From: a virus
Virus record (IMG/VR): IMGVR_UViG_3300025871_000005
Coordinates: 12,445 to 76,444 of that record
Direction: 5' to 3' (one strand)
Length of the DNA stretch: 64,000 nucleotides
The notes beneath the pieces were generated by a model. The model saw only the letters and a list, made by a program, of their open reading frames with translations, did no database searches and was not told the DNA's origin. A program made the translations under genes and the position numbers. This document shows positions 1 through 64,000 of the stretch, in pieces. How positions within the stretch are numbered: the first letter of the stretch is position 1; each line of letters begins with the position of its first letter.

Positions 1-571
1 TCCAATCATCTTCTGGAAGGGTTGTGATGGTTGTTGCAGATGGATGCAGCACAAGGTCGACAGAACCCTTCTTAATGAATTGTTGACCTTCTTTGAAGAT
101 CCCTTCACTATGTGCTCTATTTTTGATATCATCCCCAATCAGGATAGAAATTCGCATTCCTGGATATGACGTCATTGGAATGATTTCATCAGACGTTTGT
201 GTCCACAGATTATCATACCCACGCAAATTGTGCTTTTTAACATTCAGGAGAACACCTTCTCCCGAAATCAATTGTGCAGAATTCCAATATTTGTTGTCAC
301 ACTTTTCAACATATCCAAAACATATGCTGACACCCAATGATGCTGCAACATCAATCAACTGTTGCGTCTGGTTTCCATTGAATTGTTGGGAACAGCCAGA
401 CGCAACAGTTTCATTCTCTATAAGTGGACCTGTCGTTATCAATTCAGGAAAAACAACAATTTTTGCACCATTTGTTGCAGCCTCAAATGTTAAAGTTTGA
501 ATTCTTTTCAAATTTTTTTCAACATTCAAATGTTCAGGTTTAAACTGAACTGCTGCAATGAGAGTACTCAT
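1..571 (-). CDS. Carbon-nitrogen hydrolase (nitrilase superfamily) protein; partial, runs off the window; nucleophile Cys replaced by Gly
   Basis: Manual translation from ATG 571: MSTLIAAVQF...KIVVFPEL...WNSAQLI...KKHNL...ILIGDD. Not in the ORF track because no stop lies in the window. Confidence 0.75.
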   Translation of the reverse strand, partial: MSTLIAAVQFKPEHLNVEKNLKRIQTLTFEAATNGAKIVVFPELITTGPLIENETVASGCSQQFNGNQTQQLIDVAASLGVSICFGYVEKCDNKYWNSAQLISGEGVLLNVKKHNLRGYDNLWTQTSDEIIPMTSYPGMRISILIGDDIKNRAHSEGIFKEGQQFIKKGSVDLVLHPSATTITTLPEDDW

Positions 572-595
572 GTTGTCAATTCCAATCAGTGTTGA

Positions 596-1501
596 TTAAC
601 GATTTTTCCAAGGTTGACCATAACCAACCTTTAGATAGTATTTGTGAAAGTATTCACGGAAATTGTCAAGATCCGCAACAATTGTTGGATTCTTGCGAAG
701 AAGTTCAACATCAGCATCTGTAACTTCACCAGTGTCTGATATGTCATCAATGTAGTTGTCAACTGCAAGAGCCAACAGCGCAGCCAACTTTGAAGCGCCA
801 TATTCAGCCTCAAACTGATCAATTATCTCACCAATTTCAGGATCTTCTTCCTTCAATCTTTCAATGATCTCTGTTCCATCAGTCTGTAACAGTTCAAAAC
901 CACCCTTTGCCTTGTCAAGGGCAACATCTGTAACCCTCTTTGCACCAGCAACTGAACCGCCAAGCTCTTTTGCAATGTCTTTCAGATTGCCGCCCTCAAT
1001 GTCAGCAACGCTGAGATTCTTCTTCTTTTTTGACAACTTATCATCATCAAGATCTTCTTCCTCTTCTCGCTTTGCTCTCTTACTCTTCTTGAGTGAAGTC
1101 AAATCTTCACCTGACAATTCATTGTCCAGTTCATCATCAAACATTTCTCTGATCAATTTTTTGATGTGATTTCTGACCACTGTTTCAGTAACACTTGTTT
1201 TTTTCATATCCACTTTTTCTTTCTGCTGATCAAATGATTTCACAATGTCATTGTACACATCAGATACATCTTCGTCATCAATTGATTTCACAAGCTTTGA
1301 TATTGCTGATGAAAGTTCTTGTTGATTTTGTGGAATAAAATCTCTGTCTGTTGGATCAGTTATTGGTGCCTGTTGATCAACAACATTGTTGATTTTAACT
1401 GGATTTGTTTCTGAGCCACCTTCGATTTGACCATTCAATGCTTCTTTTATGAATTCACAAAGTGCAGTTTTTGTAACTCTGATTGTGTCCATTGCAATCA
1501 C
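596..1501 (-). CDS. Acidic hypothetical protein with two '(L/I)xE' leader-like segments and a possible HTH
   Basis: 301-aa ORF; LCEFIKEAL and HIKKLIREMF; LKDIAKELGGSVAGAKR is HTH-like; TAATTA immediately upstream. Confidence 0.55.
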   Translation of the reverse strand: MIAMDTIRVTKTALCEFIKEALNGQIEGGSETNPVKINNVVDQQAPITDPTDRDFIPQNQQELSSAISKLVKSIDDEDVSDVYNDIVKSFDQQKEKVDMKKTSVTETVVRNHIKKLIREMFDDELDNELSGEDLTSLKKSKRAKREEEEDLDDDKLSKKKKNLSVADIEGGNLKDIAKELGGSVAGAKRVTDVALDKAKGGFELLQTDGTEIIERLKEEDPEIGEIIDQFEAEYGASKLAALLALAVDNYIDDISDTGEVTDADVELLRKNPTIVADLDNFREYFHKYYLKVGYGQPWKNR

Positions 1502-1513
1502 TAATTATCTTCA

Positions 1514-1819
1514 TCAATTTGATTGTTTTGCATCAACAAATCTGCGCCCAAAATACAACCCAAGAATTGGGACAAGATATGCTGAACATGCTGCGACGTC
1601 AAAACTTCTAAACTCAATTGGCCCAACCTTCTGAAAGATTGATCCAATGTATGCAATTGTTGTTACCCAAAATGCAATTGTTGCAAATGTTATTGAAGCC
1701 GAAGGTTGACCTTTGGAATTTTTCATCCAAATCCAAGATGCTTCTGGCTTTTCTGTTGTGGACATTTCAGTCACTGTTTCTTCTTTTTTCTGTTGTTCAG
1801 TGATTTCATTCTCTTCCAT
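1514..1819 (-). CDS. Small two-TM membrane protein (holin-like?)
   Basis: Two hydrophobic segments (ITFATIAFWVTTIAYIGSIF; AACSAYLVPILGLYFG); AGGAG RBS. Confidence 0.5.
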   Translation of the reverse strand: MEENEITEQQKKEETVTEMSTTEKPEASWIWMKNSKGQPSASITFATIAFWVTTIAYIGSIFQKVGPIEFRSFDVAACSAYLVPILGLYFGRRFVDAKQSN

Positions 1820-1854
1820 GATTGCACTCCTAACAGATTAAATATGAAATGAAA

Positions 1855-2358
1855 TCATTTCTTTGCATATGATATTGCAACAACTGTTAAAACTGTCACA
1901 ACAATGCCTGAACCTGCACCCAATGCATACCACAATTCTTTTGAAGTTTGACTCTTTTCAAGATTTCTGATCTCTTCCTCAAGAACTTTTCTATCTTTCA
2001 ATGATGCATCCAATTGTGCCTGTTTTATTGCAATATCTGCATCATTTTGAGCTTTCTGTTCTGACGTCGTGAATTGACATGTGGCATCATCTTCCTGCTT
2101 CTGTTTTGACAATTCCAATCTCAATTTTTCATCAAAATTGTTCAATTCTGTCACTATGATTGCAGTTGCCCTAGGTGATAAGAGAACACCAGTAAACGGA
2201 GCTTTCTGATCAGCTTTCAATGGAGATATTGCTGCACCAACATCCTTTTCTCCTTGCGGTGTTTCAATGTTTGGCAATTGAACAGTCTGTGCATATGCAA
2301 AGCTGTTCACAAAAATGAAAATTGTTATGAACAGAAAGTTGATCAATTTTTTCATCAT
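1855..2358 (-). CDS. Exported coiled-coil protein with C-terminal membrane anchor (spanin-like?)
   Basis: Signal peptide ending AYA-Q, coiled-coil middle, C-terminal TM followed by AKK. Confidence 0.5.
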   Translation of the reverse strand: MMKKLINFLFITIFIFVNSFAYAQTVQLPNIETPQGEKDVGAAISPLKADQKAPFTGVLLSPRATAIIVTELNNFDEKLRLELSKQKQEDDATCQFTTSEQKAQNDADIAIKQAQLDASLKDRKVLEEEIRNLEKSQTSKELWYALGAGSGIVVTVLTVVAISYAKK

Positions 2359-2772
2359 TTATTCATCCTTTGGCATAATGATTGTGAATCCAGTTGCATT
2401 CTTCAATTGTTCAGCAAGTTCAATGGGTTTATCAGAATAGTTTTTCACTATTGTTTCAACTTCTTTTCTCTTTTTGTCATCAAGAGTTTTCTGTTGTTGT
2501 TCATAATTCTTTTCTATGATTGCCATTCTATCATTGAACTTTTTCTGATTTTCTTTATGTTGCAATTTTTCAGTTGTTCTGATTTCAACTATCTGTTTGA
2601 TTTCATTGTCATAGATGTCTCTTATCTTTTTCAATTCTTCACTGAATGTGAATGTTTTTGATCCAAAAAAGATTGCAAAAAGTGCAATCACAATGAAAAG
2701 AATGTATGACCAATATTTTTTGATGAACAACCAACACAATTTTAGTGTCAACATATGTTTTCTTTCTGTCAA
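2359..2772 (-). CDS. N-terminally anchored coiled-coil protein (i-spanin-like?)
   Basis: N-terminal TM (YILFIVIALFAIFFG) followed by a charged coiled coil. Confidence 0.45.
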   Translation of the reverse strand: MTERKHMLTLKLCWLFIKKYWSYILFIVIALFAIFFGSKTFTFSEELKKIRDIYDNEIKQIVEIRTTEKLQHKENQKKFNDRMAIIEKNYEQQQKTLDDKKRKEVETIVKNYSDKPIELAEQLKNATGFTIIMPKDE

Positions 2773-3047
2773 TTAAGTAATTGATCAGATTTTTTTTGTT
2801 CAAATGATCCAGTTCTCAACTTTTCAATTGCACAATCATCAAATTTCAACAATTGTACAAGTCGAGACAACAATTGTTGATGTAACATCAATGTTGATAT
2901 GTTCATTTCAATGACTGCACTCAACGAAATATTTTCATTCTTAAGAATATTCAATTCATTTTCATGAATGGCAACAGAAGAACTCAATTCAAGTATCACA
3001 CTGTGTAAATCATCATTTTTCATTTTCATCACTGTTTTCTGCTTCAA
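2769..3047 (-). CDS. Hypothetical protein
   Basis: Coiled-coil ORF tiled in the minus-strand operon. Confidence 0.45.
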   Translation of the reverse strand: MKQKTVMKMKNDDLHSVILELSSSVAIHENELNILKNENISLSAVIEMNISTLMLHQQLLSRLVQLLKFDDCAIEKLRTGSFEQKKSDQLLN

Positions 3048-3318
3048 TCAAATTGTACAATGCTTCATGATTAACACTACTGAATTTGTTTCCAACGCCT
3101 CTAACTTTTTTTACACCCTCAGTTAATCGTTTTGAAACATACTCTTCAATAATTCTTCTCGTTCTCTGATCATGATTGAGCAATAATCTTATCATCAATT
3201 GAACATATTCAATTGCTGTCATATCATATTCAAACAGTAAACGTTTAGTATCAAGCCAGTCTGATCTCTCAAGAGAGATGTGTATACTTGCTCTATTCAA
3301 TAATGGATTTGTTGGCAT
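3013..3318 (-). CDS. Hypothetical protein, possible ribbon-helix-helix DNA-binding protein
   Basis: RASIHISL strand followed by two amphipathic helices. Confidence 0.4.
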   Translation of the reverse strand: MPTNPLLNRASIHISLERSDWLDTKRLLFEYDMTAIEYVQLMIRLLLNHDQRTRRIIEEYVSKRLTEGVKKVRGVGNKFSSVNHEALYNLIEAENSDENEK

Positions 3319-3339
3319 GTACAGAATTGTACAATATTT

Positions 3340-4014
3340 TCAGATTGTTTCTCCACCACCCATATCAGTGCTTGAAGGACCTGGAGATGCAGGAGCTGAA
3401 CCACCCATGCCAAAGTCTTCACTTCCACCACCAGATGAAAGATCACCACCGCCTGAAGACCTGGATGCTGTCGGCGCATTTCCATCCTTTGATTTCAAAG
3501 ATATTCCATGGTTCTGTTCAAGATCTTCTATGAACAGATTTATGACATCTTCATCATAATTCTTTGCCAAAAAATTCTTTGCTCTTCTGACAATGGTATT
3601 CTTCACCTCAAGAAGGTTGTCATAATTGTCAATCAATCTGACGATATTATTACTGAATGCTTCAACATCAATATTATCTGGTGTCAACTTGGTGTCATCG
3701 ACCTTTGTCTTCTCATCGTTTGCTGATTTTTCTTCTTTTTCAGCATTTTGTCCCTGATCATCTTCACCTGCTTCAAACAGAAAATCTCTTGTCAATCTGT
3801 ATGATAAATTTTCAATCTTCAGTTCTTTGCTATCCTTTTCATATTCAGCAAAATATCTGTCAATTTGTGCATCAAGTGAATCGCCAATCTCTTCCTCTTC
3901 ACTACTCTTTTCCTTATCAAGACCTTCATCTGCTTCACAAAGAATTTTTTGCAAAAATCTGTTGTATTTGATCTTTGCCTGTTCATTCAACAATTCTTGA
4001 AATTTTTTGTTCAT
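3340..4014 (-). CDS. Acidic hypothetical protein with Gly/Ser-rich tail
   Basis: 224-aa ORF; ATGA overlap with the sod gene; LxE motifs (LLNE, LCEA, LFEA). Confidence 0.55.
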   Translation of the reverse strand: MNKKFQELLNEQAKIKYNRFLQKILCEADEGLDKEKSSEEEEIGDSLDAQIDRYFAEYEKDSKELKIENLSYRLTRDFLFEAGEDDQGQNAEKEEKSANDEKTKVDDTKLTPDNIDVEAFSNNIVRLIDNYDNLLEVKNTIVRRAKNFLAKNYDEDVINLFIEDLEQNHGISLKSKDGNAPTASRSSGGGDLSSGGGSEDFGMGGSAPASPGPSSTDMGGGETI

Positions 4015-4721
4015 TTGATTGCCTCATTGATTGCTTCAGATTTACGAATTCTGTCTTCAATGACATTCCAATTCAATTCTTTCATTTGTGATATGATGTA
4101 ACTCATCTTGTCAGTAGCGTAATCCCTATAATATGAATGTTCATGCATATCAACAACAATTATTGGAAGTAATCCAACCATCACATCCTGACTATTACAA
4201 CTGACAATTGTTGTAACGTACTTTTTCAAGAACAGATGATATCCCGTGATTACCCATCCCTGACCACATGACAGTGCAGCTGCAATGAAATCTTTTTGCC
4301 AATTTGCAAAACTTCCAAAATCTCGTTGCAATCTTATGTATGACATACTGTCAGCATAGATTTCGCTGCTTGGACTGAAACAGTTTGCAAAATAGAGTTC
4401 ATGCAACCACATTCCATTCAGATTGTAAGTTTCATCAAGTTTTGCTGATCTGTAATCTGAATTGTTTGAATTTGCACTGTTCCTGTCAACGCTATCAACA
4501 ACAATTGAAATCTTATTGAATGTTTCAACATAATTTTTGTACAAAGCTTCATGTGAAGATTTTGTCTTCTGTGATATCAGATCAGACACCTGATTGAATT
4601 TTTTTTCCTCAGCATGAAATGCCTCATCCAATTGTTTCAAATTGGGATCATTCTTTATGCTGCTCTTTATGATCTCATTCAGATCAATTTCTTGAAGAAT
4701 GTTAACTTGTTTCTTTTCCAT
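4011..4721 (-). CDS. sod: Fe/Mn superoxide dismutase family protein
   Basis: Metal-ligand motifs SHEALYKNYV, LHELYF, DMHEHSYY; DFGSFANWQKDF. Confidence 0.85.
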   Translation of the reverse strand: MEKKQVNILQEIDLNEIIKSSIKNDPNLKQLDEAFHAEEKKFNQVSDLISQKTKSSHEALYKNYVETFNKISIVVDSVDRNSANSNNSDYRSAKLDETYNLNGMWLHELYFANCFSPSSEIYADSMSYIRLQRDFGSFANWQKDFIAAALSCGQGWVITGYHLFLKKYVTTIVSCNSQDVMVGLLPIIVVDMHEHSYYRDYATDKMSYIISQMKELNWNVIEDRIRKSEAINEAIK

Positions 4722-4724
4722 GTT

Positions 4725-5015
4725 TCAACCCAATTCGTAATTCTTTTCAAGATCATCCTTTGTGACATGAACATGTTCACCTTGTGGTGAAGCAATTGTT
4801 GCATCAGTGATACCAACCTCTTTCACAGTATACAATTCACCAGTTTCTTTATTTTTAATCTTCAATCCAGTTGACAGAATTGATTTCTTTTCACCATCTT
4901 TTGTTTTTGCATTGAACATCAAATCAACGCCTGAATTTTCAGCAAGTGAAGAAATTTTTCTATTCCACTCTTCTCGAATGAGATTGATCAGTTCACGTTC
5001 ACTAAGTTTCTTCAT
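4725..5015 (-). CDS. Hypothetical protein with N-terminal 'L..LIREE' leader
   Basis: MKKLSERELINLIREEW; beta-rich C-terminus; TACTTA upstream. Confidence 0.6.
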   Translation of the reverse strand: MKKLSERELINLIREEWNRKISSLAENSGVDLMFNAKTKDGEKKSILSTGLKIKNKETGELYTVKEVGITDATIASPQGEHVHVTKDDLEKNYELG

Positions 5016-5033
5016 AACAGTTAAGTATCAACT

Positions 5034-5912
5034 TCAATATTGAGCATTCAAATTCTGTTCAAATTCATGCATTGCATATGATTGCCAATCAATAACGTTA
5101 ACACCATTCGATTTCAATATATCAATGCCAGCAGTATCACGATATTGTGATAAATAGTACACTGTACCAACCTTCTTCATCGCCAGAAGTTTTGCACAAT
5201 TCTGACAAGGAGATAATGTAACAAACAGAATTGAATTTTTCAGGGGCTCCTGAGCCTTCATGATTGCATTCACTTCAGCATGTATACATCCACAAGCTCC
5301 AGGAATTGTTGTGTCACACTGATTTTTTGCACCAGAAATTCCACCATTGTATCCAACTGAAATTACACGTGTAAATTCATCATTGACAAAAACAGCACCA
5401 ACTTGTCGTCTGATACACGTTGAACGATCTCTAAAAGAGCAGGCAGTTTGCATATAGATTGATTGAAAAGTTGGACGAGACCATACACCAAAGTCATTAT
5501 TGTAATTCCTTTCAACTTGAACAAAATTTTCAGTTTTTCGCCAATTCATGAACTTAACTTTGAAACCTTTAGATCTGTAAAATTCTGTTGCCATTTTGTA
5601 CAGATTGAATTGCTCATCATCCAAAGGTGCATTCATGAATTCATAACATTTTTCACCATTCCAATATTCAACAAACAGATTTGGATGATATTCATCATAA
5701 CCTGGGTCTGCATTGTAACACATTCTCACAGATTTTACAGTCAAATATGATTTCAATTGTTCAATCCTCTTGTCATGATTGAATTCATGAAATTTCTTTT
5801 TTTCAAGTGTCAATTTACAATTTGCAGAACACACATTGTGTTGTGTATACAACTGTTTTTCACAATCTGTTTGCATAGGTTTCCCACAAACAACACAATT
5901 TTCTATATTCAT
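5034..5912 (-). CDS. dCMP deaminase with about 140-aa N-terminal Zn-finger-containing extension
   Basis: RSTCIRRQVGAV, GYNG, HAEVNAI, PCQNC; N-terminal CVVC...CSANC. Confidence 0.85.
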   Translation of the reverse strand: MNIENCVVCGKPMQTDCEKQLYTQHNVCSANCKLTLEKKKFHEFNHDKRIEQLKSYLTVKSVRMCYNADPGYDEYHPNLFVEYWNGEKCYEFMNAPLDDEQFNLYKMATEFYRSKGFKVKFMNWRKTENFVQVERNYNNDFGVWSRPTFQSIYMQTACSFRDRSTCIRRQVGAVFVNDEFTRVISVGYNGGISGAKNQCDTTIPGACGCIHAEVNAIMKAQEPLKNSILFVTLSPCQNCAKLLAMKKVGTVYYLSQYRDTAGIDILKSNGVNVIDWQSYAMHEFEQNLNAQY

Positions 5913-6442
5913 AATTGTTCCCTCAACTTTATGAAACGATTAATGAACAACTGTTCTGCCTCATGAGGCAATAATGGAACAATCACCTCTTTCACAGGCT
6001 GTGATTTGATATTCCAGTCATCATACGCAGAATATTGCATCAGATCTCTCACTTCTGCTGCAAACACTCTGTGATCTGCACTGTTTATGTCATCCTGATC
6101 AAAATTTTCAATATGAAATCTGTGATAGATTTCATCCATTAACACTTTTTCAACATTCCTGTATTCAGAAAACATTGATGTCATTTTGTAAGGTGTTGGA
6201 ATGTCAACTATGTATGCTTCTGACGCATCATGGAGCAGAGCAGCAAAACTGTTCACTGGATTTACATAATTTGAAACAAGAACACTGTGTTGTGCAACAG
6301 AATAGAATTGTTTTGTATGTCCTGAAAATCTGCACATATTTGATAATGCATGCGCAATGTCTTCAATATTGATGACACACTTTTTGGGTTCAAGTGGATT
6401 GAACAGATTTCCTGAGTATGTTATTATGTGCACATTAATCAA
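5909..6442 (-). CDS. HD-domain 5'-deoxynucleotidase (YfbR/YfdR-like)
   Basis: IEDIAHALSNMCRFSGH, YSVAQHSVLVS, LLHDASEAYIVDIPTPYK. Confidence 0.85.
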   Translation of the reverse strand: MINVHIITYSGNLFNPLEPKKCVINIEDIAHALSNMCRFSGHTKQFYSVAQHSVLVSNYVNPVNSFAALLHDASEAYIVDIPTPYKMTSMFSEYRNVEKVLMDEIYHRFHIENFDQDDINSADHRVFAAEVRDLMQYSAYDDWNIKSQPVKEVIVPLLPHEAEQLFINRFIKLREQL

Positions 6443-7022
6443 CTTTCAGCATAAAATTTGGATGATGTTGATGACATCTGGGTTCATACAGATCAGAACC
6501 ACCAACTTCAATTTCCTGATCTGATATGTTCTTTTTGTGAGTAAAGTGGGCATCTTCACCGCACACTGTGCAAACAGCTGTGCACTTTTCAATGTGTGTT
6601 GCCCACGGGAACATCTTTTCAATCTCTTTGAAAGGTTTACAACTTGATGACATGTCAAGTGATGACACAATGATATCAATTCCATTTCTGTACAGCCATA
6701 TCAATGCATCAGCAACATCTGGTATCATGAATGCTTCATCAACAGCAATTACATTTGGTTCAATTGAAGGATTTGATAGGTGTTCAAAAATGTCTTCACC
6801 AGTTTTTATTACAGTTGCAGGCCATTTGAAACCATTGTGTGTAACAACATCAGACGTTGAATACCGATCATCAATTGATGGTTTGTACACGACAATTGAT
6901 TTCTGTTGATATTTGCACTTTTCAAGTGCAGACATCAGATGGCTTGTTTTTGAACTAAACATTGGTCCAACAAACATTCTGAATGTATTATTTTTCATTC
7001 TTATCCTTTTTTGTTGAAACAA
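6435..7022 (-). CDS. tdk: Thymidine kinase
   Basis: GPMFSSKTS, KPSIDDRY, IAVDEAFM, CTVCG, YEPRCHQH. Confidence 0.92.
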   Translation of the reverse strand: MFQQKRIRMKNNTFRMFVGPMFSSKTSHLMSALEKCKYQQKSIVVYKPSIDDRYSTSDVVTHNGFKWPATVIKTGEDIFEHLSNPSIEPNVIAVDEAFMIPDVADALIWLYRNGIDIIVSSLDMSSSCKPFKEIEKMFPWATHIEKCTAVCTVCGEDAHFTHKKNISDQEIEVGGSDLYEPRCHQHHPNFMLKVD

Positions 7023-7539
7023 TTGTAAAAGGTTTTCTCACAGTTGAAATGTGTTTTTCAGAGATTGAAAGAGCTTTAATGAGCAAAATGACTGGATCTT
7101 TCACAGTTTCATACAACGCACACATTGCACCCAATGCAACATCTGATCCTGAACCAATTGATGTATACATTGATGTATCACTTAAAACACCAAAATCCTC
7201 TTCGATTGTGAACAACCTTCCTTTATACCCAACAATGATTGCGCCATGATTTTCACCAGATGCTTCATATTCATGTTGAGCATATATTCTCTTCAATGCA
7301 GGAATGAAATCACACACAAAGTATTCATTTGGATCATCTCTGTTATCTTCTGGTGGATCAAAACAGTATTGAAGAATTTGACCCATCCTGAATGATTGGC
7401 AAAATCCAAACAACATTTTTCCCTTCTTGAAAACTTTTGGGACAGTTATTGTTGATATTGCATCATTGATACCATTTGCTGATGCATCCCCAGCCAACCA
7501 AACATATTTTCCATCAGCATAACCAACTATACATGTCAT
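6988..7539 (-). CDS. HslV/proteasome-beta-like Ntn hydrolase
   Basis: N-terminal Thr (MTCIVG), AGD, PKVF, IGSG. Confidence 0.75.
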   Translation of the reverse strand: MTCIVGYADGKYVWLAGDASANGINDAISTITVPKVFKKGKMLFGFCQSFRMGQILQYCFDPPEDNRDDPNEYFVCDFIPALKRIYAQHEYEASGENHGAIIVGYKGRLFTIEEDFGVLSDTSMYTSIGSGSDVALGAMCALYETVKDPVILLIKALSISEKHISTVRKPFTIVSTKKDKNEK

Positions 7540-8510
7540 AAAGATTTCAAGCTCCTGTCAAACAACCCATTTTTCAGTTCTTGAATAATGTTTTCATTCA
7601 CAGATAATTTCTGAGCTTTGTGCATAAGCAATATTTGTATCATGTCATGCCAATATTCATGTTTTTCACTCTTTAACCAAGAATTGAAGCTGACAATATC
7701 AGCTTCTGATTTATAACGTTGAATAATCTGTTCTTCTTGAATCAATTGTTGAATTACATTATTTGTGATATTTGGCATTGCGTTCATAGGAATTGAACTA
7801 TATCCTGAATTTTTTGCAATTTTATCAAGCATTTCAAAATGCCTCTCATAAACATGGAGTGAATTGCTTATGTGCACATATGATCCCAATTCAACGCCAA
7901 GTTCATTTGCCAACATCTCTTGAAAGAATGTGAACGCAGGAACATCATATGATATTCCAAAAATGAGATCTGAACTTCTCATTGATACAATTTGGTGCAA
8001 TTTACCATCCCTAATGAAAAATTGCAACGTCAATGTGCATGGCACATCTTTCACAGCAAGCATACTGTCTTTTGGTGATCTTATATGAATAACAGCTCTC
8101 CTACTGTCAGGATCTCTCTTCAATTCATCAATAACATATTGCCATTGTGTCCAATCATGTTCAGCACCACAAATTCTGTCATGTGGTTTGAATATTCTTG
8201 AACCATAAGCACTGTTTGCAGTTACGCCATCGTCACTGATATTTGACCAAAACTGAGAATAGTTTGAAATCCATTCAGTTGAATTGTTTCCACTGATGTA
8301 CCAAAGAATTTCACCCATCATATATGATAATGAAAATTTTCGTTCTGGAATGAATAGCAGTCTATCTCTTGGATTTGTGATCACAAACTTGACGCCAAGA
8401 TGTTCTTTGATCTTCATTCCTCGCGGTTGACAAACATATTCTGGATTGTTTACCAATTTTGCCAATCCAGCAAATGCATCTGTGAATGATTTGTATGTGT
8501 GCTCTGTCAT
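7536..8510 (-). CDS. Thymidylate-synthase-family enzyme with dCMP-type Asp; probable dCMP hydroxymethylase or related C5-modifying enzyme
   Basis: GEILWYISG, DPDSRRAVI, DVPCTL (catalytic Cys), MRSSDLIFGISYD with Asp (7944-7946) where ThyA has Asn, SLHVYERH; start ATG 8510 after a GAGG RBS. Confidence 0.8.
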   Translation of the reverse strand: MTEHTYKSFTDAFAGLAKLVNNPEYVCQPRGMKIKEHLGVKFVITNPRDRLLFIPERKFSLSYMMGEILWYISGNNSTEWISNYSQFWSNISDDGVTANSAYGSRIFKPHDRICGAEHDWTQWQYVIDELKRDPDSRRAVIHIRSPKDSMLAVKDVPCTLTLQFFIRDGKLHQIVSMRSSDLIFGISYDVPAFTFFQEMLANELGVELGSYVHISNSLHVYERHFEMLDKIAKNSGYSSIPMNAMPNITNNVIQQLIQEEQIIQRYKSEADIVSFNSWLKSEKHEYWHDMIQILLMHKAQKLSVNENIIQELKNGLFDRSLKSL

Positions 8511-8557
8511 ATTTTCCTCAAACAGATTGTACAGAATGTCATCAAATTGTTCATATT

Positions 8558-9538
8558 TCAAATCGAAGACAACATTTTGATCTGTTCCCAATTTGTTGTG
8601 TACCAATCAATTGTCATATCAATTCCAGTTTTTACATCAACAATTGGCTCATACTTCAGATCATTTTTGATTTTTGATATGTTTGCAAGTGTATGTTTCA
8701 CATCACCCATCCTTGTTGGCGCCATGATCATACCCTTGTTTGGCAATCTCTGATTGATGAGCCACAAAATTTCATTATTGCTTATTCTTGTCCCAGTTGC
8801 AACGTTGTATACATCACCATTGAATATGTTGGCAGATTTCCCAGCAAGAATGAGCGCATGAACAACATTGTCAACATGACACATATCTCTGCTCTGTGTA
8901 CCATCTCCATCAAATCTCAATTTTTTTCCAAACTTTATTGCAGTCAACCATGCTGAAATTGCAGTTGAATATGGAGATCCACCCAACTGATTTTTGCCAA
9001 AAACATTGAAAAATCTCATTGATGCAATGTTGCATTTGTAATAGTTTGCATACATCACAGCATAATCTTCAATTATTGACTTTTGCAATGCATATGGTGA
9101 AACTGGGTGTTTTGTATCAGTTTCTGATTGTCCAAGAACTTTTCCATATTGATCAACTGTCGCTCCACCATAAACTGATGAACTTGATGCAAATATCAGT
9201 TTTGTTCTGTTACCAGCTTTTCTCAATGCTTCAAAAAGTTTCAATGTTTTTGTTACATTCACATCATTTGTTTCATATGGATACTCAACGCTGTATGAAA
9301 CTCTTGGCATTGCTGCAAGGTGAAAAATTGTGTCATAAACACCATGCTCAACATTGTCAACAATGTTTTTGTCAGAGAAATCATTTGCATACAATGTTCC
9401 CATTCCTGTTGGCACAAATTCTTTATGACCATTTGAAAAATCATCAACGCCATCAACGTTGAGACCAATCTTTATACATTCATTTGCAAGATTGCTACCA
9501 ATAAAACCAGCCACTCCAGTTATCAGAATATTTTTCAT
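8558..9538 (-). CDS. NAD-dependent NDP-sugar epimerase/dehydratase (extended SDR)
   Basis: GVAGFIG, HLAA, ASSSSVYG, YALQK, RFFNVFG, GDGTQSRD. Confidence 0.9.
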   Translation of the reverse strand: MKNILITGVAGFIGSNLANECIKIGLNVDGVDDFSNGHKEFVPTGMGTLYANDFSDKNIVDNVEHGVYDTIFHLAAMPRVSYSVEYPYETNDVNVTKTLKLFEALRKAGNRTKLIFASSSSVYGGATVDQYGKVLGQSETDTKHPVSPYALQKSIIEDYAVMYANYYKCNIASMRFFNVFGKNQLGGSPYSTAISAWLTAIKFGKKLRFDGDGTQSRDMCHVDNVVHALILAGKSANIFNGDVYNVATGTRISNNEILWLINQRLPNKGMIMAPTRMGDVKHTLANISKIKNDLKYEPIVDVKTGIDMTIDWYTTNWEQIKMLSSI

Positions 9539-9786
9539 ATTGCGTATATCTTTTCTAATGAACTTTCATCAATAAATTTGACACGTTTATCAAATGAATT
9601 TGTGCATTGTTGACTTCCGCTAAATGACCAGATATAGTAATCATCATCAAACTTTGTTATGATTACATTTTCATCCCTATGTATCAAATTATGCAATTCA
9701 AAATCACTATTCAATGGAATAAAATTTTCAGTATCCCATGCTTGTTGCTTTGATATGTTAACCTTTACCAACATTTCCATAACCAT
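9535..9786 (-). CDS. Hypothetical protein
   Basis: 83-aa ORF tiled in the operon. Confidence 0.4.
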   Translation of the reverse strand: MVMEMLVKVNISKQQAWDTENFIPLNSDFELHNLIHRDENVIITKFDDDYYIWSFSGSQQCTNSFDKRVKFIDESSLEKIYAI

Positions 9787-9955
9787 CTCTGTACCATCCA
9801 GAACCCTTCAGAATAAATCCTGATTGCTGATTGATTAATCTCTTCAATGAATTGTGTCCACATTTCTCACAGTGAATCAAGGGCTCTTCTGTTATCTTCT
9901 GTTCTGCCTCAAATTGAAGGCCACAATTTTTGCAAATATATTCATATGTCATCAT
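9758..9955 (-). CDS. FmdB-family zinc-ribbon protein
   Basis: YEYICKNCG...CEKCG...FILKGSGWYRDGY. Confidence 0.85.
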   Translation of the reverse strand: MMTYEYICKNCGLQFEAEQKITEEPLIHCEKCGHNSLKRLINQQSGFILKGSGWYRDGYGNVGKG

Positions 9956-10160
9956 TCACCTCTGGAAGCATTACGCCTTTGCAAAGTTTCACAAATTTTG
10001 ATTTTTCATCATCTGAAAGGTTGTGATTGTGACTCATGATGTCATGAATTAGGCATTCAATTGCACTATTCCACCATTCATTTGTCAACTTTTCAACACA
10101 ATCTTTACAAAATGATTCACCTGAAAGCAACTCTTTGTTGCATCTGCATGTGTGTGCCAT
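9942..10160 (-). CDS. Hypothetical Cys-rich protein
   Basis: CRCN...FCKDC; tiled in the operon. Confidence 0.45.
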   Translation of the reverse strand: MAHTCRCNKELLSGESFCKDCVEKLTNEWWNSAIECLIHDIMSHNHNLSDDEKSKFVKLCKGVMLPEVNDDI

Positions 10161-10175
10161 AACACAATTTACGTA

Positions 10176-11468
10176 TCACAATAGATCATATTTCTTCATG
10201 AACTGTTCTGTTGTATGTTCATATGAAGCATACTCTCTGACAAATTTTTGAAGTTTTGTCACATCAGGATTTGTATCAATCAGCCTTCCCAACACATCAC
10301 CAATGTCTGAAAGATCTGGTTTTCCTCTCAATTCATCTGGCCAATTGACTGCATCAAAATAGACCTTATATTCATACAGATTTGGGTAAAGTGGTATTGC
10401 ACCAAATTCAACAGCCTCAAGTGAGGCATATCCTCCATTTGTGTCAACAGTATAGAACGCACCAACAATATCACAATTTTGTGACAAAAACCTGTATTCA
10501 TCCCTATTCAGAGCAGTATCAACCAATTTGACATATGCCGGACACAATTCAGCAATTTCATCATTACTGATCTTCTGATTTGGATTTCCTGCCAAAATTA
10601 TGAAATCTTGTCGTGTCTTCCACAATTCTGGAACCAGTTCAAACAGAAACTTGCCACAATTTGTGTAATCGCTTGATCTTCCCAACCCGCCAACTCTGTT
10701 TGGCACCCAAACAATCTTTTTTCCAGATTTTCGCAATTGTTCAAATTGTTTCAAAAAGCGCACATTGTTGACATCAACCGGTTTTCTGATCTCCTCTGTT
10801 GAATAACCATCCTTCCAAACATCAGATTTTTTCATGATGTTCTCAACAATATGTTGTTGATAATCTTTGCCAAGATCATCAAAAAAGATCTGTTCCATTG
10901 TTTTGCAATGCCACAAACACACATCAGCTTTCAAATTTCCAACAACTTGACTATGCCAATATTCAACCTCTTTTGGAACGATTCTTGCTGTTGGGCTGTC
11001 AAGAAAGTGTGTTTGCACGATGAACATTGGTTGATAATGGTATTCAAGTTGAAACAACGTTTTAAGATTTCCTACAAACATTGGATCATTTACATACACA
11101 TGTGTGTATCTCTCACCAACATTGTCCCAATGCACAAAATCGAGAGCTTTTTTGTAACTTTCATATGGAAAATCATACCTTGTCCTGAGTGCAGAGGGTG
11201 CAATTGGAACACTCAACAGTTTAACACGTTTGAACAACTGCTGACCCAACAGTTTCCACAAAAGTTCAGCAGGTTTTTCACCCTCTGCACAATCTTTCAC
11301 ATCTGGAACAAGAATGTCAACATACAGTTCAGGATTCAACTTCAACATATTGAGCAATTTTGTTGCCATCATTTGCCAATTGCTGTCTGCTGTGAAAACA
11401 AATTTGCCCTGTTCATTGTACAGTGAAAGTTGAAGTTGCCAAAGAATCATTTTTTTCATAATTGTCAA
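10176..11468 (-). CDS. GT-B fold glycosyltransferase (candidate DNA glycosyltransferase)
   Basis: VWVPNR and GGYASLEAVEFGAIPLYPN resemble the GT-B donor-binding motif; no signal peptide or TM. Confidence 0.7.
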   Translation of the reverse strand: MTIMKKMILWQLQLSLYNEQGKFVFTADSNWQMMATKLLNMLKLNPELYVDILVPDVKDCAEGEKPAELLWKLLGQQLFKRVKLLSVPIAPSALRTRYDFPYESYKKALDFVHWDNVGERYTHVYVNDPMFVGNLKTLFQLEYHYQPMFIVQTHFLDSPTARIVPKEVEYWHSQVVGNLKADVCLWHCKTMEQIFFDDLGKDYQQHIVENIMKKSDVWKDGYSTEEIRKPVDVNNVRFLKQFEQLRKSGKKIVWVPNRVGGLGRSSDYTNCGKFLFELVPELWKTRQDFIILAGNPNQKISNDEIAELCPAYVKLVDTALNRDEYRFLSQNCDIVGAFYTVDTNGGYASLEAVEFGAIPLYPNLYEYKVYFDAVNWPDELRGKPDLSDIGDVLGRLIDTNPDVTKLQKFVREYASYEHTTEQFMKKYDLL

Positions 11469-11477
11469 TTCTCCGAT

Positions 11478-12041
11478 TCAGTCCAAAATATAACTTTGTG
11501 TTTCAGAGAGTGCCCACAATGGAAATACTTCCAACATCTTTTCTCTTATCTCCTGGAGCTCTCTCTCAATATTTTCGTCATCAACAAACAATTCCAACCA
11601 TTTGCATCCAGAAATCATTCTGAAGTCATCGTAATGTCTCTGAATACTGTTGAGACTGTTTTCGTCTATTGATTGATCAAGATCATCACGTATTCCACTG
11701 AATGACTTTCTTTTGCAATGAATGATCAATGTATCAAGTTTAGAATATCCCTCATCAAGTGCCATGATTGCATCGATGTCTGTTTCCCTATTGAAATGTT
11801 TTGAATATGCATATTCACAAGGAAATTCACGATCAAATATGACACTGCTGCCTGTCTGTCTAATGAAATCAAGCAAATATTGTGATGAAACCCTTATGTT
11901 TGTCAAGAATCTATCCTGACCATGCAGGAAGCTTCCATGTTCACTTGATGCCTTGAAAACAGGAATATTGAGAACTCTTGAAAGTTGATGGGCAATGTTT
12001 GTTTTACCACACATATCAGCGCCAACAAAAATTATGATCAT
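11478..12041 (-). CDS. dNMP kinase-like P-loop protein (candidate modified-dCMP kinase)
   Basis: GADMCGKT Walker A; VIFDR motif of the thymidylate kinase fold. Confidence 0.75.
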   Translation of the reverse strand: MIIIFVGADMCGKTNIAHQLSRVLNIPVFKASSEHGSFLHGQDRFLTNIRVSSQYLLDFIRQTGSSVIFDREFPCEYAYSKHFNRETDIDAIMALDEGYSKLDTLIIHCKRKSFSGIRDDLDQSIDENSLNSIQRHYDDFRMISGCKWLELFVDDENIERELQEIREKMLEVFPLWALSETQSYILD

Positions 12042-12045
12042 TGTG

Positions 12046-12483
12046 TCACCATACTACAATTTTACGTCCTGATTTTACAATCCTATTTGCAACATTTTTT
12101 GCGATTGAGATCACATGGTCAAATCTTCCAGTTTTGTCAACTGATTCATTTTCAACATTTGTTTCAAACGTGATTGGAATTGGAACTGGATTTCCTTGCA
12201 GTCTGATACACTGATTTAACACATCAATCTGTGTGCATAAACGTTTCATGAGTTCTGTCTTTGCGCTGTTCAGAACATCAATGATACAATTTTCTGGATC
12301 ACTGTTTGACATTCTGAATTCAATACACTTGTGTTCAACATCTGTCAACTCTGCTATCCAAACGGTATCCTTGTAAAACTGCAAGCAGATCTCAATCTTG
12401 GCGTCACTGTACATGTACATTCCATCACCCAAATGCGTGAAAACCAAACCTGCAAATTCTGTTGTTTCTTGTGTGTTGTTCAC
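12046..12483 (-). CDS. Hypothetical protein
   Basis: 145-aa ORF tiled in the operon. Confidence 0.5.
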   Translation of the reverse strand: MNNTQETTEFAGLVFTHLGDGMYMYSDAKIEICLQFYKDTVWIAELTDVEHKCIEFRMSNSDPENCIIDVLNSAKTELMKRLCTQIDVLNQCIRLQGNPVPIPITFETNVENESVDKTGRFDHVISIAKNVANRIVKSGRKIVVW

Positions 12484-13794
12484 TTATTCACCCAATGTTT
12501 TCAATTTCCAACTTGTTGTTGATGCACCAAAATCATTCTTTTCAACCTCTGCTATGCACAATGTCAAATTCTTGATCACGTTCTTATCACTCTTCCAACC
12601 CCAAATGTTCATGCGTTCAATTTTTGATTTTGAACCCATGACTTCAGCACTCAGGAATTCTTTTCCAGTCTTTGTCCTTTTCAGATTTGAACCATTGACA
12701 ACAAACCAAACGACCTCCTTCTCACCCTGCTCAAGTTCATCAACAGATTTGATGCCTTTTGTTTCAAGTGTACCCCAGATTTCATCATCAATGATCATTC
12801 TTACATCAACTGTCCCAAGAATTTCTGCTTGAAAATCTGCCAATTCACGTTTTGTCCATTCACCCGGCAACTCTTCTGCATCATACTTTTGTGCATACTC
12901 ATCAATGAGTCGCAAAAAATTGTTGTAACCCTGATACTGATCACGTTTTGAAACCTTTTTGATTTCATCCTTGTGCACAATCATAACATCATGCATATGT
13001 TTGTATGATCTGAACAGCTTTCCTGAGCCAACAACATCCAATGAACCGAATGCTCCCAACTTAATGAGTGCATCAAGTGCTTTTGAGTTGAATTTTGATG
13101 GTCGCCAACTTCCATCAGCATTCCAAAACATATCTTTGAAATCAGTGATTGGACGCATTGACAACAATTCTTCAACTGCACTCTCACCAACTCCCTTACA
13201 TGATAGGAGTGATGGCATGAATTTTTTTCCTTCAATGCATGTCCAACCTTTTCCTGCATATTGCACATCAATTGGAACAATCTTGTAACCAAGTTTTCTG
13301 ATTTCACCAATTGCTGTTGCTTTATCATCAGGATTGTTTGACATGCTCTCAAGATAGGTTGTCAACCATTCCTTTTCATAGTGTGTCAGTAGCCATGCAC
13401 ACATATATGAATCAATTGCATAAGCGATTGCATGGCTTTTGTTGAACCCGTATGAAGAATAGAACAATATATTCTGATATGCTTGTCGTGCTGTCTCTTC
13501 TTTGATACCCTGACTGACAGCACCATCAACAAATTGATCTTCCATTTTCTTTGCTTCTGCTATGGCAGCCTCACCCTTTGAAAGATCACGTTTCATAATT
13601 GCTCTACGAACGTTATCACATTGGTCTTTGGGGAAAAGCCCAATGATTTCGGCCAATTCCATGACTGACTCTTGGAAAATTAAACAATTATGTGCGAGAA
13701 TTCCATTTGCAATGAAATTATGATTCCCAGTTTGAATATCATATGTCACATCTTTATTGATGTGTTTTATAGATTTCACTTTAGTGTAAATCAT
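12484..13794 (-). CDS. dnaE: DNA polymerase III alpha fragment 4 (split-intein C part plus fingers/HhH/OB)
   Basis: 36-aa IntC ending ILAHN, then CLIFQESVM, YGFNKSHAIAY, KGVGE. Confidence 0.9.
   Translation of the reverse strand: MIYTKVKSIKHINKDVTYDIQTGNHNFIANGILAHNCLIFQESVMELAEIIGLFPKDQCDNVRRAIMKRDLSKGEAAIAEAKKMEDQFVDGAVSQGIKEETARQAYQNILFYSSYGFNKSHAIAYAIDSYMCAWLLTHYEKEWLTTYLESMSNNPDDKATAIGEIRKLGYKIVPIDVQYAGKGWTCIEGKKFMPSLLSCKGVGESAVEELLSMRPITDFKDMFWNADGSWRPSKFNSKALDALIKLGAFGSLDVVGSGKLFRSYKHMHDVMIVHKDEIKKVSKRDQYQGYNNFLRLIDEYAQKYDAEELPGEWTKRELADFQAEILGTVDVRMIIDDEIWGTLETKGIKSVDELEQGEKEVVWFVVNGSNLKRTKTGKEFLSAEVMGSKSKIERMNIWGWKSDKNVIKNLTLCIAEVEKNDFGASTTSWKLKTLGE
13687..13794 (-). mobile_element. 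Split intein 2, C-fragment
   Basis: KVKSI...VTYDIQTGNHNFIANGILAHN followed by Cys+1. Confidence 0.9.
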
Positions 13795-14771
13795 ATTGGT
13801 AAAACTCTTAATTCATTTGGATATATGTCCATTTTTGATGCCCATACTCTTTGTAAATCGTAACCTTCTTTTATGGCTCGTTTTGTATGTGATATATCAA
13901 TATTGAATTGTTGTTTCATTTTATCTGTTAATTCAAAACATTCTTTGTTTCCATGCCAATAATCACCATCAAATTCAATGATTAGATTTAGACTTTTGAC
14001 ATAAAAGTCATATTCATGACCACTTTCTTGTAGTTTGAACTTGTGTACAACGTTATCTTGACCATAAAAATCACACAATATTTTATAGAATTGCAATTCT
14101 TGATTTGATGTTGTTTGAGGTGCAGAACGATATTTTACACCTTCTTTAACTGATAAACAATGCTGCCTATATTTTTCTTCGTCATGTAATTGATAATGTG
14201 CAAGAAAATTTCGATTTCTTTTGAAAACTTTACCACAAATTTCACACGTAACATTTCGTTGTTCTTGATCAGCACTACAATATGATTTATGAGACCTTAA
14301 AGAAAGATTTGTTTCAAATTTTTTGTGACATTTTTCACATTCAAAATCACCAAATTTCACAATATTTTCACGTTTTTTACCTAAATTTTGATTTGCTTTC
14401 CATTCAGGCGTTATTGTTCTTCCTTTGTACAAAATTGATCTTAATTCATAAGCACATTTTTTCGAACAACATTTACGTGATTTTCTACTATTTGAAACAA
14501 TAAATGTCTTATTGCACATTTGACATATTATTTCAGTTCGCGCTTCTTTCCATTCAATTGTTTCTTTTTTGCTTTTAAGATAAAGAGACTTACAATATTT
14601 TGAACAAGTTTTTACACGTTCACATCTTGTTTCACAACCGCAAATAACACATACACCCTTTTTTAATGTTCTAGAATGCGCATCTTTACAAGCTCTTGAA
14701 CAATATTTTGAATCAATTTTTTTTGAAAGATATTCTATATTACAATGTACACATCGTTTACTAAATTTCAT
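13791..14771 (-). CDS. Free-standing homing endonuclease, Vsr/DUF559-like (EDxHD type), with Cys-repeat and C2H2 Zn fingers
   Basis: Repeats CxxC...CSxxC; SNQE...YDFYV...IIEFDGDYWHG...D; lies between IntN2 and IntC2. Confidence 0.8.
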   Translation of the reverse strand: MKFSKRCVHCNIEYLSKKIDSKYCSRACKDAHSRTLKKGVCVICGCETRCERVKTCSKYCKSLYLKSKKETIEWKEARTEIICQMCNKTFIVSNSRKSRKCCSKKCAYELRSILYKGRTITPEWKANQNLGKKRENIVKFGDFECEKCHKKFETNLSLRSHKSYCSADQEQRNVTCEICGKVFKRNRNFLAHYQLHDEEKYRQHCLSVKEGVKYRSAPQTTSNQELQFYKILCDFYGQDNVVHKFKLQESGHEYDFYVKSLNLIIEFDGDYWHGNKECFELTDKMKQQFNIDISHTKRAIKEGYDLQRVWASKMDIYPNELRVLPI

Positions 14772-15045
14772 AACTCACAATCTCATCATCTTCCATTAAA
14801 TCACCAGCACATACCCAACCTCTCTTTGTCATAATTTTATGTTCTGGTGTGCATTTTAATGTCCCTGTTTCAGTTTCTATCATAATGAGATCTTGAGTTC
14901 CATTACAAACTTTTGCCTTAACAATGTCTTGCTCATAGTGTTGAGTTTTTTCATTGAATGATATGATCTCATCACCAATTTCTATATCACTTAAACTTTT
15001 TTGTTGCAAATTTGCCAATAGAATTAGTGTATCACCTGTGAGACA
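14761..15045 (-). mobile_element. Split intein 2, N-fragment (94 aa)
   Basis: Block A CLTGDTLI; block B CTPEH. Confidence 0.9.
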
Positions 15046-15393
15046 ATTATATGTTTCTCCCAACACTTTTTCAAAGAGTGGATGCCCCCATTCAAACTTT
15101 TCACCCTTCTTTGCCTTGAGATAGATCTTGTCAACATTTGCAGCCAAGGGTCCAGGTCTATAGATTGCTGTCAACACAGCAATGTCAACAATTGACTTTG
15201 GCTCTGCTTGTCTGAACAGTCTCTGCGCACCCTTTGATGTCAACTGAAATATCCCAGGGAATGCTTCACCTTTGTAGACATCAAATGTTTTCTGATCATC
15301 ATAATTGTTTGCATCAGGATGAAGATTCTGTTCATACCACTTCTTGATATCAAGAAATTCTGGTTGTTCTGTTGTAATATTTCTTATTTTCAT
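14761..15393 (-). CDS. dnaE: DNA polymerase III alpha fragment 3 plus split-intein N part
   Basis: GIFQLTS, AIYRPGPL, GETYN then CLTGDT...CTPEHKIMTKRGW. Confidence 0.9.
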   Translation of the reverse strand: MKIRNITTEQPEFLDIKKWYEQNLHPDANNYDDQKTFDVYKGEAFPGIFQLTSKGAQRLFRQAEPKSIVDIAVLTAIYRPGPLAANVDKIYLKAKKGEKFEWGHPLFEKVLGETYNCLTGDTLILLANLQQKSLSDIEIGDEIISFNEKTQHYEQDIVKAKVCNGTQDLIMIETETGTLKCTPEHKIMTKRGWVCAGDLMEDDEIVSYEI

Positions 15394-15655
15394 CCAATAT
15401 CACCCTTTTGAAATCATCATAGTTGAGTGTTTCCAAATCTGGAAATCTTGTCATCTTTTCTGGTTTGGTATAAAAATTGGGTGCCCATATGTCATCACCC
15501 AATCTGTCACTGACATACACAAACACAAGCCAACCACCATCACAATAAACTCTTAAACCAATCCATTTTTTGTCAACATAGTCTGTTGTTCGAATAACAG
15601 AATTCCACATTTCCATCAACTGTTCACTATTGAATTTATTTGAATTTCCAATCAT
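15350..15655 (-). CDS. Hypothetical protein (island inside dnaE)
   Basis: 101-aa ORF overlapping the fragment 3 start. Confidence 0.5.
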   Translation of the reverse strand: MIGNSNKFNSEQLMEMWNSVIRTTDYVDKKWIGLRVYCDGGWLVFVYVSDRLGDDIWAPNFYTKPEKMTRFPDLETLNYDDFKRVILDENKKYYNRTTRIS

Positions 15656-15881
15656 TGAAAACTTTCATCAATTGTTCAACGTTTTTGCACTCACTCATTT
15701 CAACAAAAAATTGATGATTATATTTGAATAACCAATGATTTAGAATGTGAATTCTTGAATATGACATCAGAATTCTACTGTCGTCATACATTTTCGGAAT
15801 TTCCGGAAAAAATACAACTTTATGATCTCCCCAAACAAAACTGCCATAACCAGCTCTGTGCACCTTCAATTTGAGATTCAC
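15636..15881 (-). CDS. Hypothetical protein (island inside dnaE)
   Basis: 81-aa ORF with ATGA overlap. Confidence 0.5.
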   Translation of the reverse strand: MNLKLKVHRAGYGSFVWGDHKVVFFPEIPKMYDDSRILMSYSRIHILNHWLFKYNHQFFVEMSECKNVEQLMKVFNDWKFK

Positions 15882-16138
15882 AATAAGCCAAATCTTTCCC
15901 TGAATTCATCAGTGTTCAGACTGCACAATCTTGTCATAGTTTCCCAATCCCACAATGTCATGACATCAGTGCTCAGATCGTTAACCAAAAAGCCATCATG
16001 ATCAGAAATTGTTCTGTTAACAATTCGTGGATTCCACAGCAGAACACAATTTCCTGAATACATAAATGCCCAAAGTCCAGTTTTGTACACTTTGAGTGTG
16101 TCAATTTTGGATGACAACAAAATTTCAACTGTGTTCAT
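15878..16138 (-). CDS. Hypothetical protein (island inside dnaE)
   Basis: 86-aa tiled ORF. Confidence 0.5.
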   Translation of the reverse strand: MNTVEILLSSKIDTLKVYKTGLWAFMYSGNCVLLWNPRIVNRTISDHDGFLVNDLSTDVMTLWDWETMTRLCSLNTDEFRERFGLL

Positions 16139-16274
16139 TCAATAAACCAATAATGATTTTCATAATTCTTGGGCGCTTTTTTGATATCATCTTGACTGTG
16201 TGCTCTTCACACTGTGTGAGATCATTTCCTGATATGGATCCAATGTTGTCTCTGTATATTCTCAACGTTAACAT
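16125..16274 (-). CDS. Possible 49-aa hypothetical protein
   Basis: Manual translation MLTLRIYRDNIG...LNEHS fills the gap between neighbours. Confidence 0.3.
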   Translation of the reverse strand: MLTLRIYRDNIGSISGNDLTQCEEHTVKMISKKRPRIMKIIIGLLNEHS

Positions 16275-16277
16275 AAT

Positions 16278-16532
16278 TCATTCCTGTTCACAATCATCTG
16301 GAAGTTTTACCAACATCATTCTCACAAGTTCAATCTTTTCATCCACAACCTTCAACACTGCAATTGCAGATCGCAATCTCTTCTCTAAATCATCTGTTGA
16401 CAATTTCAGCTCACCATTCTGTGCAGATATCTCTGACAACTGTTCAATTGTGTACCTGATCAAACCTGATATATCTGTTGGTCTCAATGAGTTCATGCTC
16501 TGATTATAAAACCCAACTGTGACAGTATTCAC
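16278..16532 (-). CDS. Hypothetical coiled-coil protein
   Basis: 84-aa ORF. Confidence 0.45.
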   Translation of the reverse strand: MNTVTVGFYNQSMNSLRPTDISGLIRYTIEQLSEISAQNGELKLSTDDLEKRLRSAIAVLKVVDEKIELVRMMLVKLPDDCEQE

Positions 16533-16556
16533 ATATACTTACAATTAAGTTTTAGT

Positions 16557-17699
16557 ATGCAATATTTCAAAAGTGACAAAGAGATTGGTAAACTTTTCAA
16601 AGAATATATGACTGATTTTTTGTATTTGACTGAAATTTTGAACGAAGAATACGCTGATAAATTCAGGGAATTTGATAATGAAATCAAAACAATAATAATC
16701 ATTTACAACAACGTCAGTAGTGGTAAAGGATTGTCAACAATTGACAGATCTAAAAAGAGATACAATTTTTACAAACAATTGCTAAATTTGTCTGATGAAC
16801 AGGCAGAAGCATACAAAGAGTTCAATCTTAGTGGTCGACTCGATCAAAAACAGATCACTGTGCTCAAACCTGTGTTCACAAAATTGTTTGATATGCTATC
16901 TGGAAAAGATCCAAAAGGTTTGGCTCATGAATTGTATAACACTGTGTTTCATGATGAATTCATAAAGGCTGAAAAACAGAAACAAAAATTCTTGAAAAAG
17001 AGCAGCAAGAACAGTGGGGGTCGTCTTGATCTGATTGCTTTTGGCAGTGAAAGAAATCTGCCAGAATTGGATAACAAATTTGAGCAACGGCTGCACACTG
17101 CAATCAGCAGTCATCTTGATCATGCTGGTATGCAAATTCAGTATGTCACTGCAATCAGGAACATCCTGAAACAGGGACTGTATGATGATGTGTTCACACG
17201 ACCAAATGTTCAAAAAGTTTACAGGGGAATGGGCGTCAAATATGAATGGTTGAAGGCTGCTATTGGTGCCAAGAAGGGTGAGGTTGCAATCAAGGATGGA
17301 CACATTGAAAAACGTTTCACATGGCACCCAAAAAAGAATGCAGGAAGTTGGACTAAGAGTCTGAGAACAGCAAAACGTTTTGCCAATGAAAACAGTAATA
17401 TGAAAAGTGGAACGGTTCCCATTGTAATGGTTGCCTACACTGATGAGAACAGTGATGATGTTTTCCTTGATGCAAGATTGTGGTACAAAAACATCAGTGA
17501 TGAATATTCAAATGAGCGTGAAGTGATATCACTCAGTGATATCAAGGTTGGTGAAATCATGTGGTTTGATGCAGACCCAGAGAACTCTGGGATTTATCCA
17601 TGGGAACAGGATAAAAAGCAAAAAATTGTTGATAAACTTGCCAATATTCCAAAACAATCATTCAGCAAAGTGTTGAAAAAACATGCAGGGAAGAAATGA
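16557..17699 (+). CDS. ADP-ribosyltransferase-like protein (R-S-ExE), paralog 1, with N-terminal helical extension
   Basis: LDLIAFG, VYRGM, GSWT, NEREV; TACTTA upstream. Confidence 0.7.
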   Translation: MQYFKSDKEIGKLFKEYMTDFLYLTEILNEEYADKFREFDNEIKTIIIIYNNVSSGKGLSTIDRSKKRYNFYKQLLNLSDEQAEAYKEFNLSGRLDQKQITVLKPVFTKLFDMLSGKDPKGLAHELYNTVFHDEFIKAEKQKQKFLKKSSKNSGGRLDLIAFGSERNLPELDNKFEQRLHTAISSHLDHAGMQIQYVTAIRNILKQGLYDDVFTRPNVQKVYRGMGVKYEWLKAAIGAKKGEVAIKDGHIEKRFTWHPKKNAGSWTKSLRTAKRFANENSNMKSGTVPIVMVAYTDENSDDVFLDARLWYKNISDEYSNEREVISLSDIKVGEIMWFDADPENSGIYPWEQDKKQKIVDKLANIPKQSFSKVLKKHAGKK

Positions 17700-17703
17700 T
17701 CAT

Positions 17704-17940
17704 TCATGGAAGATTGTGAACAATATTCAGTATTGAACTGAATTGATACTGATCAAACCTGTAAAAGAGCACACAAACATTGTATGGTTCACAACTCAAT
17801 CTTGAAATGAATTTCAATCCATTCTGTTCAACTGACGCATTCATATCATAATATGACATCTGCTTTGTTACTGACCTGTTGTGAGATATGTAACCCTTCT
17901 TTTCAAGTTCATTCTCAACAATTTTTTGTATTGTTAACAT
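17704..17940 (-). CDS. Hypothetical protein (island inside dnaE)
   Basis: 78-aa ORF. Confidence 0.45.
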   Translation of the reverse strand: MLTIQKIVENELEKKGYISHNRSVTKQMSYYDMNASVEQNGLKFISRLSCEPYNVCVLFYRFDQYQFSSILNIVHNLP

Positions 17941-18169
17941 CGCGCTTCAACCTATTCAACACTGTTCTGTAATCATTGATGATGAATTGTGTATGTTTCA
18001 TTCCTGTCAACGTACGTGTATCATATACGTCCATATGCCAAACATGATCAACAACATCTTCATAGATTTCTTTCAATAAAAAATCATGATGGCCATTCTC
18101 AAAACGTTGATTGTATTGAAACTTTAACGTACCTTTACGATACACAATCATTTTTATTGTTATCATCAT
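17915..18169 (-). CDS. Hypothetical protein (island inside dnaE)
   Basis: 84-aa ORF; ATGA overlap with the fragment 2 stop. Confidence 0.45.
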   Translation of the reverse strand: MMITIKMIVYRKGTLKFQYNQRFENGHHDFLLKEIYEDVVDHVWHMDVYDTRTLTGMKHTQFIINDYRTVLNRLKRDVNNTKNC

Positions 18170-19020
18170 GGCGTCAAGATTTCATCATCATCCTTCAATT
18201 CATTAGCAAACACTTCACCTCTTTGTGTCATAACCAATTGATCTGGTAGCAATCTCATCACTGTACCATCCTCAAGTTCAATCTGTTTGATGCCTCCTTT
18301 ACCCTTTATGACCTTTTCAACTGTATTTTCAATTAGTCTCATTGTTTCAAGACCTAACAGGTCATATTTAATGATTCCATTTGGTTCAAGCGTTTTTCCA
18401 CCAACACCTTCGACCCAAGGCGTTTGAGGTTCACCACCATTTGTAATGAGAGGCATTTCTCCCATTGCATCATCCATAATGACAACACCTCCAGCATGCC
18501 GACCCAATGATCTCTGCTCTTTAAAGAGAATTTCCATACTCTCTGCAACCTCAGGATGCCTCTCAATAAAACTTCTGAAACTTTCTGAATACTTCATTGC
18601 ATCCTCAAATTTGAGAACAAAAAGGTTTTTATCATCACCATGTTTCATGGTTGCCTTTCTGACCTCCTTTTCAACAGTTTTTGTTGCCTCATTTGCTTCT
18701 TCAAATGGAATTCCATAAAACTTTGAAATATCTTTCAGGAGCGTTTTCACTTTGAACGTGTTGATATTTGAAATTGGAATAACATTGTTCATTCCAAACT
18801 TTTCTCTCAATACTTCAAGAACTTTATCACGATCACTGATGTCGCAATCTATGTCTGGTGCACCTGAATTATGTGTCAAATACCAATCAGAATTTCCTTG
18901 TTTACAAAAAAATGTATGATCGACGTCAACAGTAATATCATACAAAATTTGTTCTTCATCATATTCACACAATTCAACGCTTGTAATTATGTTGTTTGAC
19001 AAGATATTTTGTTGCTCCAT
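18166..19020 (-). CDS. dnaE: DNA polymerase III alpha fragment 2 (IntC, catalytic palm, degenerate Hint tail)
   Basis: YLTHN then SGAPDIDCD (catalytic Asps), GRHAGGVVI, KYDLLGL; likely start ATG 19020. Confidence 0.9.
   Translation of the reverse strand: MEQQNILSNNIITSVELCEYDEEQILYDITVDVDHTFFCKQGNSDWYLTHNSGAPDIDCDISDRDKVLEVLREKFGMNNVIPISNINTFKVKTLLKDISKFYGIPFEEANEATKTVEKEVRKATMKHGDDKNLFVLKFEDAMKYSESFRSFIERHPEVAESMEILFKEQRSLGRHAGGVVIMDDAMGEMPLITNGGEPQTPWVEGVGGKTLEPNGIIKYDLLGLETMRLIENTVEKVIKGKGGIKQIELEDGTVMRLLPDQLVMTQRGEVFANELKDDDEILTP
18868..19020 (-). mobile_element. Split intein 1, C-fragment (51 aa)
   Basis: ITSVE...LYDITVDVDHTFF...LTHN followed by Ser+1. Confidence 0.88.
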
Positions 19021-19903
19021 AATTTCTATTTTCAATATTTGGTATAACACTATACAAATTCTTTTCTTTAAGAAAAGAATAAAAATCATTCATATAAATA
19101 ACTTTAATGTTAACATGTTGTTCATCAATTACACGTTGTCTAACATCAGAATTTGAGTTGATCAATAATGAAAAATTATTTGACTCAGATTTTCTTACGC
19201 CTTTCAATTCAATATAACAATTCAACTCATTATTCCAAAAATCAGGCGTATAATGTCTTATTTGATTATCAACCAATATCTCAAATGTTTTTGGTTCATA
19301 TTCATAAGCAATATTTGAATATTGCAAATATCTTGCATAATCAGCTTCAAACGCAGATTTGAAATAATGATTACCCTTTATATCAATTCTGTATCCACTT
19401 CTTCCATTGACATGAATATGAATTTTTCCATTTGATTGTGCTATCATTTGACAATTTCTAGAACAAAAACGCTTTCGTTCATAAGCTGACTTTTTGATTT
19501 GAAATGTCTTATTACAAATTTCACATTGTTTTTCCAATGATGTTCTCTTAGAAAGAGATGAACATTGCGGAGAACAATATTTTCTATTACAAGAAATGTT
19601 TACATCAAAATTTTTCCCGCAATGTTCACATTTTAAGCTTTTTTTATCACTTGACAATCGTTGTGATTGATTGATATTTTTACATTCTTTTGAACAAACC
19701 TTTCTAGCTGATTGTGATTTGTAAACTCGCACCTCTTTTCCACAAATGATACATTGTTTAACAATCTTTTCACCATTTTCAGGACGCCTATTCCATGCAT
19801 TTTTACATTTTGAACCACAAAAACGTCGTTTTTGAATTGAGTAATTTTTGTTTGTATCATCAATGATAAAATCACAATTACAATTTACACATTTTCTAAT
19901 CAT
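18974..19903 (-). CDS. Free-standing PD-(D/E)xK homing endonuclease with Cys repeats
   Basis: Repeats CxxC...CSxxC; YEYEPKTF...YTPDF...YIELKG; lies between IntN1 and IntC1. Confidence 0.78.
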   Translation of the reverse strand: MIRKCVNCNCDFIIDDTNKNYSIQKRRFCGSKCKNAWNRRPENGEKIVKQCIICGKEVRVYKSQSARKVCSKECKNINQSQRLSSDKKSLKCEHCGKNFDVNISCNRKYCSPQCSSLSKRTSLEKQCEICNKTFQIKKSAYERKRFCSRNCQMIAQSNGKIHIHVNGRSGYRIDIKGNHYFKSAFEADYARYLQYSNIAYEYEPKTFEILVDNQIRHYTPDFWNNELNCYIELKGVRKSESNNFSLLINSNSDVRQRVIDEQHVNIKVIYMNDFYSFLKEKNLYSVIPNIENRNYGATKYLVKQHNYKR

Positions 19904-20171
19904 TAGCTATTATCTGATCATCTTTACATAAGTGTTCAGCCTCAACTAATTCAAATTTTCCATTACGAATAATTGGCCAACGATGTTTTCTAGAACAAAC
20001 AATAGTTTGTCCATTCACAATGAACTTAACATACTGCAATGTTTTTGTTTCAAATTTGTCAAGAATTTTTCTTGTTTCTCCACTTCCACCAATAATTTCA
20101 TCCCCAATATTAAGTTCTGAAATTGATTTATTGCCAATTGGTGTTCGAACTAATGTTTCACCTGGTAAACA
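19896..20171 (-). mobile_element. Split intein 1, N-fragment (91 aa)
   Basis: Block A CLPGETLV; block B CSRKHRW. Confidence 0.88.
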
Positions 20172-21719
20172 TCTATGAGGATTCAGGAACCTCTCGAATG
20201 AAAGATTATACTTTAAAGGGTCAATGTCTGTGATTTCCAATAGATAAACAACCAATGAACCGCCAGATGAACCTCTTGCGACCCCAAGAAGACATACATC
20301 CCTTGCCAATCTGAGTGCTCCTGCCAATGTGACAAAGTATGAAGCGTTGTCAAGCTTCTTGATGATGCTCAACTCATACTTCATCCTCTCAACATATTCA
20401 GGCTTTTTATCCAAACCTTTTTTGATCATTCCATCCTTTACAAGTTTGCACAAATATTTGAATTCCGTTGTATCACTGGGTACAACCGATTTTGGATATT
20501 TGTATCCCTGATCAAATTTGATATCTTCAATTACATTGTGAGCAATATCATGTGTCCTCTCAATTGCATCACACACCAACTGTTCAACACCATCTTCTCT
20601 GTAAAACTTGTGCTGATCTTGGCGTTGTTTGAAACCTTCCCACATCTGCTCTGCATTCTTTGGATACAGGAGTGCTTTCACATCCTCAACAGACTTTGGC
20701 AAGCTTTCAGGTCCCAATTCACTATAATTCATGAACCCAAGTTTTTTGTACATCTCTCTATGACGCCACAGATCAGGTCTTGGATAATGACTGTCACACG
20801 TTGCAATCAACTGTTCAGTCATTCCATTCCTTTTTGCAAATTCAATGATTGCTCTGTTGACAACATCCTGAGCAGGAATTTTGTGAAATTGCAATTCAAG
20901 AAGAAAATTTTTCACACCAACTGCACTGATGAGTGGATCAGCTATGTTCCCAATCTCATTCAGAACTCTGCGCATGATGTTTTCGTCATCAAGAATTTCA
21001 GGATTGAGATCATCAAAATTGACAGTTCTCAATGTTTGCAACACAGCATATGATATTGGACCCCCAAGACATGCAGATGACAGAATGATGTCATCCTTTG
21101 CCTCCTTCAGGATCATCCCCAAATCAATTCTGGGAAATCTGTAGAACCCTTCTATATAACCCCTGGAAACAATGTGAAATATTTTCTTGAGGGCACCTGA
21201 TGTCTTTGGGAGCACAACAAGATGATGGCGACGATTGAGAGGATTGAAGGCCTTTATATTTCGCGTTTCATCCTCATTCTCAATTGTCAATGCATTTGAC
21301 ATTTCAATATCAACAATGTCGTCGTCATCATCTGTCTTCACACTGATGTTCTTGAGACCTTCTTCACGTTTTTTCAGTTTCTTCTGAAGCTTTTTATCCT
21401 CTTTTGCTTCCTCATACAGAGCCCTGTCTTGAGCCCACTGTTCAAGACTTGGGTGATAGTATGCCTCAACTCCTGGAATGTATTTGAACTGTGTTCCTGC
21501 TTTTTTCCACTTCTGATTGAAGAGATATGCTTGTGCAAAACTGTTCATATGACCATGTTCAGTGATTGCCATCCCATCAAGTCCATTGCTCAATGCAAAT
21601 TTGAAATGATCTTCTGCAGGACCCATACCATCATAGGTTGAAGCTCCTGTGTGACTATGAAGTCCAAAAAACTTCTTTGGCACCAGAGTGCTGTTCCTTT
21701 CATCAATATGATTTGTCAC
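19896..21719 (-). CDS. dnaE: DNA polymerase III alpha fragment 1 (PHP domain) plus split-intein N part
   Basis: LHSHT, ITEHG, GVEAY, DSHY, GVARGSSGGSLVVYLL, FERFLNPHR then CLPGET. Confidence 0.92.
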   Translation of the reverse strand: MTNHIDERNSTLVPKKFFGLHSHTGASTYDGMGPAEDHFKFALSNGLDGMAITEHGHMNSFAQAYLFNQKWKKAGTQFKYIPGVEAYYHPSLEQWAQDRALYEEAKEDKKLQKKLKKREEGLKNISVKTDDDDDIVDIEMSNALTIENEDETRNIKAFNPLNRRHHLVVLPKTSGALKKIFHIVSRGYIEGFYRFPRIDLGMILKEAKDDIILSSACLGGPISYAVLQTLRTVNFDDLNPEILDDENIMRRVLNEIGNIADPLISAVGVKNFLLELQFHKIPAQDVVNRAIIEFAKRNGMTEQLIATCDSHYPRPDLWRHREMYKKLGFMNYSELGPESLPKSVEDVKALLYPKNAEQMWEGFKQRQDQHKFYREDGVEQLVCDAIERTHDIAHNVIEDIKFDQGYKYPKSVVPSDTTEFKYLCKLVKDGMIKKGLDKKPEYVERMKYELSIIKKLDNASYFVTLAGALRLARDVCLLGVARGSSGGSLVVYLLEITDIDPLKYNLSFERFLNPHRCLPGETLVRTPIGNKSISELNIGDEIIGGSGETRKILDKFETKTLQYVKFIVNGQTIVCSRKHRWPIIRNGKFELVEAEHLCKDDQIIAND

Positions 21720-21730
21720 AATGTTTCTTT

Positions 21731-22033
21731 CTAAATTTGACTATGCAAATAGCTCAAAATATCGTTAATGTTTATCTTTGTCAAGATTGCATTGGGTATA
21801 TGACCCCACAATACTATTGAATTCTTGTTCAATACACCCCTAATTCCTGGGAATTTTATGTATTGTTCAATACTGCGTTCACCTGGTATCATCCAAACAC
21901 AAATTGGTGGTGTACGTGAACCATGATAGTGTATTTTTACATGTCCTTTCGCACTACCACATTTATTGACAGTTATCGACTTTTCCACCGTGAAAGTGTT
22001 CATTAACAGTTTTCTCCAACAAATGCTCATCAA
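21731..22033 (-). CDS. Hypothetical protein
   Basis: About 100-aa tiled ORF. Confidence 0.4.
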   Translation of the reverse strand: MMSICWRKLLMNTFTVEKSITVNKCGSAKGHVKIHYHGSRTPPICVWMIPGERSIEQYIKFPGIRGVLNKNSIVLWGHIPNAILTKININDILSYLHSQI

Positions 22034-22529
22034 AATTTGTGATGGTGTTCAACAGAATTGGCTTGTATTCGGTCATCTCAACTGACACACATGTGTGTGC
22101 ACAAGTCAATTTGACACTTTGATCATACCCATTATTGTGTATATGTCCATGAACAATGTGCACATTGTTTGCAAACTTTTCACTCATTCTCTGAGGATAG
22201 TGTCTCAACAGAAGATTTCCACACACCAACCGTTTTGTGTATACAATTCCACAATATTCAAGAAAATGTTTTTTGTCATGATTACCCAACAACACAATCA
22301 GTTTTCCATTCAGGGTGTTGATGAACTGTTTCATTTCATCAAATTTGCTGTTTGGAACAAGAGCAAGATCACCCAAGTGAATAACTGTATCATCCTCACC
22401 AATTGCACTGTTCCAATTCATTCTCATAACACTATTCATTTGGAATGAATTCACAAATGGTCTATTGCAATATTTGATGATGTTTGCATGAGAAAAATGT
22501 GTATCAGAAATTACCCAAATATTTTTCAT
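21963..22529 (-). CDS. Calcineurin-like metallophosphoesterase
   Basis: SDTHFSH, HLGD, LGNHD, HYP, HGHIH. Confidence 0.9.
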   Translation of the reverse strand: MKNIWVISDTHFSHANIIKYCNRPFVNSFQMNSVMRMNWNSAIGEDDTVIHLGDLALVPNSKFDEMKQFINTLNGKLIVLLGNHDKKHFLEYCGIVYTKRLVCGNLLLRHYPQRMSEKFANNVHIVHGHIHNNGYDQSVKLTCAHTCVSVEMTEYKPILLNTITNFDEHLLEKTVNEHFHGGKVDNCQ

Positions 22530-22978
22530 ACATCAATCAATCCAATCTCATATGTTCCACGTTGCACAAATTTCGCATCACACTTTTTATAGAACTGTTT
22601 TGCATTTTCATTCCATGGATCAACAACAATCTGTTTGTAACCCAAACATTTTGCAACAGTCTTCACTTCATCAACAACTGATTTACCAATACCCCTAAAT
22701 CTGTCACTTCCAGGAACAAAAACAGAGAGATCACATGGGCGCATCATATCATTTTGTGTTCCAAACCAAACACCAACACCCAAAATCTTTTCATTTTCAC
22801 CAATGACTGTAATGTATGATGTTACATTTTGCAAAAAAGTCCTATCAAGATGCGAATAATAGATTTCTTCTCTCACAACATCCCTAATCCAACTTTTTCC
22901 ACTGAGCGTGAATTGTTCAACAATCAGCTTCTTCAATTCATCATCAATGAATTCAATTTCCTGAGTTAGTGTATGCAA
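22526..22978 (-). CDS. GNAT-family acetyltransferase
   Basis: RFRGIGKSVV acetyl-CoA motif; NENAKQFYKKC. Confidence 0.75.
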   Translation of the reverse strand: MHTLTQEIEFIDDELKKLIVEQFTLSGKSWIRDVVREEIYYSHLDRTFLQNVTSYITVIGENEKILGVGVWFGTQNDMMRPCDLSVFVPGSDRFRGIGKSVVDEVKTVAKCLGYKQIVVDPWNENAKQFYKKCDAKFVQRGTYEIGLIDV

Positions 22979-23941
22979 TCAGACCGTCCTCATGTATTCA
23001 ATCATTTTTTTGAGACCTTCATCAAGATCTTCAATTGGCCACCAATTCAACAATTTTCTTGCGTTGTTCAGATCTGGTCTTCGTTGTGTTGGATCATCAA
23101 CTGGCAATTGTTTGAACAATAATGTTGATTTTGAACCTGTCAATTTCAGCACTCTGTTTGCCAATTCGATCATGGTGAATTCTTTATCATTTCCTATGTT
23201 TATTGGGACACCAGGATTGTGCTTCAAACTGCCCATTATTGTGATTGCATCAATGAGATCATCAACATAACAAAAACTTCTTGTCTGCTTTCCATCGCCA
23301 TAAATTGTGATTGGCTCACCACGCAATGCTTGTTTGACAAAATTTGTGATAACTCTTCCATCATTTGGATCCATATGCGGACCATAAGTGTTGAATATTC
23401 TCACAACTCTTGCATCAACACCAATTGGTTGATTTTTATAAACCCAACACAACGCTTCTGCATAACGTTTTCCTTCATCATACATTGATCGTTGACCATA
23501 ACTATTCACATTTCCCCAATATTTTTCATTCTGAGGATTGCAGTTTGGATCACCATAAACTTCTGATGTTGAAGCTTGCACAAACACTGCATTGTGTTCT
23601 TTTGCCAAATCCAACATATTCTTGACACCAATGCTACAACATTGCATTGTTTCAACAGCAAGTTCCTGATATTTTGGTGGAGATGCTGGGCATGCAAAAT
23701 TGTAAATCAGATCAATTTTTCCATATTGATCTGAAAATTGTTGTGTATATTCATGAATGAGTTCTGCTTGTGTAATATCACAATATTTTACAAGATCTCC
23801 AAGAATATATGAATGTTCTGATTTTGGTGATGATGTTGAATAGTTGTCCAATCCCAACACATTATCACCCAACTCAATATGTTTGAGCATCAAATGTGAT
23901 CCAAGAAATCCTGCTGCACCTGTTACAACAATATTTGACAT
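22979..23941 (-). CDS. uxs: UDP-glucuronate decarboxylase (UDP-xylose synthase)
   Basis: GAAGFLGSHL, NFACPASPPKY, ASTSEVYGDP, YWGNVN, YDEGKRYAE, RIFNTYGP, DGRVITNF, QTRSFCYVDDL. Confidence 0.9.
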   Translation of the reverse strand: MSNIVVTGAAGFLGSHLMLKHIELGDNVLGLDNYSTSSPKSEHSYILGDLVKYCDITQAELIHEYTQQFSDQYGKIDLIYNFACPASPPKYQELAVETMQCCSIGVKNMLDLAKEHNAVFVQASTSEVYGDPNCNPQNEKYWGNVNSYGQRSMYDEGKRYAEALCWVYKNQPIGVDARVVRIFNTYGPHMDPNDGRVITNFVKQALRGEPITIYGDGKQTRSFCYVDDLIDAITIMGSLKHNPGVPINIGNDKEFTMIELANRVLKLTGSKSTLLFKQLPVDDPTQRRPDLNNARKLLNWWPIEDLDEGLKKMIEYMRTV

Positions 23942-23977
23942 ATTGTTAACTGTACAATACAATTGATCAGAAGTTCA

Positions 23978-24541
23978 TCAATTCATTGTCTTGCGATTGC
24001 TGTATGCATTGGCAATCAGTTCTGCAACTGAACGTTGCAATTCATGTCTGCTCATTCCCATGTCAATCATCCAAGTTCTGATCTCAGTATGATGTTCAAA
24101 CATAAAACCTTCTGCAAGATCATATGCATATGATCCAGGATCACCACCATTTTCATCAACAAGATCTTCCAAACTGTCTGCTGCATTTTGTGCATACTCG
24201 CTGGCAGCTTTTTGAAATTCTGAAAAGCTATCAAAATCTTCTTCATCTTCATCAAAAAATGGCTCATGATCAACCTCTGTGTCATGATCATCAAATGTAT
24301 GCTTGATATAATAATTGCTATCAAGTCTGTTGACTACATCTGCCCATGTATCTCCTGGTTCACCCAACACTTCACCAGTCTCATCATTGACGTAATCACG
24401 ATCAATCAATTCTTCCTGATCATGTGATTTTGCATCCTCAATGAATTTAGCAAGTTCATCATGTTGAATGTAAACTGCAGGTGCTATTTCACCAGCATAT
24501 GATTTTTTAGGTTTCTTTTTTTGTGCTTTGCTAAATGGCAT
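23978..24541 (-). CDS. Acidic hypothetical protein
   Basis: 187-aa D/E-rich ORF. Confidence 0.5.
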   Translation of the reverse strand: MPFSKAQKKKPKKSYAGEIAPAVYIQHDELAKFIEDAKSHDQEELIDRDYVNDETGEVLGEPGDTWADVVNRLDSNYYIKHTFDDHDTEVDHEPFFDEDEEDFDSFSEFQKAASEYAQNAADSLEDLVDENGGDPGSYAYDLAEGFMFEHHTEIRTWMIDMGMSRHELQRSVAELIANAYSNRKTMN

Positions 24542-25053
24542 TATTTTTCCTCACATCTCTGCTTAAGCAGATATATGTGTGTTTCATGCATATCAAGAAT
24601 TCCGGTCAACAGGTTTTCAAGTCCCTTTGTTAATGTTCCCTGTTCACGCATCAATTCTGTGCAAACCGTGAGCAGGTTGATGAAATTCTGTTCTGCAATG
24701 AGTGATCTTTTTGGGAAATCATTCTGGCCTGGAATTGCTGTACCAAAATCTTGTGCAAATTTTTGCATTTGTTGCAGTTGTAAACACAATTCGACTGCAT
24801 TGCTGTCAGTCAATCCAATTGACCTCTCGGCAACACTATCAATTTCATCACCAATCTCTTCATAAAGTCTCTGGAATAGGAGATGGTCGCCATAGTACAT
24901 TTGACCCCTTGATGACCAATGATGTGTTTGATGCAACATGTAGAGATATCTCAAATTTGCCAATATAACTGACAAATGAGAAAATGTGACATTTGTCCAC
25001 TGAGACAACATATTGTCGATTGATATTTCAAAACTTGGTTCAAGTTGTAACAT
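24541..25053 (-). CDS. dps: Dps/ferritin-like protein
   Basis: HHWSSRG...GDHLLFQRLYE...DSVAER ferroxidase-type motifs. Confidence 0.75.
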   Translation of the reverse strand: MLQLEPSFEISIDNMLSQWTNVTFSHLSVILANLRYLYMLHQTHHWSSRGQMYYGDHLLFQRLYEEIGDEIDSVAERSIGLTDSNAVELCLQLQQMQKFAQDFGTAIPGQNDFPKRSLIAEQNFINLLTVCTELMREQGTLTKGLENLLTGILDMHETHIYLLKQRCEEK

Positions 25054-26096
25054 TATAGTATCCTCACAGTGAATTGGATCTGATCGTCATTGCCAACTGT
25101 CCAATTCATTTTGAGAGGTTCAGCACTCTCAATCAGCTGTCGTCTATTCCAGATGGAAACATACCTATCAAGATTTTGTTCATCAACATATCTCAAAGTG
25201 TTGGTTGGAAGTGTACATTTTGATGGCAAAATACCTTCACCAATCTGTTTTCCTTTTGCTTTGTACAATTTGTTGAATTGATTTGCAAATTTGCTGTTTG
25301 CATCAATTGTCAACAACTCTTTTGCCGGATCAACATCACAATTTTCAACAACAATGTTAATCTGTTTGAATATTAACTGTTCTTCAAGAGATTGCTCTTC
25401 CTTCTCATCAATTATTGAAAAGATTTCATCAAGCAATTTTTCTGCATCAATTTCAACGCCAGTTGTCACCTTCATGTGTGCACAATAGTTTTTGACAACC
25501 TTTTCTTCCCATCCCTGCTCTATTTCTCTATCAAATTCATAAACCATTTTCAGTGCAAGTGTATGATAGAATTCATCACCCAAATCTGCATCAACTGATT
25601 GTTTGACAATGTCGCCAAGTTTTCCAGAATAGAGCTCAAGAGGTTTGTATGCATCGCTCTCTGCGATCAGCTCTCTGTCCTTGATAATGTGTTCAACCTG
25701 ATCATTATTCCACAAAGTTTGAAGATTTTTTGCTTCTTTGAGTGGCAAACGTTTTGCCAAAACAATTCTCACTTCATGTGTTCTATCATTGACAAATTTT
25801 TTCAACAAACTTTCTGGCAAAAGTCTGCTTGCAAATTTTTTGCAATTTGCACTCTTCGATTCCATCAATTTCAATAACAATGAAGTTTTGAATCGCTGTT
25901 TTGGAAGTTTTCCTGTCTTCTCAAGAACATCAAGTCGTTCATTTGCTTCGACAATCACACGTTCAAGACCACCTTTTGTCCAAACATTGCCTGCAAAATA
26001 TTGATCAATTTCATTCAAAATTGATTGTGTAAATTTGTTCTCAGCAAGTGTATGCTTAACAACAGTTTCCAATTGGCCAATTTTCAATCTGCTCAT
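25053..26096 (-). CDS. Hypothetical helical protein
   Basis: 347 aa; short HEAT-like segment; TATTTA upstream; LxE motifs near the N-terminus. Confidence 0.5.
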   Translation of the reverse strand: MSRLKIGQLETVVKHTLAENKFTQSILNEIDQYFAGNVWTKGGLERVIVEANERLDVLEKTGKLPKQRFKTSLLLKLMESKSANCKKFASRLLPESLLKKFVNDRTHEVRIVLAKRLPLKEAKNLQTLWNNDQVEHIIKDRELIAESDAYKPLELYSGKLGDIVKQSVDADLGDEFYHTLALKMVYEFDREIEQGWEEKVVKNYCAHMKVTTGVEIDAEKLLDEIFSIIDEKEEQSLEEQLIFKQINIVVENCDVDPAKELLTIDANSKFANQFNKLYKAKGKQIGEGILPSKCTLPTNTLRYVDEQNLDRYVSIWNRRQLIESAEPLKMNWTVGNDDQIQFTVRIL

Positions 26097-26171
26097 ATTG
26101 CTACATGAGTAAATATACCTGTTGATGTCTATTGAAAGATGTCAGCAAATTTTGCTGTAAAAAGGTGTTCA

Positions 26172-27125
26172 CTATGCTGTTGTCAATGGTGCCTTATCCA
26201 AAAATGTTTTGAATGCATAATCATACCTCTGCAGATCAGAAGGCCAAATTGCACTCAATTCAAGCAATTTTTCAAGATCACAATTAATTTCTGAACTGTT
26301 TTGAGCAACAAGATGGTTGAGAACATCAATAACTTTGCTCAAATTGTATCCCGTTGTCTTTTCTCTGACCTTGTTTGCATAGTCAATAATTTGTATTTTC
26401 AAATCAGAAAAATTTTCATCATGAAAATTTTTGAAGTGGTGCCTAGATCGCCATTTGACCAATCTGTTTATTGTGTATAGACCAAATTTTTGAACATGAA
26501 GTGTTCTTGTCTTTTCAAGTTCATCAATCATACTGTGTTTTGTCAACTGAAAAGACATATTGTCATCATGATCAATTGTAGGTTTGATTGCATACATACA
26601 ATTTGTGATGTCAAAATTTTTCAAAACGTTTTCAACATCGCCAGTTATCTTGTGAATGATTTGAATCTTCAAAACATCATAAGAGTTACCAACATGACGA
26701 TCCAATATTGCTCTTTGTAAACCATTGAGATCACTTCTTTTTGCACCTTTCAACAGTTCATGATATCTTGCGATTGCATTTTTACCATCACTACAATCAA
26801 TGTGCAATTCTGTTGCAACACCAGAAGGTGTTGTTTCAACAACAAAAATTCTGTCTCCAAACAATTTTTCAATTTCGCGCAACATCATATAAGATCTGTG
26901 TTCATCAGTAAAAAATAGATCTAGATCACCCCCAGAATGAAACAAATAGTTGTGAATATTGACATTATCATCATTATTGATGACATCCAACGCAAATATT
27001 CTTGCGCCTCCACCTGAAAGAAAACCATCATGTTTTGCCAGGGTTCTCAATATCACATCAACATTATGTCTTTTTATACGTTTACAATCTTTTTCATCAT
27101 GTACAGTGTTGATAAACATATTCAT
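26172..27125 (-). CDS. Pol-beta-superfamily nucleotidyltransferase (poly(A)/CCA head-like)
   Basis: FLSGGGAR, GDLDLFF, KIQII, NFDITNC. Confidence 0.65.
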   Translation of the reverse strand: MNMFINTVHDEKDCKRIKRHNVDVILRTLAKHDGFLSGGGARIFALDVINNDDNVNIHNYLFHSGGDLDLFFTDEHRSYMMLREIEKLFGDRIFVVETTPSGVATELHIDCSDGKNAIARYHELLKGAKRSDLNGLQRAILDRHVGNSYDVLKIQIIHKITGDVENVLKNFDITNCMYAIKPTIDHDDNMSFQLTKHSMIDELEKTRTLHVQKFGLYTINRLVKWRSRHHFKNFHDENFSDLKIQIIDYANKVREKTTGYNLSKVIDVLNHLVAQNSSEINCDLEKLLELSAIWPSDLQRYDYAFKTFLDKAPLTTA

Positions 27126-27160
27126 ACATCAGACAATAATATCAAATTTGGAACTTTTCA

Positions 27161-27192
27161 CAAAAAAAATCACCCTCATTTGAGGGTGATTT
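27161..27192 (-). terminator. Rho-independent terminator after hsp20
   Basis: Perfect 12-bp inverted repeat aaatcaccctca/tgagggtgattt followed by a T run on the minus strand. Confidence 0.8.
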
Positions 27193-27217
27193 CATAATCA
27201 ACATTCAATCAAATTGA

Positions 27218-27655
27218 CTATTCAATGTCAATCTTTGTGGGCTTCATATATTCATGAGGCATGAATGTAATTGTCAATTCACCATCTTCATACTTTGTTT
27301 TTGCAGATTTTGGATCAAAAGATCCTTCATTGATCTTGAATGTATGATCAAAAACAATTGCATCAGATTTCTTTGCCTTGACTGAGAGTTCACCACCAGT
27401 GACTGTTATGTCAATATCCTGTTTCTTCACACCAGGTAACGCAATTATGATTGCATCTTCTGTAATCTGATATTGCGCAGAATTCACTTTTTTCATACTG
27501 TTCAATCTTTCAAGGAAAATTTTGAAAGCTTCATCATTTTGTCGTTGATATGGTAAAACCTTTGGAATTATTGTAGGCCACGTTGTTGGTGGGTTGTCAA
27601 AACCATAATTGAAAACATTGTCAATAATTGAATCAATATTGTATTTGGATAGCAT
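27218..27655 (-). CDS. Small heat-shock protein (Hsp20/alpha-crystallin)
   Basis: ALPGVKKQDIDITV, AKTKYEDGELTI; strong RBS. Confidence 0.88.
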   Translation of the reverse strand: MLSKYNIDSIIDNVFNYGFDNPPTTWPTIIPKVLPYQRQNDEAFKIFLERLNSMKKVNSAQYQITEDAIIIALPGVKKQDIDITVTGGELSVKAKKSDAIVFDHTFKINEGSFDPKSAKTKYEDGELTITFMPHEYMKPTKIDIE

Positions 27656-27750
27656 TTCTATTTCCTTTCCTTTTGGGATGTCGATAAGATAATCACTGTT
27701 CTAAATCTGTACAGGCCATAATTGCACTTTTTTTGCACAATTATTCACGC

Positions 27751-28128
27751 TCAATATCCATTATTAATGCGTTCAACATTGATTGAACCCTTTTGCATAT
27801 ATTTTTCATACAGTTCATCCATTGAAACTCCTGTAAGAATTGCAATCTCTATGAAATAGTGCAACGCATCACTCAATTCTTCAATGTATGCATCACGATC
27901 AAAATTTTTCACATCAGTTGCTCTGTGATCTTTTGAATTCTTCAAGTGCTGATTTGCTTCAAAAAGTTCATGCATACATTCATGAGTAATGTCTTTGACA
28001 ATTTTTTGTCCACTTTTTGCAGTTATGTCAACAGGAAATTCTGTGAATGAACGTTTTTCCTGAAGAAGCCTCATAAAAGCTTCCTGTTGACACCACATCA
28101 TTTTCAATTTATCACTGTTGGTTTCCAT
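27751..28128 (-). CDS. All-alpha dimeric dUTPase/dCTPase (T4 gp56/MazG-like)
   Basis: ELFEA, YIEELSDALHYF, KGSINVERINNGY. Confidence 0.75.
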   Translation of the reverse strand: METNSDKLKMMWCQQEAFMRLLQEKRSFTEFPVDITAKSGQKIVKDITHECMHELFEANQHLKNSKDHRATDVKNFDRDAYIEELSDALHYFIEIAILTGVSMDELYEKYMQKGSINVERINNGY

Positions 28129-28342
28129 TTTTGATTGCTTCTGCATTTTCCAAGAGCTTCTCATGCATTCTCTTAACCTGTTCTTTATATGTTGCTGACA
28201 ATATCATTTGATCATTATCACCTTTTGACAATCTGATCTGTCTCAACAGATCAGCACAATCAGTTCCAGTCAGGAGTGCCTCCTGAACAATTTGAACAAT
28301 CCTAAACCAAACTTCATCTGCACATGTATATTCTTCAGACAT
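28112..28342 (-). CDS. Hypothetical protein
   Basis: Tiled ORF; likely start MSEEY. Confidence 0.5.
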   Translation of the reverse strand: MSEEYTCADEVWFRIVQIVQEALLTGTDCADLLRQIRLSKGDNDQMILSATYKEQVKRMHEKLLENAEAIKNGNQQ

Positions 28343-28964
28343 CTTTTTCTTCTCCATCATTATCAATCAAATTCTGAATTGACTGTTCAATATTGAGCCC
28401 ATCAATTCCATCGCCTATTGTAATCCAATTTTTTCTTGTTCTTCTTGCAAAAAGTTCCAATTTATTATCATCTGGAAACATCAAATCTAAACGATCATGA
28501 AGTATGTTTGGTTTCACACTGTGTGCAACATTCAGATCAAAGCAGACAGATCTTTGTGATCTATTTTTCAACTTTTTTGTTGCAGACTTTCCTGCTGTTC
28601 CAATGAGAGCAATCTCATGTGATTGTCTAAACAATCTTCCCATTCCAACCCTCGTTATTGAATTTATATCATTCTCTGTCTTGAAACCCTTTTTCAATTT
28701 AATCCAAATGAATGTTTGCTTCATTTTGAAGCCCCAAGATTTCATCACCTGAAGTCCTGCCTCAATTTGAGAACTTGGTACCCAAAGTGCCAATACACAA
28801 CCTTTGGGATCAATGAGTTCTTTCACTGGCAATTGTTCAATCTCACTGAGTGACATTGTTCTGTATTGTGATCTTGCAGATCTCTTTGTTGCAATTTTCA
28901 TTCTCTGAAGTTTATCATCAAATGACCATGGCGGATCTGCAATTATGACACCAAACTTATCCAT
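28335..28964 (-). CDS. MT-A70-family N6-adenine methyltransferase
   Basis: IIADPPWSF, YRTMSL, LALWVP, HSVKP, KLELFARR. Confidence 0.9.
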   Translation of the reverse strand: MDKFGVIIADPPWSFDDKLQRMKIATKRSARSQYRTMSLSEIEQLPVKELIDPKGCVLALWVPSSQIEAGLQVMKSWGFKMKQTFIWIKLKKGFKTENDINSITRVGMGRLFRQSHEIALIGTAGKSATKKLKNRSQRSVCFDLNVAHSVKPNILHDRLDLMFPDDNKLELFARRTRKNWITIGDGIDGLNIEQSIQNLIDNDGEEKDV

Positions 28965-29580
28965 ACTTAATGTGCCTCATAATCATATCTGTTATTTCAT
29001 CTATTTGTAATCTGTTATCAATTTCCAACACATTCAGATCAGCATATTGTCCTGACAGGTTGTGTTCTGATGCCCATTTTGAATACAACTGTTTCACAGC
29101 GATCTGTAATAGATCATCATTTTCATAATCATCTGTCTCTCTACCAACATTGTATGTTTTGCCATTCAGAATGATCATTCTGTCATAACCAATCAACAAT
29201 TTTGCAAAAATTTTGCACATCCATACATTTGCGCCAGTTGCTGAACCATACACAATTGAACTCAATGACCATCGATCAAAAATGACATAATCATAAAACA
29301 ACAGAATGAATGGTAACCTTGTGATCTGAAACATTAAACGATTAATGAATTGAACAGTTTGAAAAAAGTTTGGAAACTTTTTTGCCATACCATTGTTCAA
29401 CATCCAATATATCAATTTGTAAGTAAAAATTGATGATTTGATTGGAACTTCAATCAATTTGACTTTACGACCTTGTGCTCTCAATCGTGATGTCAAATTT
29501 TCTGTTTGTGTCTGTTTTCCAGAACGATCTGGACCTTCGATGATTACAACTTTTGCTAAACTCATACTATTTACACTCAC
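28957..29580 (-). CDS. tmk: Thymidylate kinase
   Basis: EGPDRSGKQTQ, FINR, IFDRWSLSSIVYG. Confidence 0.85.
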   Translation of the reverse strand: MSVNSMSLAKVVIIEGPDRSGKQTQTENLTSRLRAQGRKVKLIEVPIKSSIFTYKLIYWMLNNGMAKKFPNFFQTVQFINRLMFQITRLPFILLFYDYVIFDRWSLSSIVYGSATGANVWMCKIFAKLLIGYDRMIILNGKTYNVGRETDDYENDDLLQIAVKQLYSKWASEHNLSGQYADLNVLEIDNRLQIDEITDMIMRHIKYG

Positions 29581-30439
29581 CTATCAATGTTTTTCTGTAC
29601 TGAACCCAACCCCTAAAATTTCCACTATACTTTGATTTCTTGTATTCGTCATTATACATTGGTCTTGCAATGTGTTCAAATGGTGACATATGTCCATCAC
29701 TCAACAATTTATCATGCAAATTTATATCAGCATTGTGATCTCTTTTTCCATCATGTGTAAGGTATGAAACCCTTGCACACCTACCAACTGAAATCTTCTT
29801 CAACAGTTCATTATCATACTGATAGACATCTTCATCAATCATTTTCATTGTCATATTGATATCATCATGATCAATCAATGGCATATGCCAATCATGTTCA
29901 TACATTGGCTTTGGTTCTGAACCATTGATAACAAATTTCATCATCTCAGCAATTTGTCTGATGTCAGGATGAGCTCCAGGATGACATCTCAATGCAAAAA
30001 AATTTGACCAATCTGTTGCACTGACAATGACTGTATGCCACATAAATGGTTCAAGAAGTCTGTTTGTTATCTGCTTATGAATGCCCAATTTCAACAAATT
30101 TTCAGCGCTGCTGATTGCATTATCTCTGGCTTTGAGCCAAACGTCCCGTGATTTCATCTGTTCATTCTGTTCAACAGTGAATTCGGCAGACATTCCTTTC
30201 TGATTTTTACCCCAATGACTTGGAATGTATGTGTTCTCTTTAACCAATTTCAACATTTTTTCAACAGGAATTGCTCTGCTTGATGCAGAATTTCTTGAAA
30301 ACATCCTGTGAGTATTGAATTCTGACAACACTATTCTTGGAAATGTAACTTCAAGCGTTGTCAATCTGTCATCATTTTCTGTTACACTGTCACACAATAT
30401 TTTTGCTGAGAATGTCATAATCTTATCCCTTGTGTTCAT
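29567..30439 (-). CDS. thyX: Flavin-dependent thymidylate synthase
   Basis: EFNTHRMFSRNSASSRAIP, RLLEPF, WSNFFALR, HMSPFEH. Confidence 0.85.
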   Translation of the reverse strand: MNTRDKIMTFSAKILCDSVTENDDRLTTLEVTFPRIVLSEFNTHRMFSRNSASSRAIPVEKMLKLVKENTYIPSHWGKNQKGMSAEFTVEQNEQMKSRDVWLKARDNAISSAENLLKLGIHKQITNRLLEPFMWHTVIVSATDWSNFFALRCHPGAHPDIRQIAEMMKFVINGSEPKPMYEHDWHMPLIDHDDINMTMKMIDEDVYQYDNELLKKISVGRCARVSYLTHDGKRDHNADINLHDKLLSDGHMSPFEHIARPMYNDEYKKSKYSGNFRGWVQYRKTLIGECK

Positions 30440-30466
30440 TAAACTGTTCTGAGTTGTCTCATCAAT

Positions 30467-33400
30467 TCATCCACATTTTGAATGACCACAATCCATGCAG
30501 GTCACACAACCTTGTTGATAATTCAAATTTTTTCCACCACAACTTGGGCATGTTTCTCTGGATGATGTTCCATCTTTGATGTAATTCTTTGAAAGAACTC
30601 TTGCGATGCAACTTGAGAAGGAAAATATGTCACTATGTTTATCTTTTCTCAGTTGTTCAACAATATGTTGAATTTTTACTCCATGTCTGAGTGAAAGACT
30701 GAGAGTTCTTGTGAATGCACCATGCATTGGGTTATCAAAAAGATTGACAATATCTTTGAACATGATGTGATCATCATCTCCAAATGGAATCTTCAAATTG
30801 TACGTTGCAAGCCCATCACTATTCTTTCCATTCTTAATGAGAATACCAGACTTCACCTTTTTTGGCACTTCAACATGTGCAGAAAGACCTGCAAATATTT
30901 CATATGGCTGTCCATTCAACAATCCAATCACAACAAGATAGCTCTCACCCTTAACATTCACTCTGTGAATATCGCATGGCAATTCCTTCTCTCTCTTTGG
31001 TGCAGGAGACATCAGAATATTCTTTGGTCTGTATTCAGGGTTCTTATTTATGAGTTCTTGAAACTTTAACTCAATGTCTTCTGGATTGCTTGAATTCACT
31101 GTCTTGGTGTCATCTGAAACCAATACACCACTCCTTGAACCTTCTCTGTAGATTGTTACACCTTTACAGCCAGTTTCCCAACCTTTCATATAGATCTGTT
31201 TAACCGTGTCAACAGAAACGTTTTCAGGAAGATTCACTGTGTTGCTTATTGCATGATCAACCCACTTCTGGGCTGCAGCTTGAAGTTCAATCTTTTTCAA
31301 CCAATCAATGTCATTGGCTGTTGCACCCCAATATGGTGACTTTTCAATGTCATCATCTGACAGTCCAGTTATCCTTTTCCATTCATTGAAACCATGATGA
31401 CTGACTGTGAATTCTTGCCATTTATCACCCATTGGATCAACATAATCAACAGGAGTATTTTCATCGCCAACATTGATCTTTTTTCTGCGCTTATATTGAA
31501 TTTTGAAAACCGGTTCACAACCAGATGTTGTTTGTGTCATAATTGAAACAGAACCTGCAGGAGCTGTTGTTAAAAGTGCAATGTTCCTTCTGCCCGCAAT
31601 TGACATCAATTTTCTGATATCCTCTTCATCTTTTACCTGATTCAGGAATTCATTATCTTTTTCAAGATTTTCATCATAGACAGGAAATGCACCACGTTCT
31701 TGTGCCATAATACAAGAAGATTTGTAAGCACTGACACAATGATTTCTGTACACTTCACTTGTGAAATTAATTGATTGGTCAGAACCATATTTCATTCCCA
31801 ACTCGGCAATTGCATCACCCAATGCTGTTATACCCAAACCGGTTCGACGACCATTTTGAGCCTTTGTTTTTATTCGCTTCCAAAGATTGAATTCTCTTGC
31901 TTTAACATCTTCTGGTTCTTTATCGTTCTCAATTTTGTTGATGATTTTATCAACTGCTTCCAATTCAAGATCAACAAGATCATCCATTAAACGTTGTGCT
32001 TTCATGACAACATTTCTGTAACGATCATGATTGAATTTTGCATTTTCTGTGAAACGGTTTTCAACAAAATTGTGCAAATTCACCAATAATAACCTGCATG
32101 AATCTTCAGGACAATTTGGTAATTCACCACATTGTTTGTTGTTTATCATCAATTTTTGACCATTTTCATTCCAACCACCAACATAGAAATTGTGTACATC
32201 ATCAACAGTTCCATTGTATACGTCTTCATGCCCAACAAACCTGATATCAACAATTTTTATAGCAAAATTTGATTGCAAAATAATTTTTTCACACTTATTA
32301 TCTATTTTTTGTGCACAATCTTGACAAAATGAAATTTCTCTATTTGAATATGGTACCCAAAATTCATTACCACAATGTTCACAAATTTTCTTTACATACA
32401 ATATTCCATCAATATTTTTGAATTCATAATGTTGAATAAACAATTCAGTATTATGTTGTTGTACTTCAATGTAGAGTGCATCACCAACTGATAAATCACA
32501 AATTTCTTTATATTCGCCTTTGATTGTCATAAATTTGTGGTTTTTTGTTGCACGAATTTTATGACCATTTTCTAATGTTAATTCATATATTGGTTCATTT
32601 TTTCCAGTTAATCTTGGATTTCTCATTGTTTTTACAACAATTTTTCCATTTTCATCCAATGCGTAAACCAATACATCTAAACCTTCTTTTGCCAATTGAC
32701 CAATTTCAACAAATTCTCTGCCATCTGCAACTGCAACCATTGTATCTGCAGTTAAACATGGGTTTGTTGATGTTGTTTTAAACCCATATGACGCATAACT
32801 GTCAGCAGGTGAACGTCTAATCATTGTGTCCCAAAATAGCAAACCTGGTTCTGCACTCTGATGAGCTGCTTCAATGATCTCATTCCACAATTGTTTTGCT
32901 TCAACCCAATCTTCAACCAATGCTGGTTCAGATTTGTCAACAGGAAATCTCAACTTAAATTTGAGATCATTTTTGACAGCAAGCATAAATTCATCTGATA
33001 ATCTAATTGATATGTTTGCACCGGTTACTTTTTTGAGATCCTTTTTTATGTTCAAAAATGTTCTTATTTCTGGGTGATTAATTGAAAGACTCAGCATGAG
33101 GGCACCCCTGCGTCCTCCTTGCGCAACTTCTCGACAGGTATTGCTGAAACGTTCCATAAAAACACCAATGCCATCGGTTGTTTTTGCAGCATTTGTTGTC
33201 ACCAAACCTTTTGGTCTTATTGTTGAAATGTCAAATCCAACGCCCCCACGACGTTTCATGATTTGTGCCTGTTCCTCGTCTGTTTTCAGAATTCCACCAT
33301 AACTGTCATGAGGTGATTCAATCACAAAACAGTTTGATAATGATTGCAATTGATATGGATTTCCAATTGCAGACATAGGTGATCCCTGTGGAACAACATC

Positions 33401-33634
33401 CCAATTTGATAAGAGTTGATATATTTCATCATATTGCATAGGATTTGGATATTTGTTCTCAATCCTTGCAAATTCTGTTGCAAGTCTTTTGTGCATCTCT
33501 GCTGGTGATGCTTCATAAATTGTGCCTTCAGCATCTTTCAATGCATATTTTGAAACAAAAACTCCTGCAGCCAAATCATCACCATCAAAATAATCCTTAG
33601 AAATTTTGAGTGCATCATCCCTATTGTATGTCAT
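30467..33634 (-). CDS. nrdJ: Class II (B12-dependent) ribonucleotide reductase with intein and C-terminal Zn ribbon
   Basis: SLSNCFV, GGVG, RRGA, TNP-intein-CGE, RRTGLG, APAGS, SGCEP, WVDHAISNTVNL, YREGSR. Confidence 0.93.
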   Translation of the reverse strand: MTYNRDDALKISKDYFDGDDLAAGVFVSKYALKDAEGTIYEASPAEMHKRLATEFARIENKYPNPMQYDEIYQLLSNWDVVPQGSPMSAIGNPYQLQSLSNCFVIESPHDSYGGILKTDEEQAQIMKRRGGVGFDISTIRPKGLVTTNAAKTTDGIGVFMERFSNTCREVAQGGRRGALMLSLSINHPEIRTFLNIKKDLKKVTGANISIRLSDEFMLAVKNDLKFKLRFPVDKSEPALVEDWVEAKQLWNEIIEAAHQSAEPGLLFWDTMIRRSPADSYASYGFKTTSTNPCLTADTMVAVADGREFVEIGQLAKEGLDVLVYALDENGKIVVKTMRNPRLTGKNEPIYELTLENGHKIRATKNHKFMTIKGEYKEICDLSVGDALYIEVQQHNTELFIQHYEFKNIDGILYVKKICEHCGNEFWVPYSNREISFCQDCAQKIDNKCEKIILQSNFAIKIVDIRFVGHEDVYNGTVDDVHNFYVGGWNENGQKLMINNKQCGELPNCPEDSCRLLLVNLHNFVENRFTENAKFNHDRYRNVVMKAQRLMDDLVDLELEAVDKIINKIENDKEPEDVKAREFNLWKRIKTKAQNGRRTGLGITALGDAIAELGMKYGSDQSINFTSEVYRNHCVSAYKSSCIMAQERGAFPVYDENLEKDNEFLNQVKDEEDIRKLMSIAGRRNIALLTTAPAGSVSIMTQTTSGCEPVFKIQYKRRKKINVGDENTPVDYVDPMGDKWQEFTVSHHGFNEWKRITGLSDDDIEKSPYWGATANDIDWLKKIELQAAAQKWVDHAISNTVNLPENVSVDTVKQIYMKGWETGCKGVTIYREGSRSGVLVSDDTKTVNSSNPEDIELKFQELINKNPEYRPKNILMSPAPKREKELPCDIHRVNVKGESYLVVIGLLNGQPYEIFAGLSAHVEVPKKVKSGILIKNGKNSDGLATYNLKIPFGDDDHIMFKDIVNLFDNPMHGAFTRTLSLSLRHGVKIQHIVEQLRKDKHSDIFSFSSCIARVLSKNYIKDGTSSRETCPSCGGKNLNYQQGCVTCMDCGHSKCG
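32132..32758 (-). mobile_element. 209-aa contiguous mini-intein ending in Gln, with a Zn-finger remnant
   Basis: CLTADT...ATKNH...VYNGTVDDVHNFY...NNKQ followed by CGE; internal CEHC..CQDC. Confidence 0.88.
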
Positions 33635-33683
33635 ATTTTCTACCTACGTCTGAACTCTCATTAACTATAACAGTTTGATATCA

Positions 33684-35102
33684 TCACAATTCTTGTTCTT
33701 CATTACGTTTTATTGGTGATTGCAGATTGAGGTTCTTTTCCTTCTGAAGTTCCTGCCATTTTTCTCTTATTGCTTTTTTTGTTGAACTATTCTCATTGTC
33801 TGGACCAAAAGATTCATTCTCTCCAACAATTTCAAATTTGCTCCTTGCGGTGTCTATCTTTATTGGAAAGAGTAAACCATCTCTTCCAGCTCTGTTCTTT
33901 GCAACAAAGAGTCGACCCCATCCGGTTGCTTTTTCATGTGATCTTCTTGAAATTGAAACAATGATGTCAGCAGTCATTGCTTTACCATAAGCTTCACTCA
34001 TGTTTGTGAGATCAATAACATCACTGTCTGCACCCTCCTTGTTTGATTGGGATGCTGTCCAGACAGGAATTTTCAATTCTGTTGCCAATCCTCTCAATTC
34101 TTCATAAATCAATTTCAATTCATGTCTGAGACTGTCATATTGTCTTGTTGATCTCATAATGTCAGCATAATCAATAATGATCATATCTGGTCTAAAACCT
34201 TTTGTTGCCAACCTCTCAATGTGAGCTCTCAATGTATAGATTGTTGCTGTGCCAGTTGGAAACTCTTTTATGATCAGCTTTCCAAGCTTCATATCTTTGT
34301 ACTTTTCAAGAACACTGTCCTTTTCATCAATGACAGTGTTGCTATCCATATCACAAAGATTTGAATCATATCTGATACCAATTGCAGTTTCTGAGAGCTC
34401 AAATGTGTAGTGCAAAACATTCTTTCCAAGCCTCAAAGCAACTGCACCCTTATTGATCAAAAAATGCGATTTTCCTGACCCTGTGTTCCCGATGACAACA
34501 CACAATTCACCTGCTCCTGCACCACCCTGAAATATTTCTTTCTTATCAAGTTGAGGAAAACCAGTTGGGATTGCATTCCTTGCAAGTCTTATGAATCTTG
34601 CTTCATAATCTTCAAAAAAATCATGTCCAAGAGATGGTGTTGTGCCAACCATCACAGCCTTCTTGATACCATCAACTATCTGTTCATACTTCTCTGTTTG
34701 CATCTGATCAACTGCATTTGATAATGCAGCTTTCAGAGCCTGCTTTCTGCAAAAATCAAGAGATTTTTCTTTAACATAATTCAGATCGCCAATGTCCGGA
34801 TTTGTTCTGATACGTTGCAGATATTCAATGATCTGATCTCTCAACACAATATCATTTCCGGTTTTCAATTCGTCCCTAATGATTGTTATCAGCAATTGCA
34901 ATGTTGGGAACACTTTATACTTTTTTGCATAAGCAAAATACTTTTCTGCCAAAAATTGAAGATATTTCAGATCAAAATATTGACTATTGAATGCTTCCAA
35001 CATCTGTTCAGCAAATTGCCTATCATTCAATAATGCTTGTATCAATTTCTCCTGAAAAGATTTACCAAATTCACCAAGTGTAGTTACATTGTTCATAATC
35101 AA
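33684..35102 (-). CDS. dnaB: Replicative DnaB/gp41-like helicase
   Basis: GNTGSGKS, IIIDYAD, WTASQSN, KNRAG. Confidence 0.92.
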   Translation of the reverse strand: MIMNNVTTLGEFGKSFQEKLIQALLNDRQFAEQMLEAFNSQYFDLKYLQFLAEKYFAYAKKYKVFPTLQLLITIIRDELKTGNDIVLRDQIIEYLQRIRTNPDIGDLNYVKEKSLDFCRKQALKAALSNAVDQMQTEKYEQIVDGIKKAVMVGTTPSLGHDFFEDYEARFIRLARNAIPTGFPQLDKKEIFQGGAGAGELCVVIGNTGSGKSHFLINKGAVALRLGKNVLHYTFELSETAIGIRYDSNLCDMDSNTVIDEKDSVLEKYKDMKLGKLIIKEFPTGTATIYTLRAHIERLATKGFRPDMIIIDYADIMRSTRQYDSLRHELKLIYEELRGLATELKIPVWTASQSNKEGADSDVIDLTNMSEAYGKAMTADIIVSISRRSHEKATGWGRLFVAKNRAGRDGLLFPIKIDTARSKFEIVGENESFGPDNENSSTKKAIREKWQELQKEKNLNLQSPIKRNEEQEL

Positions 35103-36094
35103 AACTTTATGCCTTCAACACTGTTGAAAGGACTGAAGAAAAATTGAACATCAAAATCACTCAGACCTTCATCAATCAACATTTTTGTAAAGTTGACTTT
35201 ATCAACCTTTGGTTTGAATGTACTCACTGTTGTGTCAACTTTGCTCATCTGCACAGATGAGAGCATACCGCCAGACAGGTTTATGATATCCCAATTCCTT
35301 TCAATCAGTTTTCGTTCTTCAAGTATCTTTTTGAAAAACCTTCCTTCATCAATATGCGTATGACAATAGTCAAACACATCACTCAACAACACATTATCAG
35401 TTCCCAAAAATGGGAACAGTTTTGGGACAGTTTTGAAACCCAAACCTTCAACACCTGGGATGTTATCACTCTTATCACCAACAAGACATTTTGTTATCCC
35501 AAAATTTGTTGACAGCACTCTGAATTCACTCAGTACGCTCTCCTTCGTATTGTACGTTTTCTTGTGTAAATTGTAAAGTTTTGTTCTGTCATCCAACAAT
35601 TGATACAGATCTTTGTCTGATGACACAATGACCTTTTGTCTGTTAGGAAATGTATATCTGCAAAGGTATGCAATCACATCATCTCCTTCACAATCTTTCA
35701 CATAAATTTGACAAGCAGGAGCATACCTGAGAAGTTTTATGAGCAGAATATTCTGTTTCATCCTGTTGTCATCACTCTCAGGTATGTCATCTTCATAATA
35801 TCTGTTCAAAATGTCAGCAGGCTTTCTGTTCATCTTGTACTCTTTGAACAATTTTCTGCGCTTCTTTGAACCACCTGCTTCCCAAGCTATGTAAACACCA
35901 ATTGGTTGAATTTCATGCACCAATCTTGACAAGATTTTCATAAATCCAACAACACCACCCATCTGCTCGCCATGCACATTCATGCTTGGGTATGCACAAA
36001 ATGCTCTGATGAAAGCATTCATTCCATCAACTATCAATATTGGACGTTCATTCAAAATTGGTGCATTCATTTCAATTCTTTCCTGTGCTTCCAA
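35099..36094 (-). CDS. 5'-3' exonuclease (PolI N-terminal/T4 RNase H-like)
   Basis: LIVDGMN, CEGDDVIA, SSDKDLYQL, GDKSDNIPGV. Confidence 0.9.
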   Translation of the reverse strand: MEAQERIEMNAPILNERPILIVDGMNAFIRAFCAYPSMNVHGEQMGGVVGFMKILSRLVHEIQPIGVYIAWEAGGSKKRRKLFKEYKMNRKPADILNRYYEDDIPESDDNRMKQNILLIKLLRYAPACQIYVKDCEGDDVIAYLCRYTFPNRQKVIVSSDKDLYQLLDDRTKLYNLHKKTYNTKESVLSEFRVLSTNFGITKCLVGDKSDNIPGVEGLGFKTVPKLFPFLGTDNVLLSDVFDYCHTHIDEGRFFKKILEERKLIERNWDIINLSGGMLSSVQMSKVDTTVSTFKPKVDKVNFTKMLIDEGLSDFDVQFFFSPFNSVEGIKF

Positions 36095-36506
36095 ATCCTG
36101 CTGCAGCCCTGTCTGTCTGTGTTAATGTTTCATGTTCACTGAACACTGCCTGATAAACTTTTGACAAAACCATTTGAGCTACTCTGTCGCCTTTTCTAAC
36201 ATTAAATGGGGTCATTGTATGATTAATCAGGATTATTCCCACGTTTCCTCTATAGTCACTGTCAATTGTGCCAGGAGAATTGAGAACAGTTATCCCAGAT
36301 TTGAGCGCAAGACCAGATCTTGGTCGGATCTGAATTTCATATCCTTCAGGAATTTCAACTGAAATGTCTGTTTTTACCAATTTTATTCCCATTGGAACAA
36401 TGACAACATCCTCAGCTGCATACAGATCTGCTCCTGCAGCTCCTGAGGTTGCATACTCTGGAATTGTTGCATTGTCGCTCAATTTTTTGATTTTTATGTC
36501 AATCAT
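36072..36506 (-). CDS. dut: Trimeric dUTPase
   Basis: AAGADL, RPRSGLA, GTIDSDYRG, GDRVAQ, GFGSTG. Confidence 0.95.
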   Translation of the reverse strand: MIDIKIKKLSDNATIPEYATSGAAGADLYAAEDVVIVPMGIKLVKTDISVEIPEGYEIQIRPRSGLALKSGITVLNSPGTIDSDYRGNVGIILINHTMTPFNVRKGDRVAQMVLSKVYQAVFSEHETLTQTDRAAAGFGSTGKN

Positions 36507-37695
36507 CTGACACATCCTCATCTCCATCATCCTGTGGTTCATCTGATGCAGTTGAAGCCTCAAGATCAAAAATCAGGGCTTTTTCTGCCAACAGATCAAT
36601 GAATGGTTTATATTGTTCATCCTTCATCAATGATCCAAATTCTGCCTTATAAAATTTCTTTTCAACAAGAACTTCGCCAGTTGTTATGTCAGTTACCATA
36701 AGAGTTTTCCACGCGCCGGAGCCTGTCAATTGAATCTTTTTGTCACCAATTATTGCTCCTCCTTTGTCATCACTCCAAGAACGCAATTCATCAAAAAGGA
36801 ATTCATCCTCGACAATTCCTTTTCCAAAAAGAATATCAAATTCACACTTTCTGAATGGTGGTGCAACCTTATTCTTTTTCAGCGTAGCATTGACGTGAAT
36901 TCCTATTACATTTCCATCTTTATCCTTCACTGGAGCACCTGAACCTAAACGAATTCTGATACTCGCGTGAAATGGTATGCCTTTTCCCCCTGGACTTATC
37001 AAATTGTCAGCATGAGGTGGACCACCCATCTTCTCTCTCAGCTGATTGAGACACAAAAGAGTTACATTATTCTGTCCAATGACACCTGTTATTTTTCTCA
37101 TTCCTTTGCTAATAACCCTTGCTTGCAAACCCATTGTGTTGTCTTCATATTCACCTTCAAGTTCTGCTTTTGGCGAAGTTGCTGCAACGCTGTCCCAAAT
37201 AACAAGAATTGGAACATCCTTCTTTTGCAAGAGCGCTTTTGCCTTCAATACAGTTGCTTCAATAACTGAAAAAACTTCTTCTGTACAGTGTGTATCAACA
37301 TACACAAAACCTTTCTGCACATTGATACCAACATGTTTCAATTTTTCAATTGGAGTTGCGTTCTCTGTATCAACATACACGACCAATCCACCCAATCTTT
37401 GTGTGACAGCTGCGGCATGATATGCAAGGTGTGATTTGCCACTTGATGGTAATCCAGTAATTTCAATAATTCTTCCTTCTGGATAACCACCACCAGATCT
37501 GTTTGCAATTGCGTAATCAAGCAATTTTGATCCAGTTGATATCCAACGTTTCACAACAGTTGGTGCTTCATCATGTGCCAAATTGTATGCAACTCTTTGA
37601 CCAAATTCCTTATTGATATCACTGATCAAACTTGATGTTAAATCATCAATTCCATCATCAACATCAACTACGACATTCTTTTTCTGTTTTGCCAT
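36499..37695 (-). CDS. recA: RecA/UvsX recombinase
   Basis: GRIIEITGLPSSGKS, IWDSVAA, NQLR, PGGKGIPFHASIRI. Confidence 0.93.
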   Translation of the reverse strand: MAKQKKNVVVDVDDGIDDLTSSLISDINKEFGQRVAYNLAHDEAPTVVKRWISTGSKLLDYAIANRSGGGYPEGRIIEITGLPSSGKSHLAYHAAAVTQRLGGLVVYVDTENATPIEKLKHVGINVQKGFVYVDTHCTEEVFSVIEATVLKAKALLQKKDVPILVIWDSVAATSPKAELEGEYEDNTMGLQARVISKGMRKITGVIGQNNVTLLCLNQLREKMGGPPHADNLISPGGKGIPFHASIRIRLGSGAPVKDKDGNVIGIHVNATLKKNKVAPPFRKCEFDILFGKGIVEDEFLFDELRSWSDDKGGAIIGDKKIQLTGSGAWKTLMVTDITTGEVLVEKKFYKAEFGSLMKDEQYKPFIDLLAEKALIFDLEASTASDEPQDDGDEDVSDD

Positions 37696-37719
37696 ATTCC
37701 TTTTCCTCTAAATTTTGAT

Positions 37720-37756
37720 AAAAATCTTGCCAAGACCAAATTGACCTTGGCAAGAT
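37720..37756 (-). terminator. Rho-independent terminator after ssb
   Basis: 11-bp inverted repeat atcttgccaag/cttggcaagat followed by a T run on the minus strand. Confidence 0.7.
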
Positions 37757-37781
37757 AAGTTCATTCTATTTTAAGACCCGT

Positions 37782-38657
37782 TCAGTTCTCTTCTGCCATC
37801 AAATCATTGAAAACATCATCAAGTGATTGTCCTGTCGCAGGAGACAAATCTTCATCATCAGTTTGTTTCTTCTGCTTTTTGGTAACCTTTTCTGATTGTA
37901 CATTTGGTTCTTTTTTCTCCACTTGTTTCAGATCATTCACCAACTTTTCAGTAACGTCAGAACCACCAGATTTTTGTGTTCCCTCAGTCATATCATTTGA
38001 TGTACCACCATTAATCCAATTGTTCAACAAACTTTCTATTTCATGATATGATTTTTCTTTGTACATATCATTCAAGTTTGGAATATTGTTAATCCATTTT
38101 TGGGCTTCATTCTGATCAGCTGACAATTTTGAAGATTTTCTTGCTGGATCAACTGATGTGTCATTGAAATCTTTTCCCTGAACTTTTGAAATTGTGATCT
38201 TAAGATCAAGACCATCTTCTACATCAGTAAAATCACCTACCTCATCATCAAGAAAGAAACTCAACAATCTTTGATGAACAGTCTTTCCAAATGCCCATAT
38301 TTGTACACCTTTATCCTCTTCACCCCTGACAATGATTGGCGCATATGATCTTGTCTTTGGAAGAAGCTTCTTTGCAGTTAAACGATCCTCAGCCTTTCCA
38401 GATGAATACAATTTTCTCAACAACTCATTTATTGGATCAGGTTTACCAAATTGTGAAGGTGCAAGAAATCCTTGATTTCCTTCAATGTAATAGAATTGTC
38501 TATCGTGAAATGGCTCACCATCCTTTGCGTCAGGCCATGGAAGAACCCTAATTTTATGTTCACCAAGTTTAGGTTTCCATTGTTGGATGGATGACTGTCG
38601 TTTTTCTCCATTCAATTCTGCCATCTTACGCTTAATTGCTTCAATATCAATACCCAT
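37782..38657 (-). CDS. ssb: Single-stranded DNA-binding protein (T4 gp32-like)
   Basis: KIRVLPW, YAPIIVRG, IWAFG, DGLDLKI; acidic C-tail; start ATG 38657 after an A/G-rich RBS. Confidence 0.8.
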   Translation of the reverse strand: MGIDIEAIKRKMAELNGEKRQSSIQQWKPKLGEHKIRVLPWPDAKDGEPFHDRQFYYIEGNQGFLAPSQFGKPDPINELLRKLYSSGKAEDRLTAKKLLPKTRSYAPIIVRGEEDKGVQIWAFGKTVHQRLLSFFLDDEVGDFTDVEDGLDLKITISKVQGKDFNDTSVDPARKSSKLSADQNEAQKWINNIPNLNDMYKEKSYHEIESLLNNWINGGTSNDMTEGTQKSGGSDVTEKLVNDLKQVEKKEPNVQSEKVTKKQKKQTDDEDLSPATGQSLDDVFNDLMAEEN

Positions 38658-38719
38658 ATATTTTTCCTTTTTCCTTTTACCCATCAAGTCACATCTGCAA
38701 CACAACTGATAGTATTGCA

Positions 38720-38748
38720 ATTGTAACAAAATTTTGTCCACTGTTCAA
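38720..38748 (-). promoter_or_regulatory. Sigma70-like promoter upstream of ssb
   Basis: TTGAAC-N17-TACAAT with TGn extended -10. Confidence 0.45.
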
Positions 38749-38757
38749 AGTGAATAA

Positions 38758-38997
38758 TCACTTTCCAATTTTTGATTTTCTGATCTTCTTATATCCAAGA
38801 AGATCTTGTCCTGACATTCCAAGAGGCGCTGTAAAACCAGCAATTGCTCCTGCGCCAGAAAATTCATCCAATGTATCCTCTTCACCCTGAACCTCATGTT
38901 TTTCAAGCTCAGATAAACATTCTTTCACAAATTGTTGCCATTTCTGTTTACTTGAAAACATACCAATAAATATCAATTTATACAACTTGATGATCAA
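38758..38997 (-). CDS. Small hypothetical protein
   Basis: LDEFSGAGAIAGFTAPLG segment; LxE motifs. Confidence 0.5.
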   Translation of the reverse strand: MIIKLYKLIFIGMFSSKQKWQQFVKECLSELEKHEVQGEEDTLDEFSGAGAIAGFTAPLGMSGQDLLGYKKIRKSKIGK

Positions 38998-39322
38998 AAA
39001 TTGTCTTCAAAAGTGAGATAACTTTATCATCAAATCCACTACCAGATGTTATCCTATTCAGATCAAAATCATGATGACACCAATCAACTGATTTGTACAC
39101 TGAATGTGATACACTGATAACAACATAATGTTTATCTGTTGGCCATTCAAACATTATTTCATCATCATCAACATCAACTGTAACATGCGGGCATGGAACA
39201 TGTATTCCATTCAACATTGTGAATGCATACATTGCCTCAGGAGACTTGAGTGTTGACATAAATTTGTGCCAATCACTGTCAATATCATCACAAAATATGT
39301 TATTTATTGAACTGTTTTTCAT
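38978..39322 (-). CDS. Hypothetical protein
   Basis: 114-aa tiled ORF. Confidence 0.45.
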   Translation of the reverse strand: MKNSSINNIFCDDIDSDWHKFMSTLKSPEAMYAFTMLNGIHVPCPHVTVDVDDDEIMFEWPTDKHYVVISVSHSVYKSVDWCHHDFDLNRITSGSGFDDKVISLLKTIFDHQVV

Positions 39323-39908
39323 ATTTGCATGCTTGATAATCAGCTGTCATGATGACTTGTGAAAGTGTTGGTTCTTTCATATTGTATTTTCTGTTCTCAT
39401 CAAGAGCCCAACCATCATGAAGTTTTATTGCAAGATATTCTTCATATGACAATTCAACACCAAAAAGCTGCAACATCCACAAACTGCGATCTGGAATTGT
39501 CATGAACGGGATTGCATCATTGTATTTGTACACCATACCCTGCTTTCTGTGCCAATCACTGTCCTGTGGAAGATAGTACTCAACAAGATCACCATTTTCC
39601 ATTTTGTGGACACACTTTCCCAAATCATGAAATAGTGACGTTATCACAATTGACTGTTTATCAATTTTGTGATCAAAAGTTTTGTTTATGATGATTGCAT
39701 TACGCAAAACACGAAGACTGTGTTCAATGAGACCACCGGGAAATGCATTATGATATTCACTTTTTGATGAAGCAGGGCACAATGCTAACTGTTCTGCTAT
39801 GTGATCAACGAGATACAATATCTTTTCAGAACGATCTCCTGTATGATCTTCACAATATTTTCTGAATTGATCAAAATTTTCAGATATCTGTTCAGGGGTT
39901 AAAAACAT
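39300..39908 (-). CDS. HD-domain phosphohydrolase
   Basis: YHNAFPGGLIEHSL, LFHDLGK, IKLHDG. Confidence 0.85.
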   Translation of the reverse strand: MFLTPEQISENFDQFRKYCEDHTGDRSEKILYLVDHIAEQLALCPASSKSEYHNAFPGGLIEHSLRVLRNAIIINKTFDHKIDKQSIVITSLFHDLGKCVHKMENGDLVEYYLPQDSDWHRKQGMVYKYNDAIPFMTIPDRSLWMLQLFGVELSYEEYLAIKLHDGWALDENRKYNMKEPTLSQVIMTADYQACKYEKQFNK

Positions 39909-39916
39909 AATTTGAT

Positions 39917-39945
39917 ATTATCACCAAGTTATGTCAAATGTTCAA
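39917..39945 (-). promoter_or_regulatory. Possible sigma70-like promoter
   Basis: TTGAAC-N17-GATAAT just upstream of the HD gene. Confidence 0.3.
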
Positions 39946-40016
39946 AAATTCTATGTTTCAACCTATAATCATTGATATCAATACAATTACATTAAATCAA
40001 ATTCCAGATATTATGA

Positions 40017-40724
40017 TTACCATCGAAGAATTCGACGATTATTGGAATCATACATTTCAGGATTAATTTCATGTTTCGTTGGTGGACGAGGTATTTGAGT
40101 TGCTGTATCTCCTGCTCGAGCAATAATATTACCAATTAATCCTTTTAATTTAGCCAATTTTAGTGGCATAATATTTTCCCAAGATGTTCCATCCAACGAT
40201 CGTGTTCTTACAATTACAAGATCAGGACGTAAATAAACTGTAACATCATCTTCTTTACGTGAATCAAAATAAGTTGTTGCTTTTTTACCTACACCTGGTT
40301 TTTTTGCATCCAAAAGTGTTGCATCTTCTACTTCTGCCCATTCACTATCAGCTGCATCTCTAGCCCCATAAATTGCATTATAACGTTCCTCATCTTTTTT
40401 AGCTTTAAGTTTTTCTTTTGCTCTTGTTGCAGCTGCTTTCGTCGCAGCAGCTTTTCTATCAACTTTTTTATATGTAGATTTCTTTATTTCTCTCATTTTT
40501 GAAAGAAGAAGTGGTTTAATCTGTTTAAGAATAACATCTTCTCCTGCAGGAAAACCTTTTTCTGCCAAAAGTATAGCTAATTCATCAATTAATTTCAATG
40601 CGCGAGGATATGATTCAATGTCAAATTGTCTATCTGAATGAATTTCCAATGATTTTGTTTTTGCTTCCAACAATATTGTTTCAATAAGTGATCTCAAATC
40701 TGACAATTTCATTACATTTGACAT
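40017..40724 (-). CDS. Hypothetical protein with leader motif and atypical (TpA-rich) composition
   Basis: MKLSDLRSLIETILLEA; many TTA/CGT codons. Confidence 0.6.
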   Translation of the reverse strand: MSNVMKLSDLRSLIETILLEAKTKSLEIHSDRQFDIESYPRALKLIDELAILLAEKGFPAGEDVILKQIKPLLLSKMREIKKSTYKKVDRKAAATKAAATRAKEKLKAKKDEERYNAIYGARDAADSEWAEVEDATLLDAKKPGVGKKATTYFDSRKEDDVTVYLRPDLVIVRTRSLDGTSWENIMPLKLAKLKGLIGNIIARAGDTATQIPRPPTKHEINPEMYDSNNRRILRW

Positions 40725-40728
40725 GATA

Positions 40729-41961
40729 TTATGTATTGGAAAAATTGCTAATCTTCAATGGAAAACGTTGCACATAACCAGGAACGTGCACATTGCAATA
40801 TTTTTTCACTCTCCCTACACTGTCAGGATGCACATCAACAATCAATGCATCATGTATCAGGAATAGTGGTCGGAATTTCACTTCATCATGGTGCATTGCA
40901 TTGACAATGTTCCCAAAACCCATCAATGACACATCAGATCCGGTTGATTGGACATAATAATTCAACAGTAATCTTTCAGGATTTTCAGATTGCAATTTGA
41001 TAATTCTACCATAATGATTTTTTATGTATCCATATTCACTGAATTGTTGAACCAAACGTTTCTTGAATTCATCAATACCAAAATAGTCGTGAATTTTTCT
41101 AACAAATTTTTCCAAATTTACGCCACGTAAACCTATGACATCACCCAGTTTTTTTCTTCCAACACCATACAATTCACTGATGATTGCACCTTTCACCTGC
41201 TGTCTCGTCACGCCAGCAAATTGGACTGCAATGTCATTGTACAGATCATCATCTGCACAAGTTCTGTTACTCTCGTACAGAGCAATCCTTGCTTCCAACG
41301 CCATGAAATCAAATTGCAAAATATGACCTCCTTTCCATTGGGATGTGATCACATTTCTGTACTGTTTTGACAGTGTATGGATGTTTGGTCCTTGTGAAAC
41401 AGTCAATCTGCCTGTCACTGCTCCAAATCTGTCATAACTGATTGGCATTGCAAAACCTCCATTGACAGGCATAAATGTTGAAATGACATTCCTATTTGTC
41501 TTCTTTGAATTGGACATCGCTGCATCAAACAGCTCCTCGTCAATTGATGCAGGCTTAAGTTGTCTCAATATTGTCATTCCAGGCACCCAGGTTGACCTGT
41601 AATAATTCTCATCAATGTTTGTGATGGTTTCCTTCAATGCACTGACAACATTCTTGAGATGCAATCTGAAATCATCCTGAGGCATACATTTTGCCCATGG
41701 AATGTGTTCATCAATCTGCATAGATGTCATCAATGTTTGCATTGGTTTTGACCACTTTTCATCAGGAATGGTATTGACACCAACATGATTCAATTTCATC
41801 AATGTATCAAAGCAGTGATCACAATCAAACTTGATATCACCAGTGAAAACATATGCATCTTCAGGAATGTTGTCAGCACTGATGATCAAATTTTCATCAT
41901 CATCAATGATAATATTTTTGCCAGTTCCAAACAACTGTTTTGCAATTGCAACTTTCACCAA
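40729..41961 (-). CDS. polA: Family A DNA polymerase, polymerase domain only
   Basis: TGRL, motif A DFMALEAR, motif B RQQVKGAIISELYG, NYYVQSTGSD, motif C IHDA. Confidence 0.85.
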   Translation of the reverse strand: MVKVAIAKQLFGTGKNIIIDDDENLIISADNIPEDAYVFTGDIKFDCDHCFDTLMKLNHVGVNTIPDEKWSKPMQTLMTSMQIDEHIPWAKCMPQDDFRLHLKNVVSALKETITNIDENYYRSTWVPGMTILRQLKPASIDEELFDAAMSNSKKTNRNVISTFMPVNGGFAMPISYDRFGAVTGRLTVSQGPNIHTLSKQYRNVITSQWKGGHILQFDFMALEARIALYESNRTCADDDLYNDIAVQFAGVTRQQVKGAIISELYGVGRKKLGDVIGLRGVNLEKFVRKIHDYFGIDEFKKRLVQQFSEYGYIKNHYGRIIKLQSENPERLLLNYYVQSTGSDVSLMGFGNIVNAMHHDEVKFRPLFLIHDALIVDVHPDSVGRVKKYCNVHVPGYVQRFPLKISNFSNT

Positions 41962-41991
41962 CAGTGATTATTCAATACATTGTGAACATGT

Positions 41992-44727
41992 TCATGTTTT
42001 CTCACCATTTGAAATTGTTTCAAGATTTGCTCGAAGTCTATCAATTGTGTGTGCAACAGGATTTCTGAACCTTGCATACCCATCAGTGAAACTGAATTGC
42101 AAACTTGACTCATACTTCCCTTGCGATATTGTGTGAGTCATATTTGTCAGTATGTACAACGCATCAGCTGTTGTTCCTGTGCTGAAATCAATGAAATATT
42201 GTTGTGCCAATTTCAACAGCGGACATCCAACACTTGTCATTGACAATTTTGCAGGTATAATGCTGACTGGAAGTCCACCAATTCCACCGCCATTTGGTGA
42301 CATTCCTGTTGATTGACCATCCCTTGTCATCTTTTGCATTTGCACAGTTGCCAACAATTGATCCTGTTGAGATGAGAGTGTTGCCTCTTTTATCATTGAA
42401 CCATTTGAACCAAACAGTATTGTTGGAAACAGTGCTGAAACATTACGTTTTATGTTTTCAACTGGCAATCCATATGAATAGTCTTTTGTCAAATTGACAT
42501 CATTGAATGGATCTGATGTTCCAAGAATATAGTTTGTTCGTTCGTCCCTTGTTTCAAAACTTATGAATTGACCACGATCAAATGCAAGTGTATCCTCGAT
42601 CTCAGGTATTGGGCTCAACACTTTGTCAAAAATGTGCACTCTAACAATTGTTTTTGACACATCACTCTTTGAACCATTTATTCCCGCAACTTGTGATTGA
42701 AACTGAACCAACAAATCTGTACTGTTCCTTGCATTATCATTCTGATGCAATGTTTCAACATACATTTCAATTTCAGGTTTTTTGAATGTTTTTGAACCAT
42801 CATAACCAGCAAGTTTGTTTTCATACCCTTGCTGTTTTTTTGGATCAAGTTCGGCATCATTTGATTTTCCTGGAATGTATGGTTTGAAATATTCTCTGAA
42901 ACCATAACCAACTGATCTCATATCATTCAATTGGCTATCAACAAGCAATCTGAAAAATTCTTCATATGTCATGTACTGTGATCCATTATTGATGTATGTT
43001 TCTCTCAACTTATCAGAGAACATGTTCAAATCAATTGGAAATTCAGCAATATTTGTGTTTGCTGCGGCGCCCGCTGCGTCATTGAATTGATAAAAGAACA
43101 ATTGGAGTTCATTTATGTTGTTATCCATTTTTGTCAGCTCTGACATGAATGTTGACATAATTTTTCCAAATGATGATATTCCGCTGATCAGTTCACCATT
43201 CTTCTTGTCTGATTTTGTGTCTGCTTTCTTGATTTGTTGTGCCAAATCATTGTGTTGTTCATCAGCGCTGTTCACATACCACAAGAATGGATCATTATCA
43301 ATTTTGATCAGATCTTTAAGCTTTGTTTTTGTCTCCTCTGCTGCCTCTGTTGCAATATTCTTTTTGTAATCGTACTCTTTACTGTTTCCAGTTTTATGAT
43401 AGTAATCATTCAGCAGTTCAATCAGTTCATTCTTTTTCTCTCTACTGATTATACCTGTTTTGCTGAGAGACTTATCAAATTCCTTGATTGTTGATCTGAT
43501 CTTATCATAATCAAGATCTGGGTATGTCATATTTGATGCTGCATCAAGCAGTTGGATTGGGCGCAATTCTTTCAATTGTTCATTTCTTTCAGAAAGTTTG
43601 CTATTTGATTCAATGATTGTTGCTATCTTTGATGACAATTCTTTCATCTTGTTGAAGGCATTCAATTTCTTACCTTCATTCATATTCCTAAGTCTCAAAT
43701 TGTGAATGCATTCAGTGTGCAAATTTAACGTTATGTTAACTTTTCCATCACCGCTGAATTGATATTGAGAGTTGTGCACCCTGTATGCTTCTCTTGTCAA
43801 CATTGTTGAATTGATGAATTGCTCATAAGTTTGCACATTGACATCATATCTTTGTGGTAATCTCCAACCATATGTTATCCAGAATGTTGGTGCATACTTT
43901 GATTGCTGATACAATTCAGGTTTCAAAAATTCAGCAATTTCATGCAATCTTGTCCTGTCATGAAGAACAATCTTCATATCAGCCTTTTTGTATGTGTACA
44001 TACCAACTGTTGGCGTTTCAGTTACTGTGAAACTTTCAAATGTTAGCAGTGGTCTAAATGGATCAAGTGATGTTCTTCTGTCAAGATTTTGTAATGTTTG
44101 TGGCGCAGTGAACATTTCCATTCCTTGCGTTAAACCAACTTGATCTGATATCATATCTGGTTGTGTCTTCTCTGCTCCCAACAGAAATCTGAACAAACCT
44201 GGTGGTCTCAATTTTCCATACTGTTCATTTCCGTCGCCTTCAGACGTTGCTATATCCTGAAACACAATTTGTGCATCAAAATAGAGTTGCAATTCACTTG
44301 CGACAACTGTTGGTATAAAGTTGAGAAATGTTTCAACCTTTGTTGTGTTCCTAACTGCAGGACTTATAAATGGTGTTCTGCTGAGAACACAAAGCTTCAA
44401 TTTGTTATTTTCATCCGGCTTCACAATGTTGTTGAATTTGAACTTTGAATTCTTTCCACTCTTTTGTTGACAATCTGGATTGAAATCTTCTGCTGTGTCA
44501 GCATACACTGTCATCAAATCACTGAAATCATAATCTGAATTTCCTGACTTCAGAGCATTCAATGAATTGATGAAACCATTTGAACTGTAAGCACCAGTTC
44601 CTCCATACAAAATATCAAGCAATTTTTCTGTCAAAATGGGAGATTTTTTCAGTTTATTTGCAACAAGAACCCCAGCAGGTGTGAGCATTCTGTTGATATC
44701 TTCAATTTTCAGCAAATCATTTGCCAT
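41992..44727 (-). CDS. Large tail/baseplate hub-like protein
   Basis: Position after the LysM gene; C-terminal hub-type signature IIPAKLSMTSVGCPLLKLAQQYFIDF...YILTNMTHTISQG. Confidence 0.5.
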   Translation of the reverse strand: MANDLLKIEDINRMLTPAGVLVANKLKKSPILTEKLLDILYGGTGAYSSNGFINSLNALKSGNSDYDFSDLMTVYADTAEDFNPDCQQKSGKNSKFKFNNIVKPDENNKLKLCVLSRTPFISPAVRNTTKVETFLNFIPTVVASELQLYFDAQIVFQDIATSEGDGNEQYGKLRPPGLFRFLLGAEKTQPDMISDQVGLTQGMEMFTAPQTLQNLDRRTSLDPFRPLLTFESFTVTETPTVGMYTYKKADMKIVLHDRTRLHEIAEFLKPELYQQSKYAPTFWITYGWRLPQRYDVNVQTYEQFINSTMLTREAYRVHNSQYQFSGDGKVNITLNLHTECIHNLRLRNMNEGKKLNAFNKMKELSSKIATIIESNSKLSERNEQLKELRPIQLLDAASNMTYPDLDYDKIRSTIKEFDKSLSKTGIISREKKNELIELLNDYYHKTGNSKEYDYKKNIATEAAEETKTKLKDLIKIDNDPFLWYVNSADEQHNDLAQQIKKADTKSDKKNGELISGISSFGKIMSTFMSELTKMDNNINELQLFFYQFNDAAGAAANTNIAEFPIDLNMFSDKLRETYINNGSQYMTYEEFFRLLVDSQLNDMRSVGYGFREYFKPYIPGKSNDAELDPKKQQGYENKLAGYDGSKTFKKPEIEMYVETLHQNDNARNSTDLLVQFQSQVAGINGSKSDVSKTIVRVHIFDKVLSPIPEIEDTLAFDRGQFISFETRDERTNYILGTSDPFNDVNLTKDYSYGLPVENIKRNVSALFPTILFGSNGSMIKEATLSSQQDQLLATVQMQKMTRDGQSTGMSPNGGGIGGLPVSIIPAKLSMTSVGCPLLKLAQQYFIDFSTGTTADALYILTNMTHTISQGKYESSLQFSFTDGYARFRNPVAHTIDRLRANLETISNGEKT

Positions 44728-44730
44728 ACA

Positions 44731-45018
44731 TCAACCAATATATTTCTGAACGTCTTGTAACGCAGGAATGTTCAAAATTGTGCCCGGGGGTGCCTGAAGA
44801 CCCCAACCAATGTTGCTAGCGATTGCAATCAACCACCATAACGAAGCATCATTGTAGAGTTCACCTGCCAATGAATCCAATCTTTGTCCTTCTTTCAGAA
44901 TGTATTCGACAGTTTTTATATTTCCATTCTTGATTTCATTCCTAACTGTTCTGTTGATTGTTGTTGTTCCATATTGAATACCAAGATTGATTAAAGGTGT
45001 TGATGAATATCTGTTCAT
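44731..45018 (-). CDS. LysM/tail-X-type baseplate protein
   Basis: RLDSLAGELYND..LWWLIAIAS..PGTILNIP. Confidence 0.8.
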   Translation of the reverse strand: MNRYSSTPLINLGIQYGTTTINRTVRNEIKNGNIKTVEYILKEGQRLDSLAGELYNDASLWWLIAIASNIGWGLQAPPGTILNIPALQDVQKYIG

Positions 45019-47906
45019 TTTTTATTCCTTCCCATCATTGCATACCCAATTGGATACACAGGAGCTCTATTATATCCAAGATGATCAATGCCAGGTGAAA
45101 TATCGTGTACTGGGGCAAATTTCATTGTTATGTTGACACCCTTTGGTGCAACATATCCTTGTTGTGTTTCCCAAGTGTACCCACCCTGTTCGAGTAATGT
45201 CATTGATAAACTCTCGATGAAACCAGCCAATCCTTTACCTTTTGTTGTTTCAAATGATTTGACTATGCAATTGTTCTCAGATGACATAAAATTTTCAAGT
45301 GTTGTTGTGTTGTCAACATTTGATTTCACGGTGAACCTAACAACTCTATTCAGCTGATTGATTGGAATTGTATAATTCAAATCAATGTAATCAGAATATT
45401 TGTTCATCAAATAGCTCTCTATGCCATCATTGACATCACCAATGATTTCAGGTTTTGCAATGACAGTTGCAGAATTCAGATCAACAGATTGGACAGTGAA
45501 CACAAAATATTGCAAATCATTCATCAAAATATTCATTCTCTCAGGAGTTCTGTTACCTGAAGAGATTGTGATGCCACTGCTCTTTTTACTCACAGCATGA
45601 CCAGATGTTGACACTGAATATTTTTCTCCTTCAACAACATTGAATCCACCAGTTCGTTGAACATCGATGTCAGTTTCAAATGTCAATGTACGTTCACCAT
45701 TGAACCTAACGCCTTCAGGATCTCCTGCGCCAAACAGTCTTGCTAACGCAAATTTTGAATAGTTTGATCTGATAACATCACCAATTCTCATTCTAACCAT
45801 TGGTGAAGCACCTGGGAGCTGACTGAAAGGTATTGTGAAATTTCTGTTTCCATTCTCGTCATATACGCTTCTGCCCTGAGTATATTGTGGATATAACAGT
45901 GTTATGAGTTTGTTTATTCTTGTCCACATATCATCAAAATCATCCTCATTTGTTGCAACAATTTTGAATGATAAATCAATTGATCTGTTTGTCTTTTTGT
46001 AATGTTGAATTGTGTCAACTCTTCCAATCCCATCAATCTTATCATAGTCTGCATTGAACGCATCAGATAGATTTGTTAAAAATGCATGAAACTGTATAAT
46101 TTCATTCGTTCTCAAATCATGAAAATAGAACGGAACATACTCTGCGTCCAGATCATTTTCAATCTTTTCAACAATTGATTGATCAATTCTTCCATTCACG
46201 CCATAATCAAAATTTCTGTCTGCATCAACATATGGATTGATTGGATTACTCAAAGCTTCCGGACCAAGAAATGGCTCAAAATTTTGTGAAACATGTGCCA
46301 AATTTCTTATTGATTTTGGTACAATGTACATTGCTTTTGCAGTTGATGTTCCCCATGCTGATCTCAAACTGTCATTCAATCTGTTCTTGATAACTGAAGC
46401 TCTTGGTGTTGCATCATCATAGGTATCAATTGTTGAAACATATTTCAGTTCTGTTCCATCAGGCAATTGTCTTGTGACAGTTTCCTTTTCATCAATTCCC
46501 AATACAATGTCGCCAACAGATGCAAATGTATTCATTGCTGCTATCATTTTTGAATTTTTGATGAAATTTGCAATCTCAAAAACATCCTTTATGCCGGAAA
46601 CTATATTGCTTGAATTGAAATTCTTCAGTTTGTCAACAAACTGAAGCGCTGATCTGTTTATTGCCCTTGACACAATAACATTGTATTGTGGGCTGTCTGA
46701 CAACAAACCACTCAGATCACCACCAAAAAATTCTTCAACACCTCTCCTAACACATTTTTGGTATTGTCTCGTTGTTGGTTTTATTCCAAACACAGAACTC
46801 ATGTCTGGTGGTAGACCAAATAGTGGTTTATTTGGACTGCTTCCTGCTGACAATGTTGATCTTCCAGGAATGTACGTTCCATCCTTCATCTTTCCTGAAC
46901 CCAAGCCTTCAGTTGGTATAAAAATTGACAAGAGCTCAAATGACACAATCACTGCTGCTGTCAATGCAATTGACAATGGGAGCATTCCAATTGCATCAGG
47001 TCCCGTGTATGGATCATGAACATTGTTGAGTGCGCCCCAAGAAGTCTGATTATTTGTTGAATAGTTTTCATCACTCAACTTATCATCTGTCAGATCATTG
47101 AATGCATTCAGTGCATTGAGAACATCAGGTTCAACTCTCATCAAACCAAGCTGAACTGCAGATGGTAATAGAGCCGATGCCTCCTGTCCACCAGATGTTG
47201 GATTGACACCAGAATTGGTTGATCCAAGCTCACCAGATGCCCTCAGAGACAACAGATTACCAAGCTGAGCCAATTTACCATAGTTCAAATTCTGAATTTT
47301 CTGATGATGAACTGTGACATCATTTGTTGGCACAATGTCAGGATTTGTACCATTGTAGTCAATTGCAGCAGTTTCTCTACCGGTTGAACCAATGCTGAAA
47401 CGATTATTCTGTATGAGTGATTTTAAGTGTTGTTTTGTTTCAGCTTCACGTTGTATCAGTCTATCAACTCTGTTTGGTAACCAAACACCTGTTCTGTTTT
47501 GGTTATTTTCAACCGGTGAAATTGTTGGCACAACCTTGTCTGACGCTTTCATGTCAGTGCCAGCAAATATCAATTTTTGTTCATCAACAGTCGTTTCACT
47601 GTATTCTCTGTCATCATACTTTTTCTGCTGCTCACCATCATCTGCAATTGGGATTGTGTTTGCATGCACATCATTGTTGCCAGTTGGTGTTTTTGGTTGT
47701 GATGTTAAACTTGACAGATAACTTCTGAGTGTTCTTTTAACATTTGTTGACAGGTCTTTCTGTTCACCCTGTTTGCTGACTGAACCAACATCAGGTTTCA
47801 ATCCTTCAGATGCACTCTTTTCATTTTGCAAAACTGGATCAAATGAAACCAATGTTCCATCGACAACAGTACCACCCATGCCAGTTTTTATGTCAGCCAT
47901 AATCAA
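45015..47906 (-). CDS. Large tail tube-initiator/baseplate protein
   Basis: Follows the tape measure; FYFHDLRTNEIIQFHAFL...IGRVD...RSIDLSF...SPMVRMRIGD. Confidence 0.5.
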   Translation of the reverse strand: MIMADIKTGMGGTVVDGTLVSFDPVLQNEKSASEGLKPDVGSVSKQGEQKDLSTNVKRTLRSYLSSLTSQPKTPTGNNDVHANTIPIADDGEQQKKYDDREYSETTVDEQKLIFAGTDMKASDKVVPTISPVENNQNRTGVWLPNRVDRLIQREAETKQHLKSLIQNNRFSIGSTGRETAAIDYNGTNPDIVPTNDVTVHHQKIQNLNYGKLAQLGNLLSLRASGELGSTNSGVNPTSGGQEASALLPSAVQLGLMRVEPDVLNALNAFNDLTDDKLSDENYSTNNQTSWGALNNVHDPYTGPDAIGMLPLSIALTAAVIVSFELLSIFIPTEGLGSGKMKDGTYIPGRSTLSAGSSPNKPLFGLPPDMSSVFGIKPTTRQYQKCVRRGVEEFFGGDLSGLLSDSPQYNVIVSRAINRSALQFVDKLKNFNSSNIVSGIKDVFEIANFIKNSKMIAAMNTFASVGDIVLGIDEKETVTRQLPDGTELKYVSTIDTYDDATPRASVIKNRLNDSLRSAWGTSTAKAMYIVPKSIRNLAHVSQNFEPFLGPEALSNPINPYVDADRNFDYGVNGRIDQSIVEKIENDLDAEYVPFYFHDLRTNEIIQFHAFLTNLSDAFNADYDKIDGIGRVDTIQHYKKTNRSIDLSFKIVATNEDDFDDMWTRINKLITLLYPQYTQGRSVYDENGNRNFTIPFSQLPGASPMVRMRIGDVIRSNYSKFALARLFGAGDPEGVRFNGERTLTFETDIDVQRTGGFNVVEGEKYSVSTSGHAVSKKSSGITISSGNRTPERMNILMNDLQYFVFTVQSVDLNSATVIAKPEIIGDVNDGIESYLMNKYSDYIDLNYTIPINQLNRVVRFTVKSNVDNTTTLENFMSSENNCIVKSFETTKGKGLAGFIESLSMTLLEQGGYTWETQQGYVAPKGVNITMKFAPVHDISPGIDHLGYNRAPVYPIGYAMMGRNKK

Positions 47907-47921
47907 ATGCTAAATATCATT

Positions 47922-50900
47922 TTATGGAGTTATTGGTCCGGTCTGATAAGCAGTTTGATAATCATTCAAATTTTCAGGCAATCTTTGTGTTGGTGAAACC
48001 GGTTGCTCTGCAGCAAAATTTAATCTATCCCTTATGATAGATTGCTTGTTCTCAAGTATAACCTTCTCAACTTCATCAGTTTTCATTGTGACCGTCAGAT
48101 TGACTGTCAACTGAGCTCTGCCCTCTGCGATCTGGAATTCGTACTTTTTTCCTTTGATACCAATTCCTTCAGCAATTTTCTTCAGTTTTGTGTCAACTGA
48201 CACATTTTCACCATCAAACATTTTTGACACTCTGCTGATTGCATCGACTGTCTTTTGCAAACCATCAAGTGCTGGTATGAGACCTGAACTCTTAATGTTG
48301 TTTGCACCTGTGACAACATCCTTCATCAGATTGTTTGTCCCATACTCAGCTGAACCCAATCTTCTCCCAAAGTGTGCTATGTTTGCGAGACTGATCATCA
48401 TTGTTTCAATCTGCGTTTGAACATTCTGACCCCCAGTTGTCGGCATACCTTTCAAAACATTTATGACGTCAGTTATTGGTTTGATTGAGTTCATTACATT
48501 TGTGAACATTTGTATGTTTTGAGGTGTGATTGTTCCAAAATCACCTGTTGTAATCTGATTGATCTGTTGTTTAATGCTCATGAACATATCACCAAACCCA
48601 GAGCCAAATGTTTTCAGGACTGTGTCTATGTTTGAAACATTTGCCAATATCTCTGTTGGACCTTTGCCAGATGATTGAACAGTTATTTCATTGGGTTTGA
48701 TTGCATTGATGAGATCAGTTGCAGACTTGAGAACCTTACCAATCATATCAATCTTTTGCATTGAATTCACATCAAGTTTAACACCTTGGATTGAACCCAA
48801 AACTCCATTGATCAATTCCGGTATCCCACTCCTGAATACGCCAAGAACACTTGTCAACATACTTTCATATGTTTTTGGATCAAACTTTGCAAGATGTTTT
48901 TCAACCATCTTTCCCTTCTCACCAACAGTTTCAGTTGTTATCAGTTGACTGATGAGTTGATCTGAAGGTTTGAGTGAAGTTATAAGATTTACAACTGAAT
49001 TGAAGATGCCAGAGATTGAATTGAACATTTCAGGTTTAATGCCAGATGACTGTGCAATTGCAGCATTGTTCATCAATGTGTTGATTATTCCTCTTGATGC
49101 TTCAGCCAACTGTTCAATCTGTTGTGATTGTGCCCTGATGTAGTCAGAGATTGCATTGCTCTGTGTTTTGTTTGTTCTGTTTGTGAACTCAATTTCTCTG
49201 ACAGCTTTGAAGAATTCATCTGATGGTTTGAGTGCTACAACCATCTGTGTAACACTATTGAATATTGATGCAGCACTGGTTACGGCACTCTCAATTGCAC
49301 CACCAACAGATATCTGTCTCAATGATGTGATGAGTGTTTTCACTATGCCAATTATTCCGGAATTGTCATCACCAATGTATGCTTCGATGAACTTCTTTGC
49401 TTGAGAAACCTTCTCAACATAGTTTGTTCCTGTTATCCAATCTGTGAATGAAACATTCAGAGCGCCGAGAATGCTTCCCATCTCTTTTGACAGGTTGACA
49501 ATTGAATTCATCAAGTTGATGAATATGTTTGTCTTTGATTCAAATTCTGGTCCTGCTGGGATTTTATCGATCTGCGCAAGTGTCAGTGCAGCAAAGCCGC
49601 TGATAGCCAACACAACTGCACCAATTGCCGCCAAACCTGCTGCACCAAATGTCAAACCAACAGGATTTGTGACAATTGCACCCAAGGCAATTGCTTCAAG
49701 AGCAATCAATCCTGCCCCTGCAATGACACCAGTCATTGATATCATGTATTTGCCAATTGCACTCAATTTTGCAGGATCAGCACCCTTGAACATCAGGTAA
49801 GTTAACCCTGCAATTGCTGTCACAAGGAGTGCAACTGCGCCAACAACAAGAGCACCCTTTGCTATCATACCAATGTTCATCTTGCCCATTTCAGATCCTG
49901 CAGCACCCAAATCTTTTGTGCTTGCAGCTGCATTTGCAACTTCACCTATCCCCTTTGATGATCCAGATGGAATTTTTACATTCTTCACCTTCTCAAAGAG
50001 TTGACCCATTATCCCCTTTGCACCCATCATTGCAGCGGCTGCAGTTGTAAGTGCACCTGAAACAATTCCTGACGTTGCAGACGTAACAATGTTTGCAACA
50101 ATTTTGAGCAATATTGTTGAGCCAAGAGCCTTGAAAACAAAATCAAATGATCCGCCTTCAATCCTTTTTGTCACACCCATAATGAGTGTTTGAATGATAT
50201 TCATCAGTGGAGGAAGCAATTTATCCCATGCATATTTTCCAATATCAATTGCTGGTTTTATGACATTATCAAATACCCAACTACCAAATTTGCTTATGCC
50301 ACCCGCAGCAGGTGTTGTCAGCTGTTTTGGATTTGTCAGATACCAAGCAATCAATTTCAAACCTTCAGAGGTCTGATCAATTGCCCATTTCATTCCCTCT
50401 TTTGCAATCTTAACAAAATTTTTCCAAAATCTGTTTGCGCTCTCAAGAACTTTCATTCCTGTTGATCCCTCAAGAGACATGAATGATCTGAATTTTGACA
50501 TTATGTTGTGCAATGCCTGAACAATTGTGACATCACCATTTGCAAGTGCATGAATTGTTCCTGACAATTCTGAACGCATATACGCAAAGAAGCCAACAAT
50601 ACGTTTTGGACTGAACATCTCAGCAAGATTTTTCAAAAAGTCATGAACGCCAGGAAAAAATCTTGTGAATTCTCTTCCCAATTTGATGCCTTCCATGAAT
50701 GTCAATCTGAGTGACCACCTGATGTTTCTCATCAGGACAGCAAATTCTCTTGTTGACACTATGCCAACTTTGAAACCCCTGAAGAATTGTTGAAAGAATG
50801 AAGCAGGACCCATGTCACCGCCAGATTTGACCAATCTCTCAATTGACGCAGCAAGATTTTGCATTGCTTCAGTTTGCGTCATTGTCTTCTTTTCTGAACC

Positions 50901-52217
50901 CTCTGACTTCTTCTTTATGTCATCAAGTGATGAACCATAATTTTTCAATGAGAACACCTGTTTTGCAGTTGCCTCATCAAGACCGGTCTGTTGTGATATC
51001 AATTTCAACTGTTGACGTGAAAATTGTGAACTGTCAACGCCGGCTTCCTTGAAAGACTTTCTCAACATATCAAGTTGTTCAGCTGGATTTTGTGCACTCA
51101 TCATTTTGAATGCATCAACTGTCACACCAAATGATTGAGAAAGGTTTGCTGCTGCCTCTGCTGCACTGTCAAACGTTTCAAATTTTCCAAGTGTTCCAAC
51201 AACCTTATCAAGTTCGACACCCAACTTTTTGGTGTATACAGATGCTTGAGCAATCTCTTTCACTGCCAGTTGACCAAAATTGCCAACATCTTTCATTGCT
51301 TTTCCAACATCACGACCGATGATTTTTTGATCCAAATCAAATGCTCTTCCAAGCCCAAGCGTCTGTTTTGCCAAATCATTGAACACTTTTGACATTGGTT
51401 GGCCCATGGTGATTGCTCTCTGACCAAGACCTTTCATTTCATCCTCTGCAAAACCGAGCGCTTTTTGGTATGCAAGGATTGCTCCACCATTGTCCTCAAA
51501 TTCATTGCGCAACACTTGGAATGTTGGACCCATGCCCTCAGCCATTTTGAGCATATACTCTAAACGTTCAGCAAGATTTCCAAATACACGCCAAGCTGAA
51601 AGACCTGTATCCCTAAAACCAGCAAGGTGTGAAACAGTCATCCTGATCGCTTGTGGCGTTTGGCCTGCAAGATCACCAAATGATTTTCTTATGTTCTCAA
51701 TTGCCTGCAGAAGACTTGAATCACCACCTGAATATTTCACTGCCTCATCAAGCAACCCCTTGTACATCTTGAATGGGATTGAAATGATTGATATTCCCAA
51801 TTTGAATGCTGCACCTGCAACAGTGAACATTGCACTGCCAAGTGAATGCATCATTGCAATTGAACCTGTGAGACCACTCTTCAGACCACTCAATGTTCCA
51901 ATGAACCCACCCAATATAACACCATGCTTTTTGACAGATTGTCCAGCTTTTGTAACAGCCTTCTCAAAATCAGTCATATCATCAATTTGGTCTTCCAATT
52001 TGTCATTGATGTCACCAAGAATTTTTTCATTCAATTCTTTGTTGTTGTCAATGTAATCTTTGAAATCTTTTGAATTCATCTGCTCATGCAATCGTTTCAT
52101 TGCATCAGTCTGTGATGATATGGCTCTTGAAAAATCAGATGCTTCATCAGAGATGTCATTCATAACATCCCTCAATTTGAGCATCATGTCAAGTTGTTCT
52201 TTTTCCTGATTTGCCAT
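47922..52217 (-). CDS. Tail tape measure protein
   Basis: 1431 aa; Ala/Gly-rich helical sequence with hydrophobic segments; position in the tail module. Confidence 0.8.
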   Translation of the reverse strand: MANQEKEQLDMMLKLRDVMNDISDEASDFSRAISSQTDAMKRLHEQMNSKDFKDYIDNNKELNEKILGDINDKLEDQIDDMTDFEKAVTKAGQSVKKHGVILGGFIGTLSGLKSGLTGSIAMMHSLGSAMFTVAGAAFKLGISIISIPFKMYKGLLDEAVKYSGGDSSLLQAIENIRKSFGDLAGQTPQAIRMTVSHLAGFRDTGLSAWRVFGNLAERLEYMLKMAEGMGPTFQVLRNEFEDNGGAILAYQKALGFAEDEMKGLGQRAITMGQPMSKVFNDLAKQTLGLGRAFDLDQKIIGRDVGKAMKDVGNFGQLAVKEIAQASVYTKKLGVELDKVVGTLGKFETFDSAAEAAANLSQSFGVTVDAFKMMSAQNPAEQLDMLRKSFKEAGVDSSQFSRQQLKLISQQTGLDEATAKQVFSLKNYGSSLDDIKKKSEGSEKKTMTQTEAMQNLAASIERLVKSGGDMGPASFFQQFFRGFKVGIVSTREFAVLMRNIRWSLRLTFMEGIKLGREFTRFFPGVHDFLKNLAEMFSPKRIVGFFAYMRSELSGTIHALANGDVTIVQALHNIMSKFRSFMSLEGSTGMKVLESANRFWKNFVKIAKEGMKWAIDQTSEGLKLIAWYLTNPKQLTTPAAGGISKFGSWVFDNVIKPAIDIGKYAWDKLLPPLMNIIQTLIMGVTKRIEGGSFDFVFKALGSTILLKIVANIVTSATSGIVSGALTTAAAAMMGAKGIMGQLFEKVKNVKIPSGSSKGIGEVANAAASTKDLGAAGSEMGKMNIGMIAKGALVVGAVALLVTAIAGLTYLMFKGADPAKLSAIGKYMISMTGVIAGAGLIALEAIALGAIVTNPVGLTFGAAGLAAIGAVVLAISGFAALTLAQIDKIPAGPEFESKTNIFINLMNSIVNLSKEMGSILGALNVSFTDWITGTNYVEKVSQAKKFIEAYIGDDNSGIIGIVKTLITSLRQISVGGAIESAVTSAASIFNSVTQMVVALKPSDEFFKAVREIEFTNRTNKTQSNAISDYIRAQSQQIEQLAEASRGIINTLMNNAAIAQSSGIKPEMFNSISGIFNSVVNLITSLKPSDQLISQLITTETVGEKGKMVEKHLAKFDPKTYESMLTSVLGVFRSGIPELINGVLGSIQGVKLDVNSMQKIDMIGKVLKSATDLINAIKPNEITVQSSGKGPTEILANVSNIDTVLKTFGSGFGDMFMSIKQQINQITTGDFGTITPQNIQMFTNVMNSIKPITDVINVLKGMPTTGGQNVQTQIETMMISLANIAHFGRRLGSAEYGTNNLMKDVVTGANNIKSSGLIPALDGLQKTVDAISRVSKMFDGENVSVDTKLKKIAEGIGIKGKKYEFQIAEGRAQLTVNLTVTMKTDEVEKVILENKQSIIRDRLNFAAEQPVSPTQRLPENLNDYQTAYQTGPITP

Positions 52218-52252
52218 CTTGTGTTATCAATCTTATCTAGGCACACATAATG

Positions 52253-52281
52253 AAAAAGGGCCCACAACTGTGAACCCTTTG
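52253..52281 (-). terminator. Probable terminator
   Basis: aaaggg...cccttt stem followed by T5 on the minus strand. Confidence 0.5.
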
Positions 52282-52301
52282 AATGCAATATGAACTATTT
52301 T

Positions 52302-52541
52302 TCAATCAGCAAGTTCACCATTCTCTCGCCTCAATTCAGCAACCAACTTTGACATTCTCATCAATCGTTCATGTTCTTCAGGACGTTTTCTCCAAACAGA
52401 TCTCACCTCTGAACTGACAGATTGCAAAAGATTGTCAATATTGTGAACTGTTGACATTGTTGCAGTTGCTTGCCAACTTGCCTCTGCAAGTTGAAGTTCT
52501 TCTTTAATAATTTTCTTGAGTTCAGAGATCCGGATTTTCAT
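52302..52541 (-). CDS. Small protein with MKIRISELKKIIKEE leader
   Basis: Likely start ATG 52541 with the same GTTAACAGT-ATG context as 53289 and 54793. Confidence 0.65.
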   Translation of the reverse strand: MKIRISELKKIIKEELQLAEASWQATATMSTVHNIDNLLQSVSSEVRSVWRKRPEEHERLMRMSKLVAELRRENGELAD

Positions 52542-52611
52542 ACTGTTAACATTTCCATGACAATTTATTGACCACACTGAGATATATTTGTCATATCAGA
52601 TTTATGTTTTT

Positions 52612-53289
52612 TCATCGGGTGTATTTTATGATATCATTCATATTTCTAGTTGATAATTTGAATGTCATAAACTTTTTTCCACTAAAATAGTCAATTAAAT
52701 CAACAATTGATTGACCAGGAATGTACGTAAAGTTTACATCCACAGCTGAATATTCAGTATTTTTTGGGTCATCTTTAGAAGTTTTCCAATTTATGTCTGC
52801 TCTAACATTATAATGATTTTCATCAATTTTTGTTGCATAATAAACCTTAACTTTCAATAAATCTGGATTTGTTTTTTCAGTTACTCTTGGCGCAAATTTA
52901 CGTTGTTGTTGAACAGCTTTGATTTTCTTATCTGATCCAAGCAACTCACTCTCACCCCTTGGTGACAATTTCCAAAGTGTTGCTGTTCCTTGTTTACCTG
53001 CAGGAACCAACCAACCTCTGGCAACTAATGATCCTTTATTGAACTTATTATGATCATATGTAGTTGTTGAATAATGTCTGAATGCATCAGAATTCATTTT
53101 CCTGTACTCTTTACCACTCTGAGCCAACCATGCAGTGATGATTTCTTTCTGTGTTGCTGTACCATTGTCTTTCAAAAATTGTGCAACAAATTGTCTAAAT
53201 TCAGTCAATTCATAATCACCCAAATCTTCTTGTGGTATAGACAATGCTTCACTAATAATCTGCCTCAGCTGATTTATTGAAATTTTCAT
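52612..53289 (-). CDS. Leader plus conserved winged-helix-like domain plus unique C-terminal domain (paralog A)
   Basis: About 120 N-terminal aa highly similar to 54026..54793. Confidence 0.65.
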   Translation of the reverse strand: MKISINQLRQIISEALSIPQEDLGDYELTEFRQFVAQFLKDNGTATQKEIITAWLAQSGKEYRKMNSDAFRHYSTTTYDHNKFNKGSLVARGWLVPAGKQGTATLWKLSPRGESELLGSDKKIKAVQQQRKFAPRVTEKTNPDLLKVKVYYATKIDENHYNVRADINWKTSKDDPKNTEYSAVDVNFTYIPGQSIVDLIDYFSGKKFMTFKLSTRNMNDIIKYTR

Positions 53290-53300
53290 ACTGTTAACTA
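52930..53300. repeat. Direct repeat copy 1 (5' part of paralog A)
   Basis: Shares near-identical stretches with 54430..54804, e.g. tcacccttggtgacaatttccaaagtgttgc and about 75 bp with one mismatch at 53161. Confidence 0.85.
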
Positions 53301-53304
53301 TCTT

Positions 53305-54045
53305 TCACAATGGCCACTTAACACCAAGAATGCGTTCAAAATCTCTGGCATCTGCATTCTTTAAGTTCAACTTCTGCATCACACCATGAACAGTCGCTCC
53401 TGGATTGTTCAGTTCATCCTGAAAACGTTTACTTGACATCATTGCATTCATGACTGCATTCACTTCTTGAGGTGTGCCCTTGATCTTGAGATTGAGGGTT
53501 TTTCCTGCCATCCAAAGTGCTATTGATCCAAACAGAAGTTTTCCAAGAAGATTCACTTTCCATTCATTCATCAACACAGGTTCTGTGTTATCATCGATCT
53601 TTTTTGACACTTTCTGTTTCATTCCTTTCAAAAGTTCTTTTGCGTCATTGAGAACATTCACATCCCTAACATTACCAACACTCATAAAAAGTTCAATTGC
53701 TTCATCAAATGGCAATAGTTTAACCTCTGCAGTCTCAAAGTCATGTTCACCCGGTTCACTGAGTGCATCCATCAGAAAGAAATGATTTGTTGAATATTGA
53801 CCAATATACATACCAATGTACCCACCATTGACAATTTTTGCCCTAACACCCAATTCTTCACCAACCTCTCTAATGGCTGCATTCATAAGGCTCTCACCAT
53901 CATCTTGACGGCCTTTTGGAAGTGACCACGAACCCCAAGATCCATCACCAGATGGCAACCTTACATAAACATTAGGCATGCCATCAATATATTTGATGAC
54001 CACGCCACCAGCAGAGATCCATTTGTCAGATAATTTGGTTACCAT
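53305..54045 (-). CDS. Nudix hydrolase fused to a C-terminal domain of unknown function
   Basis: Nudix box GRQDDGESLMNAAIREVGEELGV; SAGGVV; start uncertain (54045-54087). Confidence 0.85.
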   Translation of the reverse strand: MVTKLSDKWISAGGVVIKYIDGMPNVYVRLPSGDGSWGSWSLPKGRQDDGESLMNAAIREVGEELGVRAKIVNGGYIGMYIGQYSTNHFFLMDALSEPGEHDFETAEVKLLPFDEAIELFMSVGNVRDVNVLNDAKELLKGMKQKVSKKIDDNTEPVLMNEWKVNLLGKLLFGSIALWMAGKTLNLKIKGTPQEVNAVMNAMMSSKRFQDELNNPGATVHGVMQKLNLKNADARDFERILGVKWPL

Positions 54046-54793
54046 ACCATTCTTTTGCATGATCTTTTTCTTGTATTTTATTTTCAATAGCGTTTATTTC
54101 ATTATCACTAAAGACATATGGTGGTTCGATCTTTACATCTTTTTCATTAACAATGTCAGTGTAATATAAATCAAATGCTTTTTTCCCCGATATATACGTA
54201 AAATATACGCTAATAGTGGATTTTGTTTTACGATCTACCAATCGTCCACCAACACTGTAATTTTGTACACCAGGTATCTTTTTAAATCCTGGGTTGATAT
54301 CATCTCTTTTTATAGCTGGACGTGCCCAAATTACTTTGAATTCAATATTGCTTCTATCTGTTGCTAAAACATTCTTTATTTCTAAAGCTTCTTTCTCTCC
54401 AGGATCTATTGGCGCTCTTTTTACTTTTTTAAGTGATCCCAACAAGTCTTTTTCACCCCTTGGTGACAATTTCCAAAGTGTTGCAGCCCCCTTCTTACCT
54501 GCAGGGACCAACCAACCTCTGGCAACCAATGATCCTTTATTAAACTTATCATGATCATATGTAGTTGTTGAATATGGACGGAATGCATCACTATGTGTTT
54601 TTCGATCTGCATCTCTACCTTTTAACTCATTCCATGCTGTTGTGATTTGACTTTGTGTTGCTGGACCATTGTCTTTCAAAAATTGTGCAACAAATTGCCT
54701 AAATTCAGTCAATTCATAATCACCCAAATCTTCTTGTGGCACAGATAACGCTTCATTAATTATTGCTCTCAACTGTTCTATTGAAATTTTCAT
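54026..54793 (-). CDS. Leader plus conserved winged-helix-like domain plus unique C-terminal domain (paralog B)
   Basis: MKISIEQLRAIINEAL; N-terminal half homologous to 52612..53289. Confidence 0.65.
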   Translation of the reverse strand: MKISIEQLRAIINEALSVPQEDLGDYELTEFRQFVAQFLKDNGPATQSQITTAWNELKGRDADRKTHSDAFRPYSTTTYDHDKFNKGSLVARGWLVPAGKKGAATLWKLSPRGEKDLLGSLKKVKRAPIDPGEKEALEIKNVLATDRSNIEFKVIWARPAIKRDDINPGFKKIPGVQNYSVGGRLVDRKTKSTISVYFTYISGKKAFDLYYTDIVNEKDVKIEPPYVFSDNEINAIENKIQEKDHAKEWYGNQII

Positions 54794-54804
54794 ACTGTTA
54801 ACTA
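54430..54804. repeat. Direct repeat copy 2 (5' part of paralog B)
   Basis: Matches copy 1 at 52930..53300. Confidence 0.85.
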
Positions 54805-54814
54805 CGTTCTCCAT

Positions 54815-55822
54815 TTATTGTCGACGTTTCCATGACAATTTATTGACTGCAATCTCACCAAACCCAATTGCTTCAACTTCATCAATATATGTTGCTGCGC
54901 CAAAAAGACTGTACAGATTTAGACAATCAAGAAACTTACCTTCATTCTCCTCAAATGGATCTGCACACAATACAACATAATACATGTCAGTCTTATCTGA
55001 ATGTCGACGTGAAAATCTTTCTGCAACATCAATTGATTGTGACCATGAAGAGGCAACATCAATGGGAACAAATTTCATATTGACTTCAGCTTCACCAGAA
55101 TAGCCTGGACTTTTAACATGTTGTCTTAACCAAGCCCCTGAAACCAACATGCCTCTGTAAACAGCATCTGTTTCTGGGCCTCGCAAATAATTCCTATATT
55201 TTCTTGCTTTTAACAGACTTGAGATCTCTTTTGCAACAGAACCAATCATGGGTTCTCCCTTAAAATGTTGTTTTAGATAGTCAACAATCCTTGCCTCAAT
55301 CTCTGTATCCTTTTCTGGCATATCTCTCAGTTCACCAAACGCTATTTTTCCCAAACTACCACCTTTTGGTTCGTCAACTTTTACTTTCAGTACGCCAATC
55401 TGCTGCGCATATGATTTCAACAAATCGTAGAACTTGTTGAACAATGTCTTCAGTTTATATTCAAATTCATCAACAAATGCATTAAAATTGACAAAATTTG
55501 CAATTTTGAAATTGTATTTGATGATATCATTAATCATATCATCTGTTGCAATCCTGTCAACATTGTTCAGAACGCTGAGTTGACTCTTTTCAAAATGTCC
55601 ATTCTGGTCTATCAACAAATTGTTGAACAACAAAAAGATGTCTTCAAAACTTTCAAATTCATCAACATTCTTTTCCAAAAAATCATATAAACTGAGTTTT
55701 GTTGATTTTGTGCCAGCAAGTTGACCGACGTACAAATTTTTACGAAAAACCTGTGAAACAACTGAAGTGATTACATTTCTCATGTGATCATAATCAGCCG
55801 CTGTCAAATCATCAATTTTCAT
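54815..55822 (-). CDS. ADP-ribosyltransferase-like protein, paralog 2, with N-terminal extension
   Basis: LGKIAFG, VYRGM, SSWS, DEVEA. Confidence 0.7.
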   Translation of the reverse strand: MKIDDLTAADYDHMRNVITSVVSQVFRKNLYVGQLAGTKSTKLSLYDFLEKNVDEFESFEDIFLLFNNLLIDQNGHFEKSQLSVLNNVDRIATDDMINDIIKYNFKIANFVNFNAFVDEFEYKLKTLFNKFYDLLKSYAQQIGVLKVKVDEPKGGSLGKIAFGELRDMPEKDTEIEARIVDYLKQHFKGEPMIGSVAKEISSLLKARKYRNYLRGPETDAVYRGMLVSGAWLRQHVKSPGYSGEAEVNMKFVPIDVASSWSQSIDVAERFSRRHSDKTDMYYVVLCADPFEENEGKFLDCLNLYSLFGAATYIDEVEAIGFGEIAVNKLSWKRRQ

Positions 55823-55846
55823 AACACTAAATATACAACAAACAGC

Positions 55847-55868
55847 TTGGGACCCTTGTGGGTCCCAA
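55847..55868 (-). terminator. Hairpin, possible terminator
   Basis: Perfect 9-bp stem ttgggaccc/gggtcccaa; weak U tract. Confidence 0.45.
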
Positions 55869-55871
55869 TGA

Positions 55872-56139
55872 TTATGTAAATCGCCTCAATCTGCTTGGCG
55901 CTTGATCTCTCGCCATTCCCAAAAGTGTTCTCACTTCAGGATCCAATCCTCTTGATTGTGGGCTGTCTGCATTCTGTCCACTATTCAGCTCTCGTTGTGT
56001 CCTGTCAATGAACCATCTCTTGTACCTGACAGGCAATGTGTACACATCATGATAACTGAAGCCACAATGATACATCAACAGGAATGTTGGCTCAAGAATG
56101 ACAGCTTCCCTGTCCTCAGGTTTGAGGCCAAAGAAACTG
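55872..56139 (-). CDS. Tail assembly chaperone 'T' extension, probably reached by frameshift
   Basis: Reading FFGLKPEDREAVILEPTFLLMYHCGFSYHDVYTLPVRYKRWFI in the +1 frame, overlapping the end of 56116..56970. Confidence 0.55.
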
Positions 56140-56970
56140 CGGACCCATCGGGATCTGCACCTCTTCCTCACTGTCACACTCTGGACAACGCACCATCTGC
56201 TCCAACTTGATGCCGGGCTCATTCTCTCTGATGTATGCCCTCAACGCTTTGCTATCCTTGACAGGCATCATCCTGACAAATTCATTCACCCGTTTCCTAT
56301 CATAATCACCATCAATGCTCAGCAAGAGCGTCTGGAGAGATGTTGAAACATTGTTCTCAATCTTTGTTCCCAACTTTTTCAGACTTTCCTTTGCAATGAT
56401 TGCAGTCTCTTCATCAGTTCCAGTCATGAACTTGAATGTGATATTTTTTCCACTTGGGAGTGTGAATGCAAATTCATTCATCCCAGCCTTGACAGGCGCA
56501 ATCTTGATGGGCATAATCTCAAGTGCCCCAAGATCAAAATTCCATTCAAATTTGTGATCACAATGACTGCATGTCAAATTTGCCTCATAGTCTGTGCCAT
56601 AACCGGTTGCCCTGATTGCAACAAGGAGTGCTGTCCTGTCTCCAACAAGAAGTCCTCTGCTCTTTACGTCCTTGTTGATGAGACAGCTGTCAATGAGTTC
56701 ACTGATCACAGTGCCATTCTTGATGAGAGCTTTTGAGGTGAGAATATCCTCTTCCCTCGTTGTCATTGCTCTGATCTGCACTGTCTCTGCTCCACTCAGA
56801 ACACCACTATATGTGCACCCCTTTGATGGGAGAGGAATTTCTTCAACGGGAATATCAATTCCAAATTCTGTCTTTGCCCGCTCCATTTGGCTCTGAACCT
56901 GATATCCCTGCTGTGCAGCCTGTCCTGCATTCATACCAAACACTTGATTTTTTTGTTCACGATCTTCCAT
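56116..56970 (-). CDS. Tail/baseplate assembly chaperone (T4 gp26/gp51-like, 'G')
   Basis: IPLPSKG, IRAMTTREEDIL, LLVGDRTALLVAIR, CSHC, CPEC, FLWP end. Confidence 0.7.
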   Translation of the reverse strand: MEDREQKNQVFGMNAGQAAQQGYQVQSQMERAKTEFGIDIPVEEIPLPSKGCTYSGVLSGAETVQIRAMTTREEDILTSKALIKNGTVISELIDSCLINKDVKSRGLLVGDRTALLVAIRATGYGTDYEANLTCSHCDHKFEWNFDLGALEIMPIKIAPVKAGMNEFAFTLPSGKNITFKFMTGTDEETAIIAKESLKKLGTKIENNVSTSLQTLLLSIDGDYDRKRVNEFVRMMPVKDSKALRAYIRENEPGIKLEQMVRCPECDSEEEVQIPMGPQFLWPQT

Positions 56971-57028
56971 AAACAGTCCTCAGCACATTGTAAACAACTG
57001 TGCACTCTGTGTAAATAGCCCAAAACGC

Positions 57029-57058
57029 AAATTGAGAACCGCGAATGGTTCTCAAAAA
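57029..57058 (-). terminator. Probable terminator
   Basis: 9-bp stem ttgagaacc/ggttctcaa followed by TTT on the minus strand. Confidence 0.5.
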
Positions 57059-57094
57059 GCATTATGTTGTCTTCACATCAATTGTGATGAAAAA

Positions 57095-57445
57095 TCACCA
57101 CTTGGCGCGACTGAATGGCTCTCTGCCAGGCTTCATTCCTCGCCCGCCAGCATTGCTGAATGGATGAGCACCATGCCCTGCTGTCTCAATTCCCAACTTT
57201 TGGGCAACAGCTGCTGCAATTTCATTTGCATCCATATCACCATCAAGATAACTCTTCACCTGACCCCTGATGATTGGATCTGATTTCAGAACCTCAACAA
57301 CATCATCCTTCGGCATACCGAGGGCAGTGATGACAGATGATATGAGTGACTGTTCTGTCCTACCAATTGCTTCCCTGATCAGTTTGCGCAATCTGTGAAG
57401 TTGAACCTCTTCCTTGATGATCTCTTTTAACTGTGACAATTTCAT
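57095..57445 (-). CDS. Small protein with doubled leader motif
   Basis: MKLSQLKEIIKEEVQLHRLRKLIREAIG; TAATTA upstream. Confidence 0.65.
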   Translation of the reverse strand: MKLSQLKEIIKEEVQLHRLRKLIREAIGRTEQSLISSVITALGMPKDDVVEVLKSDPIIRGQVKSYLDGDMDANEIAAAVAQKLGIETAGHGAHPFSNAGGRGMKPGREPFSRAKW

Positions 57446-57471
57446 GTTGCTAATTATCAACTGTCAGCAAA

Positions 57472-58130
57472 TCATGTGAGCGTATACACAAAATTTCCAG
57501 GAATCCAGACTTTCACAACGCCCATTTCATCAGCAACTTCTCTCTCTGATTTGCCCAACCTTTTGTTGGCCCTGAACTTGAACCGGTTCCAAACATTGCA
57601 TCCATTTGTCCACCAAAACTTTGGCCCAGTTTCACTGTGCAATTGCCAACCACATTTTGTGTAATCTGGACATTGTATCAATCTCATGTCTGCATATGTC
57701 ATCAACCCAACCATTCCCTATTCGTGTGACCTTCTTTGAGAGTTCTGGATGTCTTCTCTGAAGATGCTCTCAACTTTTCACAGTTCTCCTTTGTGAGCCC
57801 TCTGTTCCAAACTTTCAGTTCACCACGTTCATGTTTCTCTCTCCTCAGTTTGAGGTTCTTTGCAATCACATCAGGTCTTGCAAATGTACGATCAATCACT
57901 GCATTGTGACCCCTCACATACTCTGACAAATAACCCAATTTCCATGAATTGAATTTCACCCTCCTACCACAACCACATTTGCATAGGGGTGCAACACCAT
58001 CAAGATGTGTATCAATGTAGAACTGTTCACTGTCTGTGATGTTGTGCTCATCGGCAATGTGTTCAACAAATCTCTTCTCTTGTCCAAAATCTTTCCCACA
58101 GATTGGACATACAACTCTCAAATTTTTCAT
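57472..58130 (-). pseudogene. Internally deleted, frame-broken paralog of the endonuclease at 58873
   Basis: Zn finger, CKCGCG and WNRGLTKE in one frame; FWWT...RFKFRA...VVKVW in another; nuclease core absent. Confidence 0.65.
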
Positions 58131-58258
58131 ACTTCCACACTAATCGCCAATTCTTTTCCACAATTGTAAGGCTTTTGTGGTGTGATGTACACAAAACAAT
58201 GGGACCAAGATCTGCTATGATCTGTGATCCCAATGATTGTTTTATGTTGAGAGATATC

Positions 58259-58747
58259 TCAGAATTGGAGTATTGCGTTATCGTACCTGAGTGTAAGGTT
58301 GATTTCGCTCAGTTCTGAAGAACTGTAATCCAGACCACCAAAATCTGCATCTTTGATCCAGGCACCGGTGATATTCCATAGCTCGATACATGTACCCACA
58401 GGATCTAAAAGTTTAAGATCAATATCTCGCTTGTAGAAGTCAACATAGCCTGACCTACCTGAGACACTCTCATAGTGAAGTCTGATCCATTCCATGACCT
58501 GCTGAGCCCCTGATGGTGCAAGTGGATCGTGGAGTGAGATCTGCATCTCACCAAATGTTGTTTTACCGCCAACATAGCGGGTTGTGTTGATCCAGTGCAA
58601 TGTCTGCTCTTCAGTGCTGATCTTGGGACGAGCTGCCTTTTTCAGTATGTATGCATCAATTCCCTCTATCATCATTATCCAGCGGAATTGTTTTTTGGGT
58701 TCAAACTTGGGTGAAATCATGTCCGATACGTTGAGTGTTTCTGCCAT
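58259..58747 (-). CDS. Tail tube protein (T4 gp19-like)
   Basis: FEPKKQFRWIM, YVGGKTTF, MEWIR, YKRDIDLKLLDPVG, LTLRYD. Confidence 0.88.
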   Translation of the reverse strand: MAETLNVSDMISPKFEPKKQFRWIMMIEGIDAYILKKAARPKISTEEQTLHWINTTRYVGGKTTFGEMQISLHDPLAPSGAQQVMEWIRLHYESVSGRSGYVDFYKRDIDLKLLDPVGTCIELWNITGAWIKDADFGGLDYSSSELSEINLTLRYDNAILQF

Positions 58748-58872
58748 TATGCTATCCTATCCTTCTAATCCTAATGGATTATGAACAATAACTAACACGC
58801 TTGAAAATTTTGTATTCCAAAATAGTGAACAATTTAGCAAAATTTTATACTTTGAGATAAAGGAATATAAAC

Positions 58873-60510
58873 ATGGCTCCCAAAGTTGGTCACAAAATGA
58901 TACCTGTTAAATGTCCTCTGTGCAATTTCAGCCACAGATGGCACAGCAAATTGGAATTGCACATCAAGGAAGTGCATGGAAGAGATCCCTCTGAAGTGTG
59001 GAGAGAATGGAAAGGTGTTGATGGTCTGTGCAAATGTGGTTGTGGTCAGTTGACAAATTGGGGCGGATGGTCATTGGGCCATTCTGAATGGGTCATTGGA
59101 CACAATGGAAACATATACACTCTGCCAGAAGAGGAAGCAAAAGCAATCTCTGAGAAGAGGAGCAAAGCACTCATGGGACGTCCAGGTTGGTCAAAAGGCC
59201 TCACAAAGGAAACGAGTGAAATTGTTAGGAAGAGATCTGAAACAATCTCTGAAGTCCTGACTAAAAAGTATGCAAATGGTGAACTGACCAATTGGGCAAA
59301 GGGTCTCACAAAGGACACTGATGAGAGAATGCAGTTGAGATCAGAACACTTGAAAGAAGGATATGCTGAAGGAAAATTCATTCCATGGGCAAAAGGTCTC
59401 ACAAAGGACACTGATGACAGAGTTTTCAGGATGTCTGAAAAAGTGAAATCAACAATGAAAAGAGAAGATTTGAGAAAACGTCTTGATCACCTCAAGAGGA
59501 TGACACACGATGAATTGAGATCAAGAATTGAAACACTCGATTTTGAGATCATTGGTGGACTTGATGAATACATCAATCGTGGTCAAAAGATCATCACAGT
59601 GAAATGCAAATCTTGTGGTGCTCAATTCACTGACAGTTTCAACAGACTTGAACATGGTAAGTGTTTCAACTGTCACCCAGGTGGATCAAAATCCCAACTT
59701 GATATCATCAATTTTGTCACATCACTTGGTGTTCAGATCAAAAAGAATGACAGAAAAGTTCTTGAAGGACTTGAACTTGATGTGTTGGCAATTGATGAAA
59801 AATTTGCAATTGAATACAATGGTCTATATTGGCACAATGAGCTGAGCAAATCAAAACAGTACCATGATAACAAGACAAAGAATGCTGCAAAGAAGGGCAT
59901 AAATCTCATTCACATTTTTGAGGATGAGTGGAGAACAAAACGTCCAGTTGTTGAAGACCTGATCAGGAAGAATCTTGGTTGCAGTCAATTGACAATGTTC
60001 AGTCAGGAAGATTGCACAATTGTTGAACTCACTGCACAACAGAAAATTGACTTTTTTGACAAGTGTTCACTCATTGGAAAAGTTGATGGGACAAGATCAT
60101 TTGGATTTATGAATGGTGATGACATCATTGCAGCTGTGCAATTCAGAAAACACAGGGAAAAAAAGTGGTCAGAATACAATCAATTGATTGATTATGCACA
60201 CATTCCTGGTGGTGATGTCATTGATGGTTTAAACATATTGTTGACAAATCTGTCTGAGCAATTTGGCAAAAAATGGATTCACAATTTTGATGCAAGATTT
60301 GGTTCAAGTCATGATTTCACAAATATTGGCTTCAAGCAGATTGGAACAAAAGATCCAGAATTCTGGTGGACAGACTGTGAAAATCGTTTCAACCGGTTCA
60401 TGTACAGGGCTGATGCCAAATTGGGCCTCACTGAGGCTCAGGTTGCTGACGCTGCAAATGTTGTCAAGATTTGGGGATGTCACAGCAAGATCTTCACAAT
60501 TGAACTCTGA
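58873..60510 (+). CDS. Free-standing homing endonuclease (Hef-like PD-(D/E)xK) with Zn fingers and NUMOD3-like repeats
   Basis: CKCGCG; three W(S/A)KGLTK(E/D)T repeats; LELDV...AIEYNGLYWH...IHIFEDEW. Confidence 0.75.
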   Translation: MAPKVGHKMIPVKCPLCNFSHRWHSKLELHIKEVHGRDPSEVWREWKGVDGLCKCGCGQLTNWGGWSLGHSEWVIGHNGNIYTLPEEEAKAISEKRSKALMGRPGWSKGLTKETSEIVRKRSETISEVLTKKYANGELTNWAKGLTKDTDERMQLRSEHLKEGYAEGKFIPWAKGLTKDTDDRVFRMSEKVKSTMKREDLRKRLDHLKRMTHDELRSRIETLDFEIIGGLDEYINRGQKIITVKCKSCGAQFTDSFNRLEHGKCFNCHPGGSKSQLDIINFVTSLGVQIKKNDRKVLEGLELDVLAIDEKFAIEYNGLYWHNELSKSKQYHDNKTKNAAKKGINLIHIFEDEWRTKRPVVEDLIRKNLGCSQLTMFSQEDCTIVELTAQQKIDFFDKCSLIGKVDGTRSFGFMNGDDIIAAVQFRKHREKKWSEYNQLIDYAHIPGGDVIDGLNILLTNLSEQFGKKWIHNFDARFGSSHDFTNIGFKQIGTKDPEFWWTDCENRFNRFMYRADAKLGLTEAQVADAANVVKIWGCHSKIFTIEL

Positions 60511-60520
60511 TCACAGAGCA

Positions 60521-61060
60521 TTACAGATCATCTTCATTCCAAACACACACGATCCTGTTGATGTGGACTGCATCCTCAAGTGTCAACACTTCCTGTTCAT
60601 TACTGTTCTGCGCATCGACAGTGTTGTACCACTGTTCCAGATCAGCACACAGCAGATCTGGCGCATCTGTTTCCATCACAATTCCAAATCTTTTGACCGT
60701 TCGCTTCTGTCCAGAGTACACACCATACCCACCAGCACTCTCTGGCTTTGCAAACGCTTTGGCAATTTTGGGATTTTTTGACCAACTGCTGTACCCATTC
60801 TTTGTGTAGTATGTGCTCTGTGCAGTGTTCTGAGTACCTGTGACAACTTTGTTTGGATCAAATCCCAACAGTTGCATGCTTTCATATGAAACAATCATTC
60901 CACGATAAAGTTTTCCACTGTACTGTCCAAATATGTCAGTGTGCAACCCACTAATGATTGCACTCTTCAGTTCATCAACCTGTTCAGTTGACATCACTGT
61001 GCCATTGCGCAAATAGTCATTGAGTCCTGCGAGTGAAACTTTACCCATTGTTTTGCCCAT
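60521..61060 (-). CDS. ADP-ribosyltransferase-like protein, paralog 3
   Basis: LYRGM, YSSWS, NEQEV. Confidence 0.72.
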   Translation of the reverse strand: MGKTMGKVSLAGLNDYLRNGTVMSTEQVDELKSAIISGLHTDIFGQYSGKLYRGMIVSYESMQLLGFDPNKVVTGTQNTAQSTYYTKNGYSSWSKNPKIAKAFAKPESAGGYGVYSGQKRTVKRFGIVMETDAPDLLCADLEQWYNTVDAQNSNEQEVLTLEDAVHINRIVCVWNEDDL

Positions 61061-61064
61061 TGCT

Positions 61065-61661
61065 CTATTTCCATGTGACTGTTATTGACTGAACAGTGAT
61101 CCTCTTCTCAAGAATGAACACTTCCTGCTCAACAGAGTTGACACCATCAACAGCAAAGTACCAACCATCAAGTGTAAACCCTTTGTATTTGCTGGCATCA
61201 GCTGTTAACACAATTCCATACAACTGTTCTTCAGTCTCAGGACCATTGTACTTTCCAAAACCTCCCAGCGCCTCAGGAACTGAGAACTGTTTTGCAATGC
61301 CAGCAGAACTTGACCAACTGCTGTACCCGTGTTTTGTTGTGTATGTGCACTGTGTTCTCTGCATATCCCCAATGATGACACCATTTGGATCAAAACCAAA
61401 ACTCCTCAACTGTTCAGTGGAAACAATCATTCCCCTGTAGATTGGTCCCAAATACTGTGGAAACATATCGTCATACTCATTGACATCAAGTGCATCCTTG
61501 AGTGCATTGACTGAACTCTTGGGTATTGTGTGTGAAGGATCCCTGAAATATTTGAAAAGATTTCCAGCTGTCTGCTTTTCAATCCTGTTGTCAGGCTCTC
61601 CTGATTGAAGATATGGATGTCTCTCATCATCAAATGCAATCTTGTCAAAGATGTCACTCAC
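61065..61661 (-). CDS. ADP-ribosyltransferase-like protein, paralog 4
   Basis: DKIAF, IYRGM, YSSWS, VEQEV. Confidence 0.72.
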   Translation of the reverse strand: MSDIFDKIAFDDERHPYLQSGEPDNRIEKQTAGNLFKYFRDPSHTIPKSSVNALKDALDVNEYDDMFPQYLGPIYRGMIVSTEQLRSFGFDPNGVIIGDMQRTQCTYTTKHGYSSWSSSAGIAKQFSVPEALGGFGKYNGPETEEQLYGIVLTADASKYKGFTLDGWYFAVDGVNSVEQEVFILEKRITVQSITVTWK

Positions 61662-61664
61662 TGT

Positions 61665-61847
61665 TCACAATCCCATGCTCTCTGACCATTTTCTGATTCT
61701 CTTCTTGATATCATCAGGAACCAATGTGCTCTCTTCACTGAATGCTTCATCATCCATCAACCTGTGATCATACATTTCATCGGGTTGAGAGCCCCTGAGA
61801 GCCTCCCTAATAATCTTTCTAATCCTCTGTTCAGTTGCCTTGTCCAC
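61665..61847 (-). CDS. Small protein with leader motif
   Basis: RIRKIIREAL; GTG start; TATTTA upstream. Confidence 0.6.
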   Translation of the reverse strand: MDKATEQRIRKIIREALRGSQPDEMYDHRLMDDEAFSEESTLVPDDIKKRIRKWSESMGL

Positions 61848-61893
61848 GACAATAAATAGAATTCCTGGGTCATTCTCACATCAAGAATTGCCA

Positions 61894-62496
61894 TTAATAT
61901 GTTCTGGCAATGATTATCTTGTGCAAATCAACATTTCCAATGCAAAATATTTCAGCTTCATCACTGACTGCATAAAGAGCATCTGTCTCCCTGTACAGAG
62001 CATCAAGTGAAAATATATCGCCCATAAAATCAGCTGTATCAGCACACAAAATGATGCCCAATGTGCCATCAGTGATACTTCCCTTTGTGTATGCAAATGC
62101 ATCAGCTGTTTCAAGATTTTCTGACCAACTGCTGTAACCATGTCTTGGAACATAAGTGAAATCATGATCTTCAATCACAAATTGTCGACGCATTCCATAC
62201 TCTGATTTCAGTTGTTCATGGCTTGGTAAGTCATCAATTCTCTTTTTGAGATAGTTGTATGATACTGACATTCCTCTGTAGAATTGTCCAGAATATTGCA
62301 AAAATACATCCTCATACATTGGATTGCTGATCACCTTTTTCAGCAACTCAAGATCTGCCTTTTCAATTTTGGTATGATTGACAAAGTAGTCAGTCAGCGC
62401 TCTGAAAAGAGCGTCTTCATTTGAAGTATTCTTTTCTCTTCCAACAAATTTGTCTCTATTGTCAGCAAAAGCTATTTGTCCCAATAATCCATGCAT
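61894..62496 (-). CDS. ADP-ribosyltransferase-like protein, paralog 5
   Basis: GQIAF, FYRGM, YSSWS, DEAEI. Confidence 0.72.
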   Translation of the reverse strand: MHGLLGQIAFADNRDKFVGREKNTSNEDALFRALTDYFVNHTKIEKADLELLKKVISNPMYEDVFLQYSGQFYRGMSVSYNYLKKRIDDLPSHEQLKSEYGMRRQFVIEDHDFTYVPRHGYSSWSENLETADAFAYTKGSITDGTLGIILCADTADFMGDIFSLDALYRETDALYAVSDEAEIFCIGNVDLHKIIIARTY

Positions 62497-62517
62497 GCAG
62501 TATTGTTCCTATTTCAT

Positions 62518-63084
62518 TTATTTTGCCAACATTATTGATACAATTGGAATATTACCTATTGACAATATTTCCTGTTCATATCTGAATTCATCATCTATCA
62601 AATTGTACCAACCAATCATATCAATTGCCATTTCACAATCTTTTGTTTTTGCAATCAGAACTATTGGTAACATATTACGCATACTCAATTTAGCATTGCA
62701 GGCCACATCTATTGCATATTCTTCATCTGAAGACCATGAACTGTATTTGTATTTTGGAATATATGTTCCACTAATTTGAATTTCTCTATTTTCTTCAAGC
62801 TCATTTGCATCAATGCCAAAATTGTCTTTCAACCAACCTTCACTCACACGCATACCACGATAGATGTAAGTGCCATCATACAGAGGAAACATATCTCTGT
62901 ATTGATCAGATTTAACTGCATTGATCAATACATTCAAATTCTGTTCTGATATTTCAGAATTATCCAATACATGATTCAATAAGTTATCAAAAAGAGATTG
63001 TTCTGATGGGTTGTTTTCCTCAGTATCCCGCAAATCATCTTGACGATCATTTGCAAACGCTATTCTGTCAAGAGGTCCACTCAT
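62518..63084 (-). CDS. ADP-ribosyltransferase-like protein, paralog 6
   Basis: DRIAF, IYRGM, YSSWS, YEQEI. Confidence 0.72.
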   Translation of the reverse strand: MSGPLDRIAFANDRQDDLRDTEENNPSEQSLFDNLLNHVLDNSEISEQNLNVLINAVKSDQYRDMFPLYDGTYIYRGMRVSEGWLKDNFGIDANELEENREIQISGTYIPKYKYSSWSSDEEYAIDVACNAKLSMRNMLPIVLIAKTKDCEMAIDMIGWYNLIDDEFRYEQEILSIGNIPIVSIMLAK

Positions 63085-63089
63085 ACTGA

Positions 63090-63359
63090 TTATTCTGAGT
63101 CCTGTTTGTATTCTTCAACAACACCAAGGAGTGCATCCCTGAGTGCATCAGCAACATCTTTTCTTGCTTCATCATTTGTCATGACGACCTGTTTGAGAGC
63201 TGTCATCAGCTGAGGATCATTCCAGACTGCACTCATGATCATTTTATCCAAATCAAGTGACTCAATCAGTTGTCGAACCTCTTTGAGAACCTTTGCCTTG
63301 TGTGCAATGGCTGCTTCTTCTTTGATAATCTTCTTCAATTCTGATACTTTAATTTTCAT
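63090..63359 (-). CDS. Small protein with MKIKVSELKKIIKEE leader
   Basis: Leader plus a second motif VRQLIES; TATTTA upstream. Confidence 0.65.
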   Translation of the reverse strand: MKIKVSELKKIIKEEAAIAHKAKVLKEVRQLIESLDLDKMIMSAVWNDPQLMTALKQVVMTNDEARKDVADALRDALLGVVEEYKQDSE

Positions 63360-63378
63360 AACACTGTTTCCTGTACAC

Positions 63379-63384
63379 TAAATA
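63379..63384 (-). promoter_or_regulatory. TANTTA putative late-promoter motif (one of 16 located upstream copies)
   Basis: Same hexamer upstream of many structural and leader genes; see the TANTTA finding. Confidence 0.5.
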
Positions 63385-63438
63385 GAAAGTGTGCCCAAAA
63401 AATTCTTGAGCACACTGTTTTCTAATCACACTGTCACA

Positions 63439-64000
63439 TTATTCCTGAATGTTGTTTGACACAACGAAGTCAAGTGAAACAAATTCAACAGATTTTGTTG
63501 GTTGAACGTAAATCTTGCCCCTGATTGTATTGTTCTCAACATCAGCTTGTGTTGTTGTGCTGCTGTCAATGACAACTTTGAACCTATCAATACCTCTGAG
63601 TTTTTGAATTCTCTGAACTCTTGGTGTAACCAATCCTGAGAACTTGGCAAGTGTTGCTTCCCTGTTTGGCTCAAAAATGATCTGTTGAGCAATGTCCCTA
63701 ATCTCTCTCCTCAATGTGATGAGAAGTCTTCTGACATTCACTCTGTCAAGAGCAGAAGCTGACTGCAACAGTGTCTTCTGACCCCAAATAACACAACCAC
63801 CCGTTGGATTTGTTCCACCAACTGCTGTTCCAGGGAATGCTGTCAGGGGATTGATTGCTGCATCATAGAGTGCATCCAGATTATTCTTTGACAGTTTAAC
63901 CTTGGTCTCCTGAACTGTGTCAAGAGCACCCCTGGTGAAGCCTGCAGGAGCAAACCATGGATGTCCAACTGCATCATTCTTTGCAAGTGCGCCAAACACT
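63439..64000 (-). CDS. Contractile tail sheath protein (T4 gp18-like), C-terminal part
   Basis: PWFAPAGFTRG, LYDAAINP, WGQKTL, DRVNVRRLL, FEPN, IYVQPTKSVEFV. Confidence 0.93.
   Translation of the reverse strand, partial: VFGALAKNDAVGHPWFAPAGFTRGALDTVQETKVKLSKNNLDALYDAAINPLTAFPGTAVGGTNPTGGCVIWGQKTLLQSASALDRVNVRRLLITLRREIRDIAQQIIFEPNREATLAKFSGLVTPRVQRIQKLRGIDRFKVVIDSSTTTQADVENNTIRGKIYVQPTKSVEFVSLDFVVSNNIQE

What the first reader, a model, noticed from the sequence alone, without database searches (positions are those of the whole stretch)
52302..63359. Recurrent N-terminal leader 'MK(I/L)..L..II.E(E/A)' on unrelated proteins: candidate capsid-targeting/protease signal
Seen: MKIRISELKKIIKEE (52541), MKISINQLRQIISEA (53289), MKISIEQLRAIINEA (54793), MKLSQLKEIIKEE (57445), RIRKIIREA (61847), MKIKVSELKKIIKEE (63359), MKLSDLRSLIETILLEA (about 40712), LSERELINLIREE (5015) and LCEFIKEA (about 1492). 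The bodies after the leader are mostly unrelated. Established: T4 internal proteins carry a short N-terminal capsid-targeting sequence, removed by prohead protease gp21 after (L/I)xE. Inference: a general address tag that loads many payload proteins into the head, possibly usable for engineered delivery.
Basis: partly seen in the sequence, partly recalled or inferred. Interest (0 to 1): 0.75.

Follow-up and report, generated by a model that had tools for sequence, protein, structure and literature searches.

The report
Capsid-loading leader tag on phage proteins
An uncultured 270-kb T4-like phage starts at least eleven otherwise unrelated genes with the same 14-residue peptide, which ends in the cutting motif of its head protease; this is most likely the phage T4 "pack into the head, then clip off" address tag in a new and widespread version.

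Summary
Eleven genes of this 269.5-kb virus record begin with MK(L/I)(T/S)xx(Q/L)L(K/R)xIIxE(E/A). Shuffled translations give 0.24 such matches. All eleven lie on the coding strand and at ORF starts. Six are inside the reported stretch. One weaker variant there (61847) also holds. The 40712 example is marginal, and 1492 is not supported.

The conserved Leu and Ile use five and three different codons, so selection acts on the peptide.

The phage has a T4 gp21-type (S77) prohead protease with its His and Ser kept, and a gp23-type capsid protein. That capsid protein carries VLKE|A near where T4 gp23 is cut. The same hydrophobic-hydrophobic-x-Glu site is conserved in two head-module proteins across 58-77 relatives. 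Two small proteins encoded just after the protease gene carry the leader itself.

The tag is widespread:
- Two related giant contigs have 10 copies each.
- Those stretches yielded 92 complete ORFs in 86 unrelated body families.
- Five of five large contigs found this way encode an S77 protease.

Best reading (about 0.7): a T4-type capsid-targeting propeptide. Neither packaging nor cleavage is shown. This scan has noted similar tags in other uncultured T4-like phages. It is a new member of a known kind.

The parts
63090..63359 (-). 89-aa leader gene. Leader MKIKVSELKKIIKE at 63318-63359; predicted cut after Glu14. The mature part is acidic (pI 4.8).
   Evidence: (27.5 bits)
61665..61847 (-). 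60-aa gene with a GTG start and a variant leader MDKATEQRIRKIIRE (61803-61847).
   Evidence: 16.1 bits; shuffled maximum 12.2
57095..57445 (-). 116-aa leader gene. It has a short leader MKLSQLKEIIKE (57410-57445), followed by a second tandem copy of the motif (LRKLIRE|A).
   Evidence: 20.1 bits, with a second hit at 10.7
54026..54793 (-). 255-aa leader gene. Leader MKISIEQLRAIINE at 54752-54793. It is a paralog of the 225-aa gene; the two share residues 1-125 or so and differ in the C-terminal halves.
   Evidence: (27.7 bits)
52612..53289 (-). 225-aa leader gene. Leader MKISINQLRQIISE at 53248-53289. Residues 20-125 are possibly a winged helix (lead only). No homolog other than its paralog exists among 1.84 billion representatives.
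   Evidence: (29.2 bits)
52302..52541 (-). 79-aa leader gene immediately upstream of the tape-measure gene. Leader MKIRISELKKIIKE at 52500-52541.
   Evidence: (24.5 bits)
40017..40712 (-). 231-aa gene with a marginal variant, MKLSDLRSLIE-TILLE. It has two hydrophobic-x-Glu sites, at residues 11 and 16.
   Evidence: 4.7 bits only
4725..5015 (-). 96-aa leader gene. Leader MKKLSERELINLIRE at 4971-5015. Its ortholog in the complete relative G002 also carries the leader.
   Evidence: 27.7 bits
596..1492 (-). I do not count it as a leader gene.
   Evidence: 0.6 bits; no hydrophobic-hydrophobic-x-Glu in register

Best explanation
The peptide MK(L/I)(T/S)xx(Q/L)L(K/R)xIIxE|(E/A)(L/I/V) is most likely an N-terminal propeptide of the T4 capsid-targeting-sequence type. 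The proposed mechanism has three steps, all inferred. As a short helix, the peptide docks the protein onto the scaffolding core of the assembling prohead. When the shell closes, the phage's gp21-type (S77) serine protease cuts after the invariant Glu (P4-P1 = Ile/Leu-Ile-x-Glu). The freed cargo stays in the head and enters the host with the DNA.

What is shown: the tag exists, it is selected at the peptide level, it occurs only at N-termini, and it sits on many unrelated bodies. It ends in the same motif that is conserved at the predicted maturation sites of the capsid protein and head-module proteins. It is present on two small proteins encoded just after the protease gene, and it co-occurs with S77 proteases.

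The cargo bodies are small orphan proteins, 41-243 residues after the predicted cut. By analogy with T4 Ip1-3, they are plausibly host-takeover or anti-restriction factors.
For: 1. Non-random and N-terminal only.
- 11 strict hits against 0.24 expected. All are on the coding strand at ORF starts.
- HMM scores are 18.8-31.4 bits against a shuffled maximum of 12.2.

2. Peptide-level selection.
- The invariant Leu uses 5 codons and the Ile pair uses 3.

3. The protease.
- Peptidase_S77 match, E = 1.5e-30.
- T4 gp21 structure 5JBL, E = 1.5e-18.
- The GELDHP and SSRG motifs align with T4's GELNHP and SSRG.

4. The same site appears in likely obligate substrates.
- The gp23-family capsid protein has VLKE|A at residues 58-62, near T4's LTE65|A. 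It reads VLKE|(S/A) in nearly all of 58 related loci.
- The N-terminus of a 626-aa acidic protein between the protease and capsid genes reads A-(L/I/V)-(L/I/V)-E|AV in 66 relatives.
- A 300-aa protein upstream of the protease reads SI(L/I)xE|A in 77 relatives, with P2 free to vary.

5. Head-module proteins carry the leader.
- In the 83-aa family, the leader columns M1, L3, T4, L8, E14 and E15 are six of only ten invariant columns.
- The 138-aa family also carries it.

6. AlphaFold2 on the 83-aa family predicts the leader as a helix, residues 5-19, at modest confidence.

7. Spread across the clade.
- 75 hits in 80 related loci, all on the gene strand.
- 10 in the complete relative G002 and 10 in G001.
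- Positions the pattern did not constrain are strongly biased: T4 in 70/92, K5 in 62/92, L/I/V16 in 74/92.

8. 5 of 5 large contigs found through the leader encode an S77 protease.

9. The precedent.
- T4 N-termini read from NC_000866: IPII/IPIII MKTYQEFIAE|A, gp22 MLKEQLIAE|A, gp24 MAKINELLRE|S.
- CTS function, and its presence on unrelated Ips, is described in PMC9026906, PMC3012670 and PMC12373910.
Against: - There is no direct evidence that any of these proteins is in virions or is cut.
- P1' is Glu in most leaders. It is Ala or Ser in this phage's capsid and head-module sites, and Ala, Ser, Thr or Leu in the T4 N-terminal sites read.
- The predicted helix runs through the proposed cut site.
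- A leader HMM does not detect the T4 leaders, so the link to T4 is by pattern and context, not by homology.
- Six of the genes sit in the tail module, between sheath and tape measure, so the location alone does not point to the head.
- Several cargo bodies are acidic, whereas the T4 internal proteins are described as basic (PMC9026906).
Confidence: 0.7

Rival explanations
1. The leader is an assembly or docking helix that is not removed, or that targets another structure. That structure could be the tail lumen or tape-measure complex, the portal, or other leader-bearing proteins through helix bundling. On this reading, the Glu is a binding residue and not a cleavage site.
For: - Six leader genes lie between the sheath, tube and tape-measure genes.
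- The helix is predicted to continue past the Glu, with a conserved hydrophobic residue at P2'.
- P1' Glu is unlike the other predicted sites.
Against: - The leader also heads two small proteins encoded next to the protease gene.
- Its last four residues match the motif conserved at the capsid protein's expected maturation site.
- In T4, targeting and cleavage reside in the same 10 residues (PMC9026906).
Confidence: 0.13
2. The leader is a recognition tag for some other enzyme or machine. Examples are a RiPP-like modifying enzyme, as proposed elsewhere in this scan for a radical-SAM-linked tag in phage RB43, a secretion system, or a host protease.
Against: - Neither a Radical_SAM nor a SPASM domain is found in this 269.5-kb record, while the controls were found.
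- The tag is hydrophilic and charged, so it is not a Sec or Tat signal.
- It ends in the protease-type motif and co-occurs with S77 proteases in 5 of 5 contigs.
- The record may be incomplete (CheckV estimate 74%), so absence of a partner enzyme is not proof.
Confidence: 0.07
3. The conservation is at the nucleic-acid level. On this reading, the first 45 nt belong to a promoter-proximal or leaderless-mRNA translation-initiation element, and the peptide is a by-product.
For: - In 10 of 17 leader or leader-like genes, a TANTTA hexamer ends 5-9 nt (mostly 5) before the start codon.
- None of the ten has an evident Shine-Dalgarno in that gap, and this association is strong (Fisher p = 5e-9).
- All leaders start ATGAA(A/G).
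Against: - Synonymous codons vary freely at the invariant Leu, Ile and Lys/Arg positions.
- Conservation follows physico-chemical class across distant contigs.
- In the relative G002, only 5 of 15 leader genes have the hexamer.
Confidence: 0.04

Closest known systems
[quoted passage not shown]
   Same: - A short N-terminal tag starting at Met1-Lys2 and ending in hydrophobic-x-Glu.
- It is shared by proteins with no other similarity.
- The phage has a gp21-type S77 protease and a gp23-type capsid protein with the same site.
- The cargo genes are small, fast-evolving and clustered.
   Different: - 14-15 residues against 10.
- No detectable sequence homology to MKTYQEFIAE.
- P1' is mostly Glu.
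- 11-17 genes per genome against three in T4.
- Dozens to hundreds of body families across uncultured phages.
- Nothing has been tested experimentally.
N-terminal propeptides of T4 prohead core and shell proteins (gp22, gp24, gp67, gp68, gp21, Alt) removed by gp21
   Same: The T4 N-termini read here all end in a hydrophobic-x-Glu motif (gp22 MLKEQLIAE, gp24 MAKINELLRE, gp67 MEGLIE). Here too, small proteins encoded next to the protease gene carry the tag.
   Different: In T4 these propeptides differ from one another. Here one nearly invariant sequence is reused on both the head-module proteins and the accessory proteins.
Long propeptides of ejection and inner-body proteins of phiKZ-like giant phages (SPN3US, 201phi2-1, phiKZ; PMC5694885)
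   Same: These are giant-phage head proteins processed by a T4-related prohead protease after Glu. Their propeptides are proposed to target proteins into the prohead.
   Different: Most of those propeptides are over 100 residues and the motif is (A/S)-x-E. They are not one shared short tag, and that phage lineage is different.

Membership tests
T4-type capsid targeting sequence / gp21-cleaved propeptide | Located at the extreme N-terminus, 10-20 residues long | tested here: met
   All strong hits start at the initiator Met. The Glu is at residue 12-15.
T4-type capsid targeting sequence / gp21-cleaved propeptide | Ends in the prohead-protease motif (L/I)-x-E | tested here: met
   I-I-x-E or L-I-x-E in all 11. 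When the Glu is not required by the search, it is still the commonest residue there, in 23 of 52 relaxed matches.
T4-type capsid targeting sequence / gp21-cleaved propeptide | The phage encodes a gp21-family (Peptidase S77) prohead protease with catalytic residues | tested here: met
   PF03420, 103 bits. 5JBL, E = 1.5e-18. The His and Ser motifs align with T4 gp21.
T4-type capsid targeting sequence / gp21-cleaved propeptide | The same motif marks the maturation site of the major capsid protein and of core proteins | tested here: met
   VLKE|(S/A) in nearly all of 58 related capsid genes. Conserved sites also occur in the 626-aa and 300-aa head-module proteins. That these sites are actually cut is inferred.
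T4-type capsid targeting sequence / gp21-cleaved propeptide | Shared by proteins that are otherwise unrelated | tested here: met
   29 body families among 82 proteins. 86 families among 92. The 225-aa body has no homolog in 1.84 billion representatives.
T4-type capsid targeting sequence / gp21-cleaved propeptide | Sequence homology to the T4 CTS (MKTYQEFIAE) | tested here: not met
   The leader HMM gives no positive score on the N-termini of T4 IPI, IPII, IPIII, gp22, gp24 or Alt. The resemblance is limited to MK.. and hydrophobic-x-E.
T4-type capsid targeting sequence / gp21-cleaved propeptide | Sufficient to load a foreign protein into proheads | not testable with these tools
   Needs a leader-reporter fusion in an assembly system. 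No cultured relative carries the tag.
T4-type capsid targeting sequence / gp21-cleaved propeptide | Removed by the protease in mature virions | not testable with these tools
   No virion proteome exists for this uncultured clade.
RiPP-like shared leader recognised by a radical-SAM/SPASM enzyme | A radical-SAM/SPASM enzyme encoded with the tagged genes | tested here: not met
   No PF04055 or PF13186 match in the record. Controls were positive.

The most novel reading that the evidence does not exclude
The tag is a pan-clade address label that can be mined from metagenomes. It would expose hundreds of unrelated, orphan, capsid-delivered effector families in uncultured giant T4-like phages. These could include inhibitors of modification-dependent restriction matched to this phage's probable hypermodified cytosine. 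The tag may work by copying the docking helix of the small core proteins encoded next to the protease. Many of these genes may be expressed as leaderless late transcripts from a TANTTA element 5 nt upstream of the ATG.
Probability: 0.3. Interest if true: 0.65.

Novelty: new member of a known kind. Interest (0 to 1): 0.45.

Why it matters
If the tag works as in T4, a 45-nt sequence pattern is enough to list the proteins that these uncultured giant phages carry in their heads and deliver with their DNA.

- In T4, all three such proteins turned out to be specific inhibitors of host restriction enzymes (PMC12373910). The tagged orphans here, at least 86 families in a truncated scan, are therefore a prioritised pool of candidate anti-defence and host-takeover factors.
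- The tag is also a testable packaging handle for a second, much larger capsid type.
- The concept itself is already established for T-even phages. The gain here is breadth and a new sequence, not a new principle.

Tried and rejected
- Complex prediction of the protease with the 83-aa leader protein, using alignments A1 and A2, returned no verdict. It counts neither for nor against.
- AlphaFold2 of the 225-aa cargo with its paralog gave mean pLDDT 46.7, too poor for a fold search. The winged-helix idea rests only on Atlas leads below the reliable range.
- Pfam and PHROGs gave nothing meaningful for any leader protein.
- Word-based and exhaustive sequence searches found no homolog of the 225-aa body except its paralog. 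The 83-aa family has only unnamed metagenomic relatives.
- Megablast of 52000-64000 against cultured phages found no match.
- The nulls were my own error, a miscounted run of N in the pattern. The corrected pattern works.
- By eye, the capsid protein's N-terminus (MSKxFTLDQLxxGIKE) resembles the leader, suggesting the tag mimics it. The HMM gives negative scores, so I dropped this idea.
- Homology of the leader to the T4 CTS was not detected.
- The radical-SAM tag rival has no such enzyme here.
- No paper describing this particular leader turned up in four literature searches. That is not proof that none exists.
Full report
**What the DNA is.** The window is the reverse strand of bases 4880-68879 of a 269,547-bp IMG/VR virus record. 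It is a giant myophage. It has a T4 gp23-family capsid protein (Pfam Gp23, E = 7e-74) and a T4-type portal. It also has a Peptidase_S77 prohead protease that matches the T4 gp21 structure 5JBL (E = 1.5e-18). The protease keeps the GELDHP and SSRG motifs that align with T4's GELNHP and SSRG. The closest cultured phages are distant: Microcystis phage Mel-JY01 at 57% protease identity and Flavobacterium 'immuto' phages at 47%. Uncultured contigs with about 70% identical proteases are numerous; 517 candidates were found and 80 fetched.

**Checking the observation.**
- A strict regular expression for the leader finds 11 sites in the whole genome. All are on the coding strand, each 2-18 codons after an upstream in-frame stop.
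- Fifty shuffles of the six-frame translation give a mean of 0.24 and never more than one.
- A profile built from 68 distinct leaders scores these 11 at 18.8-31.4 bits. The best of 9,641 shuffled candidate N-termini scores 12.2.
- A DNA pattern for the 15 codons gives 4 hits in the window and none in 100 dinucleotide-preserving shuffles.
- Of the weaker examples, 61847 holds at 16.1 bits, 40712 is marginal at 4.7, and 1492 is not supported at 0.6.
- Further strict members lie outside the window at genome positions 149753, 149986, 160428, 193945 and 245097. Weaker variants lie at 147305, 147826, 239836 and 244645.
- The bodies are unrelated except for the 225/255-aa paralog pair.

**Peptide or nucleic acid?** Within the conserved core, the invariant Leu is written with five different codons. 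The Ile pair uses three codons, and Lys and Arg interchange. Across distant contigs, conservation follows residue class. Selection therefore acts on the peptide.

**Link to the head protease.**
- The leader ends in Ile/Leu-Ile-x-Glu.
- The capsid protein carries Val-Leu-Lys-Glu|Ala at residues 58-62. This lies at the boundary where T4 gp23 is cut after Leu-Thr-Glu65. The site reads VLKE|(S/A) in nearly all of 58 related loci and has the same form in the two cultured relatives.
- A 626-aa acidic protein is encoded between the protease and capsid genes, where T4 has its scaffold gene 22. It starts with a conserved A-(L/I/V)-(L/I/V)-E|AV site in 66 relatives.
- A 300-aa protein upstream of the protease has SI(L/I)xE|A in 77 relatives. 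The P2 residue varies freely there, as expected for a protease site and not for a structural motif.
- Two small proteins are encoded just after the protease gene (a 129-aa ORF intervenes), roughly where T4 has its core genes. They are an 83-aa family and a 138-aa family, and both carry the leader itself.
- In the 83-aa family, leader residues M1, L3, T4, L8, E14 and E15 are six of only ten invariant columns.
- AlphaFold2 on that family predicts the leader as a helix, residues 5-19. An acidic linker and a long C-terminal helix follow.

**Spread.**
- In the 80 related loci, the strict motif occurs 75 times, always on the gene strand.
- A complete 298-kb relative (G002) has 10 strict copies and several variants. 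Another relative (G001) has 10.
Many of these hold arrays of two to six tagged genes.
- 109 of 113 hits open ORFs of 40 or more codons, and 96 lie within 25 codons of an upstream stop.
- The 92 complete ORFs fall into 86 body families, with a median length of 108 residues.
- Positions the pattern left free are strongly biased: Thr4 in 70/92, Lys5 in 62/92, Leu/Ile/Val16 in 74/92.
- All five large contigs found this way encode an S77 protease.
- T4, a cyanophage, Mel-JY01 and 'immuto' have no exact-pattern hit. By eye, 'immuto' has a looser look-alike in its head module.

**Comparison with what is known.**
- From the T4 record I read the N-termini of IPII/IPIII (MKTYQEFIAE|A), IPI, gp22 (MLKEQLIAE|A), gp24 (MAKINELLRE|S), gp67, gp68, gp21 and Alt.
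- They share the plan Met, a few polar residues, two hydrophobic residues, x, Glu.
- The literature establishes that the first 10 residues of IPIII suffice to load foreign proteins into the T4 head and are then removed by gp21.
- It also establishes that T-even ip genes share nothing but this leader and were found by it, and that Ip1-3 each inhibit a specific GmrSD-type restriction enzyme (PMC9026906, PMC3012670, PMC10229621, PMC12373910).
- The present tag therefore works like a CTS on every criterion that sequence analysis can test. It is not homologous in sequence, because the leader profile does not score the T4 leaders.
- It is longer, more uniform, used by far more genes, and mostly has Glu at P1'.

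**Rivals.**
- A docking helix that is not cleaved, or that targets another structure, cannot be excluded. Six genes sit in the tail module, and the helix is predicted to run through the cut site.
It finds no support, because the record has no radical-SAM or SPASM gene.
- A nucleic-acid element is contradicted by the codon data. There is nevertheless a striking association between leader genes and a TANTTA hexamer ending 5 nt before the ATG (see below).

**Cargo.** None of the bodies matches Pfam or PHROGs. The 225-aa protein has no homolog other than its paralog among 1.84 billion cluster representatives. Atlas leads hint at a winged helix in residues 20-125, but my own model was too poor to test this. 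After the predicted cut, the proteins would be 41-243 residues long with pI values from 4.1 to 9.6.

**Verdict.** The capsid-targeting, protease-clipped reading is the best supported (about 0.7) but rests entirely on sequence context. It is a new member of a known kind. Its main value is as a handle for finding virion-delivered proteins in uncultured T4-like giant phages. Earlier notes of this scan report similar tags in other uncultured T4-like phages.

Noticed in passing
genome-wide; in the window e.g. 53290-53300, 54794-54804, 57446-57456, 61848-61858: A TANTTA hexamer ends 5-9 nt (mostly exactly 5) before the start codon of 27 genes. None of the ten leader genes has an evident Shine-Dalgarno in that gap. 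Ten of 17 leader or leader-like genes have this layout, against 17 of about 384 others (Fisher p = 5e-9). The plus strand holds only 92 such hexamers in 270 kb. Upstream of the sheath paralog and the 626-aa acidic head-module gene, the same hexamer lies further away and an AGGA-type site follows it. This suggests a late promoter that gives leaderless mRNAs for the tagged genes. In the relative G002 the link is weaker, at 5 of 15.
   Followed up: partly
60521-63084 and 54815-55822 (minus strand): Five paralogous proteins show ADP-ribosyltransferase-like motifs by eye (YRGM..., SSWS, EQE). They are interleaved with leader genes but lack the leader. Three share a different N-terminal motif, IAF(A/D)(N/D)(D/E)R. 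T4's packaged Alt is also an ADP-ribosyltransferase. Whether these proteins are packaged by another route, for example through the small leader proteins next to them, is open.
   Followed up: no
53305-54087 (minus strand): A NUDIX hydrolase gene (Pfam E = 2.5e-10) sits between the two paralogous leader genes. In T4, nudE lies two genes from ipII/ipIII. This may be coincidence.
   Followed up: no
57095-57445 (minus strand): The 116-aa leader protein carries the motif twice in tandem (..LKEIIKEE VQLH RLRKLIREA..). This gives two possible cut sites, as in the multiply processed T4 propeptides.
   Followed up: no
G000 240199-242679 and 236999-239812 (outside the window; L082:4200-6680 and L082:1000-3813): The portal gene holds a mini-intein (CLTGDT...VHNC; Intein_splicing E = 3e-13). 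The large terminase gene holds an intein with a LAGLIDADG domain.
   Followed up: partly
58873-60510 (plus strand), 57702-58130 (minus strand): A 545-aa ORF on the opposite strand interrupts the tail module. Its Cys-rich N-terminal module also occurs in the 142-aa minus-strand gene and in two genes downstream of the capsid gene. It looks like a family of free-standing homing-endonuclease-type genes.
   Followed up: no
G000 1-2387 and 268708-269547: The record begins and ends inside sheath-like ORFs whose sequences resemble the neighbouring 999-aa sheath paralog. The contig may be a circularly permuted, nearly complete genome and not a 74% fragment. The reading frames did not join exactly in my quick check.
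   Followed up: no
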